DNA of 64,000 nt from Mytilus edulis (Eukaryota): the NCBI RefSeq assembly GCF_963676685.1, contig NC_092345.1, positions 22,072,001-22,136,000 on the forward strand, in the 5' to 3' direction. The first letter of the stretch is position 1. Each line of letters starts with the position of its first letter. Position numbers and translations under genes: made by a program. Of the stretch, positions 1 to 64,000 are shown piece after piece. The notes below the pieces were generated by a model. The model was not told where the DNA came from. It saw nothing but the letters and a program-made list of their open reading frames with translations, and searched no databases.

Positions 1-380
1 AGTTTCGTATTTTTAAGGTGTTTAACCCATTTGATTTGGCCTTCTAGCTGTTGAGATTCGAGTGGCACTAATGAGTCTTATTAAAACAAATCACGCTTAT
101 TGCATTCTGAATTATAAATCTTGTATTTTTGATGATTTTATTTTACTGCTGGAGATCGCTGGATCTCACAAGCATGGTACTGAGACCTCTTCTGTGTATA
201 AATGCGGGCCACCAAAATATAGCCAACGTTGCTAAAATGTGCAATAAACAACAGAAACGTACACACAAAGCGTTTTATCGTATCAAAAGACAAGTAAAAG
301 TCCAGATATGAAACGGACAAAGTTGTGTGAATGTCCTCTCATCCGAAATATGATTTAATCTTAAACTAACGGTTACTTAC

Positions 381-3300
381 TATGATTTCTGTGGTCTCCA
401 TCTTTGGGGCTTATACAAACTTGACAATTTCCGCTACCACCAGAACTTTTCAGAGCGTCTACCATGTTAATGTACAGTGTATGTTCAGTCGAGCTATTTA
501 TGAACACGACTCCTGGGGTTTCAGAGGAAACTGTAGTGATTTGTTCGTAAAACGACTGACTTGGATACGGGTTGGTGAAGGCTGTGTATATATTGGCTAG
601 TCCACATGTGACGTTGGACTGTAATGTAACAAAATATTAACCAAGTCTAACCTTTCTACAAATCGACTGAGTGCTTCGCAGTATCATTAATTACGTCAGA
701 ATGAAGAAATAATTGTTGCATCAGGTCTTGAATATTGTTTATTTTAAATCTATCTTACTTATCCTGTCAGGTGTATGTTCCCAATTATATCATTCTAGCC
801 AAGCGTATTTCAGCTATATAATAAAGCAGCCAGTCAGAACATATTTGTTAAGTAATACAATTTCAATATGGCATGAATATAGAAACAAACTTCTAGCTGC
901 GAATCGAGATGAGAAGCAAACAGATACATAAATAACACGTTAATTACTGAAACTATAGTAGAGCTCTAACGTTTAGTTTGAAAACGGTGAACATGCGTTT
1001 GCTTGAAATAAAGTAGCGATTAGAAGCATGTAACAGAGAAATGTTTTCTCATTCCCACTAAGTAAATTTTAATTATTACTGTAGCTAGAATCACTGCCCG
1101 CTTTAATTTCTCTTTCGAACAGTTTCACCATTAGTTATCTATAAAATACCATACGAGTCTTGTCCGTTGTTGAATGCCGCACGGTAGTTAATTAATTACT
1201 GGTTATATAGCCTCTTTGACGGTTCTTTCCTCTGATTGACTTTTAATACTTGTTGCTTGTGTAATGGTTAAGAGACGAGTCATGTTTATCACTGTAATAG
1301 CTACATTCGTTGTGTTTCATTTTAACTGTTGAACTTCAGGATGCAAAAGCTGTACTAGTGTTGACAACGTATGCATTAGTACTCCCAAAACAAAACGTTT
1401 TCATTCATTTTCAAGCATTAATGTGTCTCACCTCTAGTGTAACTCCGCCTATTTTGGTATGGTAAGCTAATGTAGGACATTCACCTATTGTACAGCAGAA
1501 TGTGTTGTCTATATAAACTGGTGCTGTAAGAATAAGGTAAGAAGCAAATTTCGATTAGTATATGCAAAACACATGAAAAAGCAATTATAAAGAATAAAAA
1601 CACCATAAGGTAAAAACACGTTCTTTGATAATATGCTCATAATAGAGAGGCATAAGGCATATTCAATCTCAAAAGTTGAAAACAAACCGGCAATGTCATT
1701 GCAAAAAAAACTACAAAGACAAACAGCAGTCTATAAATGTTATCCATTCGTTTGATGTGTCAGTAGAGCTTTTGATTTTGATTTTGCCATTTGATTAGGG
1801 ATTTTCCTTTTTGAATTTTCCTTGGAGTTCAGTATTTTTATGATTTTTACACAACCAAAAAACAAAAAAATTAGCAACACGAAGAATTTGCTTTAGTATA
1901 GTACCATTTACAGAATTAATGTGTGAGTAACCATCTTTGTGTATTGTACGACATATTTCAACGGATGGACATCCAGCTTGTGTACTTGTGGTACTACAAC
2001 AGCTAACATAGGAACCGCACAATTTCCTCAATATTCTTACCTCGGCAAGTACTCTTTTGGATTTCTTCTTTAATGGCCTTTATCTCTGAGTAGCTGGACA
2101 CGCTAAACACGTGAGTACAGTCAGGGTTTGATGCAATAGCGTTAAGTGTTTGTTTCTGAATGTGGCTACCTACGCCTATTGAGAATACAGTTATTCCTGC
2201 ACGATGTGCTCTGTCAGCAGCATGTCTGAGGATAAAATTGGAAACTTATTACAGAATATAAGTACTGATCAAAGTAATGCGTCTAATAAAGTTTTACAAC
2301 AAATTTTCAGATAGAACATATCATGGTGTTTGAAATAATGTACATAGTAAATGATTGATATGTGATTATTTAACGTTTTCAACTCCCCGAGCGTCCCTGA
2401 TTGTATATAGTTTTGATATATCTTAAATTTTGTCATCTGGGACTAAGTTTGAAGGTGGTCATTGGTACTTCCTTATTTATTTGTTCACAACTTTTCTATA
2501 CTTTAGAGTAGACGATAAAGATATTGACACGTGTGCATGCAGAAACTGACCACTCGTTGAAGACCGTAAATTGACATCTGTATGCCTTTTTGTTGGTCCT
2601 TGGATTGCTGATTTTTGCCCTATATACCATATAAGTATAGACTTTTCTTCGTTTATATTGTAACTTAAAGCTGAAAAAATACTTTAAAATTTCGTAAATA
2701 AATCAGGCTAGGCTTCAATTAACTTCATCAGATTGTCGAACTTATTTCCCTGAGACGTAGCAAAAGGGAAAAATAAAGAAAAATAATACCGGTATGCCAG
2801 TTGAAATGTTCATAAACCTGTCGGTAATTTACTACTATTACAATATCTTCGTCCTTGTTCGTTTAAGAAATTTCATATTGTTCTTGGTGAAACGTTGAAG
2901 AGGGGCGAACGATACCAAAGGGACATTCAAGCTCATAGATCGAAAATAAACTGAAAACGCCATGGCCAAAAAAGAAAAGAACACACAGAAAAATGATAGT
3001 ACACAAGACACAACATAGAGAACTAAAGGCTAAGCAACACGAAATGAAGCTTACCCAGTATCTATTTCATCATTTGCATCACCGTCCGTTATGACAACCA
3101 TTACTTTAACTGCATTATTTCTGCTGCCGTGACTTGGTGTAAAAATGTTAGTTGTAGCCAGGTCTATCGCTTCACTGGTAGCAGTTGAACCACCAATGAA
3201 CGGTATTGCTGATATGGCGTTTTCCAAGTCGACTTTATTAGTATATCTATTGAGATAAAACTCAGATTTAGCATGGCTTGCATAAGACACCACAGCTACC

Positions 3301-5398
3301 CTGGTCTTATTTGGTGATATGTCAAAAGAACTAACAACGTTTCTTACAAAGATTTTCGCACGTGCAAAGTCGTCAGTTGATAGGCTGTTAGAACGATCAA
3401 TAATAAAAGCCAAATCCAGTTTTTCATTACCATGACACCCTGAAATAAAGAAGAACCATTAATCATTACTAGCAGACATAACCATGGTTCGATATAAAGT
3501 ATGTTCATGGTAAATTCATGGTAGAAACATGTTTTCGATTACAAATAGAGTCAACACAAACATCTAAAAGCAGAAATCAAAGAAATTGAATAATTTCTTG
3601 TACACAACAGAGACTCACATTTTTTTAAATCTTTACTATACCTATATAAAAAATCTGCACCTAAACGTTAAATTACACTTATTCAAAACTATCTAACTAA
3701 TTTGATTACAAATAAGAAAATTGTCTGTTAAGCATGACCTCAGATTTTCGAAAACTAATTTGGTACTTTGTAAATTCAGAATTAGGAAATATACAACACA
3801 GCAATAAAACGGGCCAGATATAAGAAGATATCAAGCATGTCAAGAGAGAAAAGACTTTGTAGTATTTGTAATGCAATCGAAGATGAATCTCATATCCTTC
3901 GCTTTTAAATTATCAACTAAACGAAAACCTAAGATTTATGTATTTTAAACAAAACAGAATCACACTAAATATATGTTGCAATAGAAGAAAAAGTAATCCT
4001 AATCACAAGACACAATGAAAAACATTACGTAAAGTTTCCTTTTTAAAACGTTTCTAGCACTCGGAGTACAGGAAGCATTTTAAGTTTCATTTGTACCAAA
4101 TGTGTTCAAATCTCTAAATGGATAACGAAATTTAATAAAGATAACAAACAAAAAAACTAAGGGAATTGCTTCAACTCTAAAATAGAGCAAGACTAGTGGC
4201 AGCAACATGCATGGTAACCGTCTCCTGCTAAAGACCAGTTTAACTGAATATACACATACGAAACATTTAACGAATTGTTTGGTTCCCACAAATATATTCA
4301 TATATTTAAGATTTCGGAAATTACAATCTGATTTATTAGACCAAACCATTTTCTGCATGACAATGAATCGTAACACAAATTTGATTCCACAAAACTAGTT
4401 TTACTACGCGGAAATCACAAGAAAGCAGAGTAGCAACGCCCCATAACCCTCAGCTTTAACCATATCGGACTTTTTATACCTTGATCGAGAATGCTGGCTT
4501 CATTTGTGAAATTGTTTCCAGCTTTATTTACGAAGTGAAGTTCGTAAAAATGAGCTTGATCTTCTACTCGCCATTCAGTTCCGCCATGAAGTATTGTGTA
4601 AAGAGCAGCTGATATTCCAGAATGTAATGGCTTCCGCAGATCAGACCATGTGACTGTACTCCAATCTATCCCGAATTGAGTCCTTATAATGTTGTATTCA
4701 TTTGTTAGTCGACCTGCATTACTGTGGGTTTCGTCAAACATGTTCTTATCAACCTTTCAATGAAAATATACGTAAACATTATCTATGAAGTGAGTGGTCG
4801 TGAATGTTTATATTTCTTACACACGACAGGCATAACGCAACAACATAAACATTCATATTTTGGCGCCAGTACATTATCACTCTAGCATGTCTATGCTACA
4901 ATCATTGCTATAACATTATGAATGCCGGCTAATAAAATTGGAACCAAAAACAGTAGATTGTTTTCATTGACAATTGCTCAAGATTTTAAAGATAAATTTA
5001 CGAATTACCTTGATCGAAACATGTTCTTAATTTTTTGAAATTATTTCCAAGACACGTATTTGAAAACTGAATAGTACTATTCTGTTATATATTATTCTAC
5101 TTCATAAAGCTGTGGCATAAAAATTTGTTTTGCATACTTTAGATTTACATACTTGCCAAATTCCTCCATGATATCCATCCCGAAATGTCTTAGCATCATA
5201 ACCATTATGTGACTGAACATATGCTAACCTGACAAGGAATCGTTTGTCGTCAGCAAATAAGCAAGACTCCCTTATAAGATTAACAACCGCATCCACTACT
5301 TCTGATCCAATGGCACCGGGCTGACGGGTTTGGTCGGCACCATAACAGACGACAACAAAAAGCGCGAGAATACAGCAGGCGTTCAAAGACGCAGACAT
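381..5398 (-). CDS. Secreted protein: signal peptide + uncharacterised lysozyme/SLT-like domain + von Willebrand factor A domain + Cys-containing C-terminal region (3'-partial; at least 473 aa)
   Basis: Six exons with GT/AG ends and consistent phase: 5398-5153, 4753-4480, 3439-3055, 2225-2041, 1523-1432, 618-381. Signal peptide MSASLNACCILALFVVVCYG. vWA domain: KLDLAFIIDRSNS (DxSxS MIDAS), TRVAVVSY, GGSTAT, VMVVITDG, GITVFSIGVG, LNAIASNP. The last exon ends in a phase-1 donor (A|GTAAGT), so the gene continues toward or beyond the window start. Confidence 0.88.
2898..3043 (+). repeat. Dispersed repeat (representative copy; related copies near 1650-1730, 9275-9450, 27247-27305, 54728-54790)
   Basis: Shared motif GATACCAAAGGGACATTCAA(A/G)CTCATA..TCGAAAATAAACTGACAAC...CACAACATAGAAAACTAA recurs across the window; class not determined. 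Confidence 0.6.
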
Positions 5399-6789
5399 AT
5401 TTCTCTTAACTGATTATTCGAAAGTCTATAGATCTTGGCGTAAGAAAAGGTTATCAGGGTTTAAGCGTATGTGCAAGTACAATAAAATCTTATCGAACAT
5501 TAAATTGAAGATTAGAACAAGGAAGAGAGTCGAAATATGATAGGCTATCGTCACAGAAAATCCTTTAGGAAAATCCACTATTTTTTCAGCCTGTTGAAGT
5601 ATTGAAACTACAAACTACTTAAATTAATTATTTCTTCAGCATAAACGGCCAACCCGTGGTAAAATCACGATAAATTTAAGCCCCTCTTAATTATTTTTAA
5701 GTATAAAGAGCTAAATCCGTGTTAAAATCAAGATAAATTCAAACCCTTATGAATTATTTATAACCAATCTAACGAAACACCGCGTTTTTTGTTTTGGGTT
5801 TTCTTGCAGCGACGTTGCAGATTTCTTCCATGCACGTACACATGTATTTGTTTATGTCAAAAATACAGAACCGTCAAAACTTCAATCATATTTTAGAACT
5901 ATTATACGGAAAATTCATTTATAAGAAAAGACAAATATTGGTTTGAGTCTAGACTATATCTTGTGGTTGGTTGGTATTCATGTCCAATATAATTGCGATT
6001 TGTTGCCGATAGCTAACCAAATAAAATGAGCCTAATGAGGCCGCCATGCATTATTTAAGGCATCTAACAAAAAGTACACTTTTAATGTTTTGTCAACTCT
6101 TCGATGTATTTCTGAACATTTAGTCAAATTATAGATACTTAAAGATTTCATCTTTTTTTAAAAAAAAATGATAGACTAGTTTTGGCATTATTTTTTTTAT
6201 CATCCAAAAATAGAGGGGAAAATGATATTCAAAACCAAGAGTTTATTGGAAATATTTCAATATACTCTCGATCTTCAGTTACAAAATAATTCTTTAGTTA
6301 AAGTTGCAGTTTTATCACCATCATTTATATTGTTTCCATATATCTTATCACAATTTTGACTAAAGATAATACTTAGAAATAAATCCAGTACAATTCAGAA
6401 CACAGGCGCTAATTGGGTATTAAATCCTCCATTTTCTTAATATTTTGGTGCGTTGGTACTGGGACTATTATACTAACAGTCCCAGGTTTGTAATATTCTA
6501 TTGCATTCTATTGGATTATTTTCACTAATAAAGTGTTCTGCTCTTGCCATACGATGCAAAGTAAACTTTGACCCTACGTATGATTATTTTAAATAACCAT
6601 GAGACTCACTTAATGTGTTATAAAGTCTCAGATATATTATAGAATATTTACACATAGACGGAACAAAAAAGTATAAAAAGATATTAATCCATTGATTCCC
6701 AGCACTACTATTTTATTTATATAGTAGAATTTAACACAAAATATATACTTGATTAGACAGAGACATACAATTCAATTCTATATTGTTTT

Positions 6790-7500
6790 ATAGACAAGAC
6801 AATAGACAATATTTTATTGGCACAAACGCATTTACAATAAATGGTAATGACCGAATAGATAAACAATTTGCTATACATGGTAGTAAAATACAAACAATTA
6901 TATATATATATGTGAATAAACGATTAAAGGTATAATGAAAATCTATTACAATAGATTACTTCTTGCATTTAAACAATTTGTTACGAAAGAGGAAGATAAT
7001 TTTAGTGCCGTATAAGTTGTATTATTAAGTATAAGATTTATTTTATTTTTATCGCACAATGTGGATATACTTTTTCCTGTAATTTTGAACATTTTTAATA
7101 CAAAAGTCTCTCTAATACTGGAGTAACCTCTGCAGTGTAGTAGCATGTGCTGTTCATTTTCAACTTCGCCACTTTTACAGATTTCACAAATTCTTTGATC
7201 TCTGGGCACTTTTAAATATCTTCCTCTTTCAATGGCAAGGTTATGAGCACTAACTCTTAATTTACATAATGATGATCGATCTGATCTAGTTTTTAAAGCA
7301 TCAACATAACCTGCCCGTTCACTCATTTTGTAAACACTTTGGAAAAATGTTAATTTTGGATAAGCTGAAATATTTGCATGTTGTTCCTGAAAACCCTGGT
7401 CAATTAGTCTTTGTTTTATAAAACCAAACAGGGGTTTAATAGTAAGGTTATCATTTGACAAGTAAAATAAACCTAAGTTTTGAATAATAATATTTATATG
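6790..7500 (-). mobile_element. 5'-truncated non-LTR retrotransposon (LINE) 3' fragment encoding the C-terminal zinc-binding region of ORF2
   Basis: ORF 7461-6946 contains LCKLRVSAHNLAIERGRY...RICEICKSGEVENEQHMLLHCRGY, a CCHC-type motif typical downstream of LINE reverse transcriptase. On the minus strand it is followed by AATAAA and a short (ATTGTCT)n-like tail near 6793-6818. Confidence 0.85.
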
Positions 7501-7507
7501 CCTTTGT

Positions 7508-7554
7508 CAGAGACATATATACACATATCATATATATATGTATATATGTCTCTG
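7508..7554. mobile_element. 47-bp palindromic micro-MITE with 7-bp TSD
   Basis: CCTTTGT | CAGAGACATATA...TATATGTCTCTG | CCTTTGT (TSDs at 7501-7507 and 7555-7561). Confidence 0.8.
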
Positions 7555-7887
7555 CCTTTGTTTAGATGTTTACGTCATGACATGGTAAGAGTTGGTCACA
7601 TGCTGAATATCATCAGAGACATATATAATACTGTCACGGAATGACACCTAACGGAATAAATGGTATAGAATAGACAATTGAACCCATACGGAATTGTTGC
7701 TTTTCCTTCCCGATAATATAGGACTTTTATTTTAACTGAACTGGTACTTTTCCGATATCGTTGAAGAAAGGGAAATATATTGAATGGTTTTGAAACCAGG
7801 CTGTCAAAAAAAGAAGAAAAATATTTGTTCACTTGTAAAATCTAAAGATTACTCTGTCATTACACCATAGATTAGAACAGATTCAGA

Positions 7888-10800
7888 ATGTCATGTCCTG
7901 TAACAATAGAACTTAGGTGAATGCATGATGGTTTTAACTAGAGACATTATACTTATATTAGTCATGAATATATCTAGCCCTTCTGTTTAGAATATATATT
8001 TTCACTTTTTTTCATAAGTAACATTGTGCCTATGCTTTAGTCCAAACAGGGACAGTCTATACTGAAGTCCCCGGTCCAAAATTATGATTATTACATCTTT
8101 TAAGGCTATTTTTATTTTTGCCTTGACATCTGTGAGGAGGGGGAACAGGACCTATTTTTTGGGACGTCAGGATTGGTTGTTTATAACCCTCTTGCTGCCG
8201 GAGGGACACATATGTCCACGGTTAAATTTATGCAAGCTTCACTTCATTGCTGTATCTCTTCAATTAAAAGACCAAAGATTAAAAAGTGCAATGTTTTTCT
8301 CCAATGGGTCCCAAATGTAACAGTCATTATGTCGTGACGTCATATATCGAACTACATCATTGTTTGGCATGTTACATCACTAGCGTCGAGCTGTGGTATT
8401 TTCTGGCACATGAAATGCAACCTTGAAAAACGGTCGGCAGCAAGAGGGTTAAGCTGGGGATTTCGGGATGGATCCTTTTGGGATCCCACAATTCTTTTTT
8501 CGAATGTAGGGATTTAAGCCTGGGATTTCATGATCAGGACCCTCTGATATCTATTTGGGGAATGTCATCTATTGTCCATGTCAATCAATACAGCTCACTT
8601 CAATTAAGTGAAGTTCTCAAACCTCTTTCCCAACTTAGTTTATTTTGGCACCTTCTGGAGGAGTGAAAAAAGTGCACTGCAAAATCCTGTTAATTTTTTA
8701 TTTTTCTAAAACAATAAACAAATTTTAAATTTATTTATCTAGGGCATACTATGCCTTAAAAATTCATCAGATGCTCAGGTTCATCTGTACTCAGAGTAAA
8801 TTTTGAGGTGAAAATGCAGCCAAAGGGTTCACATGAACCTTAAACAGGTTGGAAACAACCCCCAAATTATATACGGGATATCCCTCAATTGTTTAAATAA
8901 GACAGTGTCCCTCAGACAAGGTGTCATTTTGCTGTATTAGAAAAGAAAAAGAAAAACTAGGCTTTTTTTTTACTTAAAAAGGGGAAAGTTCATTACATTT
9001 TTACAACTTTTCTAGAAGAGGCCATGGGTTCCCATTATTTTGAATAATAAAGAAGATTTGAAGCCTGTGAATATTGCAAATGTTTTGATAATTAAATACC
9101 AGACATTTGCCAGATAGATGTATAGTTCTTGGGGGAAAGTTTCTGCAAATAATATAAATATGTGCCCTTTTATACTAAGAAGTTTTTTTTACAACAAAAA
9201 CAAACACTTGAAAATAACCCCTGATATTAAAGGGATAGTCATCATATTGAGTGGTATGCTCCCAACCTGGTAAAAGAGAGGCCAAAGTTACCAAAGGGAC
9301 ATTCAAACTCTTTAAGTCGAAAATAAACTGACAACAGATTCTGGCCAAAATTGAAAAAGACCAACAGACAAACAACAGTACTTCACAAAACACAACATAG
9401 AAAACTTAAGGCAGTAACACAACTTAACCCCACCAAAAACTTGGGTTATCTGAAAATTTTGCATTTGTGCAAAGTATATTTTTTGTAACTTATTTGAGCG
9501 TATTAAAGTATTTCTTCGTTTAGCTCTTGAAAAAAACTTTGATTAAAAAAATGTTAATATGAAACCAGAAGCAACACTGTATACCGGTAGGAATATTTTG
9601 ACCTCTCATATCTTGAAAATTTACAAGATTGTAAATGTAAAAAGTTAACTTTTGGAGAAGATGAAAGGGAGATAATTCAAACCTTAATAAGAAAATCTAA
9701 ATTTTCCAAATTTACTTATAAATACAAGTAAATATTACATGACTTGAAGTATTACCGCTGGCTGAGAAGAGAAATCAAAATATGTCCAAAAAATACATAC
9801 ATGTAGCTAGTTATTTCCTACCACAACCATTTCAAATCAGTATCATTTCCTTCCATTAATTTTGAGACCCCTATACAGATGACATTTTAATCTTAAGTCT
9901 AATATTTAATTGATCTTTTGCAACAACAAATGCTTTAAATAGAATATTTATACTTTTAATAAAAAAAATTAATGAACATGTAATTGTTTAGATGTGTGGA
10001 TGTACATGTCAGATTAATAACGGCTGGATTACAACTCTGATGATCCTTTGATTAATAAGAGTAACTGTCCTTTATAATTTTGACAGGACAAAAGGCTTTT
10101 TATATTTAAAAAACTAATTTCATTTCTACATGTGTATTTTCAGTGGAGGAGCAGAACTTTTGTTTGATAACAAGAAGAAACTTGAAGTTGTATTACCTGA
10201 AAATTCAAATCCATGTAAGTTTTATGTTTGTTAATAGATAGAAAGGGTCAATATTGACATGAATACAAGTTTTTCTTGACATTTAGGAACAACAAATGGA
10301 ATTATTTGATACTTGGTTAAAAAACCTAACTGTATATATAGTCTTCCAAAAAATACCAAACATAACAAAATATGAAACATTTAAAAAAGACAATCTGATA
10401 TATCATTAAACAATTGAATAAAACAAACATGAAAGACAGTAAAAAGGCAATCTGATATATGATAAAACAATTGAATAAAACAAACATGAAAGACAGTAAA
10501 AAGACAATCTGATATATGATAAAACAATTGAATAAAACAAACATGAAAGACAGTAAAAAGACAATCTGATATATGATAAAACAATTGAATAAAACAAACA
10601 TGAAAGACAGTAAAAAGACAATCTTATATATCATAAAACAATTGAATAAAACAAACATGAAAGACAGTAAAAAGACAATCTGATATATGATAAAACAATT
10701 GAATAAAATACAAACATGAAAGACAGTAAAAGGACAATCTGATATATGATAAAATAATTGAATAAAAAAAACATGAAAGACAGTAAAAAGGCAATCTGAT

Positions 10801-13800
10801 ATATCATAAAACAATTGAATAAAACAAACATGAAAGACAGTAAAAAGACAATCTGATATATGATAAAACAATTGAATAAAATACAAACATGAGAGACAGT
10901 AAAAAGACAATCTGATATATGATAAAACAATTGAATAAAACAAACATGAAAGACAGTAAAAAGACAATCTGATATATGATAAAACAATTGAATAAAACAA
11001 ACATGAGAGACAGTAAAAAGACAATCTGATATATGATAAAACAATTGAATAAAACAAACATGAAAGACAGTAAAAAGACAATCTAATATATGATAAAACA
11101 ATTGAATAAAAAAAACATGAAAGACAGTAAAAAGACAATCTGATATATGATAAAACAATTGAATAAAACAAACATGAAAGACAGTAAAAAGACAATATGA
11201 TATATGATAAAACAATTGAATAAAACAAACATGAAAGACAGTAAAAAGACAATCTGATATATGATAAAACAATTGAATAAAACAAACATGAAAGACAGTA
11301 AAAAGACAATCTGATATATGATAAAACAATTGAATAAAACAAACATGAAAGACAGTAAAAAGACAATCTGATATATGATAAAACAATAATCTGATATATG
11401 ATAAAACAATTGAATAAAACAAACATGAAAGACAGTAAAAAGACAATCTGATATATGATAAAACAATTGAATAAAACAAACATGAAAGACAGTAAAAAGA
11501 CAATCTGATATATGATAAAACAATTGAATAAAACAAACATGAAAGACAGTAAAAAGACAATCTGATATATGATAAAACAATTGAATAAAACAAACATGAA
11601 AGACAGTAAAAAGACAATCTGATATATGATAAAACAATTGAATAAAACAAACATGAAAGACAGTAAAAAGACAATCTGATATATGATAAAACAATTGAAT
11701 AAAACAAACATGAAAGACAGTAAAAAGACAATCTGATATATGATAAAACAATTGAATAAAACAAACATGAAAGACAGTAAAAAGACAATCTGATATATGA
11801 TAAAACAATTGAATAAAACAAACATGAAAGACAGTAAAAAGACAATCTGATATATGATAAAACAATTGAATAAAACAAACATGAAAGACAGTAAAAAGAC
11901 AATCTGATATATGATACATGTAAAACAATTGAATAAAACAAACATGAAAGACAGTAAAAAGACAATCTGATATATGATACATGTAAAACAATTGAATAAA
12001 ACAAACATGAAAGACAGTAAAAAGACAATCTGATATATGATAAAACAATTGAATAAAACAAACATGAAAGACAGTAAAAAGACAATCTGATATATGATAA
12101 AACAATTGAATAAAACAAACATGAGAGACAGTAAAAAGACAATCTGATATATGATAAAACAATTGAATAAAACGAACATGAAAGACAGTAAAAAGACAAT
12201 CTGATATATCATAAAACAATGGAATAAAACAAACATGAAAGACAGTAAAAAAACAATCACTGAATAAATGGCTCCTGGCATGGGACAGCCACGAAAAGAA
12301 TAACGAGAAAATGTGGCCTGAACCTGGAGAATAAGGGTACTGTATGTTAGTTAAGGTAAGAAATGTGGCCTTTCAACAGGTCATCAATGGACCTCTCATT
12401 AAGTTGTTGCATGGTTCTATCAGGAGCAGAGAGGGTGGCACCCTGTCTTCTCAAACCATCAAATTTTAAGTTTCCCATTCCTACAGAACTTGGACCCAAT
12501 AAAAAGAGCCTATTATCTTGGTGCAAAATGATTTTCTGTTTCATCTTTTCAGAAATTACACTTTTATTAGCTCACCTGGTCCGAAGGGCCAAGTGATCTT
12601 TTCCAATCACTTTGTGTCCGTCGTCATCTGTCGTCCGTCATCGTTTACTTTTACAAAAATCTTCTCCTCACTACTGGGCCAAATTAATTCAAAATCGGCC
12701 ACAATCATCATTTGGGTATTTAGTTTAAAAAATGTGTCAGGTGACCCGGCCAACCAACCAAGATGGCCGCCATGGCTAAAAATAGAACATAGGGGTAAAA
12801 TGCAGTTTTTGGCTTATAACTCAAAAACCAAAGCATTTAGAACAAATCTTAAAGTTTTAAAATTGTTTATCAGGTCAAGATCTATCTGCCCTGAAATTTT
12901 CAGATGAATCGGACAACCCGTTGTTGGGTTGCTGCCCCTGAATTGGTAATTTTAAGGAAATTTTACTGTTTTTGGTTATTATCTTGAATATTATTATAGA
13001 TAGAGATAAACTGTAAACAGCAATAATGTTCAGCAAAGTAAGATTTACAAATAAGTCAACATGACCGAAATGGTCAGTTGACCCTTTTAGGAGTTATTGC
13101 CCTTTATAGTCAATTTTTAACCATTTTTCGTAAATCTTAGTAGTCTTTTACAAAAATCTTCTCCTGAAACTATTCGGCCAAATTATTACAAACTTGAACA
13201 CAATCATCTTTTGGGTATTTAGTTTTAAAAATGTGTCCGGTGACCTGGCCATCCAAACAAGATGGCTGCAACAGCTAAAAATATAACATAGGGGTAACAT
13301 GCAGTTTTTGGATGATAACTCAAAAACCAAAGCATTTAGAGTAATCTGAATTGAGTAAAATTGTTTATCAGGTCAAGATCTATCTGCCCTGAAATTTTCA
13401 GATGAATCAGACAACCTGTTGTTGGGTTGCTGCCCCTGAATTGGTAATTTTAAGGAAATTTTGCTGTTTTTGGTTATTATCTTGAATACTATTATAGATA
13501 GAGATAAACTGTAAACAGCAATAGTGTTCAGCAAAGTAAGATTTACAAATAAGTCAACTTGACCGAAATGGTCAATTGACCCCCTAAGGAGTTATTGTCC
13601 TTTATAGTCAATTTTTAACAATTTTCATAAAATTTGTAAATTTTTACTAACATTTTCCACTGAAACTACTGGGGCAAGTTCATTATAGATAGAGAAAGTT
13701 GTAAGCAGCAAGAATGTTCAGTAAAGTAAGATGTACAAACACATCACTATCACCAAAACACAATTTTTTCATGAATCCATCTGCTTCCTTTGTTTAAAAT

Positions 13801-16800
13801 ACACATAGATCAAGGTGAGCGACACAGGCTCTTTAGGGCCTCTAGTTATATTTATTGTAAGAAATTCTAGTCAGTACACAAATGAATGTTCCAATGTAAG
13901 TGACAACATACAATATAAAGTCTCATTAAATTATATTAACAGGGACTATCAAAACAATGCTGCCATGGGTAAGAGACAATTTGCTGAAAGAAAGGCCAGA
14001 ACTTTTTATGCAAGGAGAAACTGTGTAAGTTTTATTTGTAATCGTTTCAGCTAAAAATCCTAAGAACAAATGAATATACTTTACATTGTTTTAAAATTAT
14101 GTTATCCAAAAGGACAATTAGGAATTTTATCATCAGCACTACTCTAAGTTATTAATCTGTTTACCTTTTTCAATCTCTATTGATATTATATTTGCCAAAA
14201 AATATAACTCAAACTCAAAATATCAAAAATATATACGGGAAGTCTGTGCCGCTATTACATGTATATGTAAGTAAAAACTCATCCTTACACATCTGTAACC
14301 CTCCCAAATAAGCATCACAAATTAACTAATAAAATTGAGTATGGAAATGGGGAATGTGTCAAAGAGACAACAACCCGACCATAGAATAGACAACAGCAGA
14401 AGGTCACGAACAGGTCTTCAATGCAGCGAGAAATTTCCGCACCAGGAGGCGTCCTTCAGCTGGCCCCTAAACAAATATATTAACTAGTTCAGTGATAATG
14501 AACGCCATACTAAACTCCAAATTGTACACAAGAAACTAAAATTAAAAATAATACAAGACTAACAAAGGCCAGAGGCTCCTGACTTGGGACAGGCACAAAA
14601 ATGTGGTGGGGTTAAACATGTTTATGAGATCTCATTTCTTCCCTGTATACCTCTAGCCAATGTAGAAAAGTAAACCCATAACAATACGCACATTAATGTT
14701 TATGGACTCTTGGTTTCCTATGCTCTTTCTTCAACTTAGTTATTCATTCGGCCTTCCAGCTGTTTTTGTTTCGAGATCTACTGAATAGTCTTATTAAGAT
14801 GTAACACATGTCTGGTGTACTAAATTATGATTGACGAGTGGTTTCCTATTGCTTTATTTTATGCTATTCATGAGACTTTTAAAGCTTACCATACAATATG
14901 GGTTTTATAGACTCTTTCAATCCTCAAAAAAAATTGTATTCCCAATTCCAAAATAACTAGATGTTTTTATTTACAGGCGTCCTGGTATATTGGTTCTAGT
15001 AAATGATGCAGATTGGGAATTAATGGTATGTTTTATTATTATTTATCTTATCTATAATATGAAAGCATTTATGTATTGTGAACATGTTTTTATTACAAAA
15101 TACTACTTATATATTATATATACATTTATAGCAGCAAAAGATGCTCAATAAATTTTTATTATAATATAAAATTAAGGAAATGTGTTATTATTGCCAATGA
15201 GCATGACGAGACAATTATCCACCAGAAATAAAATTCATGGAATGAACACAATTATAGGCAATTGTACAGCCTTCAACAATGAGAAAAACTCAGCTCTAAA
15301 TGGCCCTGACATAAAATATGTAAAACACTTCAAATTAGAAAAGTAACTTATTAATAACAAAACAGTTTACAACAACAAAAACAAGACATGAACCAACAAA
15401 AAATGCTGAACTACAGGATCTTGGTAGCTTTGATAAATATGCTTACATGTAACATTATTGTAAGATTTTCTTTTTTCTGAAATTGTAGTGCCAACGTTTA
15501 CGCACTGGATCAGTTTTCTGCTAAAATAAAAGAATATTGTGGATTCATTTATTTTTGGGGGTTCCAATTTTCATGGATAAGGGATAATGGTTACTTCTAT
15601 AAATTAATGATATAAAACTTTTGGGAAACATGTGTTATGTATATCAGAGTAAAATAAATGTATTATTAACCTTCTCTTTGTATTAATTTATACACAGTTT
15701 TGTCATCTTGAAATTGAAAAAACTTGAAGTAGACACCAAAGTAATAGCAAATGTGATATTTATACATGTATCTAGCCTTGTACTAATAATTTATTTCATG
15801 TAATCTTTAATTAATAGATCCCGGTATTATTGTACGGTACACTTAATTGAAATTAAAAACATATCGACATGACACACTACTTTTTGTGGCTATAAGGAAT
15901 AATATAAAATAGAAATCATCACATTTGAGTGACTATCTATAAATAACATATTATAAATGATGTTTCTTAAGAAGTCATGACATGAGGGCAAAAGCATGAA
16001 GATGGAGAATTTTAAAAGAAGATGCCATGTTTTTTAGCTCACCTGGCCCGAAGGGCCGAGTGAGCTTTTCTCATCACTTGGCGTCCGGCGTCCGGCGTCC
16101 GTCGTCTGGCGTCTGTCGTCGTCCGTCGTCCGGCGTCGTTAACTTTTACAAAAATCTTCTCCTCTGAAACTACTGGGCCAAATCAAACCAAACTTGGCCA
16201 CAATCATCATTGGGGTATCTAGTTTTAAAAATGTGTGGCGTGACCCGGTCAACAGACCAAGATGGCCGCCACGGCTAAAAATAGAACATAGGGGTAAAAT
16301 GCAGTTTTTGGCTTATAACTCAAAAACCAAAGCATTTAGAGCAAATCTGACATGGGGTAAAAATGTTTATCAGGTCAAGATCTATCTCCCCTGAAATTTT
16401 CAGATGAATCGGTCAATCGGTTGTTGGGTTGCTGCCCCTGAATTGGTAATTTTGAGGAAATTTTGCTGTTTTTGGTTATTATCTTGAATATTATTATAGA
16501 TAGAGATAAACTGTAAACAGCAATAATGTTCAGCAAAGTAAGATCTACAAATAAGTCAACATGACCAAAATGGTCAGTTGACCCGTTTAGGAGTTATTGC
16601 CCTTTATAGTCAATTTTTAACCATTTTTCGTTAATTAAAGTAATCTTTTAAAAAAATCTTCTCCTCTGAAACTACTGGGCCAAATTAATCCAAACTTGGC
16701 CACAATCATCTTTGGGGTATCTAGTTTAAAAAAATGTGTGGCGTGACCTGGTCAACCAACCAAGATGGCCGCCACGGCTAAAAATAGAACAAAGGGGTAA

Positions 16801-17955
16801 AATGCAGTTTTTGGCTTATAACTCAAAAACCAAAGCATTTTGAGGAAATCTGACGTGGGATAAAAATGTTTATCAGGTCAAGATCTATCTGCCCTGAAAT
16901 TTTCAGATGAATCGGTCAATCGGTTGTTGGGTTGCTGCCCCTGAATTGGTAATTTTGAGGAAATTTTGCTGTTTTTGGTTATTATCTTGAATATTATTAT
17001 AGATAGAGATAAACTGTAAACAGCAATAATGTTCAGCAAAGTAAGATCTACAAATAAGTCAACATGACCAAAATGGTCAGTTGACCCGTTTAGGAGTTAT
17101 TGCCCTTTATAGTCAATCTTTAACCATTTTTCATAAATCTAAGTAATCTTTTACAAAATCTCCACTGAAACTACTAGGCCACAATCATCTTTGGGGTATC
17201 TAGTTTGAAAAATGTGTCCGATGACCTGGCCATTCAACCAAGATGGCCGCCACGGCTAAAAATAGAACATAGGGGTAAAATGCAGTTTTTGGCTTATAAC
17301 TATGAAACCAAAGCATCTAGAGCAAATCTGACAAGAAGTTTAATTGTTAATCAAGTCAATATCTATCTGCCATGAATTTTTCTGATGAATTGGACAACTG
17401 GTTGTTGGGTTGCTGCCCTCCAATTGGTAATTTTTAAAGAAATTTTGCCGTTTTTGGTTATCTTGAATACTATTATAGATAGCGATAAACTGTAAACAGC
17501 AATAATGTTCAGCAAAGTAAGATCTACAAATAAGTCAACATGACCTAAATGGTCAATTGACCCCTTAAGGAGTTATTGCCCTTTATAGTCAATTTTTAAC
17601 AATTTTCATTAATTTGGTAAATTTATGTAAATTTTTACCAAATATAGTTCTCTGTTACTAATGGGCAAAGTTCATTATAGATATAATTGTAAGAAGCAAA
17701 ATCGTTCAGTAAAGTAAGAACTTCAAACACATCACCATCACCAAAATACAATTTTGTCATGAATCCATTTGTGTCCTTTGTTTAATATGCACATAGACCA
17801 AGGTGAGCGACACAGGCTCTTTAGAGCCTCTAGTTTATATCTTTTATCCCACGTCTAATTCTAGTTTTATATTGTTTTGTTTACAGGGAGAGTTGGATTA
17901 CAGTTTACAGCCAAATGACAGAATAGTGTTTATATCTACTCTACATGGAGGGTGA
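7888..17955 (+). CDS. URM1: Ubiquitin-related modifier 1 (99 aa)
   Basis: Exons 7888-7916, 10144-10214, 13943-14024, 14977-15025, 17887-17955 (300 nt, all GT-AG, phases match). Translation: [99 protein letters not shown], with the hallmark [14 protein letters not shown] and C-terminal ISTLHGG. Confidence 0.96.
8187..8448. mobile_element. piggyBac-like MITE in URM1 intron 1
   Basis: 14-bp perfect TIRs CCCTCTTGCTGCCG / CGGCAGCAAGAGGG flanked by ATAA and TTAA; no coding capacity. Confidence 0.75.
10383..12258. repeat. 57-bp minisatellite (~33 copies) in URM1 intron 2
   Basis: Unit AAAAGACAATCTGATATATGATAAAACAATTGAATAAAACAAACATGAAAGACAGTA repeated head-to-tail with few variants; produces the 19-aa periodicity in the minus-strand ORFs. 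Confidence 0.97.
12562..13847 (+). mobile_element. Helentron/HINE-like non-autonomous element, family A, copy 1 (2 internal ~500-bp units)
   Basis: 5' T-run + AGCTCACCTGG..AAGGGCCAAGTGA (subTIR/IR), CGTC-type microsatellite, internal tandem units, 3' inverted subTIR AGGTGAGC, hairpin GGCTCTTTAG(A/G)GCC and terminal CTAGTT. Confidence 0.85.
14330..14695. repeat. SINE-like dispersed repeat (variant subfamily; fragments also near 34435-34490, 34640-34715, 41363-41430, 42425-42550)
   Basis: AAAATTGAG.ATGGAAATGGGGAATGTG.CAAAGAGACAACAACCCGACC... plus the GGCTCCTGACTTGGGACAGGCAC core shared with the copy at 57544-57965. Confidence 0.65.
16030..17835 (+). mobile_element. Helentron/HINE-like element, family A, copy 2 (3 internal ~502-bp units), URM1 intron 4
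   Basis: Same termini as copy 1; units start at about 16143, 16645 and 17148. Confidence 0.88.
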
Positions 17956-18479
17956 TTGTTCCATTGACAGATGAATTTAACTCAATATGATTTGGTATAT
18001 TTGGTGTATGGAATGCTTTGAGAGTATCCTATGTTAGGAATGATTTCAAACTATTTTACATGGATTTGTTGGAAGCTACCAAGAAAAGCAATTTATATTC
18101 TTCTAAACAATTTGTGATTCATTATTAACTGATATATATGAATGAAAATTCCAATAGAAATATAATCAATTCTTCTTTTTAAAGTAGTTATTACTTCTAC
18201 CATAGTGTGTTTTTCTTTTCCTGCCTACAACAAAAGCTGCAGAATATGAGAAATAAAGATGCTGATCTGGCAACAGCAGTATATTTGTATAAAATGTTGC
18301 TAGAAAACACCTGCAACATTGTCAATCCTTGACTGAATTTTACAATTTATATTCAGCGTGGATGTTTAGTATTACATGTATTACTATTATTTAATTATAA
18401 TGCTGATTATAAGGTTTTATCTTTCTAAATCTTTCTGTTTGAATCAGTCCTGGTTTTTGTAGAGTGATATCTAACCTTT

Positions 18480-19822
18480 TAAAAGCCTAATATTTCATAA
18501 GGTAGAAGAATTGGATCCTTCATACTTTGTATGTAGATGCCTTATGTTATGAGATTTTAGTCCCTCATGTCTATTGTTGTTGACCTTATGGTTTTCATGG
18601 TTCAGTGACTACTTGGAAAAAAAATTAAAATTTTTAGCATTCTTAATTTCTCTCTTTTTATAAAAGAGTAATAGGATAACTTTATTTTGTATGTGTGTAC
18701 TTGCAAGGTCCTCATGCCCGTCATTCAGTTATCACTTTGACCTCATTTCATGGATTAGTGAACAAGGTTAAGTTATCATGGTAAAGTCCATATCTCGGAC
18801 ACTTTAAGCAAGAGGTCCATTAAATTTTGTGTATAAAATGATTGTAAGGTGCACATGTCCTACTGGCAGGTGTCCATATGACCGTGGCCTCATTTTCATA
18901 GTTCAGTTGTTATTTTTTTTGGTGTTTTGGTCTGTTTTTCTAACACTGTATGCAATAGGTCTACTGTATTTTGTGTATGGAATGATTTTAAGGTGTGCAT
19001 GTCCATCTGACCTTGACCTCATTTTCATTGTTCAGTGATTAAAGATAAGTTTTTGTGTTTTGCTGTTTTTCTAAAACCATGCAAAAGGTCAACTATATTT
19101 GGTGTTTGAAAATATTTTAGGATGTACATATCAGTCTGGCATGTCTTATCTGACCTTGACCTCATTTTTACAGTTCATTGGTCAATGATAACTAGGTTTT
19201 TGGTCTGCTTTTCTAATACTTATAGGTTTAAGTCAACTATATTTGTGTATGGAAGGTAAGGTGTTTTTGTCTGTCTTACAATTATCATCTTAACCATGAT
19301 CTCATTATCATAGTTCGTTGGTCAATCTTTATAAGTTTTCCTAGTTTAGTTTGTTTCTTAGATACCACATGTATATGCAAATGATCAACTATATTAAAGT
19401 ATGCTATGGTTGTAAGGTGTACATGTCTGTCTGGCAGGGTTCATCTGACCTTGGCCTCATTTTCTTGGTTCATTGATAAATTTCAAGTTTTCCTGGTTAA
19501 TATAAAAAAGATGTGGTATGATTGCCAATAAGCTAACTCTCCACAAGAGACCAAAAGACACAAGAAATAAGCAACTATAGGTCATGGTACGGCCTTCAAC
19601 AATGAGCAATCTAAGTTTGATTCTTCAATGTGTAAGCATATTTATTGTATTTAATTAATAAAAGGTGTACATGTATTTCCAGTTAGTTTATCTGACCTTG
19701 GCCTCATTTTCTTGAATCATGTTAAATTGATGCCGTAGTTGATGAAAAGTTTTACATTTAGGAGGATAAACCTAATATCAATGGTTAGTAAAGAAGGCGA
19801 GACATTCCAGCCTTTGCACTCA
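18480..19822 (+). repeat. Degenerate repeat with internal ~130-140-bp units (TCTGACCTTGACCTCATTTT..GGTTCA motif); related pieces at 51780-51895, 53100-53330, 54140-54260
   Basis: The motif recurs at about 18580, 18737, 18880, 19007, 19150, 19290, 19445 and 19692; probably an old Helentron-like element. Confidence 0.6.
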
Positions 19823-20196
19823 ACCAGAAACTACTTGTTAATATATATTTTTTTGGTCAATAATGAATTTTATCTATTTTCAACCATGACAAGAAAAAGT
19901 GAGGAAAACTGAGTTATTTGGAGTGTAAACCTAAAGTGCCCTTGGACTTCTCCATAGGGGACTAATAAATGGAAGAACCTTGATGTTGAGGATTTACATT
20001 ATCAAAATAAGACTATAAAATTGAATGACAGCTTTGTATTTTATTTCATAACTACTTTTTTTTGCCAGTCAGAATCACTGACAGGATCACTCCATGATTC
20101 AGTAATCTGAAAGCCCACTGGTAAAAAAATATCTCTCCAGTCTCCATCCATACACATTTTGAGTTTTTTATAATAGCAGAGCTTCCGTAAATAAAT

Positions 20197-23100
20197 TCAT
20201 TCTCCTAGTAATTCCTTTTGTTTTGCTTCCATTAATTTTTCGGATTCTGCAGTCCTCTCTTGCTTAATGTCTAATATCTGAAAGTTACAAACAAGAGACA
20301 TATTAGATACTTATCATGTCTTGCTAAATTTCTAATATCTGAAAGTTAAAAGCATGAGACAAATTAAAGGAGATATTTATATATATAATTATATGCTATT
20401 GATAATATTTAAATATATAATAAAAGTAAATAGTTAAGTTTACTACCTATACCATCAAAATTAACATTTATGCTTCCAATCTATCTTCTTCATTAATAAT
20501 TTGATTGCTTATATAAATTATAAATTTTTGTATCATATTTCATTTGACATAGGGTTTTGATGGGCGTATGACATTTGCGCCGATTTTTAAAATTTTCATT
20601 CTTTCAATTGCGCCGATTTCATTTTTAGCTCACCTGGCCCGAAGGGCCAAGTGAGCTTTTCTCATCACTTGGCGTCCGTCGTCCGTCGTCGTCCGTCGTC
20701 CGTCGTCCGTCGTCGTCCGTCGTCGTCGTCGTCCGTCGTCGTTAACTTTTACAAAAATCTTCTCCTCTGAAACTACTGGGCCAAATCAAACCAAACTTGG
20801 CCACAATCATCATTGGGGTATCTAGTTTAAAAAATGTGTGGCGTGACCCGGTCAACCAACCAAGATGGCCGCCACGGCTAAAAATAGAACATAGGGGTAA
20901 AATGCAGTTTTTGGCTTATAACTCAAAAACCAAAGCATTTAGAGCAAATCTGACATGGGGTAAAAATGTTTATCAGGTCAAGATCTATCTGCCCTGAAAT
21001 TTTCAGATGAATCGGTCAATCGGTTGTTGGGTTGCTGCCCCTGAATTGGTAATTTTGAGGAAATTTTGCTGTTTTTGGTTATTATCTTGAATATTATTAT
21101 AGATAGAGATAAACTGTAAACAGCAATAATGTTCAGCAAAGTAAGATCTACAAATAAGTCAACATGACCAAAATGGTCAGTTGACCCGTTTAGGAGTTAT
21201 TGCCCTTTATAGTCAATTTTTAACCATTTTTCGTTAATTAAAGTAATCTTTTACAAAAATCTTCTCCTCTGAAACTACTGGGCCAAATTAATCCAAACTT
21301 GGCCACAATTATCTTTGGGGTATCTAGTTTAAAAAATGTGTGGCGTGACCCGGTCAACCAACCAAGATGGCCGCCACGGCTAAAAATAGAACATAGGGGT
21401 AAAATGCAGTTTTTGGCTTATAACTCAAAAACCAAAGCATTTAGAGCAAATCTGACATGGGGTAAAAATGTTTATCAGGTCAAGATCTATCTGCCCTGAA
21501 ATTTTCAGATGAATCGGTCAATCGGTTGTTGGGTTGCTGCCCCTGAATTGGTAATTTTGAGGAAATTTTGCTGTTTTTGGTTATTATCTTGAATATTATT
21601 ATAGATAGAGATAAACTGTAAACAGCAATAATGTTCAGCAAAGTAAGATCTACAAATAAGTCAACATGACCAAAATGGTCAGTTGACCCGTTTAGGAGTT
21701 ATTGCCCTTTATAGTCAATTTTTAACCATTTTTCGTTAATTAAAGTAATCTTTTACAAAAATCTTCTCCTCTGAAACTACTGGGCCAAATTAATCCAAAC
21801 TTGGCCACAATCATCTTTGGGGTATCTAGTTTAAAAAATGTGTGGCGTGACCTGGTCAACCAACCAAGATGGCCGCCACGGCTAAAAATAGAACAAAGGG
21901 GTAAAATGCAGTTTTTGGCTTATAACTCAAAAACCAAAGCATTTTGAGGAAATCTGACGGGATAAAAATATTTATCAGGTCAAGATCTATCTGCCCTGAA
22001 ATTTTCAGATGAATCAGTCAATCGGTTGTTGGGTTGCTGCCCCTGAATTGGTAATTTTGAGGAAATTTTGCTGTTTTTGGTTATTATCTTGAATATTATT
22101 ATAGATAGAGATAAACTGTAAACAGCAATAATGTTCAGCAGAGTAAGATCTACAAATAAGTCAACATGACCAAAATGGTCAGTTGACCCGTTTAGGAGTT
22201 ATTGCCCTTTATAGTCAATTTTAACCATTTTTCATAAATTAAATTAATCTTTTACAAAAATCTTCTCCTCTGAAACTACTGGGCCAAATTAATCCAAACT
22301 TGGCCACAATCATCTTTGGGGTATCTAGTTTAAAAAATGTGTGGCGTGACCTGGTCAACCAACCAAGATGGCCGCCACCGCTAAAAATAGAACATAGGGG
22401 TAAAATGCAGTTTTTGGCTTATAACTCAAAAACCAAAGCATTTTGAGGAAATCTGACATAGGATAGAAATGTTTATCAGGTCAAGATCTATCTGCCCTGA
22501 AATTTTCAGATGAATCGGTCAATCGGTTGTTGGGTTGCTGCCCCTGAATTGGTAATTTTGAGGAAATTTTGCTGTTTTTGGTTATTATCTTGAATATTAT
22601 TATAGATAGAGATAAATTGTAAACAGCAATAATGTTCAGCAAAGTAAGATCTACAAATAAGTCAACATGCCCAAAATGGTCAGTTGACCCCTTTAGGAGT
22701 TATTGCCCTTTATAGTCAATCTTTAACCATTTTTCATAAATCTAAGTTATCTTTTACAAAATCTCCCCTGAAACTACTAGGCCACAATCATCTTTGGGGT
22801 ATCTAGTTTGAAAAATGTGTCCGATGACCTGGCCATTCAACCAAGATGGCCGCCACGGCTAAAAATAGAACATAGGGGTAAAATGCAGTTTTTGGCTTAT
22901 AACTATGAATTCAAAGCATCTAGAGCAAATCTGACAAGAAGTTAAATTGTTAATCAAGTCAATATCTATATGCCCTGAATTTTTCAGATGAATTGGACAA
23001 CTGGTTGTTGGGTTGCTGCCCTCCAATTGGTAATTTTTAAAGAAATTTTGCTGTTTTTGGTTATCTTGAATACTATTATAGATAGCGATAAACTGTAAAC

Positions 23101-26100
23101 AGCCATAATGTTCAGCAAAGTAAGATCTACAAATAAGTCAACATGACCTAAATGGTCAATTGACCCCTTAAGGAGTTATTGCCCTTTATAGTCAATTTTT
23201 AACAATTTTCATTAATTTGGTAAATATATGTAAATTTTTACCAAATATAGTTCTCTGTTACTAATGGGCAAAGTTCATTATAGATATAATTGTAAGAAGC
23301 AAAATCGTTCAGTAAAGTAAGAACTTCAAACACATCACCATCACCAAAATACAATTTTGTCATGAATCCATTTGTGTCCTTTGTTTAATATGCACATAGA
23401 CCAAGGTGAGCGACACAGGCTCTTTAGAGCCTCTAGTTTCATTTGCGCCGATTTTATATTTGCCCCTAATTGGATTTACAGGTAAGTTAATATTCGTTCG
23501 TGTACTATACCGTTAAGGTATATTGGTAAAATCTGGTTATAAACATAGGTTTTAGTTTATTTTGATTCATATTGTTCTAATCCTAGCTGTAACACGATGT
23601 GCAAATTGCAAATTGCAACGAGCCGAGGAGTCAATTCTTTAACCTTCGACGGCTAAACATATAAGTACGTAAGCCAGACAAAGAAATTTAAAGATGGACT
23701 TCGTTATTGGCAATTACGACAAATATAGAAGTGTCGAAATCACAAGAAAGAAATATATTAGATGTGTTGCCTATAAATACTCAGCAAGAACAGATCTATG
23801 ATTTTAATGTATTCCGTTTTTATGGATTTGAATGCTGTAAATAGATTTCCAATTCGTCATTTTAGTATATATCACAGCATTTTTATCTAAGGAGTTTACT
23901 TTTTTATTTTAAAGTATGTGAATATAGTGTACAACTGGCTAACGGAAGAGTTCTATAATGTTAAATGAAAAAAAAACATGACTCGGATAGAGAGTTGTCT
24001 CATTTGCACTCATACCACATCTTCTTATGTCGATTCACCTGTAATTAACAGGTTATTTACCTGTAAAAAATCGGCGCAAATGAAAACAAAGATCGGCGCA
24101 AATGAAAAAAAAAATCGGCGCAAATGAAATGCAGATCGGCGCAAATGCAAAACGCCAGTTTTGATTGTATTTCATGCAATCCCTATCCAAAAATAATATT
24201 AAAACAAAAATATCCATTAAATATTTGTTTCTATGTATGTTGGCTTTTGCACTTCAGTGTTCCAGTTGTTCTTTTGTTTTTCTCTCATAGTTGATATGTT
24301 TCCCATGGTTTTAGTTTGTAACCCTGATTTGTTTTCTCTCAATCAATTTATGACTTTTGAACAGCTGCATAATACTGTTTCCTTTATTTCGCAAAGATCA
24401 TTTGAGATGTTGGAAAAAAAGTTGTGCCGGCAATAAGTTATTTTTCTCATTTCAAAGTGTCATATTTCTATCAGGAAAAATACATACCATACTATTTAAA
24501 TTCCTTATTAAATCTTCACTATGTGTTTTTTTCTTAGAATTTACAGTCTTTGTGTGTTTTGCATATAAGCCATCTAAATGTGTCTTTGTTTGATTAAACA
24601 TTTTTTTGGCATCCTTTGCTAATTTTTCTCTATGTTCCCTGGTTACCCTGAAATAGAAAAAGAATAAGGTAAACAATTTTGTGATAATTTTTTTTTTATA
24701 AAGAAACTGCGTTCTACTAAACATCCAAAAACCAATTTCAGAGAATTTCATAAAACTCTTATCTCTGATTGCCCATACTTGTCAACTGACCTGTATTCTG
24801 CGGGTGTGACCCGAGATTTTCACAATTCTGAGGGATCACCCGGGACACCCGCCGGGTCATTGAAATAACCCGGGAATTCCGAAAATGACCCGATTTCACC
24901 CGTATTTCTTAGCCTTGAGATTGATTTGTATAAGTAATATTCCTTTGAAATACCGGCAAATTCGTAATTCTTCCATGAACAGGCAGTTCATCTAGCTATG
25001 TAAACTGTCAAATTAAGTGACCCATTAAGTGCATGGCTTCACTTGACAGCTTTCGTGTCAAACACACTGTTAATTAACACCAATTACCTTAGCTTTAGGT
25101 CGTAAATAAATTGCACTACTGGTTTACAAACATATTTGAACTAGAGTTACTTCTCCTTATTTGTTACCATTCAAAATTATTCCTTATATTTACGTTTTAT
25201 GGGAGAAAAAGATTAAATCATAAAAATATAAAATTCAAATACATATTGACAAATAACTTTTCATTATTTTTATACCTTTATACAAATTTTTTTTAAAAGT
25301 TTTATCATAGTCTAATTTCCTTGTCAATTGATAGATGAATGTTCCTAGATGTAATACCTCTACATGGTACATAGCCAGTAGACTCATTTTAAAATTACAT
25401 TTGGAATTAAATTTTAGATGATGACAAAAAGTAAAAAACATAAGACTGTGTTACACAAATTTATAAAAATCTTTTAAAGTGCAATGAAATAATAATAAAT
25501 AAGATTTAAAATGACTTAACCAAGTGAACATGCATTGATGTTTTGGTATCTTTGATATACATTATAGGAAAATGTACCATAAATACTGAAATTCAGCTCG
25601 AAAAAGTTTGTACGCGTTATGACCTGAGATTTGATTCTTCAATGCAGGTCATGCCTGCATTTTCATCATCACAGGTTGACAGGTATGATTGCCCAATAAT
25701 GATAACATATGATATATATATGATTCACCAACTAAAAGTTAAATCTATACAGAAGAAAAGGTTACCGGGCAGATAGTGCCCTTAAAACTCCTAGATTTTA
25801 ATTAAAATATCTCTGAAAAGAAAATGAAATACTGGCAAAATTAAGACCTGAATTTCTAAAATTGTTAAATAGAAGAGTTTATCCTACCTTGGAATAGGTA
25901 CAAATATTGTTGTTTTTTCCATATATGGATTTACATTCATTCCAGTCTCTGATAAAGATTTAAGGACTTGTTTGGTGTACTGAAAGAAATATATATTTAT
26001 TTATTTCTTATAAATTAAAAAGGCCAATGTTGTAAATTGAGATTGCAAATCAAATAAATGAAAGTAATTTGTTTAAGCAGAAAAACTCATCTTTTTTAGT

Positions 26101-28960
26101 GGGTATGTTTATGAAAATTGTTATGCATTTGTTATGCATTTGTTATGCAGTCCATCTGAATTATTTTCCTTTACATACATTATTCCCTTTAAAGTTTCCT
26201 CAAGGCTCAATGCTCTTCAACTTCGTACTTTAATTGTCCTTTTTTTTTTATAACTATTTTGATTTGTGCGTCACTGGTGATTTTTTTGTAGACAAAACGT
26301 GTGTTTGGTTTTGCATATTCAATTTAATCCTGGTATCTATGCCAAGTTTATTGTACTTGTTGATAGCCAGGTTTAATAACTCGGGGTTCTTGGAACCTTA
26401 GATATTTTTTTTTTATTAATATATTCAGATGTGTCAAATTAAATGCTGTTAAGGAGGCTCAAGGGTACAAAAATTTCAGCATTTAAACATTTAAACATTT
26501 TTTTTTCATTACAAATTTTATTAATTACTTTATTAGTTGTTACTTTATCATATGGTACAAAGTCAACCCAAAAAATCAATTCGTTTTGGCCCCAGATGAC
26601 TTTAAAAATGTACATATCATTGAAAAAGCTTTAAATTATCTCCCTTTGGTGCAAAAATTTCATTTTTTGGCATTAAAATTGAAACATCTTTTTTAAGTCA
26701 TCAGTGACCTATGTTTTTTATTATTGTTTTAAAAAAAAAAATGTACTTGAATTTTAAACTATTGTAAAATTAAAGCGATTTCTGTAATTTAGTTCTTTTT
26801 TTAATTTTGATTTTGCCTCTATTTCTCCTATTACATTTGTAGTTCAACAGAAAAAAAGGACCTGAACAAAAAGGAATACTTCTTTTCGGAGGCAGATTGT
26901 GAGCTTAAATGAATGGTGACCCCATTTTTTTATTTCATTTTTCCATTTTAAAAGTATATGATAAAGTTCATTTATAGTAAAATATAGCAAATCCTATATT
27001 GAATTTTTTTTTGGATTTAGACCCTTGAGCACCCTTAAGGGTAATTTTTTGTAATTGCTATATACCTTTACAGATAAAATGAAGGATTTTTTATTCCTGA
27101 TTAAAAAAATCTGTTTAAACACTTCATTAGTATCGACATTTATTGTGGCAGTTATGTCAATAATATTATTTGAAGTATCATTTAAAAAATTAGCACACAA
27201 CATATTACAACAAACATGACAAATGTGTTACCAAACTTTTAAGAAAAAGGGACGAAAGATACAAGAGGGACAGCCAAACTCATAGGTTGAGTATAAACTG
27301 ACAATTGTTCCTGATAAACATTAAGTTTTTTCTACCTGAGGTGATGATGACATATTAACCATGATAAGTTGTGGGCTCTTCTTCTCTATCTGGGCTAATT
27401 GACTTAATTTGAATCTGCCATCATCAGTATGCACTACAACTCTTTCAAATGCTCCTAGAAATATATTTTTTGGTTAAATAATAGAGAACAATATGAATTA
27501 AACAACTTTAAATTATTCAAATCCTCACTCTGCTTAAGACACATTTTTGGTATTTTATGTACATTTTTACCAGTACATCTTTTTTTATAATAATAAGAAT
27601 ACATATTTAACATCTTTTGTCTGAAATGGTTGTGTGATTTTTGGGTGCTGACACATTGACACAATACTAAAAATGATGTTAAAGTTCAATTTTATTCTCT
27701 GTTTTTATTTATATGTGACTTTGAGAGACTGATCAGCAATCAAATCCCTGTTATTTTGCTTTTGGTGCTTTCTTTTGAGCCTAGTGGTTTTTTTTTATTC
27801 ACTATATCCATTTTTATGCATTACAAAAGATTTAAAAGCAAACCAGTCTAACCTGTGGTAGTTCTTATATTCAAAACATGAAGATAGTCATCCTTTAATT
27901 TGTCCACAACATCTTGCATACTTTGTTTCACTGAGTCTAAATCCAAAATGTCTCCAATTTCATTTTGAGTCAGTTGCGCTTTAACCACTTTAGATGATAT
28001 TTTTCCTGAAAAAAATAAGTATAAGAATATTTTTTTTCTTGGAAAGGTATTAAAGGTTTCTAGTAGATTTGTGAACTTAAGTTAATTTAGAGTACATAGT
28101 ATTTCTTCACCTTTCTAATTTATAAGTGATATCTTTTGAACTTTTAGTGTTGTTGTGGTCACATTAACATTTATACATTTTTTTTATTTTCTGTTGGATG
28201 AATTAAAGGGGCCATTTCCTAGGACAACGCTTGAGACGACGAAGACGCCAAGGATGACTTGGTATCAATATACGACAAAAAATTTTAATCGTATTAAAAC
28301 TTTATGACACAATTTGAATAAGTGATTGCAAAATTAACCTCCCACTGTCACAGAATAGAAGTTCCTTTATAATATAAGTTCCAAAAGGAAAAAACACAGG
28401 AATAAATGTTACAGTATATGTTCCTAACAGAATAAATGGTATAGAATATTTGTTCCAACAGGAATACATATTATGACAATGTTTATTACAAAAGTTTCCA
28501 TTGGAACTTCTGTTAGGTGGAACAAATATACGTTGACACCACTAGTACTGTTTTAATAAAAAAAGTCAAAATATCCTGTCACAATCAAGTATGGGCTGTT
28601 GCTTAAAGTTGGAGGTCTTACCAATGAATTTTAGTAGTTTACTGTTTAGTGTGCAATTTCACTTCAACCACATTGTTTCTACACAGAAAAGGACATACAT
28701 TTGTTTGCATTATAAAATAAATTAACACTGAAGAGGAATTTACCTTTCTTCTCCTTGCCAGCTTTCTTTGCATAACAACAAACACTCCATGTCAGAGGTA
28801 AATTGACATTAACTGGAACAATATTGTTACTATTCTTGTGGCTGCTTATCTTATCCAATATTCCAGTGTGAACTGTTACAAACTGTCTGGATTGTTGCAG
28901 TGAAAATAACAGTTCATGAATACTTCTCCGACAGCGAGTCAAGTTTCTCAGCGAGTTCAT
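20197..28960 (-). CDS. MRRF: Mitochondrial ribosome recycling factor (273 aa)
   Basis: Exons 28960-28744, 28005-27853, 27454-27336, 25979-25888, 24647-24488, 20277-20197 (822 nt, GT-AG, phases consistent). Arg-rich N-terminal presequence, YAKKAGKEKKGK, LNIRTTTGAFERVVV...LSQLAQI.KKSPQLIMVNM, GMNVNP...IFVPIPRVTREHREKLAK, C-terminal AKQKELLGE*. An acceptor just upstream of the ATG (AACAG|GACTGCAATG) implies a non-coding first exon. Confidence 0.94.
20562..24157. mobile_element. TIR element with subterminal ATTTGCGCCGAT repeats (MULE/foldback-like), interrupted by a family-A Helentron
   Basis: Termini GGCGT...ACGCC, several inverted ATTTGCGCCGAT/ATCGGCGCAAAT motifs at each end, and a GTTTTGAT direct repeat on both flanks (20554-20561, 24158-24165). 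Confidence 0.75.
20622..23438 (+). mobile_element. Helentron/HINE-like element, family A, copy 3 (5 internal ~502-bp units), last MRRF intron
   Basis: Same termini as the other copies; long (CGTC/CGT)n microsatellite at 20673-20740; units at about 20746, 21248, 21750, 22249 and 22751. Confidence 0.9.
24774..25687. mobile_element. Non-autonomous TIR element with 6-bp TSD (hAT-like)
   Basis: ATTGCC | CATACTTGTCAAC ... GTTGACAGGTATG | ATTGCC; subterminal GACCCG-type motifs. Confidence 0.75.
26453..27034. mobile_element. Kolobok-like MITE
   Basis: TTAA | GGAGGCTCAAGGGT ... ACCCTTGAGCACCC | TTAA (TIR match 12/14, purine-purine start, TTAA TSD). Confidence 0.75.
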
Positions 28961-29213
28961 TGCAGTCCTGTTTTAAGTTATAAAGAAACAATGATCAATT
29001 AAATAATTGATTTATTTTTTCCTATTCCTGCAGAAGATGGTAAACTAAACAAACACCTGAATTCAATTTGATACTGTCCCCTCACTAACACTCTTTAAAA
29101 CACATATTTTTGTACACATTTTTTTTTAGTTCACATGGCCAAAAGGCCAACTGAGTTTTTCCCATCACTTAGCCTCAGGCATGGTCCATAAGCTTGTCGT
29201 TGTCAAAAAGTAC

Positions 29214-31198
29214 AACCAGATGCTCCGCAGGGCGTAGCTTTATACGACCGCAGAGGTTGAACCCTGAACAGTTGGGGCAAGTATGGACACAACATTCAAG
29301 CTGGATTCAGCTCTAAATTTGGATTGTGATTAAATAGTTGACACAGCATAGGTTTCTGACACAGAATGAATGTGTTCTAATGAACTTAAAATTTTTGTTT
29401 TCTCTTAGAGCAATTCACTATGCTGTTGAATATTAATCCTCTCAAAAAAATGTTTGAAGAAATTTTCTTTTTTATTTATGAAATTTCAAATGAGAAAAAT
29501 TGAACCCAATTTTTTTAATCACATTCCCCTTTCCCTTATTCCAAAACTAATCTCAATTAAAATTTCTAATGGAGTTTGCAACAATAACTACTCATTTAAA
29601 TACACCATAAAATATTAAGATGTAAAAAAAACTGCTTGTTATCACTGAATGGTAAAGATTATTTTAATTTATCAGTTGGTAGTAAAAAGTGAATATACAT
29701 TGTATATTGTATATAACAAAGATTTAAGTTGATTCTGGACAAAGAAAGATAACTCCAATTAAAAAAATCTTGCTATTGCACAATATTTTGCAATTAGATA
29801 TTTCTTGCTTACTATTCTGGACAAAGAAAGATAACTCTTATTTAAAAAAAATTTGCTATTTCACAATATTGTGCAATTAGATATTTCTTGCCATTGCGCA
29901 ATACTGTGCAATTGAAAAGACTTGCTATTGCACAATACTTAATATAATAATTTTGGATCCTGATTTGGACCAACTTGAAAACTGGGCCCATAATAAAAAA
30001 TCTAAGTACATTTTTGGATTCAGCATATCAAAGAACCAAAAGATTTCTATTTTTGTTAAAATCAGACTAAGTTTAATTTTGGACCCTTTGGACTTTAGTG
30101 TAGACCAATCTGAAAACAGGACCAAAAATGAAGAATCTACATACACAGTTAGATTTGGTATATCAAAGAACCCCAATTATTCAATTTTGATGAAATCAAA
30201 CAAAGTTTAATTTTGGACCCCGATTTGGACCAACTTAAAAACTGGGCCAATAATCAAGAATCTAAGTACATTTTTAGATTCAGCATATCAAAGAACCTAA
30301 CTGATTCATTTTTTGTCAAAATCAAACTAAGTTTAATTTGGACCCTTTGGACCTTAATGTAGACCAATTTGAAAACGGGACCAAAGGTTAAGAATCTACA
30401 TACACAGTCATGACAGTTAGATTCGGCATATCAAAGAACCCCAATTATTCAATTTTGATGAAATCAAACAAAGTTTAATTTTGGACCCTTTGGGCCCCTT
30501 ATTCTGTTGGGACCAAAACTCCCAAAATCATTACCAACCTTCCTTTTATGGTCATAAACCTTGTGTTTAAATTTCATAGATTTCTATTTACTTATACTAA
30601 AGTTATGGTGCGAAAACCAAGAAAAATGCTTATTTGGGTCCCTTTTTGGCCCCTAATTCCTAAACTGTTGGGACCTAAACTCCCAAAATCAATACCAACC
30701 TTCCTTTTGTAGTCATTAACATTGTGTTTAAATTTCATTGATTTCTATTTACTTAAACTAAAGTAATTGTGCGAAAACCAAGAATAATGCTTATTTGGGC
30801 CCTTTTTTGGCCCCTAATTCCTAAACTGTTGAAACCAAAACTCCCAAAATCAATCCCAACCGTTCTTTTGTGGTCATAAACCTTGTGTCAAAATTTCATA
30901 GATTTCTATTAACTTAAACTAAAGTTATAGTGCGAAAACCAAGAAAATGCTTATTTGGGCCCTTTTTGGCCCCTAATTCCTAAAATGTTGGGACCAAAAC
31001 TCCCAAAATCGATACCAACCTTCCTTTTGTGGTCATAAACCTTGTTTTAAATTTCATAGATTTCCATTCACTTTTACTAAAGTTAGAGTGCGAAAACTAA
31101 AAGTATTCGGACGCAGGACGACGACGACGACGACGACGCAGACGCCAACGTGATAGCAATATACGACGAAAAAATTTTCAAATTTTGCGGTCGTATAA
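29214..31198 (-). mobile_element. Helentron/HINE-like element, family B, nested in a decayed family-A copy (about 29122-31340)
   Basis: On the minus strand: TTTTATACGACCGCAAAA.., (GTC)n microsatellite, internal ~160-bp and ~290-bp tandem units, 3' GCGGTCGTATAAAGCTACGCCCTGCGGAGCATCTGGTT. The flanks continue a family-A sequence (TTTTAGTTCACATGGCC..AAGGCCAACTGAG on the left; AAAATCTTCTCTGAAACTGCTG on the right). Confidence 0.85.
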
Positions 31199-31669
31199 AA
31201 ATCTTCTCTGAAACTGCTGAACCAAATTTAACCAAACTTGACCACAATCATTATTGAGGTATATAGTGTGAAATGACCAAACCTGCCAGCCAACATGGCT
31301 AATAAATGGAGTACATATATGTAATTGCCCTTTTATGACAATCTTTACCATTTTTTTATGTTTGAGACTGTTTTTAACCTTGTGTTATCTTACCCATATT
31401 TTTTGTGACCATCTCATTAGATTTAATTTCCAAAATATTTTGTGCAGTATAAACATGATAAATAAAACTTTTCCCCTGTTACAATGGTCAGCTCAACATG
31501 CATGACATGTGTTGAATTGAAGTAGTCCGAGATTACTCTGACGTCCAACGGCTGTTTTGCCAGACAAGCTGGGGCCGTGAGACGTCAGAGCTCGTCCCAT
31601 ATCAAAAAGTGGATATTTGCCCATCCAAAATAGATGCGCTGCTTCTTCGCTTCTGGTGCCGACTGACGG

Positions 31670-32263
31670 CCTTGGAATTATATAAATCGGGCATCAATCT
31701 GTTCATTTTTCATTTATCTCTTCATTTATGTAAGTTTCACTTACCTGCCAACCTTTATTTTCTCATCATTAGACAGTTTTCACAGTGACCCATCGATTTC
31801 GGCATTTTGCCTTTCATTTTCAAAGATTATCACATGAGTGACCACAAGAAAACAGTGATGATTTATGCAAATGACCATAATGTAACACCTCGTTCATTTA
31901 CGATGCAAGTTATCTAAATGTCCGAGAGCTTCCGATTGTAACGTGGTCGGAACTAAATGCTTCATACCGATCTCCTGTAAAGGAGGTGAAAAATCATGGT
32001 TTGCTACTAAATGTTAATCATCGATCTCCTACAAAGGAGGTGAAAAAATATAAATATTTGCATATTTTGATTTTCGAGACCACGAACTCTCTCGTAACTT
32101 GACGTCCATTTGAAAGTGAAAGTCAAAATGCCGAAATCGATGGGTCACTGTGAAAACTGTCTAATAATGATAAAATAAAGGTTGACAGGTAAGTGAAACT
32201 TACATAAATGAAGAGATAAATGAAAAATGAACAGATTGATGCCCTATTTATATAATTCCAAGG
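31670..32263. promoter_or_regulatory. ~155-bp inverted repeat with 284-bp spacer; candidate bidirectional promoter and mirror-image non-coding first exons of MRRF (-) and RBM18/sHSP (+)
   Basis: Arms 31670-31824 and 32109-32263 are near-identical reverse complements. Each contains an outward-facing CAG|GTAAGT donor (exon ends at 31745 on minus, 32188 on plus). The spacer holds symmetric octamers ATGCAAAT (~31865) and ATTTGCAT (~32056). The promoter function is inferred. Confidence 0.55.
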
Positions 32264-33283
32264 TCAGAGACACTGCTGACAGAGTCAGGTTTCAAATATT
32301 ATATGAAAAACTAAGGCACAAAATTATCCATTGTAGTTAAAGCGCAATAAAATGTCAGCATAAAACATTTGCCCCGTATCTTTGCACTTAGGGTTTGTTA
32401 ACCACAGCGTCTTCCAGTGCCAGTGGCAAATATTTCATGCATGTTGAGGATGAACCAATTTCTTGAATACTCTTTAAATTGATGTTTATGTTTTATCAAA
32501 TGCTGTCATAACACAGGTTCTTGTTTCTATCAAAGGGAAAGACGAATATCATAGTATAAATGGGGCTACCTGTCTTAGATAGAGTCGTTTAATTTAAGCT
32601 GTGCCTAAAATGTTGGTACGAACTTACATGTGCATGTGTATACGTCATCATTATCTGTGTAGCTTTCGGAAGCGTATTATTTTTGTTCTCGGACTTTATC
32701 TTTTTCAACAAAGCATTGCAGACAGCAACAAACAAAACTGGTAGGTTCTTCTCTTTCTAAATCGAAATGTTAAAGAAATCCATTCTATTGTTGAGTTTAT
32801 TTTAGTTTTAGTATAAGGTTATGATTTATGGTAACAAATCACAAGGAAGGGCAAATTTCAGGTCCATGAGGATTAGTCCAAATATACTGCCTTATATATT
32901 ATGAGGTCTTGAAAGGCGTCAAAGAATTTTTTTTATAATAAGTAAGGCGTCAAAGAAAAAAATTATTTTAGCCTTGCAAGACAAGGACGTATAACTAACG
33001 GATTTTATCAAGACGGTATCGGGAGTTTCCTATCCTTCTAATATACGTCCTTGTTTCAAGATGTCATAATTATTTGGACTAGCGTACGTAAGGCGTCAAA
33101 GAAAAAATTTATAAAAGCCTTTAAGAGTCATAACTATTTGGACTAGCCAAGGGTTAGCTTTGAGTTTGACCCTTGTCTTTGAATACTGTGTACATGTGAT
33201 AATTCAGTATAACACTACAACAGTTTAGCCACAATGTTAAATGGATAGACTGCTTTTGCAATTCTGTCAATAACTCTGGTTTA

Positions 33284-34044
33284 ACAGTCAAGGGTCTAAC
33301 TTAAATAAGTTATTAGAGAAAAATAACATACATGTTGTTATTGTGAGCTGAAATATCAAAAAACTGTAATAACATATGTATGTTACATGTTTCAAAGGGA
33401 AAATATAAAACCTTTATTTTGTTAAATTTTTCTCAAGTTCTATTGATATTATAATTTTCTTTATGTATACTAATCTTTGCAAATATATAACAGCTCATAG
33501 CTTACCAATCATGCATAATACACCTATGTTATTACAGAAAATACATTCCTGCAATAACCAATGGGTGTTATTGCAGCTTCTCTATATCTTTTTAAAGGCT
33601 TTGCTCTGACTTGCATAAGAATGTATTTCAATTCATTGTAAGAAATGATGATCAGAGCTTGTAATGAGGCACTGTGCAAGATTCCAAGTGTCTCATTTAC
33701 TCTGATATAGTAAATTACATGCTTGTAATAACATAAGCCTTGTTATTACAGCTTAGTTTGCCCTTAAAAGCCTTGTCTCATTGATTTACCATGGTTAATC
33801 ATAATTGTATTAATGGAATAAGAAAATTAGTTATCAAGGTAATTTATTAAGCTACTGCGCAAAAGTTTTTAAGAATTCCCAAGTGCCCATTAAAGATAAA
33901 ACATTTTTGATATATTTCACTGATAACCAACATATGTTATTACAGATTCAGGAAAAAAGAGAAGACAACTCATGAAAGTGTCTGTAATAACAACATGCAT
34001 GTTATTTTTCCCTGATAACTTATTTAAGTTAGACCCTTGACTGT
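33284..34044. mobile_element. MITE with ~60-bp TIRs (PIF/Harbinger-like if the TSD is TTA)
   Basis: ACAGTCAAGGGTCTAACTTAAATAAGTTAT... / ...ATAACTTATTTAAGTTAGACCCTTGACTGT flanked by TTA on both sides; internal TGTTATTACAG/CTGTAATAACA motifs. Confidence 0.8.
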
Positions 34045-37000
34045 TTAAGTGAACATCGTTGTGCAGGGGTATCGTCACTTCTTTTAACTAATTTTACCAT
34101 GTTGAAGAGTGGCTTAAAAAATATGATATGCTACATGTACATGTATATAAGATACACGAATTAATTATTATTCCACAAATTAAATTCTTATAATTGACAT
34201 TCAGCACTGTCATTAGGAAATTGTGATTAAGTACCTACGGAACAAACATTATTTCTAGTATAGGATCCATGTATCCTGCATAATGACCATCAATGCATCG
34301 TGAAGACCATGGAGCTCTTGATGTAATGATGAACTTTATTAGTGCAGGGATACAAGCTAGAGAACCCCTCTATCTGGTAAATAACGTCACAAAGGCACTC
34401 ACATTTAACGAACAGGATGTTACCTTGTGAACTAAAATTGAGAATGGAAATGGGGAATGTGCCAAAGAGACAACAACCCGACCATAGAGCATGTTTAAAC
34501 TGGCAGCCTAGTGGGAAGCACTTAAAGTCAAGCAGGGTTCATTTTCATAATTATACACCCCAAAATTTTTAGTTTTTTAAATTTGCGAAGTCATATTGCT
34601 TTTATGTCAGTGTCATTGTATTCCTCAGAAGACATTTGGTGACCTTCTGCTGTTGTCTGTTCTATGGTTGGGTTGTTATCTCTTTGACACATTCCCCATT
34701 TCTATTCTCAATTTTATTATACATATGTACATGTACATGTATGATTTCAAGAACTCTGTCCATAAAAAAAAGGTACATTGTATTACCATATACATGATAT
34801 ATGCGGTATCAAGAACGTATTAATACATTTTGTAGTTATACCGTACAACTTATATATATATATATACGTCCTTGATTTAATTAATGACCGAAGAGGAAAG
34901 AATTAATCAATCAGGTCAAATTATTAATATCTTTTCTCCTACATGTATATCAATGTATATTTGCTATCTAAAGTAAATTGATAAATCATAGATGTACAAG
35001 ATGCATGCTCATGTACTGTATACAAAAAAAACTATACATATATATATAAATATGCAAAAAGCAGCATCTTTATAAGGAATAAATAATTTATGTTCAAGTG
35101 TTATATATTTTCAAAAGTACTGCCATGACCATGATGACTGTGGATGCATTTAGTTTAAATTATAAGTACACATTTTCATGGTTTTAGAAAAAAATGTATT
35201 TTCAAGAGTTATTTTGAAATACTTTTTACATTTTTGTGTTTTTCGTTTGAAAACTTGAATTAAAAACACAAAAAAAGGTCTGTAATATAAATTCTTTTTA
35301 ATACCTAAACTATAGATTTCAGCTGCCGCAAGGTCATGAAGGTTAATCAAAATGCTCTTTGACTGAAACCATCATTAGGAGTATTTTTATCTTGTTTATC
35401 GTAACAAATCATGAATTTGTTTGACCAGTTTTAGCATTTGTACTCATGAGCTTGAAAATATAAAGAAAGACAACACTCTAAACAATAAATGATATCAACA
35501 GTAGATATATTTGATCTACATGTACATGTACATACAAACAAGACAAAAGTCCATGTGCAAAATAATGAGAGATACATTTGAATAAACCTACTCAGATTCT
35601 TGATCAAAATATTTCTGATTTGGATGTATTTATTTTATCTATCATGCAACTTATAGTTATAAGAAGGTTTTGTATATTTTTTCTTGAGAGTAACACACCA
35701 GTTTCATTGGGTCTTTTACATGTATATATAGCTATATATAGAGAAAGAAACCTATTTTGGTATCATAATTATATACATGATATAAGACATCTCAAATTTT
35801 AAAGACTTCCTGATTTTTACTTGAATCAAACCTACAGGAAAACTTGGTGTTGAAGAATATCTTATTTTCAGAGGTTTAATGAAAACCTGAACATACCCTC
35901 AAAAGAACCAATTTATATAAAAAAAAAAATATGTAGATATAAAAAGATACCAGGATTAAAATGTTGTATGCCAGACGTGAGTTAAGTCTACAAAGAATTG
36001 TCAGTGACACTCAAATAAGAAAAGTTAAAACGCAAAGTTATGTTATCTATTCCATTGGTAGAAAATCCCTAGCATTTAGAAAATGTTGAAGGCTATAATA
36101 GGACAGTAAGTCAAAAAAGGAAAGCAAAAGTAACAGCCAGAGGTCAGAATATTGATGGCCTTGCTTCAAAGTCAGATGTCAAGCTCTTACTGCAGTGTCC
36201 TGAATTTAGATAAGAAAAGAGCAAATTCACATTCGCCAGTAAAATTGAAATTATGCAATATTCATACATGCACATGGTTTAACTTTTTGGCGCCCAAAAT
36301 AGTAAAAAGTAAATAAAAAGCATATTCACTGATACTCTGGATAATAATACAAATTTGTGTCATCACATATATATTTATCTAATAATTTAATTTTTATGTC
36401 AAACTACCTACCTCAAGTGTTTCCACTCCGCAATTCATTGACATTTCATCAGGAGTTTTTGTTACCGCAAACCAATAATGTGTGTGTGAACAATCTGAAT
36501 GAATTAAGACGTGCAGGATAGCTACATGGTCAACACAAAGAACACAATTTTCAAAATCGTACCATGATAAACATATTTAATTGCTAAATATATAAAGGTT
36601 GAATTAACAAATAAAAAAGAATTGAAATCTTAGATAGTGAACTTTTTCCAAAAATAAAAAATATAATATCAATTATCAATACAAGCCATGCAAGCGTCAA
36701 GTATTTACTTTTTATTTATCAAGTCAATCTCTTTTTAAAGCTTAACATTCTACTATATTAATACATTGCAATACATAATATAAGCAGGGGACACTTATAA
36801 GTCCATACTAAAAACAGTGTAAAATAATTAAAATTATTATAGCAATTAAATTTTGTACAGGGACTGTCTCAAAGCATGAACTAATCTATATAATTGTGCT
36901 ATATACATTTGTACCGTTACTTGATATTTGATAAACATTCACATAATAAGAAAGTTGAAACACTTATGTTTTGTCAAAAGGCAAATTAGGATCTAAATAG

Positions 37001-39590
37001 ATATAGGAAGATGTGGTGTGAGTGCCAATGAGACAACTCTCCATACAAATAACAATTTAAAAAGTAAACCATTATAGGTTAAAGTACGGCCTTCAACACG
37101 GAGCCTTGGCTCAACTTATAAATGATTTTTTGACTGAAACCTAGCTACATATATAGCCTTTGAGTTGAGGGTTGGGATCCTGCTAACATGTTTAACCCGG
37201 CCACATTATGTATGCTTGTGCCTGTCCCAAGTCAGGAGCCTGTAATTCAGTGTTTATCGTTTGTTTATGTGTTACATACATGTATTTGTTTTTTCGATCT
37301 TTTTGTTTGTACATAAATAAAGTTGTTAGTTTTCTCGTTTGAATTGTTTTACATTGTTATTTCGGGGCCTGTTATAGCTGACTATACGGTATGGGCTTAG
37401 CTCATTGTTGAAGGTGGTACGATTACCTACAGTTGTTAATTTCTCTGTGTCATTTTGGTCTCTTGTAGAGAGTTGTTTCATTGGCAATCATACCACATCA
37501 TCTTTTTTTTTATATTTATTGTTTTATTTCCCAATCTATTAATGAACTTTGATTGTTGAAATATATTATTTCACACGGTAGCATATACATACATGTAGAG
37601 GGATCGTATCAAAGACATAAATGACCAGCTGTATAAATGATCAAAACTTTTCAAAAACTTCCAAGAATCTTGATTCCAAGGACACTGAATGGCCTACAGA
37701 CACTTCCTAAAACCAACCAATATATACCTCAGTTCTGACATGCAAAAATACATGTGAAATGTCATGTAGCAGATGTTTACTTTTTAATTTTGACACTGTT
37801 TGTTACAAGCATTATCAAGCATTATTCAATGCTTATGCTATTAAATTAGATTTTTTATAATGATTGATTTAATTTGATTATGTAATTTTAGTACTCTTTC
37901 ATGTTTATAAGTTACGGTAGATTGTGTACTGGTGGCCACTGGATAGCCACTTATAGCTTTTTTTTCCATTTGAAAGAAGCATAAATGTAAAACAATTTGT
38001 ACTTTTACCTTTAGACAGCTACCAAAATCAAAACACAACATATTTTCATCACAGATGTTGTTATATTTGGTACTGTCCTTTGTTCTGGTTTCATGGGAAA
38101 CATGGCAAACCTTTTCAAGAATTTTTAAGGGATATTTTGAAAAAGATTTTATTGAGCCCATTATTCCTCCTTGGATTATAGCAACAAGGCGAGAACATTG
38201 TTCATGATAATGGTGATTGAGATATATATTGATTTATTAATGCATATGCCTCACATCAAACATTTGTCAAAGTGCAAAGCTATTTTTTTTCAGATGATAA
38301 ACATGTCATCTTGAAATTATTACTCAACAAGAGTTAGTTGTAATTGGCTGCCTTAGTACATGTAATTAATGTGAATTAAATTCTGTTGGCTTGAATAAAT
38401 TGAGAAATCTGAAACATGATACATAAAGAGTCTAAGTTTTATAATAAAGAGAAGAGTTCTGGATCAGTACAATGTATGGGTATTCCAGACCAATGGATGG
38501 ATAATTTTCATAGAATGACATAAGATAATATGTTGACACTGTTGGATAAGCACATAGTGACAGTCAAAACTGATCTTAATTATCGATTCACTTTGTTTTA
38601 AGTGCCAGTCTTTGTAATTATAAGAATCAAGCAAATTTAGAAGAAATTCAAAACATGGGCAGCTTTAGCTAAAAAAAAACCCTGCAAACCTAACCAGTAA
38701 CCATTATATCTTGGAGCAAATATCCTCATCTGAAATGATTAGTCCTATCAAGTTTCTGTGTGCAGTACTGGCAGATCTTGAGGGGGTTTCCAGGGTGAGA
38801 ACCCCCACCCCTTTTTTTGGGACGATCAATGCATTTGAATTGGGACATATAGTTGGATCCCCCCTTTTTAAAATGGCTGTAATTGCCCCTGGTGTGTCTG
38901 TTAAATATTCTCTAGAAAACTTATGGTTAGAATCATGTGTTGTCTTACAATTATGATGCATTATATCAATATATTTTGGTAATTTTGTGAAAAATTATTT
39001 TACTTTTTTGTTTGCAAATGATATTTGATGTTGGAGATTTATTTATTTACCCTTTTTAACATGTGTTTAAGTTACGTAAATGCATGTCAACAAATACTTG
39101 TAAGAATGCCCATTTGTTATAATCTTTTGATTTAATGATTGAATAATTATATTATATATATATATCGTGATGATAAACAAGTTGCAAGTTTCTCAGGTTG
39201 CTGAGGCGTAAATATTAAATGATGAAATATTTACTTTATTACAAACAAACTATTGCTTAAGGCAGAAAATTGGCTAAAGAGATCAGTTTGTACTCTATGG
39301 TAGATCTTTCTTGAACATATTAATTTACATCTTTTTTTTTCAAGTACACTATTGGTACTTGTGTATAAATATCAGGTCTCTCGTAAATTTTGTGCAGTGA
39401 TTTAATTGAAAATTTGTTGACTCTTCAAGACTTTCGGTTGTATAATTTTCATCACTATTTTCAGTGTTATGAAATATTCTGGAGTATATTGCTTTTGAGT
39501 TTTATAATTATTTTGACATTTTGTGTCCATTCTGTTATCAAATATATAGGATTTAGAGGAGATTGTTTACATATATAACAGCAGAAAAAA

Positions 39591-40247
39591 ATGTCACTTG
39601 TGTCAAGAGATGTGCCAATAAGATATGAACCAGACTTTTGGCCATCTTGTTATGATCAACATTTACCAATGTACAAAGATCCTGTTCCATACCAAAATCA
39701 ACTCTCTAGATATGATGACTTTTATATGCCATATGGTTTTGAAAGCAGACCGTTAATGCGTAGCCAAATGTGGTCAAGCTTTGAACAAGAAATGGCCAGA
39801 ATGAATGAAGAGATGAAAAGAAATTGGGATGTTTCACGTAGAATGGCAGTCGGTAACTTTGCTAAAATGGGAGATAATTTCCTTGCTCCATCTGCAGAAA
39901 ATTGGAGGTTAATGGAAAATTTCCGGATGGATAATCCTATCATTGAAGATAATTCTGGAAGAAGAAAATTTTATTTGGAATATGACACGTCACAATTCAA
40001 ACCAGAGGAAATAACTGTGAAAACATCTGGCCAGCAATTAACTGTTCACGCTAAACATGAAGAGAAAGACCAGAATCGTTCATCTAGAAAGGAATATCAG
40101 AGAAGTTATCTGTTGCCCCAAGAGGTAAATCCGGAACTTTTGACCTCTAAGCTAAGTGAAACTGGAAAATTAACAATAACAGCTTCCCTTCCAGCCCTGA
40201 TGTCAGGAAATAAGGAAAGACTTATAGCAATTGAACACACAAAATGA
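39591..40247 (+). CDS. Small heat-shock protein (HSP20/alpha-crystallin family, p40/major-egg-antigen-like), 218 aa, intronless CDS
   Basis: Alpha-crystallin domain RKFYLEYDTSQFKPEEITVKTSGQQLTVHAKHEEK...KEYQRSYLLPQEVNPELLTSKLSETGKLTITA and a C-terminal I-x-I motif (LIAIEH); A-rich Kozak context AAAAATG. Confidence 0.93.
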   Translation: MSLVSRDVPIRYEPDFWPSCYDQHLPMYKDPVPYQNQLSRYDDFYMPYGFESRPLMRSQMWSSFEQEMARMNEEMKRNWDVSRRMAVGNFAKMGDNFLAPSAENWRLMENFRMDNPIIEDNSGRRKFYLEYDTSQFKPEEITVKTSGQQLTVHAKHEEKDQNRSSRKEYQRSYLLPQEVNPELLTSKLSETGKLTITASLPALMSGNKERLIAIEHTK

Positions 40248-40935
40248 TGTTTATAACAGACTGTCAGTTGAAAGCAAATTAAACATCTTAAAACTGTTGT
40301 GAAATCAGTCTGAAAGAACATATATCATTTTTTGTATATCTATGAACATGATGAAAACTTCAAATTTTATACCAACATTTTCTGGCATCTGATCGATTTG
40401 TGACAATGTTTTGTTAGAAACTTTTATATTGTACATTTTGTGAATATACATCTTTACTGGTATATATATATACGTACATGTATATACAATTTATAGAGTT
40501 TTGTTGATGCAGGTGTTACTTATTTATCTGTTTTTACATGTACAATGCACATTAATATATACATATGTAATTAAGAGTGAGTTTGAACACTTTTACAGGG
40601 CACTGAATGACATATGTATGTACATACCTCTACAATAGGCATTTAGTTTTGAATTGTACTTGCACAAAAGTAGTTATATAAAGATGTTTTTATTTGAATC
40701 TTTTAGTTTCATATCATTGGTATCAATTTTAGAATTAATACTAGACAAATGGAATATGATCTATGTATATATGCCCTGGCTTACAGTGCTGTACATGTTA
40801 GTGCAAGACAAAAAAGAAAGTTAATGTTCATAAAATTTATAATGATTACTGTGAATGCATTCCTAACAGTGAATAGTTCACTTCATTTAAAAAACAATAA
40901 AAAGCAACCACTACAACCAATTGTTGAACATGTAC

Positions 40936-41122
40936 AACAAATATATACTTACTGTCACAATGAAGGATCCATGTTTAATAAGACAAATATATACTTACTG
41001 TCACAATGAAGGATCCATGTTTAATAAGACAAATATATACTTACTGTCACAATGAAGGATCCATGTTTAATAAGACAAATATATATACTTACTGTCACAA
41101 TGAAGGATCAATGTTTAATAAG
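40936..41122. repeat. ~46-bp tandem repeat, 4 copies
   Basis: Unit ACAAATATATACTTACTGTCACAATGAAGGATCCATGTTTAATAAG. Confidence 0.9.
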
Positions 41123-43188
41123 GCTAAGAATCATTTTACATTATACATGTTACATGACTATAACATTTATTGTAATGTACAAACACAAATTCTTAGGTTT
41201 TAGGAGGGTAAATAAAAATTGAAAAAGTATGCTAGAAATTGTTTAATCACATGCAATGTACATTGTAGGTATTAAATGATAAAAGAAACAATTTTGTATA
41301 CCAGAATTTGGAATATATATAGAATAGGTATATTTTCTTCAAAATGAAAAATATTCTGACATAGGTGACCTTCTGCTGTTGTCTGCTCTATGGTCTCTTT
41401 GGCACATTCCCCATTTCCATTGTCAATTTTATATGTAAAGAATATAACTTAGAAATCTATATTTAGAAATCTGTCTTTGGTATACATCACCGAGACAGTA
41501 ACACAACAGCACAAACTATCAGAAGACATCTAGACATGGTTGTGGACATTTAGTTTTAAAAAGATAAGTGATCTATCTGAAAGAAACAATAGAACAAGTT
41601 AAGTTAAACTACTGAAATTATCTTAGGATCTGCTGTTAGCCCAATTTACACAGTAGTTGCAGGAAAACAACAAAAAAACTGAAAAGGGACACAGGACCAT
41701 CTATTATCATAAAAAAAAAATTATACATAATTTGAAAGTTGGAAAGCTTGATATTTTGCTGAGAGTGCAAAATTGAATGGAATTTTTTTTTTCCTTTGTA
41801 GAAAAATAAAAAACCTTCCTTGTACTGTCTGTCTGTTATTAGGAGTGCAGGACAGTGAGTAGAATGAGTAAATATGCTCCATACTTTATTACTTGACCAT
41901 CTCTGTGGTCTATTGCTTTCTTACAGTGCTGAAGGTTGTTGTTTTGAACCCAGCCTGATCAAACTATAGACTTTGAAATTGATATTTGCTGCTTCTTCAC
42001 TTGGCACACAACATTTTGGAGTAAGAGCAAGGACTGGTCGGCTGGTAGTTGTAATAATGTGACCTGAGTGGAAGGATATGATATGTCTTCCTGCAGACTG
42101 TAACCATGGTAACAAGCTTGTGAACTAGCACATTAAAAATCAGACTCAGTGATTGGTATTACAAAGCAGGGTTTATATTCATTTCATATTTTCAAGTTCT
42201 CGTCCTAAATATGAATTTAATTTGCTGCTGGACAACAAACAACAAGCCATCCATCCATCAATAATTTCAAATAGAAAAATGTTTTTTGTGCGTAATAAAT
42301 CATATTCTTATGTAGTGACCAACTGCATTTTAAAATTTTAAGAATATTTTTATTTAAGTCCAGACATGATAAAATGTAATTCAAAACAACTTGATTTAAG
42401 CTTAAAAAACATTAACAAATATTCAGCTGTTGTCTGCTCTTTGGTGGTGTTGTTGTCTCTTTGACACATATCCCATTTTCTGTCTCATTATTTTAAGTAT
42501 GGCAGACAGCAACCAGCAACTACCACTTAATTGCAGACTCCTGACTTTGGACAGGTTTTTATATGACTTCAAACATTTTTTTGGATTTGTATAATGGTAT
42601 GATGTCGTCATCTGAAGACGTTTGGTTTCCAAACAGCAACTTTAGTTCAAGTGAATGGATATCTATGAAATTTGTAAAGAAGGTTCAACACTACAAAAGG
42701 AAGGTTATGACTGATTTTGGGGGTTATGGTACCATGACCAACAGTTTATGAATTATGGGCAAAAAACAAGCATTTTGAAGTTTCTGGACAATAACTTGTG
42801 TGTAATTGTGTATGGATCTCTCTGACATTGTATCACAATGATTCATTTCACAAAGGAAAGGCTGGGAATGAATTAGGTGGTATTTCCACCAAACATGCAG
42901 GAATAAGGGTAAACAAGGGGGCCAGCAATAAGCATTTTTCAAGTTTCCAGAGTCCAGACAACAAAGGATTTGTCTTTGGTAAAAAAGAAGACAAACTTTC
43001 AATGGCTAAGAGAGATAACTCAGGTGACTGGTCAAATTGATTCTAATTCCAAAAAGTAAAATGATTGATTGCGACTTACACATGTGGATTCTCTGACTTA
43101 TTTAAAGGTCAGAATAATGGAGGACGACTCGAACCTGTACACAAATAGATTTACTGTCTCATTATTTACTTTTCCTGTTTTTCAGACT

Positions 43189-46100
43189 ATGTTTACATTA
43201 CCAACCCAGGAAGTATACACTACACCTGTTCCTGTACCAAAGGATCCAGCAGGAAACATCAAAGATGATTGTAGATTATGGATTGGAAATTTGGATACTA
43301 GACTGACAGAGTAATATAATATAAGACATACATAGAAATAAACAAGAAAATTCTAGAACTATTCTCAAATTTGTGAAAAAATATAATTATTTTGGTATCT
43401 TTCACCATGTTATGAAACTTTAATTGGAAACAATTTGTATATTAAGGGGCCATAACTCACAATTAATCTGTAAAATAAAAATGTATACACAATTAGTAAA
43501 TTAGTTTGCTGTTACATCATACCAAACTATTATCCAACCATGAACCCTTTTAGGTGTAAGACCACCAAATCATGGTACATGTAGGTCACACCAGGTTGTA
43601 TATATGAAAATAGGTCAAAAAAAATATTGAATTTGACAGTTGTAGGTAATTAATTCTACATTTTACTGCAGTAAAACGTTTCTGTTTCATCATGTTCATA
43701 AACCTGTGTCTTGGTTATATCAAAGCACCACTATTTTTTCATTTGGGGTTTCTATAGAATATTTTGTAAACTTGAGGTTACATGGTTACTAAAACTTGTA
43801 CACAGGTTAAATAAGGGGAGATATTTGATTGGTTAACTTCCAGTGATGGTTATTTTCTTATATGCAATGAAATGTTTTGTGAAATTTTTATACGACGGCA
43901 AAAATTGAAAATTTTTTGGTAGTATATTCAATTTGGTATAACGTTCGTGCCGTCGTCATTGTCCAAAGACATTTGGTTTTCGCACTATAACTTTAGTATA
44001 AGTAAATAGAAATCTATCAAATTTAAACACAAGGTTTATGACCTCAAAAGGAAGGTTGGGATTAATTTTGGAAGTTTTGGTCCCAACAGTTTAGGAATTA
44101 GGGGCCAAAAAAAGGTCCCAAATAAGCATTTTTCTTGGTATTTGCACAATAACTTTAGTATAAGTAAATAGAAATCTATTAAATATAACACACGGTTTAT
44201 GACCACAATGGAAGGTTGGGATTGATTTTGGAAGTTTTGGTTCCAACAGTTTAGGAATTAGGGACCAAAAGGGACCAAAATTAAACTTTGTTTGATTTCA
44301 GTAAAAATTGAATTATTGGGGTTCTTTGATATGCCGAATCTAACTGTGTATGTAGTTTCTTAATTTTTGGTCCTGTTTTCAAATTGGTCGACTTTAAGGT
44401 CTAAAGGGTCCAAAATTAAACTTAGTTTGATTTTAACAAACATTGAATTCTTGAGGTTCTTTGATATGCTGAATCTAAACATGTACTTAGATTTTTTATT
44501 ATGGGCCCAGTTTTCAAGTTGGTTCAAATCAGGATCCAAAATTATTATATTAAGTATTGTGCAATAGCAAGAAATTTTCAATTGCACAGTATTCAGCAAT
44601 AGCAAGAAATCTTCAATTGCACAGTATTGTGCAATAGCAAGAAATTTTCAATTGCACAGTATTGCACAATAGCAAGAAATCTTCAATTGCACAGTATTGT
44701 GCAATAGCAAATTGGTCCAAATCGGGGTCCAAAATTAAACTTTGTTTGATTTCAACAAAAAATTAAACCATTGGGGTTCTTTGATACATGTATGCTGAAT
44801 TAAACATGTATTAAGATTTTTGCTTATGGGGCCAGTTTTCAAGTTGGTCCAAATCGGGGTCCAAAATTAAACTTTGTTTGATACATGTATCAACAAAAAT
44901 TGAATCTTTGGGGTTCATTGATATGCTGAATCTAAACATGTATTTAGATTTTTGATTATAGGCCCAGTTTTCAGGTTGGTCCAAATCGGGGTCCAAAATT
45001 AAATTTTGTTTGATTTCATCAAAAATTGAATTCTTGGGGTTCTTTGATATGATGAATCTAATCATGTATTTAGATTTTGGATATTGGACCATAAAAGGTA
45101 AATGTCCAATTTAAAGTTATTAAGTTTAAGTTCTTAGACCTCATTCATTCTGTGTCAGAAACCTATGTTGTGTCCACTATTTAATCACAATCCAAATTCA
45201 GAGCTGTATCAAGCTTGAATGTTGTGTCCATACCTGCCCCAACTGTTCAGGGTTTGAACTCTGCGGTTGTATTAAGCTGCGCCCTGCGGAGCATCTTGTT
45301 TTCTTTGTAGCTAAGTTTAAGGGATATTTAAGTAGACAAGAATTTGGGGAACAGTTTACATTGAGGCAAGGTCATACAAAGAACTTTATTGTTTATAATG
45401 GTTTCATAATGAACAGACATTACACATACATGTATATTCTTTCAGGTACACATTGTTAAAGCTTCTACAAAAGTTTGGTGAATTGAAAAGATTTGATTTT
45501 CTTCTTAACAAACTGGGGCCAGAAAAAGGAAAACCCAGAGGATACTGTTTTGTTAGTTATGAAAATAGAAAGGTGAGAATAAGTTTGTGTCCAACAGTGT
45601 TCATTTGACTTTGACCTTAATGTCTTGCATCATTGATAATTATAATGTGGTGCATTTAGTAAGACCTTGTTCTTTAAAACTTTCAGCATAAAATTTAATC
45701 AATGCATGTATTCCTAAAGCAGGAAAGACTTCAGCATGTGTAGTGTTAAGCTAACTTAAGTATTCACAATTTATAAGAGTTATTAATATGGTTATTTGTT
45801 TTATTAACATTGAAATTGAATAATTGAAATCTAAGTCTGCAGGAATTTGTTACAATTTGAGCTTAAGGTGGTACCCAACACTTGCACTAAAATTAATTTG
45901 GCTTGTTTAATTTTCATAAAACTTTGTCAAAGTACTTACTTTGACCCTTTACAAAAATATAAAATTTTAAAAATTTGAACCAACCGTTTTGTCAGAAAAA
46001 TTACACTGGTTATATAGCAGTTTGACAAACACCAATGTTTATCATTGAGAAGCTTTATATTCCCTTTACAACACAACGTAATCAAAACGTTTAGCTGACT

Positions 46101-49100
46101 TTACAGAGTTATCTGTAGTGTTAGGTACCACCTTAATATACAAATACTACATTGCCTTCACTCATCGGAATTTGTACAAAATTAAATTGAATTTGGTATT
46201 ACAGAAAATTAAAACAGAATTGAACAGAACTTTTTTGTAACATGATCTTTGTTTCTAAACAATTATAGGATGCTGAGAAGGCCAAGAGGAATATGCATGG
46301 TAAACTGGCACTGTCCAAAAGACTAGTAGTAAAATGGGCACATGCAGAAACAGACGTAATTATTTTACTTCAGTGAATGCCATTGTATTACTGTGGATTT
46401 ATTTACTTCTATTTTATGTATTATAATCTCCTTTTAAGTTTATTTGTCCCACAGGCCACTTAAATTACCGTACAGTGGGTTATTTTCGAGGGGTGCTTAT
46501 TTTCACTTATTTTGGCAGGGGTGTTTATTTACACTTATTTTGGCAGGTAAGGGAATTATTATTCACCACAATTTCTTTTAATTTTCAGAGTGAACAGCAA
46601 GACATAAGAGTACCATGTAGTACTACAGGTGTATATCCTACTGGCAGGTAAGAAATCAAGACATAAGAGTACCATGTAGCACTACAGGTGTATATCCTAC
46701 TGGCAGGTAAGAAAACAAGACATAAGAGTACCATGTAGCACTACAGGTGTATATCCTACTGGCAGGTAAGAAAACAAGACATAAGAGTACCATGTAGCAC
46801 TACAGGTGTATATCCTACTGGCAGGTAAGAAAACAAGACATAAGAGTACCATGTAGCACTACAGGTGTATATCCTACTGGCAGGTAAGAAAACAAGACAT
46901 AAGAGTATCATGTAGCACTACAGGTGTATATCCTACTGGCAGGTAAGAAAACAAGACATAAGAGTACCATGTAGCACTACAGGTGTATATCCTACTGGCA
47001 GGTAAGAAAACAAGACATAAGAGTACCATGTAGCACTACAGGTGTATATCCTACTGGCAGGTAAGAAAACAAGACATAAGAGTACCATGTAGCACTACAG
47101 GTGTATATCCTACTGGCAGGTAAGAAATCAAGACATAAGAGTACCATGTAGCACTACAGGTGTATATCCTACTGGCAGGTAAGAAAACAAGACATAAGAG
47201 TACCATGTAGCACTACAGGTGTATATCCTACTGGCAGGTAAGAAAACAAGACATAAGAGTACCATGTAGCACTTCAGGTGTATATCCTACTGGCAGGTAA
47301 GAAAACAAGACATAAGAGTACCATGTAGCACTACAGGTGTATATCCTACTGGCAGGTAAGAAAGCAAGACATAAGAGTACCATGTAGCACTACAGGTGTA
47401 TATCCTACTGGCAGGTAAGAAAGCAAGACATAAGAGTACCATGTAGCACTACAGGTGTATATCCTACTGGCAGGTAAGAAAACAAGACATAAGAGTACCA
47501 TGTAGCACTACAGGTGTATATCCTACTGGCAGGTAAGAAAACAAGACATAAGAGTACCATGTAGCACTACAGGTGTATATCCTACTGGCAGGTAAGAAAA
47601 CAAGACATAAGAGTACCATGTAGCACTACAGGTGTATATCCTACTGGCAGGTAAGAAAGCAAGACATAAGAGTACCATGTAGCACTACAGGTGTATATCC
47701 TACTGGCAGGTAAGAAATCAAGACATAAGAGTACCATGTAGCACTACAGGTGTATATCCTACTGGCAGGTAAGAAAGCAAGACATAAGAGTACCATGTAG
47801 CACTACAGGTGTATATCCTACTGGCAGGTAAGAAATCAAGACATAAGAGTACCATGTAGCACTACAGGTGTATATCCTACTGGCAGGTAAGAAAACAAGA
47901 CATAAGAGTACCATGTAGCACTACAGGTGTATATCCTACTGGCAGGTAAGAAAGCAAGACATAAGAGTACCATGTAGCACTACAGGTGTATATCCTACTG
48001 GCAGGTAAGAAATCAAGACATAAGAGTACCATGTAGCACTACAGGTGTATATCCTACTGGCAGGTAAGAAAACAAGACATAAGAGTACCATGTAGCACTA
48101 CAGGTGTATATCCTACTGGCAGGTAAGAAAGCAAGACATAAGAGTACCATGTAGCACTACAGGTGTATATCCTACTGGCAGGTAAGAAATCAAGACATAA
48201 GAGTACCATGTAGCACTACAGGTGTATATCCTACTGGCAGGTAAGAAAGCAAGACATAAGAGTACCATGTAGCACTACAGGTGTATATCCTACTGGCAGG
48301 TAAGAAATCAAGACATAAGAGTACCATGTAGCACTACAGGTGTATATCCTACTGGCAGGTAAGAAATCAAGACATAAGAGTACCATGTAGCACTACAGGT
48401 GTATATCCTACTGGCAGGTAAGAAATCAAGACATAAGAGTACCATGTAGCACTACAGGTGTATATCCTACTGGCAGGTAAGAAAGCAAGACATAAGAGTA
48501 CCATGTAGCACTACAGGTGTATATCCTACTGGCAGGTAAGAAATCAAGACATAAGAGTACCATGTAGCACTACAGGTGTATATCCTACTGGCAGGTAAGA
48601 AAGCAAGACATAAGAGTACCATGTAGCACTACAGGTGTATATCCTACTGGCAGGTAAGAAAACAAGACATAAGAGTACCATGTAGCACTACAGGTGTATA
48701 TCCTACTGGCAGGTAAGAAATCAAGACATAAGAGTACCATGTAGTACTACAGGTGTATATCCTACTGGCAGGTAAGAAAACAAGACATAAGAGTACCATG
48801 TAGCACTACAGGTGTATATCCTACTGGCAGGTAAGAAAACAAGACATAAGAGTACCATGTAGCACTACAGGTGTATATCCTACTGGCAGGTAAGAAATCA
48901 AGACATAAGAGTACCATGTAGCACTACAGGTGTATATCCTACTGGCAGGTAAGAAAGCAAGACATAAGAGTACCATGTAGCACTACAGGTGTATATCCTA
49001 CTGGCAGGTAAGAAAACAAGACATAAGAGTACCATGTAGCACTACAGGTGTATATCCTACTGGCAGGTAAGAAAACAAGACATAAGAGTACCATGTAGCA

Positions 49101-50228
49101 CTACAGGTGTATATCCTACTGGCAGGTAAGAAAACAAGACATAAGAGTACCATGTAGCACTACAGGTGTATATCCTACTGGCAGGTAAGAAAACAAGACA
49201 TAAGAGTACCATGTAGCACTACAGGTGTATATCCTACTGGCAGGTAAGAAAACAAGACATAAGAGTACCATGTAGCACTACAGGTGTATATCCTACTGGC
49301 AGGTAAGAAATCTTATATATCAAACCATCACCTAACATGCATCCCAAAAAATTAGCACAGAATTAAATTCTGAATATCCTGTACAGAGTCAAATTACTAC
49401 CAATCTTTGGATAAATGAATAGTTAAAGGTCTCCTTTTAAAATATGTGTGATAATCAGTTACCATCATGAATGAGAAAAGAATATTGAGGTCCTCCTCTT
49501 TTTGAATTATTGCTAGTAGAAAGGGAGAACTGAGGGTTGTGGGGTGTTGCTCTTTTCAAATTCTTTAGCTGATAGTTGTTGAAATTTTTCTGTTATCATC
49601 ACTGAGGTGGTTCTTTTAAAATTAATTTCCTCACCATGATTTGTCAAAGATGAAAATTGTTTCCGGCTCAGCGTTTTAGAAACTTTGGAGACTCCAAGTT
49701 TGGGTATTCCTGAAAAATTGTAGCTGATACAATGAAAGTGTTTAATATGTATATATGTATTAACATGACTTCAATGTAAGTGTTAATATACACCTATAGC
49801 AGATCGTTCAAAATTCTTACAAATTAGTACTTTGTTTTATCAAACCAAACTGTTCAACTGACAAGGCATTTTAACCATATGCTTTAGAAAACCATAGTCA
49901 ACTCATCAAAAAACAAGATGATAAATTAAAGCATTCTTACAATCCTATAGTGCTTTAAAAGCATAATAACCATGATAACTTCAAAGCTTAAAAAACATTA
50001 GGTGAGTAAATCAAACTTTTCCAGACATCATATTTCTTTCTTTTTTTTCTTTTCAGCACTGATAGTCAGATAAGAGCCATAGAAGACAAGTTAAGGAAAA
50101 TGGAAGAATCCTCCTCAGAATTCACAATCTCTACAAAACCTGTAGCCCAACCAGGAAGTAGTCAATTATATCAAATGAACGCTGCCAAACAAGAACAAAT
50201 CAAGAAGCCATACAGTCGTAAAAAGTGA
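43189..50228 (+). CDS. RBM18: RNA-binding motif protein 18 (single RRM; 188 aa)
   Basis: Exons 43189-43310, 45446-45572, 46269-46355, 46589-46647, 50057-50228 (567 nt, phases consistent). Contains [30 protein letters not shown]...[38 protein letters not shown] and KPYSRKK*. The acceptor TTTCAG|ACTATG just before the ATG implies an upstream non-coding exon. Confidence 0.93.
43885..45300 (+). mobile_element. Helentron/HINE-like element, family B, in an RBM18 intron
   Basis: TTTTTATACGACGGCAAAAA start and GCGGTTGTATTAAGCTGCGCCCTGCGGAGCATCTTGTT end; same internal units as 29214-31198 plus a ~36-bp GCAATAGCAAGAAAT..TCAATTGCACAGTATT sub-array at about 44555-44710. Confidence 0.82.
45867..46132. 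mobile_element. Kolobok-like MITE (266 bp)
   Basis: TTAA | GGTGGTACCCAACACT ... AGTGTTAGGTACCACC | TTAA. Confidence 0.82.
46598..49310 (+). repeat. 59-bp minisatellite, 46 copies, derived from the 3' end of RBM18 coding exon 4 plus its splice donor
   Basis: Unit CAAGACATAAGAGTACCATGTAGCACTACAGGTGTATATCCTACTGGCAG|GTAAGAAA(A/T/G); the first unit overlaps the real exon 46589-46647. Confidence 0.97.
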
Positions 50229-51053
50229 TCTCATCATGGTATTTTGAAAAAAACAAAATCAAACTTGGTTGCAAAGTTGATGGTATGCTACCATACATGG
50301 AATTGTTCCAGTATCAATGGTCAATGATCATTTGTTGTCCCAAGGAAGCTGTGTTGTACTGCAAAGAAGAAATGTACACCGATAAGGAGGACTAGAAATT
50401 TTAAAACATTAACTGTGAAATATTTAAAAGATTGTTTAGTGTAAAATTTCACATTTAAGGCAATGCATTGTGTCTTATTTTAGATAAAGATTAAAAGATT
50501 ATAGGATTCTTGTAATCTTTAAAACTCATTTGGAAATAGAAATGTTGTGTGATAGTTTATGAGACAACTCTTCACAAGAGACCAAATGACACAGAAATTT
50601 TATAACTATTCAACAATGAGCAAGCCCGTACAGCATAGTCAGCTACAAAATCCCCTGCAATTGAAATCTGTTTGTCATTGTTGCCACCCTGTTGAATGAG
50701 AATTCCACTATAGTGTAAAAGAGTTTCCCGTTGAGAAAAATGAGGAATCCCATCTACTCTTTTTATTCTACTTGTAATGTCCAATCTTTTTTATGAAGCC
50801 ATACAGATCAATCTTAGCTCAACACAGAGTTTTTAGACAGTTTATCATATAAATTTTTCATTATTTATTGCAAAAACCAACCAAAACAAATTAGTTCAAT
50901 TTTTTTTTTTTTTACCAGGTAATTCAAGCAATGACAGTATGTCACCATTTAGGAATGACAATTTTGGGATAATGTAGATTATTTGAATATCCATTATAAT
51001 TCTTTTCATGATTGCAGTCAAATGACACTTTTGTAGTTCTTGGATTGCTGATA

Positions 51054-51334
51054 TTTATGCCCCATTTATGGGCATTATGTTTTCTGGTCTGTGCATGTGT
51101 CTGTTCGTTCGTTTGTCTCGCTTCAGATTAAAGTTTTTGGTCACGGTAGTTTTTGATGAAGTTGAAGTCCAATCAACTTGAAACTTAGTACACATGTTCC
51201 CTATGATATGATCTTTCTAATTTTAATGCCAATTAGAGATTTTCCCCATTTTTTTTCACGATCCACTGAACATAGAAAATATCCAAAATTATAGTGCGGA
51301 TGGGGCATCTGTGTACGAGGGACACATTCTTGTT
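51054..51334 (+). mobile_element. Short HINE-like element, family C, copy 1
   Basis: TTTATGCCCCA..GGGCATTATGTTTTCTGGTCTGTG, (TTCG)n, 3' TGGGGCAT..GTGTAC..GGGACACATTCTTGTT; closely similar to 51961-52253. Confidence 0.75.
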
Positions 51335-51452
51335 TTTTGCTGAATACAGCATAATGTGTATCTGTATGAATATGCCACAATCTTTAAGTGCCAATCTCAA
51401 GTCAGGAGTCTGTAGTTCTGTGTTTGTCATTTGATCATGTCTGTCATATTTG

Positions 51453-51779
51453 TTTTTATACGACCGCAAAAATTAAAATTTTTTTGGTCGTATATTGGTA
51501 TCACGTTGGCGTCAGCGTCGTCATCGTCGTCTGAATACTTTTAGTTTTCGCTGTCCAACTTAAGTGAATAGAAATGTATGAAATTTTAACACAAGGTTTA
51601 TCACTACAAAAGGAAGGTTGGGATTGATTTTGGGAGTTTTGGTCCCATCATTTTAGGAATAAGGGGCCAAAAAGGGTCCAAATAAGCATTTTCTTGGTTT
51701 TCGCACTATAACTTTAGTTTTAGTAAATAAAAAACTATGAAATTTTGACACAAGGTTTATGACCACAAAAGGAAGGTTG
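51453..51779 (+). mobile_element. Family-B Helentron-like element, 5' fragment (a further decayed copy lies at about 53332-54132)
   Basis: TTTTTATACGACCGCAAAAA...GGTCGTATATTGGTATCACGTTGGCGTC(GTC)n followed by the ~160-bp units. Confidence 0.75.
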
Positions 51780-51960
51780 TCACATAACCATTGTCCTTTA
51801 CCTCATTTTAATAGTTCAGTGACTATTGAAAAAAAATCACTCTTATTATGAGTAATAGGATAACCATAATATTTGGTATGTGCATACCTTGCAAGGTCCA
51901 GGGGCGTAGCTGCCGTTAGGCACTTTAGGCACGTGCCTACACATAACTTTTTCACAAATG

Positions 51961-52253
51961 TTTTTATGCCCCACCTACGATAGTAGAGGGGCATTATGTT
52001 TTCTGGTCTGTGCGTCCGTCTGTTCGTTCGTCCGTTCGTCCGTCTGTCCCGCTTCAGGTTAAAGTTTTTGGTCAAGGTAGTTTTTGATGAAGTTGAAGTC
52101 TAATCGACTTCAAACTTAGTATACATGTTCACTATGATATGATCTTTTAAATTTTAATGCCAAATTAGAGGGTTTACCCCAATTTCACGGTCCACTGAAC
52201 ATAGAAAATGATAGTGCGAGTGGGGCATTCGTGTACTGGGGACACATTCTTGT
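51961..52253 (+). mobile_element. Short HINE-like element, family C, copy 2
   Basis: TTTTTATGCCCCACCTACGATAGTAGAGGGGCATT (IR), (CGTC/TTCG)n microsatellite, inverted subTIR GTGGGGCAT, 3' hairpin and TT end. Confidence 0.8.
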
Positions 52254-55200
52254 TTTTTATTAAAAAAAATAATAAACAACGTTATATGTAGATGAAAGCC
52301 ATTAAAGTTGTCAAAACTCTTTAATTATCGAATGTCATGTACACTAGTCTCATGTCCTAAGTGAATGAAATATTGGTTAGAATTGAATGTTTTTACCTTA
52401 TATAAAAACTATAAACTAGAACTTTGGTTCAGATCATATTTCACTTTTATCAACAAAAACTTAAATGAACCTCAACTTAGACACATGAGTTTTTTAATAA
52501 GGTGTTGTAAGTTTTCAACTAGCTTTCCACTTTGTCTTCACCCAACTTGCCAATGTTGGTCTTCCGTTTGGCTGTGCAGGATGTATAAATACGCAGTCAC
52601 GTCTGGTCAGAATGGGGACATTAAATCCGATGCCTAGTTGTAGAGAGAATGCAAATCTTTGATGAGTTCGTAGTTGGTCTACTGAAAGGCAAAATTTCTG
52701 CTATCCAATAATCCCTCATTTTCCAATGTATGGCATTTTTAAATTTCCAGACCTTCCTGGATGACACCTATCACAGGACCTAGCTTCAAGTTGTATTTAT
52801 TGTAAAAAATTTTCAACGGTCATGAACTTGCATAATATTTGACACTGGATGTAAAAAAATCAATCAACCAACTGGCTTCAAGTAATTTTTCTGCGTGTAA
52901 TGGCCACAATTATTTAAAATTCCTAAGCAGGTAGGGATTTTACAGTAGAGGATTTAAAGAAATACAAATTTCTTGAATTTTGTTAAATATCGACTATATC
53001 TGTATGTGTTTGTGTGGCTAGGGTGAAGGTTTAAGATTCAAAAGATTGATGGCTGATGTCTAGCCATTTTCCGTCGGGGGGGGGGGGGGGGCTTCGCGTG
53101 TATTGAATTATGGTAAGTGTTACATGTCCAGCTGGTAGATGTCATCTGACCTTGATGTCATTTTCATGGTTCAGTGGTTATAGTTAAGTTTTTGAGTGTC
53201 TTTTGATCTAATACTAAATGCAATAGATCTACAATATTTTGTGTATGGAAATATTTTATGATGTGCATGTCAGTCTCATGGGTTTTATTTGACCATGACC
53301 TCATTTTCACGGTTCATTGCTTAGTGTTTAGTTTTTATACAAACGCAAAATTTGGTAGTATATTGCAATCAAGTTGTCGTTGTTGTAGTCCGGCGGCGGT
53401 AGCAGCAGCGTCGTCCGAAGATGTGGTTTTCAGATTATAACTTATGTATAAGTGAATAGAAATCAATAAAATTTAAAATAAGGTTTATATCCTCTAAAGG
53501 AAGGTTGGGATTGATTTTGAGGGTTATGGTCCAAACTGTTTAGAAATTAGGCGCCAAAAAAGGGGCAAGTATGGTTGCAAACTCCATTATAAATTTGAAT
53601 TGAGATACTGACCATATCCTGAGGGAAAGATTTGTTGGGAGGAATAAGGAAAAGGGGGAGGTGAAGCAAAACAAAACTGGGTAAAATTATTAAAAAAAAA
53701 AATTGGGGGGGGGGGGGTTAAGGTCAATTCACAACAGCAAAGTGTATTGCACAAAAGCAAAAATATGAATACAAATTCAAATCATATAACCAATTTGAAG
53801 TTTACAGTTATTCTGTGCCATGGTCATATAGTTATCAAAGGTACCAGGATTATAATTTAGTACGTCAGACGCGCGTTTTGTCTACATAAGACTCATCAGT
53901 GACACTCATATCAAAATATTTATAAAGCCAAACAAGTACAAAGTTGAAGAGCATTGAGGATCCAAAATTCCAAAAAGCTGTGCCAAACCTACTATGTGTC
54001 GAAAAAATTTAGTTACAATCCAAATTACAATCTAAGACCTGTATCAAGCGTGAATACTGTGTCCATTTTGGACCCGACTTTTCAGGGTTGGACATCTGCG
54101 GTCGTATCCAGCTGAGCTCAGCGAAGCAATTTATTGTGTTTTGGTCTGTTTTTCTTACGCAATAGGTCAAATGTATTTGTTGTATGGATGGATTGTTAGC
54201 TGAACATAACTGCCTGGCATTGTTCATCTGACCTTGACCTAATTTTCATGGTTCATAGGTCAATATAAAAAAGAAGATGTGGTATGATTGCCAATAGACA
54301 ACTCTCCACAAGAGACCAAAATGACACATAAATTAACCAGTATTTTTTTTACTGTATACTATATATCAGATATCTTTAAGGCTTGTATTACCAAAAGAAA
54401 AGAAAATGAAAGTTTTGAAAAATGCCTCAAACATGCAAGAAAGTACGATAAGAGTAAAAATTTGGAATTTTAAACTTGCAAATCGGCTTGACATCGGTGA
54501 AGTCATTCACGAACGATACAATAACTCCTATAATTAAACCATTAATTCAAGTCTAGTATGATGGCATTTTGCAATTAATTAAATTCTATGATTAAAATGT
54601 CATATCACATAGCATAAAAATAATTGAAGCTGAAATTTAATTAATGATTTAATTACCGTTTATCCATATACGAACATAAAAAGGGTATATCAGGCTTTTG
54701 TAAATTTCCAGGTAGTAAATTATAAAAAAGAGACGAAAGATACCAAAGAGAGGATCAAATTCATATGTCGAATAGAGACGACAAATTCATGGAAAAACAA
54801 AAACGAAAAAAGTCTATAAAAACTAGACTAATATAAAAAAAAAAGAAGATGTGGTATGAATGCCAATGAGACAACTATCCACAAAAGACCAAAATCACAC
54901 AGACATTAACAACTATAGGTCACCGTACGGCCTTCAACAATGAGCAAAGCCCATACCGCATAGTCAGCGATACTGAAAGGCCCATAAATGACAGTGTAAA
55001 ACAATTCAAACGAGAAAACTAACGGCCTTATTTATTTATACTCTGTTATGTATTTCCAAAAGAAAGCAATCTTTATACTCAGAGTTCACATGCAATGTTA
55101 TTTTTTACATTTTTGTCTACATTCTTGAAAATCTATAAATTCTCTAGAATAGATGTGTCATTATAAAAAAAAAGTGCAAATTTCGACGAGGTAACATTTT

Positions 55201-56515
55201 GAAAAATGATGTCATTGTTTAAAACATTTAAATGTGTTCCGCTATTCTATACTGAGTATGGTAGCAACGATATTCAGAAATATGCAATGGGAAAAACGAA
55301 GAGTTCCTTCAATTTCAACAATTTTAGATCATGCTTTGATAGAATCGTGTCAATGGTGTTACCAATTTAAAGCATACATTTAGCTACTAAATATTATTGT
55401 TTAACACCAAACAACTGTTCCAATTTTTGTTTAGGTTAAAATTACGACTTATTGACATTATTCATATAGCTACATGCATTCTATTCAAAAATTATTTCAG
55501 AATACATTGTCGTAAAAAAGTTGGCTGTCCTAATCATGGCCGTTGTAAATACTAAAATATGCACTTAAAATGAATATATGTGAATTGTGTAAGATTAAAT
55601 GATAATAATATACCTAATCCTTCGTACACGACCTAAAAGCACTTATATTTATGAATGAAAATTAAAAAAATGTCGCATTTTTATATAGTAACACCACTGA
55701 CCCTTCAGTAACTCCAATGACACAAAAGTATCACCATGCATTGACATCACATTTCAAATTTTACCTTTATTAAGTTCTGAACACAGAGCCAAGAACACTG
55801 AGCAAAAGAAAAAAAGAAAAAAATTATTCTTAGGCTAAAAAATCTCAAATTATATATATTTTAACATAACATCAATAACTAAAAATGTCAATAGTGTTAC
55901 TAAATAGTGTCATTGGTGTTACCAGCATACACCAGTTTGTGAAAACTCTGTATAAGTAATACATGATATTGTTAAAACATTTTTAAATAAGTATTGTTTT
56001 TCGTAAACAATATGATGTTTCGCTTGTTAGGCATGAAAGAAACACAAAACAATGCTGATTGTCATGATATATTCAGTGGTGTTACTAAACTGGTCAATGG
56101 TGTTATTTTATCAAAATGGTCTCACCATTGACAGTAACACCAATGATTTAAGGTGAATTTTAAGATTTAGTTACGAAATAAGTGCTCCATTCGCATATTC
56201 TATATGTTGTTCCTGGTGCATGTTTCTATAATCAATATATTTCATAATTCAAAATTCAGGAAATGTTTTCAAAAAACGATTTGTATAAGGGTACACCATG
56301 GACACTATTTTCAATTACATGTATGATATAGCTTTTACTTACTTTTAAGATTTTTTCACTAAATTTTATTTAAAACTTAAAAAGACCCACTAACATAGTT
56401 TTGCATGTTTTTTTGAGAATGACCCAGATACAGAGAAACTTTTAATATTAAAAATGATCAGCCAGACAAGATCTACAAATAAATAAAAATGACCAAAATC
56501 ATCAATTCTTTTGCA

Positions 56516-58142
56516 TTTTTATACGACCGCAAAAAAAAATTTGCGTCGTATAATGGTATCATGTCGTCGTCTGCGTCGTCTGCGTCGTCGTCGTCCGAAG
56601 ACACATTAGTTCCCGGACAATTTTTAACCAGAAGGTTAAATACCACTAAAGAAAGGTTGGGATTGATTTTGTGGTCTAAATAGTTTAGGAATTAGGGGCC
56701 AGAAGGGGGCCCAAAATAGGCAATTTTGTAGTTTTCAAACAATAACTTGTGTTTAAGTGTATGAATCTGTCTGAAATTATATCACAAGTTTCCATACCAT
56801 GAAGGGATGGTTAGTAATGACTTTGTGGGGGGGGGGGGGGGGGGGGGGTTATGGCTTAAAATGTTTTGGAATTAGGGGCTAAAACTGAAGGCGAAATTAG
56901 GGGGAAAAAAAGGGGGAAAACTAGGTATTCAGGACATTAACTTTAGATTAAGTGAATGGATCTCTATAAATTTTACCAGAAGGTTCAATACCACTAAAGA
57001 AAGGTTGGGATTGTTTTCTGGGGTTATGGTTCCAATAGTATAGGAATTAGGGGCCAAAAAGGGGGCCCAAAATAACCATTTATGTAGTTATCAAACTATA
57101 ACTTGTGTTTAAGTGGATGAATCGCTCTGAAATTATATCACAAGTTTCCATACCATTAAGGGATGGTTAGTAATGACTTGGGGGGGGTGGGGGTGGGGGT
57201 GGGGGTGGGGGGGGGGGGGGGGGTTGGCTCAAAATGTTTTGGAATTAGGGGCAAAAAAGGGGGGAAACTAGGTTTTTTTCTTTTCAAAGGACAGTTAAGA
57301 CAATTTTAAAGCAGTGTAAGGGAGGTAAATCAAAAACAGTTAACATACAATGTTTGGTATGTTCGGATTTACCTCCCTTATACTTCCTGTAAATAATGTA
57401 TAAAGAAATGTCAGGTTTTGGACTTATTGCCAAAAAAAGGGGGGGGGGGGTAGAAGTTTTCAATTTCCCCCCCCAAATTTCTCAAATTCCAAATTTTTGT
57501 AAAGTTTGAAGAAGAAATCTTTAATTGTACAATATTGCATAATCATCTGATGAGTTAAGCCTTTTTCAACTGATTTTTATAGTTCGTTCTTATGTTGTAC
57601 TGTTATACCACTGTCCCAGGTTAGGGGGAGGGTTGGGATCCCGCTAACATGCTTAACCCCGCCACATTATTTATTTATGTGCCTGTCCCAAGTCAGGAGC
57701 TTGTAAATTCACTGGTTGTCGTTTGTTTATGTGTTACATATTTGTTTTTCGTTCATTTTTTTACATGAATAAGGCCGTTAGTTTTCTCGTTTGAATTGTT
57801 TTACATTGTCTTATCGGGGCCTTTTGTAGCTGACTATGCGGTATGGGCTTTGCTCATTGTTGAAGGCCGTACGGTGACCTATTATAGTTGTTAATATCTG
57901 TGTCATTTTGGTCTTTTGTGGATAGTTGTCTCATTGGCAATCACACCACATCTTCTATTTTTATATTGTAAGATCTTGACATTTGTTTTGTATCAGAAAC
58001 TCATATTATGTCAAGAATTTGATCACAATACAAATTCAGAGCTGTATCAAGCTTGAATGTTGTGTCCATACTTTCCCCAACTGTTCAGGGTTTCAGTGAC
58101 CTCTGCGGTCGTATAAAGCTGTGCCCTGCGGAGCACCTGGTT
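56516..58142 (+). mobile_element. Family-B Helentron-like element with expanded poly-G tracts and a nested SINE-like copy
   Basis: TTTTTATACGACCGCAAAAAAAAATTTGCGTCGTATAA start and GCGGTCGTATAAAGCTGTGCCCTGCGGAGCACCTGGTT end. Confidence 0.8.
57544..57965 (+). repeat. Abundant SINE-like dispersed repeat, longest copy in the window (partial copies near 15180-15420, 19507-19610, 37007-37110, 37165-37500, 50540-50645, 54272-54340, 54845-55030, 59433-59620, 61830-61940)
   Basis: GGGAGGGTTGGGATCCCGCTAACATG.TTAACCCCGCCACA...GTCCCAAGTCAGGAGC...GCTCATTGTTGAAGGCCGTACGGTGACCTAT...GTTGTCTCATTGGCAATCA.ACCACATCTT occurs about ten times in both orientations; the SINE class is inferred. Confidence 0.75.
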
Positions 58143-58499
58143 GCCTATGATTTTGTAACTATAATAGATGGAAACTTAAGAATAACCAAAATTACCAGCA
58201 AGACAAGATTTAAATTACAAATAAGTCTGCAAGGCCAAAATCAGCTGGTGACTTATTGGAGTTATTGCTCTTTAATAACGATTTTCGTTGTAACCTTTGA
58301 TTAAGAACACGTAACCTTAAAAAATCCATAATGATAAGTCTGATAAGCACGAAAGGATATACAAATAAATCTTATGGCTTGACCACGACCTTATTTCATG
58401 GAACAAATAACCACGAAAACTTATCCTTGTTCATTGCCATTGAAGATCATTGAACAAGGATAAATTTTCGTGGTTAAGTCCGCATCTCAGATATAGATT

Positions 58500-58729
58500 T
58501 ATTGGCGGATCCAGGGGGGGGGGGGTTCCGGGGGTTGGAACCCCCCTTTTTTGGCCGATCAATGCATTTGAATGGGGACATATAGTTGGAACCCCCCCCT
58601 TTTGTCCTGGGTTTGGAACCCCCCTTTTTAAAATGGCTGGATCCGCCCCTGAGATTGATCAATCACTGAAGCGCCCCCTCTCATTGCAATCAGTGACCCC
58701 TCCCCTGAACATTTCTGGATCCGCCACTG
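58500..58729. mobile_element. hAT-like MITE(s) with GGCGGATCCA / TGGATCCGCC(C/A)CTG termini; decayed relative at 38763-38891
   Basis: Left end ATTGGCGGATCCAGGG; right ends GGATCCGCCCCTG (~58651) and GGATCCGCCACTG (~58729); internal CGATCAATGCATTTGAAT.GGGACATATAGTTGGA shared with ~38823-38857. Confidence 0.7.
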
Positions 58730-59184
58730 AGTTACACCACCTACTCGTGAATTGTATAAGTTGCTAAGAAATTATCCGGAATTTAAATTCATTCCTGTGC
58801 ATGATTTCCTTGCATGATAGAGTGAAATGTTTCTGTTTCTACAAGGAAGCTATTCCAAATGGAAAATTTAAGTCGTCAAATCAGTTTCGAAGGGTTATTT
58901 TTATCTCCATTTGATATCTTCTCCATTTTCTTTATGGTTTCATTCAAAGTAGTAATTTTGATGTTTTTGTGTTGCCGTGTATAAACTTTTCACATTTTCA
59001 ACTTCAAAACTACATACTAGTATTCAATTTTAACTTTTAAGGAATGATAAACCGTACATGAATCACTGGTCTTTTTATTTGGTTTCGATCATGGCCGCTG
59101 TGTAAGAGAAACATTTTGATTTTGGCTGTCAAATTTATGCTATCCTTCTCATGCCTCTTAAACAACAGTGCAAATGTCTAAAAC

Positions 59185-59216
59185 CAGAGACATATAAAAC
59201 GTTATATATGTCTCTA
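59185..59216. mobile_element. 32-bp palindromic micro-MITE with 7-bp TSD (same family as 7508-7554)
   Basis: CTAAAAC | CAGAGACATATAAAACGTTATATATGTCTCTA | CTAAAAC. Confidence 0.78.
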
Positions 59217-59736
59217 CTAAAACTAGGCAGATTAATAATTGAATTAATGTACTTTGCTTAAAATGATCGATGGGGTGATATACTTTGTGGCATACTGGCC
59301 GGTTGGCACATAGTTCGCATTTAAACACTAGAGAAATTGCTTTGAATCTTCTTCTTGATCGATATATGCAGAGGGGGAATTATTTTCTATTTCTGTTTTA
59401 ATATATCTGATATTTTCTTTTTATATAAAACAAAGATGTGGTATGATTGCCAATGTGACAACTCTCCACAAGAGACCAAAATGATACGTAAATTAACAAC
59501 TATAGGTCACTGTACGGCCTTCAAAAATGAGCAAAGCCCATCATACCACATAGTCAGCTACAAAAAGCCCCGAAATTACAATGTAAAACACTTCAAACGA
59601 GAAAACTAACGGCCTAACTTATTTACTTCGTTTGATATTTTTGATTAACTTTTTTTTGTCTTTATTATCAGTGTGCTAATTTAAAAAAGTAATTTGAATA
59701 GCTGCTTTAAGACGTTTATAAAATCAAATAATAATG

Positions 59737-59985
59737 TGACGTCATGACTTCAGATTGTCAAAAAAAAGAAAAAAAGGGCACAAGGCACTTATGCCCCTTT
59801 TGCTTCTGGTTGTTTAAGTAAAACTGACGATCGGGCTCTTGTAGAAAGGTATATAACTAAACGAAAGAAAACAACACTGTTCTCTCGAGTCGGAGTCGAG
59901 TCGACCGTCTCACCAGAACAATAATCTGGTACGTACACGGGATTGATCTCCTAATTTTGTCAACTGTGAGGATAAAAACTTCCGG
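59737..59985 (+). promoter_or_regulatory. Candidate SELENOF proximal promoter: CRE palindrome and ETS-type site
   Basis: TGACGTCA at 59737-59744 and ACTTCCGG at 59978-59985, in a locally CpG-richer stretch just upstream of the ATG; motif match only. Confidence 0.35.
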
Positions 59986-59993
59986 TTTTGAAA

Positions 59994-62900
59994 ATGACGG
60001 ACCTTCCAGGTCTATTATGCTCCTTTTTCTTTATTTTGGTAAGGAACGTTTGTGTTTCTTTGTCTTTTATTTATTCTTACGATAAAATATGGGACCAATA
60101 AACAGGCACCAGAAATTACAAATGTCATATTACAACTATATTTATTTAAAGCTGTATTCTTAGCCGGCATGTACATAAACCCGGGAGTTCTAATGAAACG
60201 TCAGAATGCCACGTGTTTTAAACTCCACTTTATTGTAACACATGCATACTTTTGCAGTTGTAAATTAAAAATACTACTTACAAGGTATAGACTTTGTTTT
60301 AATCATTTGAACATTTTATGTTTACCAATTATTAGTGTCATTCTCTGACTTTAGTCATTATGTCTTTATTTCTGTGGGATGGGGTTGCATTTGCCCCAAT
60401 TACATATTTATTATTGGTATCTTTGGCCAAAGAATGTATTTTCATTGGGTCTATTTACCCGATTTTAAAACATTTGTATTAATTTTATAAATTTTATCAC
60501 AATGGAAATGTGATTGTTGTTTGAAGTCAATGATTCAATCAGTGCACTTTCGGTATCAGGTCCGTTCGGAGCCAACACACTTTCGCACCCTACACGCTCG
60601 CATGTTCGCACCCAAGGTCTGTTCGCACCCAAATTTAAATCAAATTCCAGTTGAATAATTAGAATATCAAGATTTTTTTTAATTGATTTGATGTAAATAC
60701 TACATGTACATAAATTTAGCTTGGTATGAGTAAAACATTGAAGATTTTAAATGACAACCACAACTTTGAAAGATTTTAACATCTTGGCCCCTTTGATCTG
60801 AAACAATGAAACAAAAAATTATAGCAATACACTAACCAAAACATGATTCATATTCAACACAAAAATACGTTGTCAGAGTCTCATTTTTTTTTAAACAATG
60901 AAATAAAAGTTAGTAATACACTTACCAAAACAAGATTAAGATTTATTCACCACAAAAAAAACCCCAATGTTGTCTCACTTTTATTTTAGACAATGACAAC
61001 AAATACACTTATAGGAATACACTTGCCTAACCTTGATTACAAAGTTATTAAACACCAAACAAATAAAAATTGGGCGCGAATGTGTAGGGTGTGAAAGTGA
61101 AAGGGGACGAACGTGATTGGGTGCGATTGGACCCAGATTCGCAGATTCTCAGGTCAACCATCACAGATTTCCAAAAAGCAATAAGGTGTATTCATGGTAT
61201 TGATATTTCGGTTTTTAGGTACAAATGCACCTTAGCTACACATACCTCATGAAATGATGGCTATACCAATATATTTTTGAAAATACATGTATTTATAAAA
61301 TCTTAAAATTTATAAAATGTTTTGAGATTAATTGCTTGAGCTTAGTTAATTCCTATACCTAATAATGCTATTTATTGTTATAATTAATTTATTATTTTTT
61401 TCTAGTTGTATTTTGATGATGTAAAAAGTAGTCTGCTGTCAGTTGACGAATGCAGGACATTGGGGTTTGCACCAAGTTTGGTATGTTCACAGTGTAAAGA
61501 GTTGGACCAGTTTAATCTGTCTCAGTTGACAGAATCCTGTTCCAATTGTTGCCAGAAGGATGAAAGTGACAGTAATACATTAAAAGTGAGTTTTTGATGA
61601 ATTTCTGAAGTACAAATTAAGTCCTAAGATTTATATTTAGATTGGACTGGCATCCAAAACACCAATACATTGTAAATGCTAGTCTAGTATGGCTGATATG
61701 AATACCTCTTTTAATCCTTTAACAGCTATGTACTTGATAAAATCTTTCCAAACTTCCCAAACTTTGAATACACCTTGAAATGAACATCAACATTCTTTTA
61801 AATTGATTTTAACAGTGCAATATAAAAAAGAAGATGTGGTATGATTGCCAATGAGACAACTATCCACAAAAGACCAAAATGACACAGACATTAACAACTA
61901 TAGGTCACCGTACGGCCTTCAACAATGAGCAAAGCCCATTATTAAAGAACATGCTCACTGATTCATGTTATTGTTGCTAGAGTTTTAAAAGAAGTCAATA
62001 TTTTAAGTTTATAAAAAAAATTATACAATTGTGACTTTGTATGTATTTCAGAATATATAGCAAATTTATTGTTTGCATCAATTTTAGTTTTATTTCTGAG
62101 TTTGCATAAACCTACATGCCTTATGAATCATTACTGGGTTTTAATGGGTAATACTGGGCAATACTGGGTAAAATAAAATACTGGCCTGAATTTTAAAGAG
62201 GATTCAGTGATCAAACTCAATTGCAATACATTTAAGATATTTATAAACACATTTTGATTTATAACTTAGTTTACTTGTTTGAGAGTGATAGTTCAAGTGT
62301 ATATACATTTGAAAAAGTACTATTCTTGCAACTATAAAACAAGTAAACATGTAGGCACACATTACACAAATATTAATGGAAAAGGCCATTATCAATAATT
62401 CTCTTCTGAAAGTCTATTAAATCACCCTCTCGTCTAGATTGATCAAACTGTTAACACAAATTCAAAGAATTCATTTTTCAAATGTATATCACTAATTGAT
62501 AAGTAATTATTCAGATTAGGACATTGATATGTTTATATAACAATATTCAGCCTTTTCATTTCTATAAGGGTTAATGACTTGACCCTGTAGGGTGTTTATT
62601 TAGCAATATGATTGCATAGACATTTCAATTTATAATTCACATAAACACTGCTATAAAATGCATTTTTTTTTTAAAGTTTGGATAGTTGAAACAATACATG
62701 GAAATTAACAAGGTATTAATAATCCTAAAATATTCAAATTTTGTATTCTGCCTACATAGAAGTAGTGGAGAAAAGAATGAAATTGAATTTTCAATCTTCT
62801 AGAAACATGACTCTCAATGGTTATCTGTATAAAATGTATATATTTAGCTATAATACTATGAAACTACAACAAGACTTTACTATTTTGTGTTAAAATAAGC

Positions 62901-63976
62901 TTAAAAAGTCTTATTGCCCAGTATTACCCAGTATTACCCATTTCTGGGAGTATTGCCCAGTCCGGGAAAACCCGGGAATTCCCGCCTGGGTTTTCCCGGG
63001 CTGGTAATACTTTGCCAACCCTGCTTATGATTGATTCAAGAAAACATTCCTTGATCAAATAAAACCTAGTTTGTTTTGTTTATAAAATTTAAAGGAAGTC
63101 AAATATTGTTAATATAAATCATGTTACTTTTGGCAAAAAAGGTATTATAATTTGTGTTTTTTTTATTTTCTTTAGGTACATCCATATGCAGAACTCCATA
63201 TCTGTGGATGAAAATTGGGGCGGTACCCACAAGTGCAAGGTTTGTTTTATCTTATTCACTTTTTTTTCTTATTTTTTTTTTAGTGTGGATTGATCAATCT
63301 TTTGTTGAAATTAATATTAAATGTGCTCTAGTATTAAGTCATATATGAATTCAAAGTTACCATCTGTATGATTTTCCTGTGTAATACACACTTTTTTACA
63401 TCCCACAACATATTCACACATTCACAAACTGGCTGTTAGAGGCTAGAAATATATTCTGAGGAGACATTTTTCAGTCCATTCTATATGTATATTGCTGGGG
63501 AAATAGATCTAAGATTATTTCTCTTAAATATTTGAAGATATATATTTCAGCTCAGAAATATATATAAAACAACCAAAGTGTGGCTTTCTTTGCATATTTT
63601 CTGTAGTCCATTACATGAACAGGTAGATAACCCAGAATCATCAATCTTTAAATTCCAATGTTAGATTTGTTTAATTGATCAGAAAACATGTACATTTGTA
63701 GTATAATTTGATCCTACATAGTAGTTAAAAGCACAGATTTAATATCTTATATTCACATATTAAAGAATGGCATGTAATGAATTCATTTATTTTGTAGCAT
63801 TTGTGAAGAGTGACCGCCCAAATCAGTTCCCTGGTTTAACAATCCGTTATATCAGAGGAGCAGATCCCATGATAAAACTCCTGGATGAGAGTAAAAATGT
63901 TGTGGAGACGCTAGGTATAGAAAAATGGGACACAGATACTGTAGAAGCTTTTTTTAAAGAAAGATTAAAGGATTAA
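59994..63976 (+). CDS. SELENOF: Selenoprotein F (Sep15), 155 aa, selenocysteine UGA at 63209-63211
   Basis: Exons 59994-60038, 61406-61585, 63176-63239, 63798-63976 (468 nt). Signal peptide, Cys-rich ECRTLGF..SLVCSQC..L..F......C..CCQ, then YAELHICG-U-KLGRYPQVQAFVKSDRP.QFPGLTIRYIRGADP.IKLLD...IEKWDTDTVEAF. Family similarity continues through the TGA. Any SECIS would lie beyond the window end. Confidence 0.96.
60553..61140. mobile_element. Degenerate TIR element with subterminal TTCGCACCC / GGGTGCGAA-type repeats in SELENOF intron 1
   Basis: Left arm with repeated TTCGCACCC, right arm with inverted GGG(C/T)G(C/T)GAA motifs, AT-rich internally repetitive middle; TSD not resolved. Confidence 0.55.
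62126..63023. mobile_element. hAT-like non-autonomous element, left TIR apparently lost
   Basis: Right end TTTGCCAACCCTG; inverted subterminal AATACTGGG/CCCAGTATT arrays at both ends; CTTATG on both flanks. Confidence 0.5.
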
Positions 63977-64000
63977 TATGCTAGCATGATGTGTATTAAG

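What the first reader, a model, noticed from the sequence alone, without database searches (positions are those of the whole stretch)
46589..49310. 46 tandem copies of an RBM18 exon end plus its splice donor
Seen: the last 50 nt of coding exon 4 and the first 9 nt of the intron (GTAAGAAA[A/T/G]) are amplified as a 59-bp unit 46 times, giving 46 identical GGCAG|GTAAGA donors over 2.7 kb. Only the first keeps the frame into the last exon. Reading past it gives GGC AGG TAA, so use of any downstream donor puts a premature stop upstream of a junction. Inference: either exon definition picks the first of 46 identical sites very reliably, or array length tunes productive versus NMD-targeted RBM18 mRNA. 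The array could also act as a U1 sink or as recursive AG|GT stepping points. It is a natural test of 5' splice-site competition.
Basis: partly seen in the sequence, partly recalled or inferred. Interest (0 to 1): 0.7.

Follow-up and report, generated by a model that had tools for sequence, protein, structure and literature searches.

The report
Splice-donor minisatellite in mussel RBM18
In a mussel RNA-binding-protein gene, the end of one exon and its splice signal are repeated 46 times in a row; the repeat is real, the normally spliced RNA is made from the first signal, and it is likely a harmless example of a repeat type already known from human, lancelet and chicken genes and common in this genome.

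Summary
Confirmed: 46 x 59-bp units at 46598-49311 carry the last 50 nt of RBM18 coding exon 4 plus an intact CAG|GTAAGAAA donor; any later donor meets a stop at codon 133. It is not an assembly artefact: two short-read DNA assemblies hold the unit at about 45 times single-haplotype depth. It is present in runs of two organism labels and absent in two others. RNA: 3 of 3 informative raw reads and one spliced contig show the donor-1 form. The class is known (human F7, IFI6, CBS; lancelet 'mirages'; chicken 'exon stuttering'), and the same genome has longer arrays behind an M1-peptidase exon (at least 58 copies) and a Ski2 exon (64 copies). The scan has noted this kind before on other DNA, in this genome too. 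One loose end: one RNA assembly holds the repeat junction 5-16 times deeper than the spliced mRNA, with no contigs on introns 2-3, so some far-downstream donor use or retention is not excluded. Length-tuned NMD, a U1 sink and recursive splicing have no support. Ordinary; low interest.

The parts
43189..43310 (+). RBM18 coding exon 1 (ATG to donor)
45446..45572 (+). RBM18 coding exon 2 (RRM)
   Evidence: Pfam RRM_1 E 2.2e-05; 98% to P0001; GT..AG joint to exon 3 in X7
46269..46355 (+). RBM18 coding exon 3
   Evidence: joints 45570-46267 and 46355-46589 in X7 contig; loose-end letters in X24
46589..46647 (+). RBM18 coding exon 4 (59 nt), ending at donor 1, the only donor that gives full-length protein
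46598..49311 (+). minisatellite, 46 x 59 bp: last 50 nt of exon 4 + first 9 nt of intron 4; 46 intact donors
   Evidence: depth about 45x one haplotype in X15 and X16
46649..46651 (+). in-frame TAA read if donor 1 is passed (truncation at 132 aa)
   Evidence: sequence
49312..50056 (+). unique remainder of intron 4 with a strong acceptor (17 of 17 pyrimidines)
50057..50228 (+). RBM18 last coding exon (C-terminal 56 aa and stop)
   Evidence: 96% to P0001; covered by X24 RNA reads

Best explanation
The array is a tandem repeat of the RBM18 exon 4 / intron 4 boundary that likely arose by one local duplication and grew by slippage or unequal exchange, and the cell likely makes its working mRNA from the first donor while the 45 spare donors stay mostly idle. 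Shown: the anatomy, that the array is real, its absence from two related organism labels, and the donor-1 mRNA. Inferred: the origin (the borders share 1 nt of exact microhomology, and the acceptor CAG and donor CAG lie exactly one period apart); selection of the first donor because it is transcribed first and pairs across a 59-nt exon with a strong acceptor, while exons ending at donor 6 or later would exceed 350 nt; minor leakage to donors 2-3 giving a truncated 132-aa product; no selected function.
For: X24 raw RNA: 3 of 3 reads lying on the unit continue upstream into the exon 3 / exon 4 start, and bin depth 1.73 equals 3 reads starting at 49253, so no read covers the repeat junction. X7 contig (544 nt, depth 60.8) joins exons 2-3-4 by GT..AG, lies on 59 letters of exon 4 and does not continue into the intron. 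X19 and X20 DNA contigs cover exon 4 and the donor at single-copy depth and stop matching at 46657, so the gene exists without the array. The same build follows coding exons of unrelated genes in G000: 5 of 10 loci scanned had a family hit. The triple-donor pattern is not clearly more frequent than its backwards control, 892 vs 804 matches. Donor conservation in the array is what chance gives (p 0.51). In F7 minigenes only the most upstream of identical donors was used (PMC1557585); lancelet mirages did not interfere with regular splicing (PMC3087553).
Against: X7 holds repeat-junction contigs at summed depth 953 (3 contigs, so about 320-950) against 61 for the spliced mRNA and none on unique parts of introns 2-3, and holds only 0.27 of the words of 49253-50700, about what the last exon and UTR alone give. 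The X24 test is 3 reads from an animal whose exon 4 allele differs from all 46 units (49275 G>A), so it may not carry the array. The donor is strong (9 of 11 consensus matches), and in F7 perfect-consensus downstream sites did draw some splicing. IFI6 and CBS use two extra donors (as reported in PMC1557585).
Confidence: 0.7

Rival explanations
1. Leaky donors with a real cost: a sizeable share (roughly 10-35%) of transcripts from array alleles splice from far-downstream donors near the acceptor, giving a long repeat-filled exon with a premature stop, so carriers make less full-length RBM18.
For: X7 junction depth 5-16x the mRNA contig and 3x the DNA run X15, while a dispersed repeat in intron 2 is only 0.4-0.8x X15; X7 lacks most unique intron-4 words; the X7 mRNA contig ends exactly at the 31-mer that starts at 46621, the T/C site that tells exon 4 from most units, as a merge with a C-type unit spliced to the last exon would give. 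ABCA7 VNTR read-through with premature stops is described (PMC13747324, passages).
Against: Contig depths are not copy numbers and holes prove nothing (tool text). A C-type allele of exon 4 gives the same contig break, and X24 has such an allele. Longer arrays in those animals, low-level unspliced RNA or DNA, and the higher GC of the array (41% vs 29-31%) could give the same excess. No read over the repeat junction among the 15 laid in X24.
Confidence: 0.18
2. The array slows removal of intron 4 or ends in intronic polyadenylation, so array-containing RNA is unspliced or cut just behind the array rather than mis-spliced.
For: Same X7 excess; an ATTAAA lies at 49362, 50 nt behind the array.
Against: Retention at the needed level should leave unique intron-4 contigs, but the 14 best RNA-like holders hold only 0.26-0.29 of the words; the hexamer is common in this AT-rich DNA (9 AATAAA/ATTAAA in 6 kb); no intron reads in X24.
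Confidence: 0.08
3. The array is a selected regulatory device: a U1 sink, recursive-splicing ladder or length-tuned NMD switch.
For: All 46 donors are intact; the AG|GT word is present in each unit.
Against: Absent from two related organism labels; intact donors expected by chance; the AG at each donor has 9 of 17 upstream pyrimidines (6 T) against 10-17 (8-15 T) at the five true acceptors; no stable fold (z +1.47); many unrelated genes carry the same build.
Confidence: 0.03
4. Assembly artefact.
For: Very homogeneous units.
Against: Unit core depth 3254 vs 67-143 on flanks in X16, junction depth 320 vs about 7 per haplotype in X15, a cyclic 89-nt contig in X18 of another organism label; variants are patterned along the array, with non-A in 20 of 28 middle units vs 2 of 17 outer units. 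X15/X16 may be the source animal, which still tests the assembly against short reads.
Confidence: 0.01

Closest known systems
Human F7 intron 7 37-bp VNTR, with IFI6 (6-16), CBS intron 13, lamin B2 and PDGF intron 4 (PMC1557585; read: abstract, synopsis, introduction, parts 1, 2 and 4 of 6; the other genes only as that paper reports them)
   Same: First unit spans the exon-intron boundary, so an identical donor is repeated down the intron; most upstream site used, with two extra sites in IFI6 and CBS.
   Different: More copies (46 vs 5-26), unit mostly exonic (50 of 59 nt vs 4 of 37 in F7), stronger donor, a mollusc, and an immediate in-frame stop.
Lancelet 'mirage' minisatellites (Adh3, globins BflGb6/BflGb9; PMC3087553, passages read; supplements not opened)
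   Same: [quoted passage not shown]
   Different: Higher copy number and homogeneity here; only the donor side is repeated.
Chicken 'exon stuttering' (PMC12954441, passages read; supplements not opened)
   Same: A lateral part of a coding exon with its donor or acceptor is copied through the adjacent intron; 236 introns in 115 genes; strong length variation.
   Different: Concentrated on GC-rich dot chromosomes in chicken; here in an AT-rich mussel genome.
Human ABCA7 intron 18 VNTR (PMC13747324, passages read)
   Same: Repeat at a donor, read-through forms with premature stops, length proposed to affect expression: the model for the rival reading.
   Different: About 25-bp unit adjacent to the donor; that study could not correlate splicing with length; no such data exist here.

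Membership tests
Exon-boundary minisatellite (F7-type / mirage / exon stuttering) | Tandem unit of 10-160 bp whose first copy spans a real exon-intron boundary | tested here: met
   59-bp unit; exon 4 confirmed by homology and RNA joints
Exon-boundary minisatellite (F7-type / mirage / exon stuttering) | Splice signal repeated in the following intron | tested here: met
   46 of 46 units keep GGCAG|GTAAGAAA
Exon-boundary minisatellite (F7-type / mirage / exon stuttering) | Local origin (unit not dispersed) | tested here: met
   21 of 21 matches in G000 lie in the array itself; the tool scores only best candidates, so this is not an exhaustive search
Exon-boundary minisatellite (F7-type / mirage / exon stuttering) | Copy-number variation between haplotypes or individuals | tested here: inconclusive
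   present in X15, X16, X7 (label B) and X18 (label C), absent in X19 (A) and X20 (D); depth suggests about 45 junctions over both haplotypes in X15/X16; no allele lengths measured
Exon-boundary minisatellite (F7-type / mirage / exon stuttering) | Regular mRNA is still made from the authentic site | tested here: met
   X7 holds both the array and a donor-1 spliced contig; X24 3 of 3 reads; the share of each donor was not measurable
Poison-exon / NMD-coupled regulation | Conserved unproductive isoform that rises when NMD is blocked | not testable with these tools
   stop position fits, but the array is missing from two related labels and no NMD data were available
Recursive splice sites | AG|GT with a strong polypyrimidine tract in a very long intron | tested here: not met
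   9 of 17 pyrimidines before the AG, intron 3.4 kb; the defining features are recalled

The most novel reading that the evidence does not exclude
In carriers, a large minority of RBM18 transcripts skip the first donor and splice from donors deep in the array, so a presence/absence minisatellite segregating in wild mussels acts as a dosage allele; heterozygotes would then give a built-in, allele-resolved test of first-come versus acceptor-proximal donor choice in an invertebrate.
Probability: 0.18. Interest if true: 0.5.

Novelty: new member of a known kind. Interest (0 to 1): 0.17.

Why it matters
As it most likely stands it matters little: it adds one more locus to a described class and shows that a mussel gene tolerates 45 spare strong donors. 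It would matter more if the X7 signal reflects real far-downstream donor use, because reported cases use at most the next two sites and because array and array-free alleles appear to coexist among close relatives, which allows a within-animal comparison.

Tried and rejected
The exon 4 to exon 5 joint was not listed (under the 3-read threshold), so it rests on homology and on reads covering both exons. The second lay was swamped by a high-copy repeat at 45862-46131, so most loose ends and contig pieces near the array were cut from view; array absence in X19 rests on bin depths only, in X20 on bin depths and one 1500-nt contig. RNA folding of three units is no better than shuffles. Adjacent units do not share variants more than chance (p 0.32). 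Two acceptor rows were off by one base and were redone. Pfam found nothing on exons 1, 3 and 5 alone, nor on 5 of 10 other array loci scanned (only E >= 0.11 for L032); 6 of the 16 fetched loci were not scanned. The original IFI6 paper was not held. Paper searches found nothing on this locus: 'Mytilus, minisatellite, intron, splice' gave 2 unrelated listings; 'RBM18' gave 57 papers, 20 listed, none on its splicing by title or abstract start; a search for junction-dependent NMD in molluscs gave 4 listings that I did not open. The library lacks most subscription papers, so absence from print is not shown.

Full report
Observation. The window holds a 59-bp tandem array at 46598-49311: 46.0 copies, 98% matches, no indels. 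Each unit is the last 50 nt of a coding exon plus GTAAGAAA and one variable base (A, T or G); only four other point differences occur among 46 units, none in the donor. The gene has five coding exons with GT-AG introns and encodes 188 aa; exon 2 hits Pfam RRM_1 and the protein is 171/188 identical to a protein that its source names Mytilus californianus RBM18. So the window is from a Mytilus-type mussel (inference). Passing donor 1 reads GGC AGG TAA and gives 132 aa, losing the conserved C-terminal part; the stop is 55 nt before the junction for donor 2 and 114 nt or more for later donors.

Is it real? A search of the own genome with the exon 4 / unit 2 stretch gave 21 matches, all in the array (only best candidates are scored). 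In DNA contigs of label B the unit core stands at depth 3254 against 67 (one haplotype) and 143 (both) in X16, and the unit junction at 320 against about 7 per haplotype in X15: about 45 copies in each. The tool warns that such depth is no copy number and these runs may be the source animal, but the agreement with 45 junctions argues against an artefact and suggests that the second haplotype has few or no extra units (inference). X18 (label C) has an 89-nt contig that runs once round the unit, at about 9-12 times flank depth. X20 (label D) has a 1500-nt single-copy contig that matches exon 4 and ten intron bases to 46657 and then leaves; X19 (label A) shows the same bin depths. Of 5 DNA-like runs laid, 3 hold the array and 2 do not.

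Which donor is used? In raw RNA run X24 (about 19% read, 15 reads laid) 3 reads lie on the unit; all 3 continue upstream into the exon 3 / exon 4 start, none covers the repeat junction and none lies in the intron. Their allele differs from all 46 units, so this animal may not be a carrier. X21 gave no reads. X7, an RNA-like assembly of label B, holds a 544-nt contig at depth 60.8 with GT..AG joints exon 2-3 and 3-4 that covers the 59 letters of exon 4 and not the intron: the donor-1 form, in a sample that also holds the array. Against a clean picture, X7 has three contigs over the repeat junction at summed depth 953, no contigs on unique parts of introns 2-3, and only 0.27 of the words of 49253-50700, close to the 0.30 + 0.02 expected from last exon, UTR and unit alone. 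Its mRNA contig also ends exactly at the 31-mer starting at 46621, the T/C site that separates exon 4 from 44 of the 45 later units. Both would follow from splicing at far-downstream donors, but also from longer arrays, unspliced RNA or DNA below assembly depth, GC bias or a C-type exon allele.

How unusual? A pattern of three CAGGTAAG words 33-63 bp apart gives 892 matches in G000, and the same pattern read backwards 804 (matches, not loci). The first 100 listed fall in 15 loci on contig C1 and 1 on C2; I fetched all 16. Of 10 whose upstream frame I scanned, 5 have a family hit right up to the first donor: an L-type calcium-channel IQ exon (L031, about 6 copies), dihydropyrimidine dehydrogenase (L036, 4), an Hsp70-family exon (L039, 8.6; E 4e-4, under Pfam's cut-off), an M1 peptidase (L040, at least 58 copies) and Ski2 (L046, 64 copies, 44 with AGGTAAG). 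These loci were chosen for carrying donors, so this shows recurrence, not enrichment. The RBM18 array is therefore neither unique nor the longest in its own genome. Earlier notes of this scan describe the same build in this genome and in many others; I used them as leads to two papers, which I checked.

Mechanism. Shown: anatomy, reality, patchy distribution, donor-1 mRNA. Inferred: one duplication of 59 bp across the boundary (1 nt exact microhomology; acceptor CAG and donor CAG lie one period apart), then growth by slippage or unequal exchange, with T/G variants concentrated in the middle (20 of 28 vs 2 of 17). Donor 1 is likely chosen because it emerges first and defines a short exon with a good acceptor (13 of 17 pyrimidines); donors 2-5 would give exons of 118-295 nt and are the likeliest leaks, later ones 354-2714 nt. 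In F7 minigenes only the most upstream functional site among identical ones was used, skipping rose with distance, and only perfect-consensus sites drew splicing away (PMC1557585). Nothing points to function: intact donors are expected by chance (p 0.51), the unit does not fold better than shuffles, and its AG lacks a pyrimidine tract.

Comparison and verdict. This is a member of the exon-boundary minisatellites: human F7, IFI6, CBS, lamin B2 and PDGF, lancelet 'mirages' and chicken 'exon stuttering'. It differs in copy number, in its mostly exonic unit and in the taxon. I found no paper on this locus, within a library that lacks most subscription journals; supplements of the cited papers were not opened. 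New member of a known kind; interest 0.17.

Noticed in passing
L040 = G000:C1:103122500-103127500 and L046 = G000:C2:8225000-8231000: Longer donor-spanning arrays behind an M1 peptidase exon (at least 58 x 52 bp) and a Ski2 N-terminal exon (64 x 52 bp, some copies with a changed base before the GT).
   Followed up: partly
L031, L036, L039, L038, L032 (G000:C1): Shorter arrays of the same build behind exons of an L-type calcium channel, dihydropyrimidine dehydrogenase, an Hsp70-family gene, an unnamed 86-codon frame and a transmembrane exon (21 copies).
   Followed up: partly
L035 (G000:C1:59363000-59365000): Two nested donor-spanning arrays (152-bp x 3 and 59-bp x 12); in the 59-bp array only 3 copies keep AGGTAAG, a possible case of spare donors decaying.
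   Followed up: no
window 45862-46131: A very high-copy short dispersed repeat in RBM18 intron 2, absent from X19 and X20, whose contigs jump from 45861 to 46132: an insertion polymorphism.
   Followed up: partly
window 46589-46647: The repeat period (59) equals the length of exon 4, so the acceptor CAG and donor CAG are in register; not so at L031, L036 or L039. The exon also encodes 4 more residues than the M. californianus protein.
   Followed up: partly
window 46480-46553: A degenerate 28-bp repeat in intron 3 ends in a pyrimidine-rich AG followed by GTAAG, 42 nt before the exon 4 acceptor; looks like a recursive site but would leave too short an intron; part of it is a dispersed repeat by depth.
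   Followed up: no
window 10384-12258 and 40937-41122: Other minisatellites in the window (57 bp x about 33; 46 bp x 4), not examined for exon overlap.
   Followed up: no
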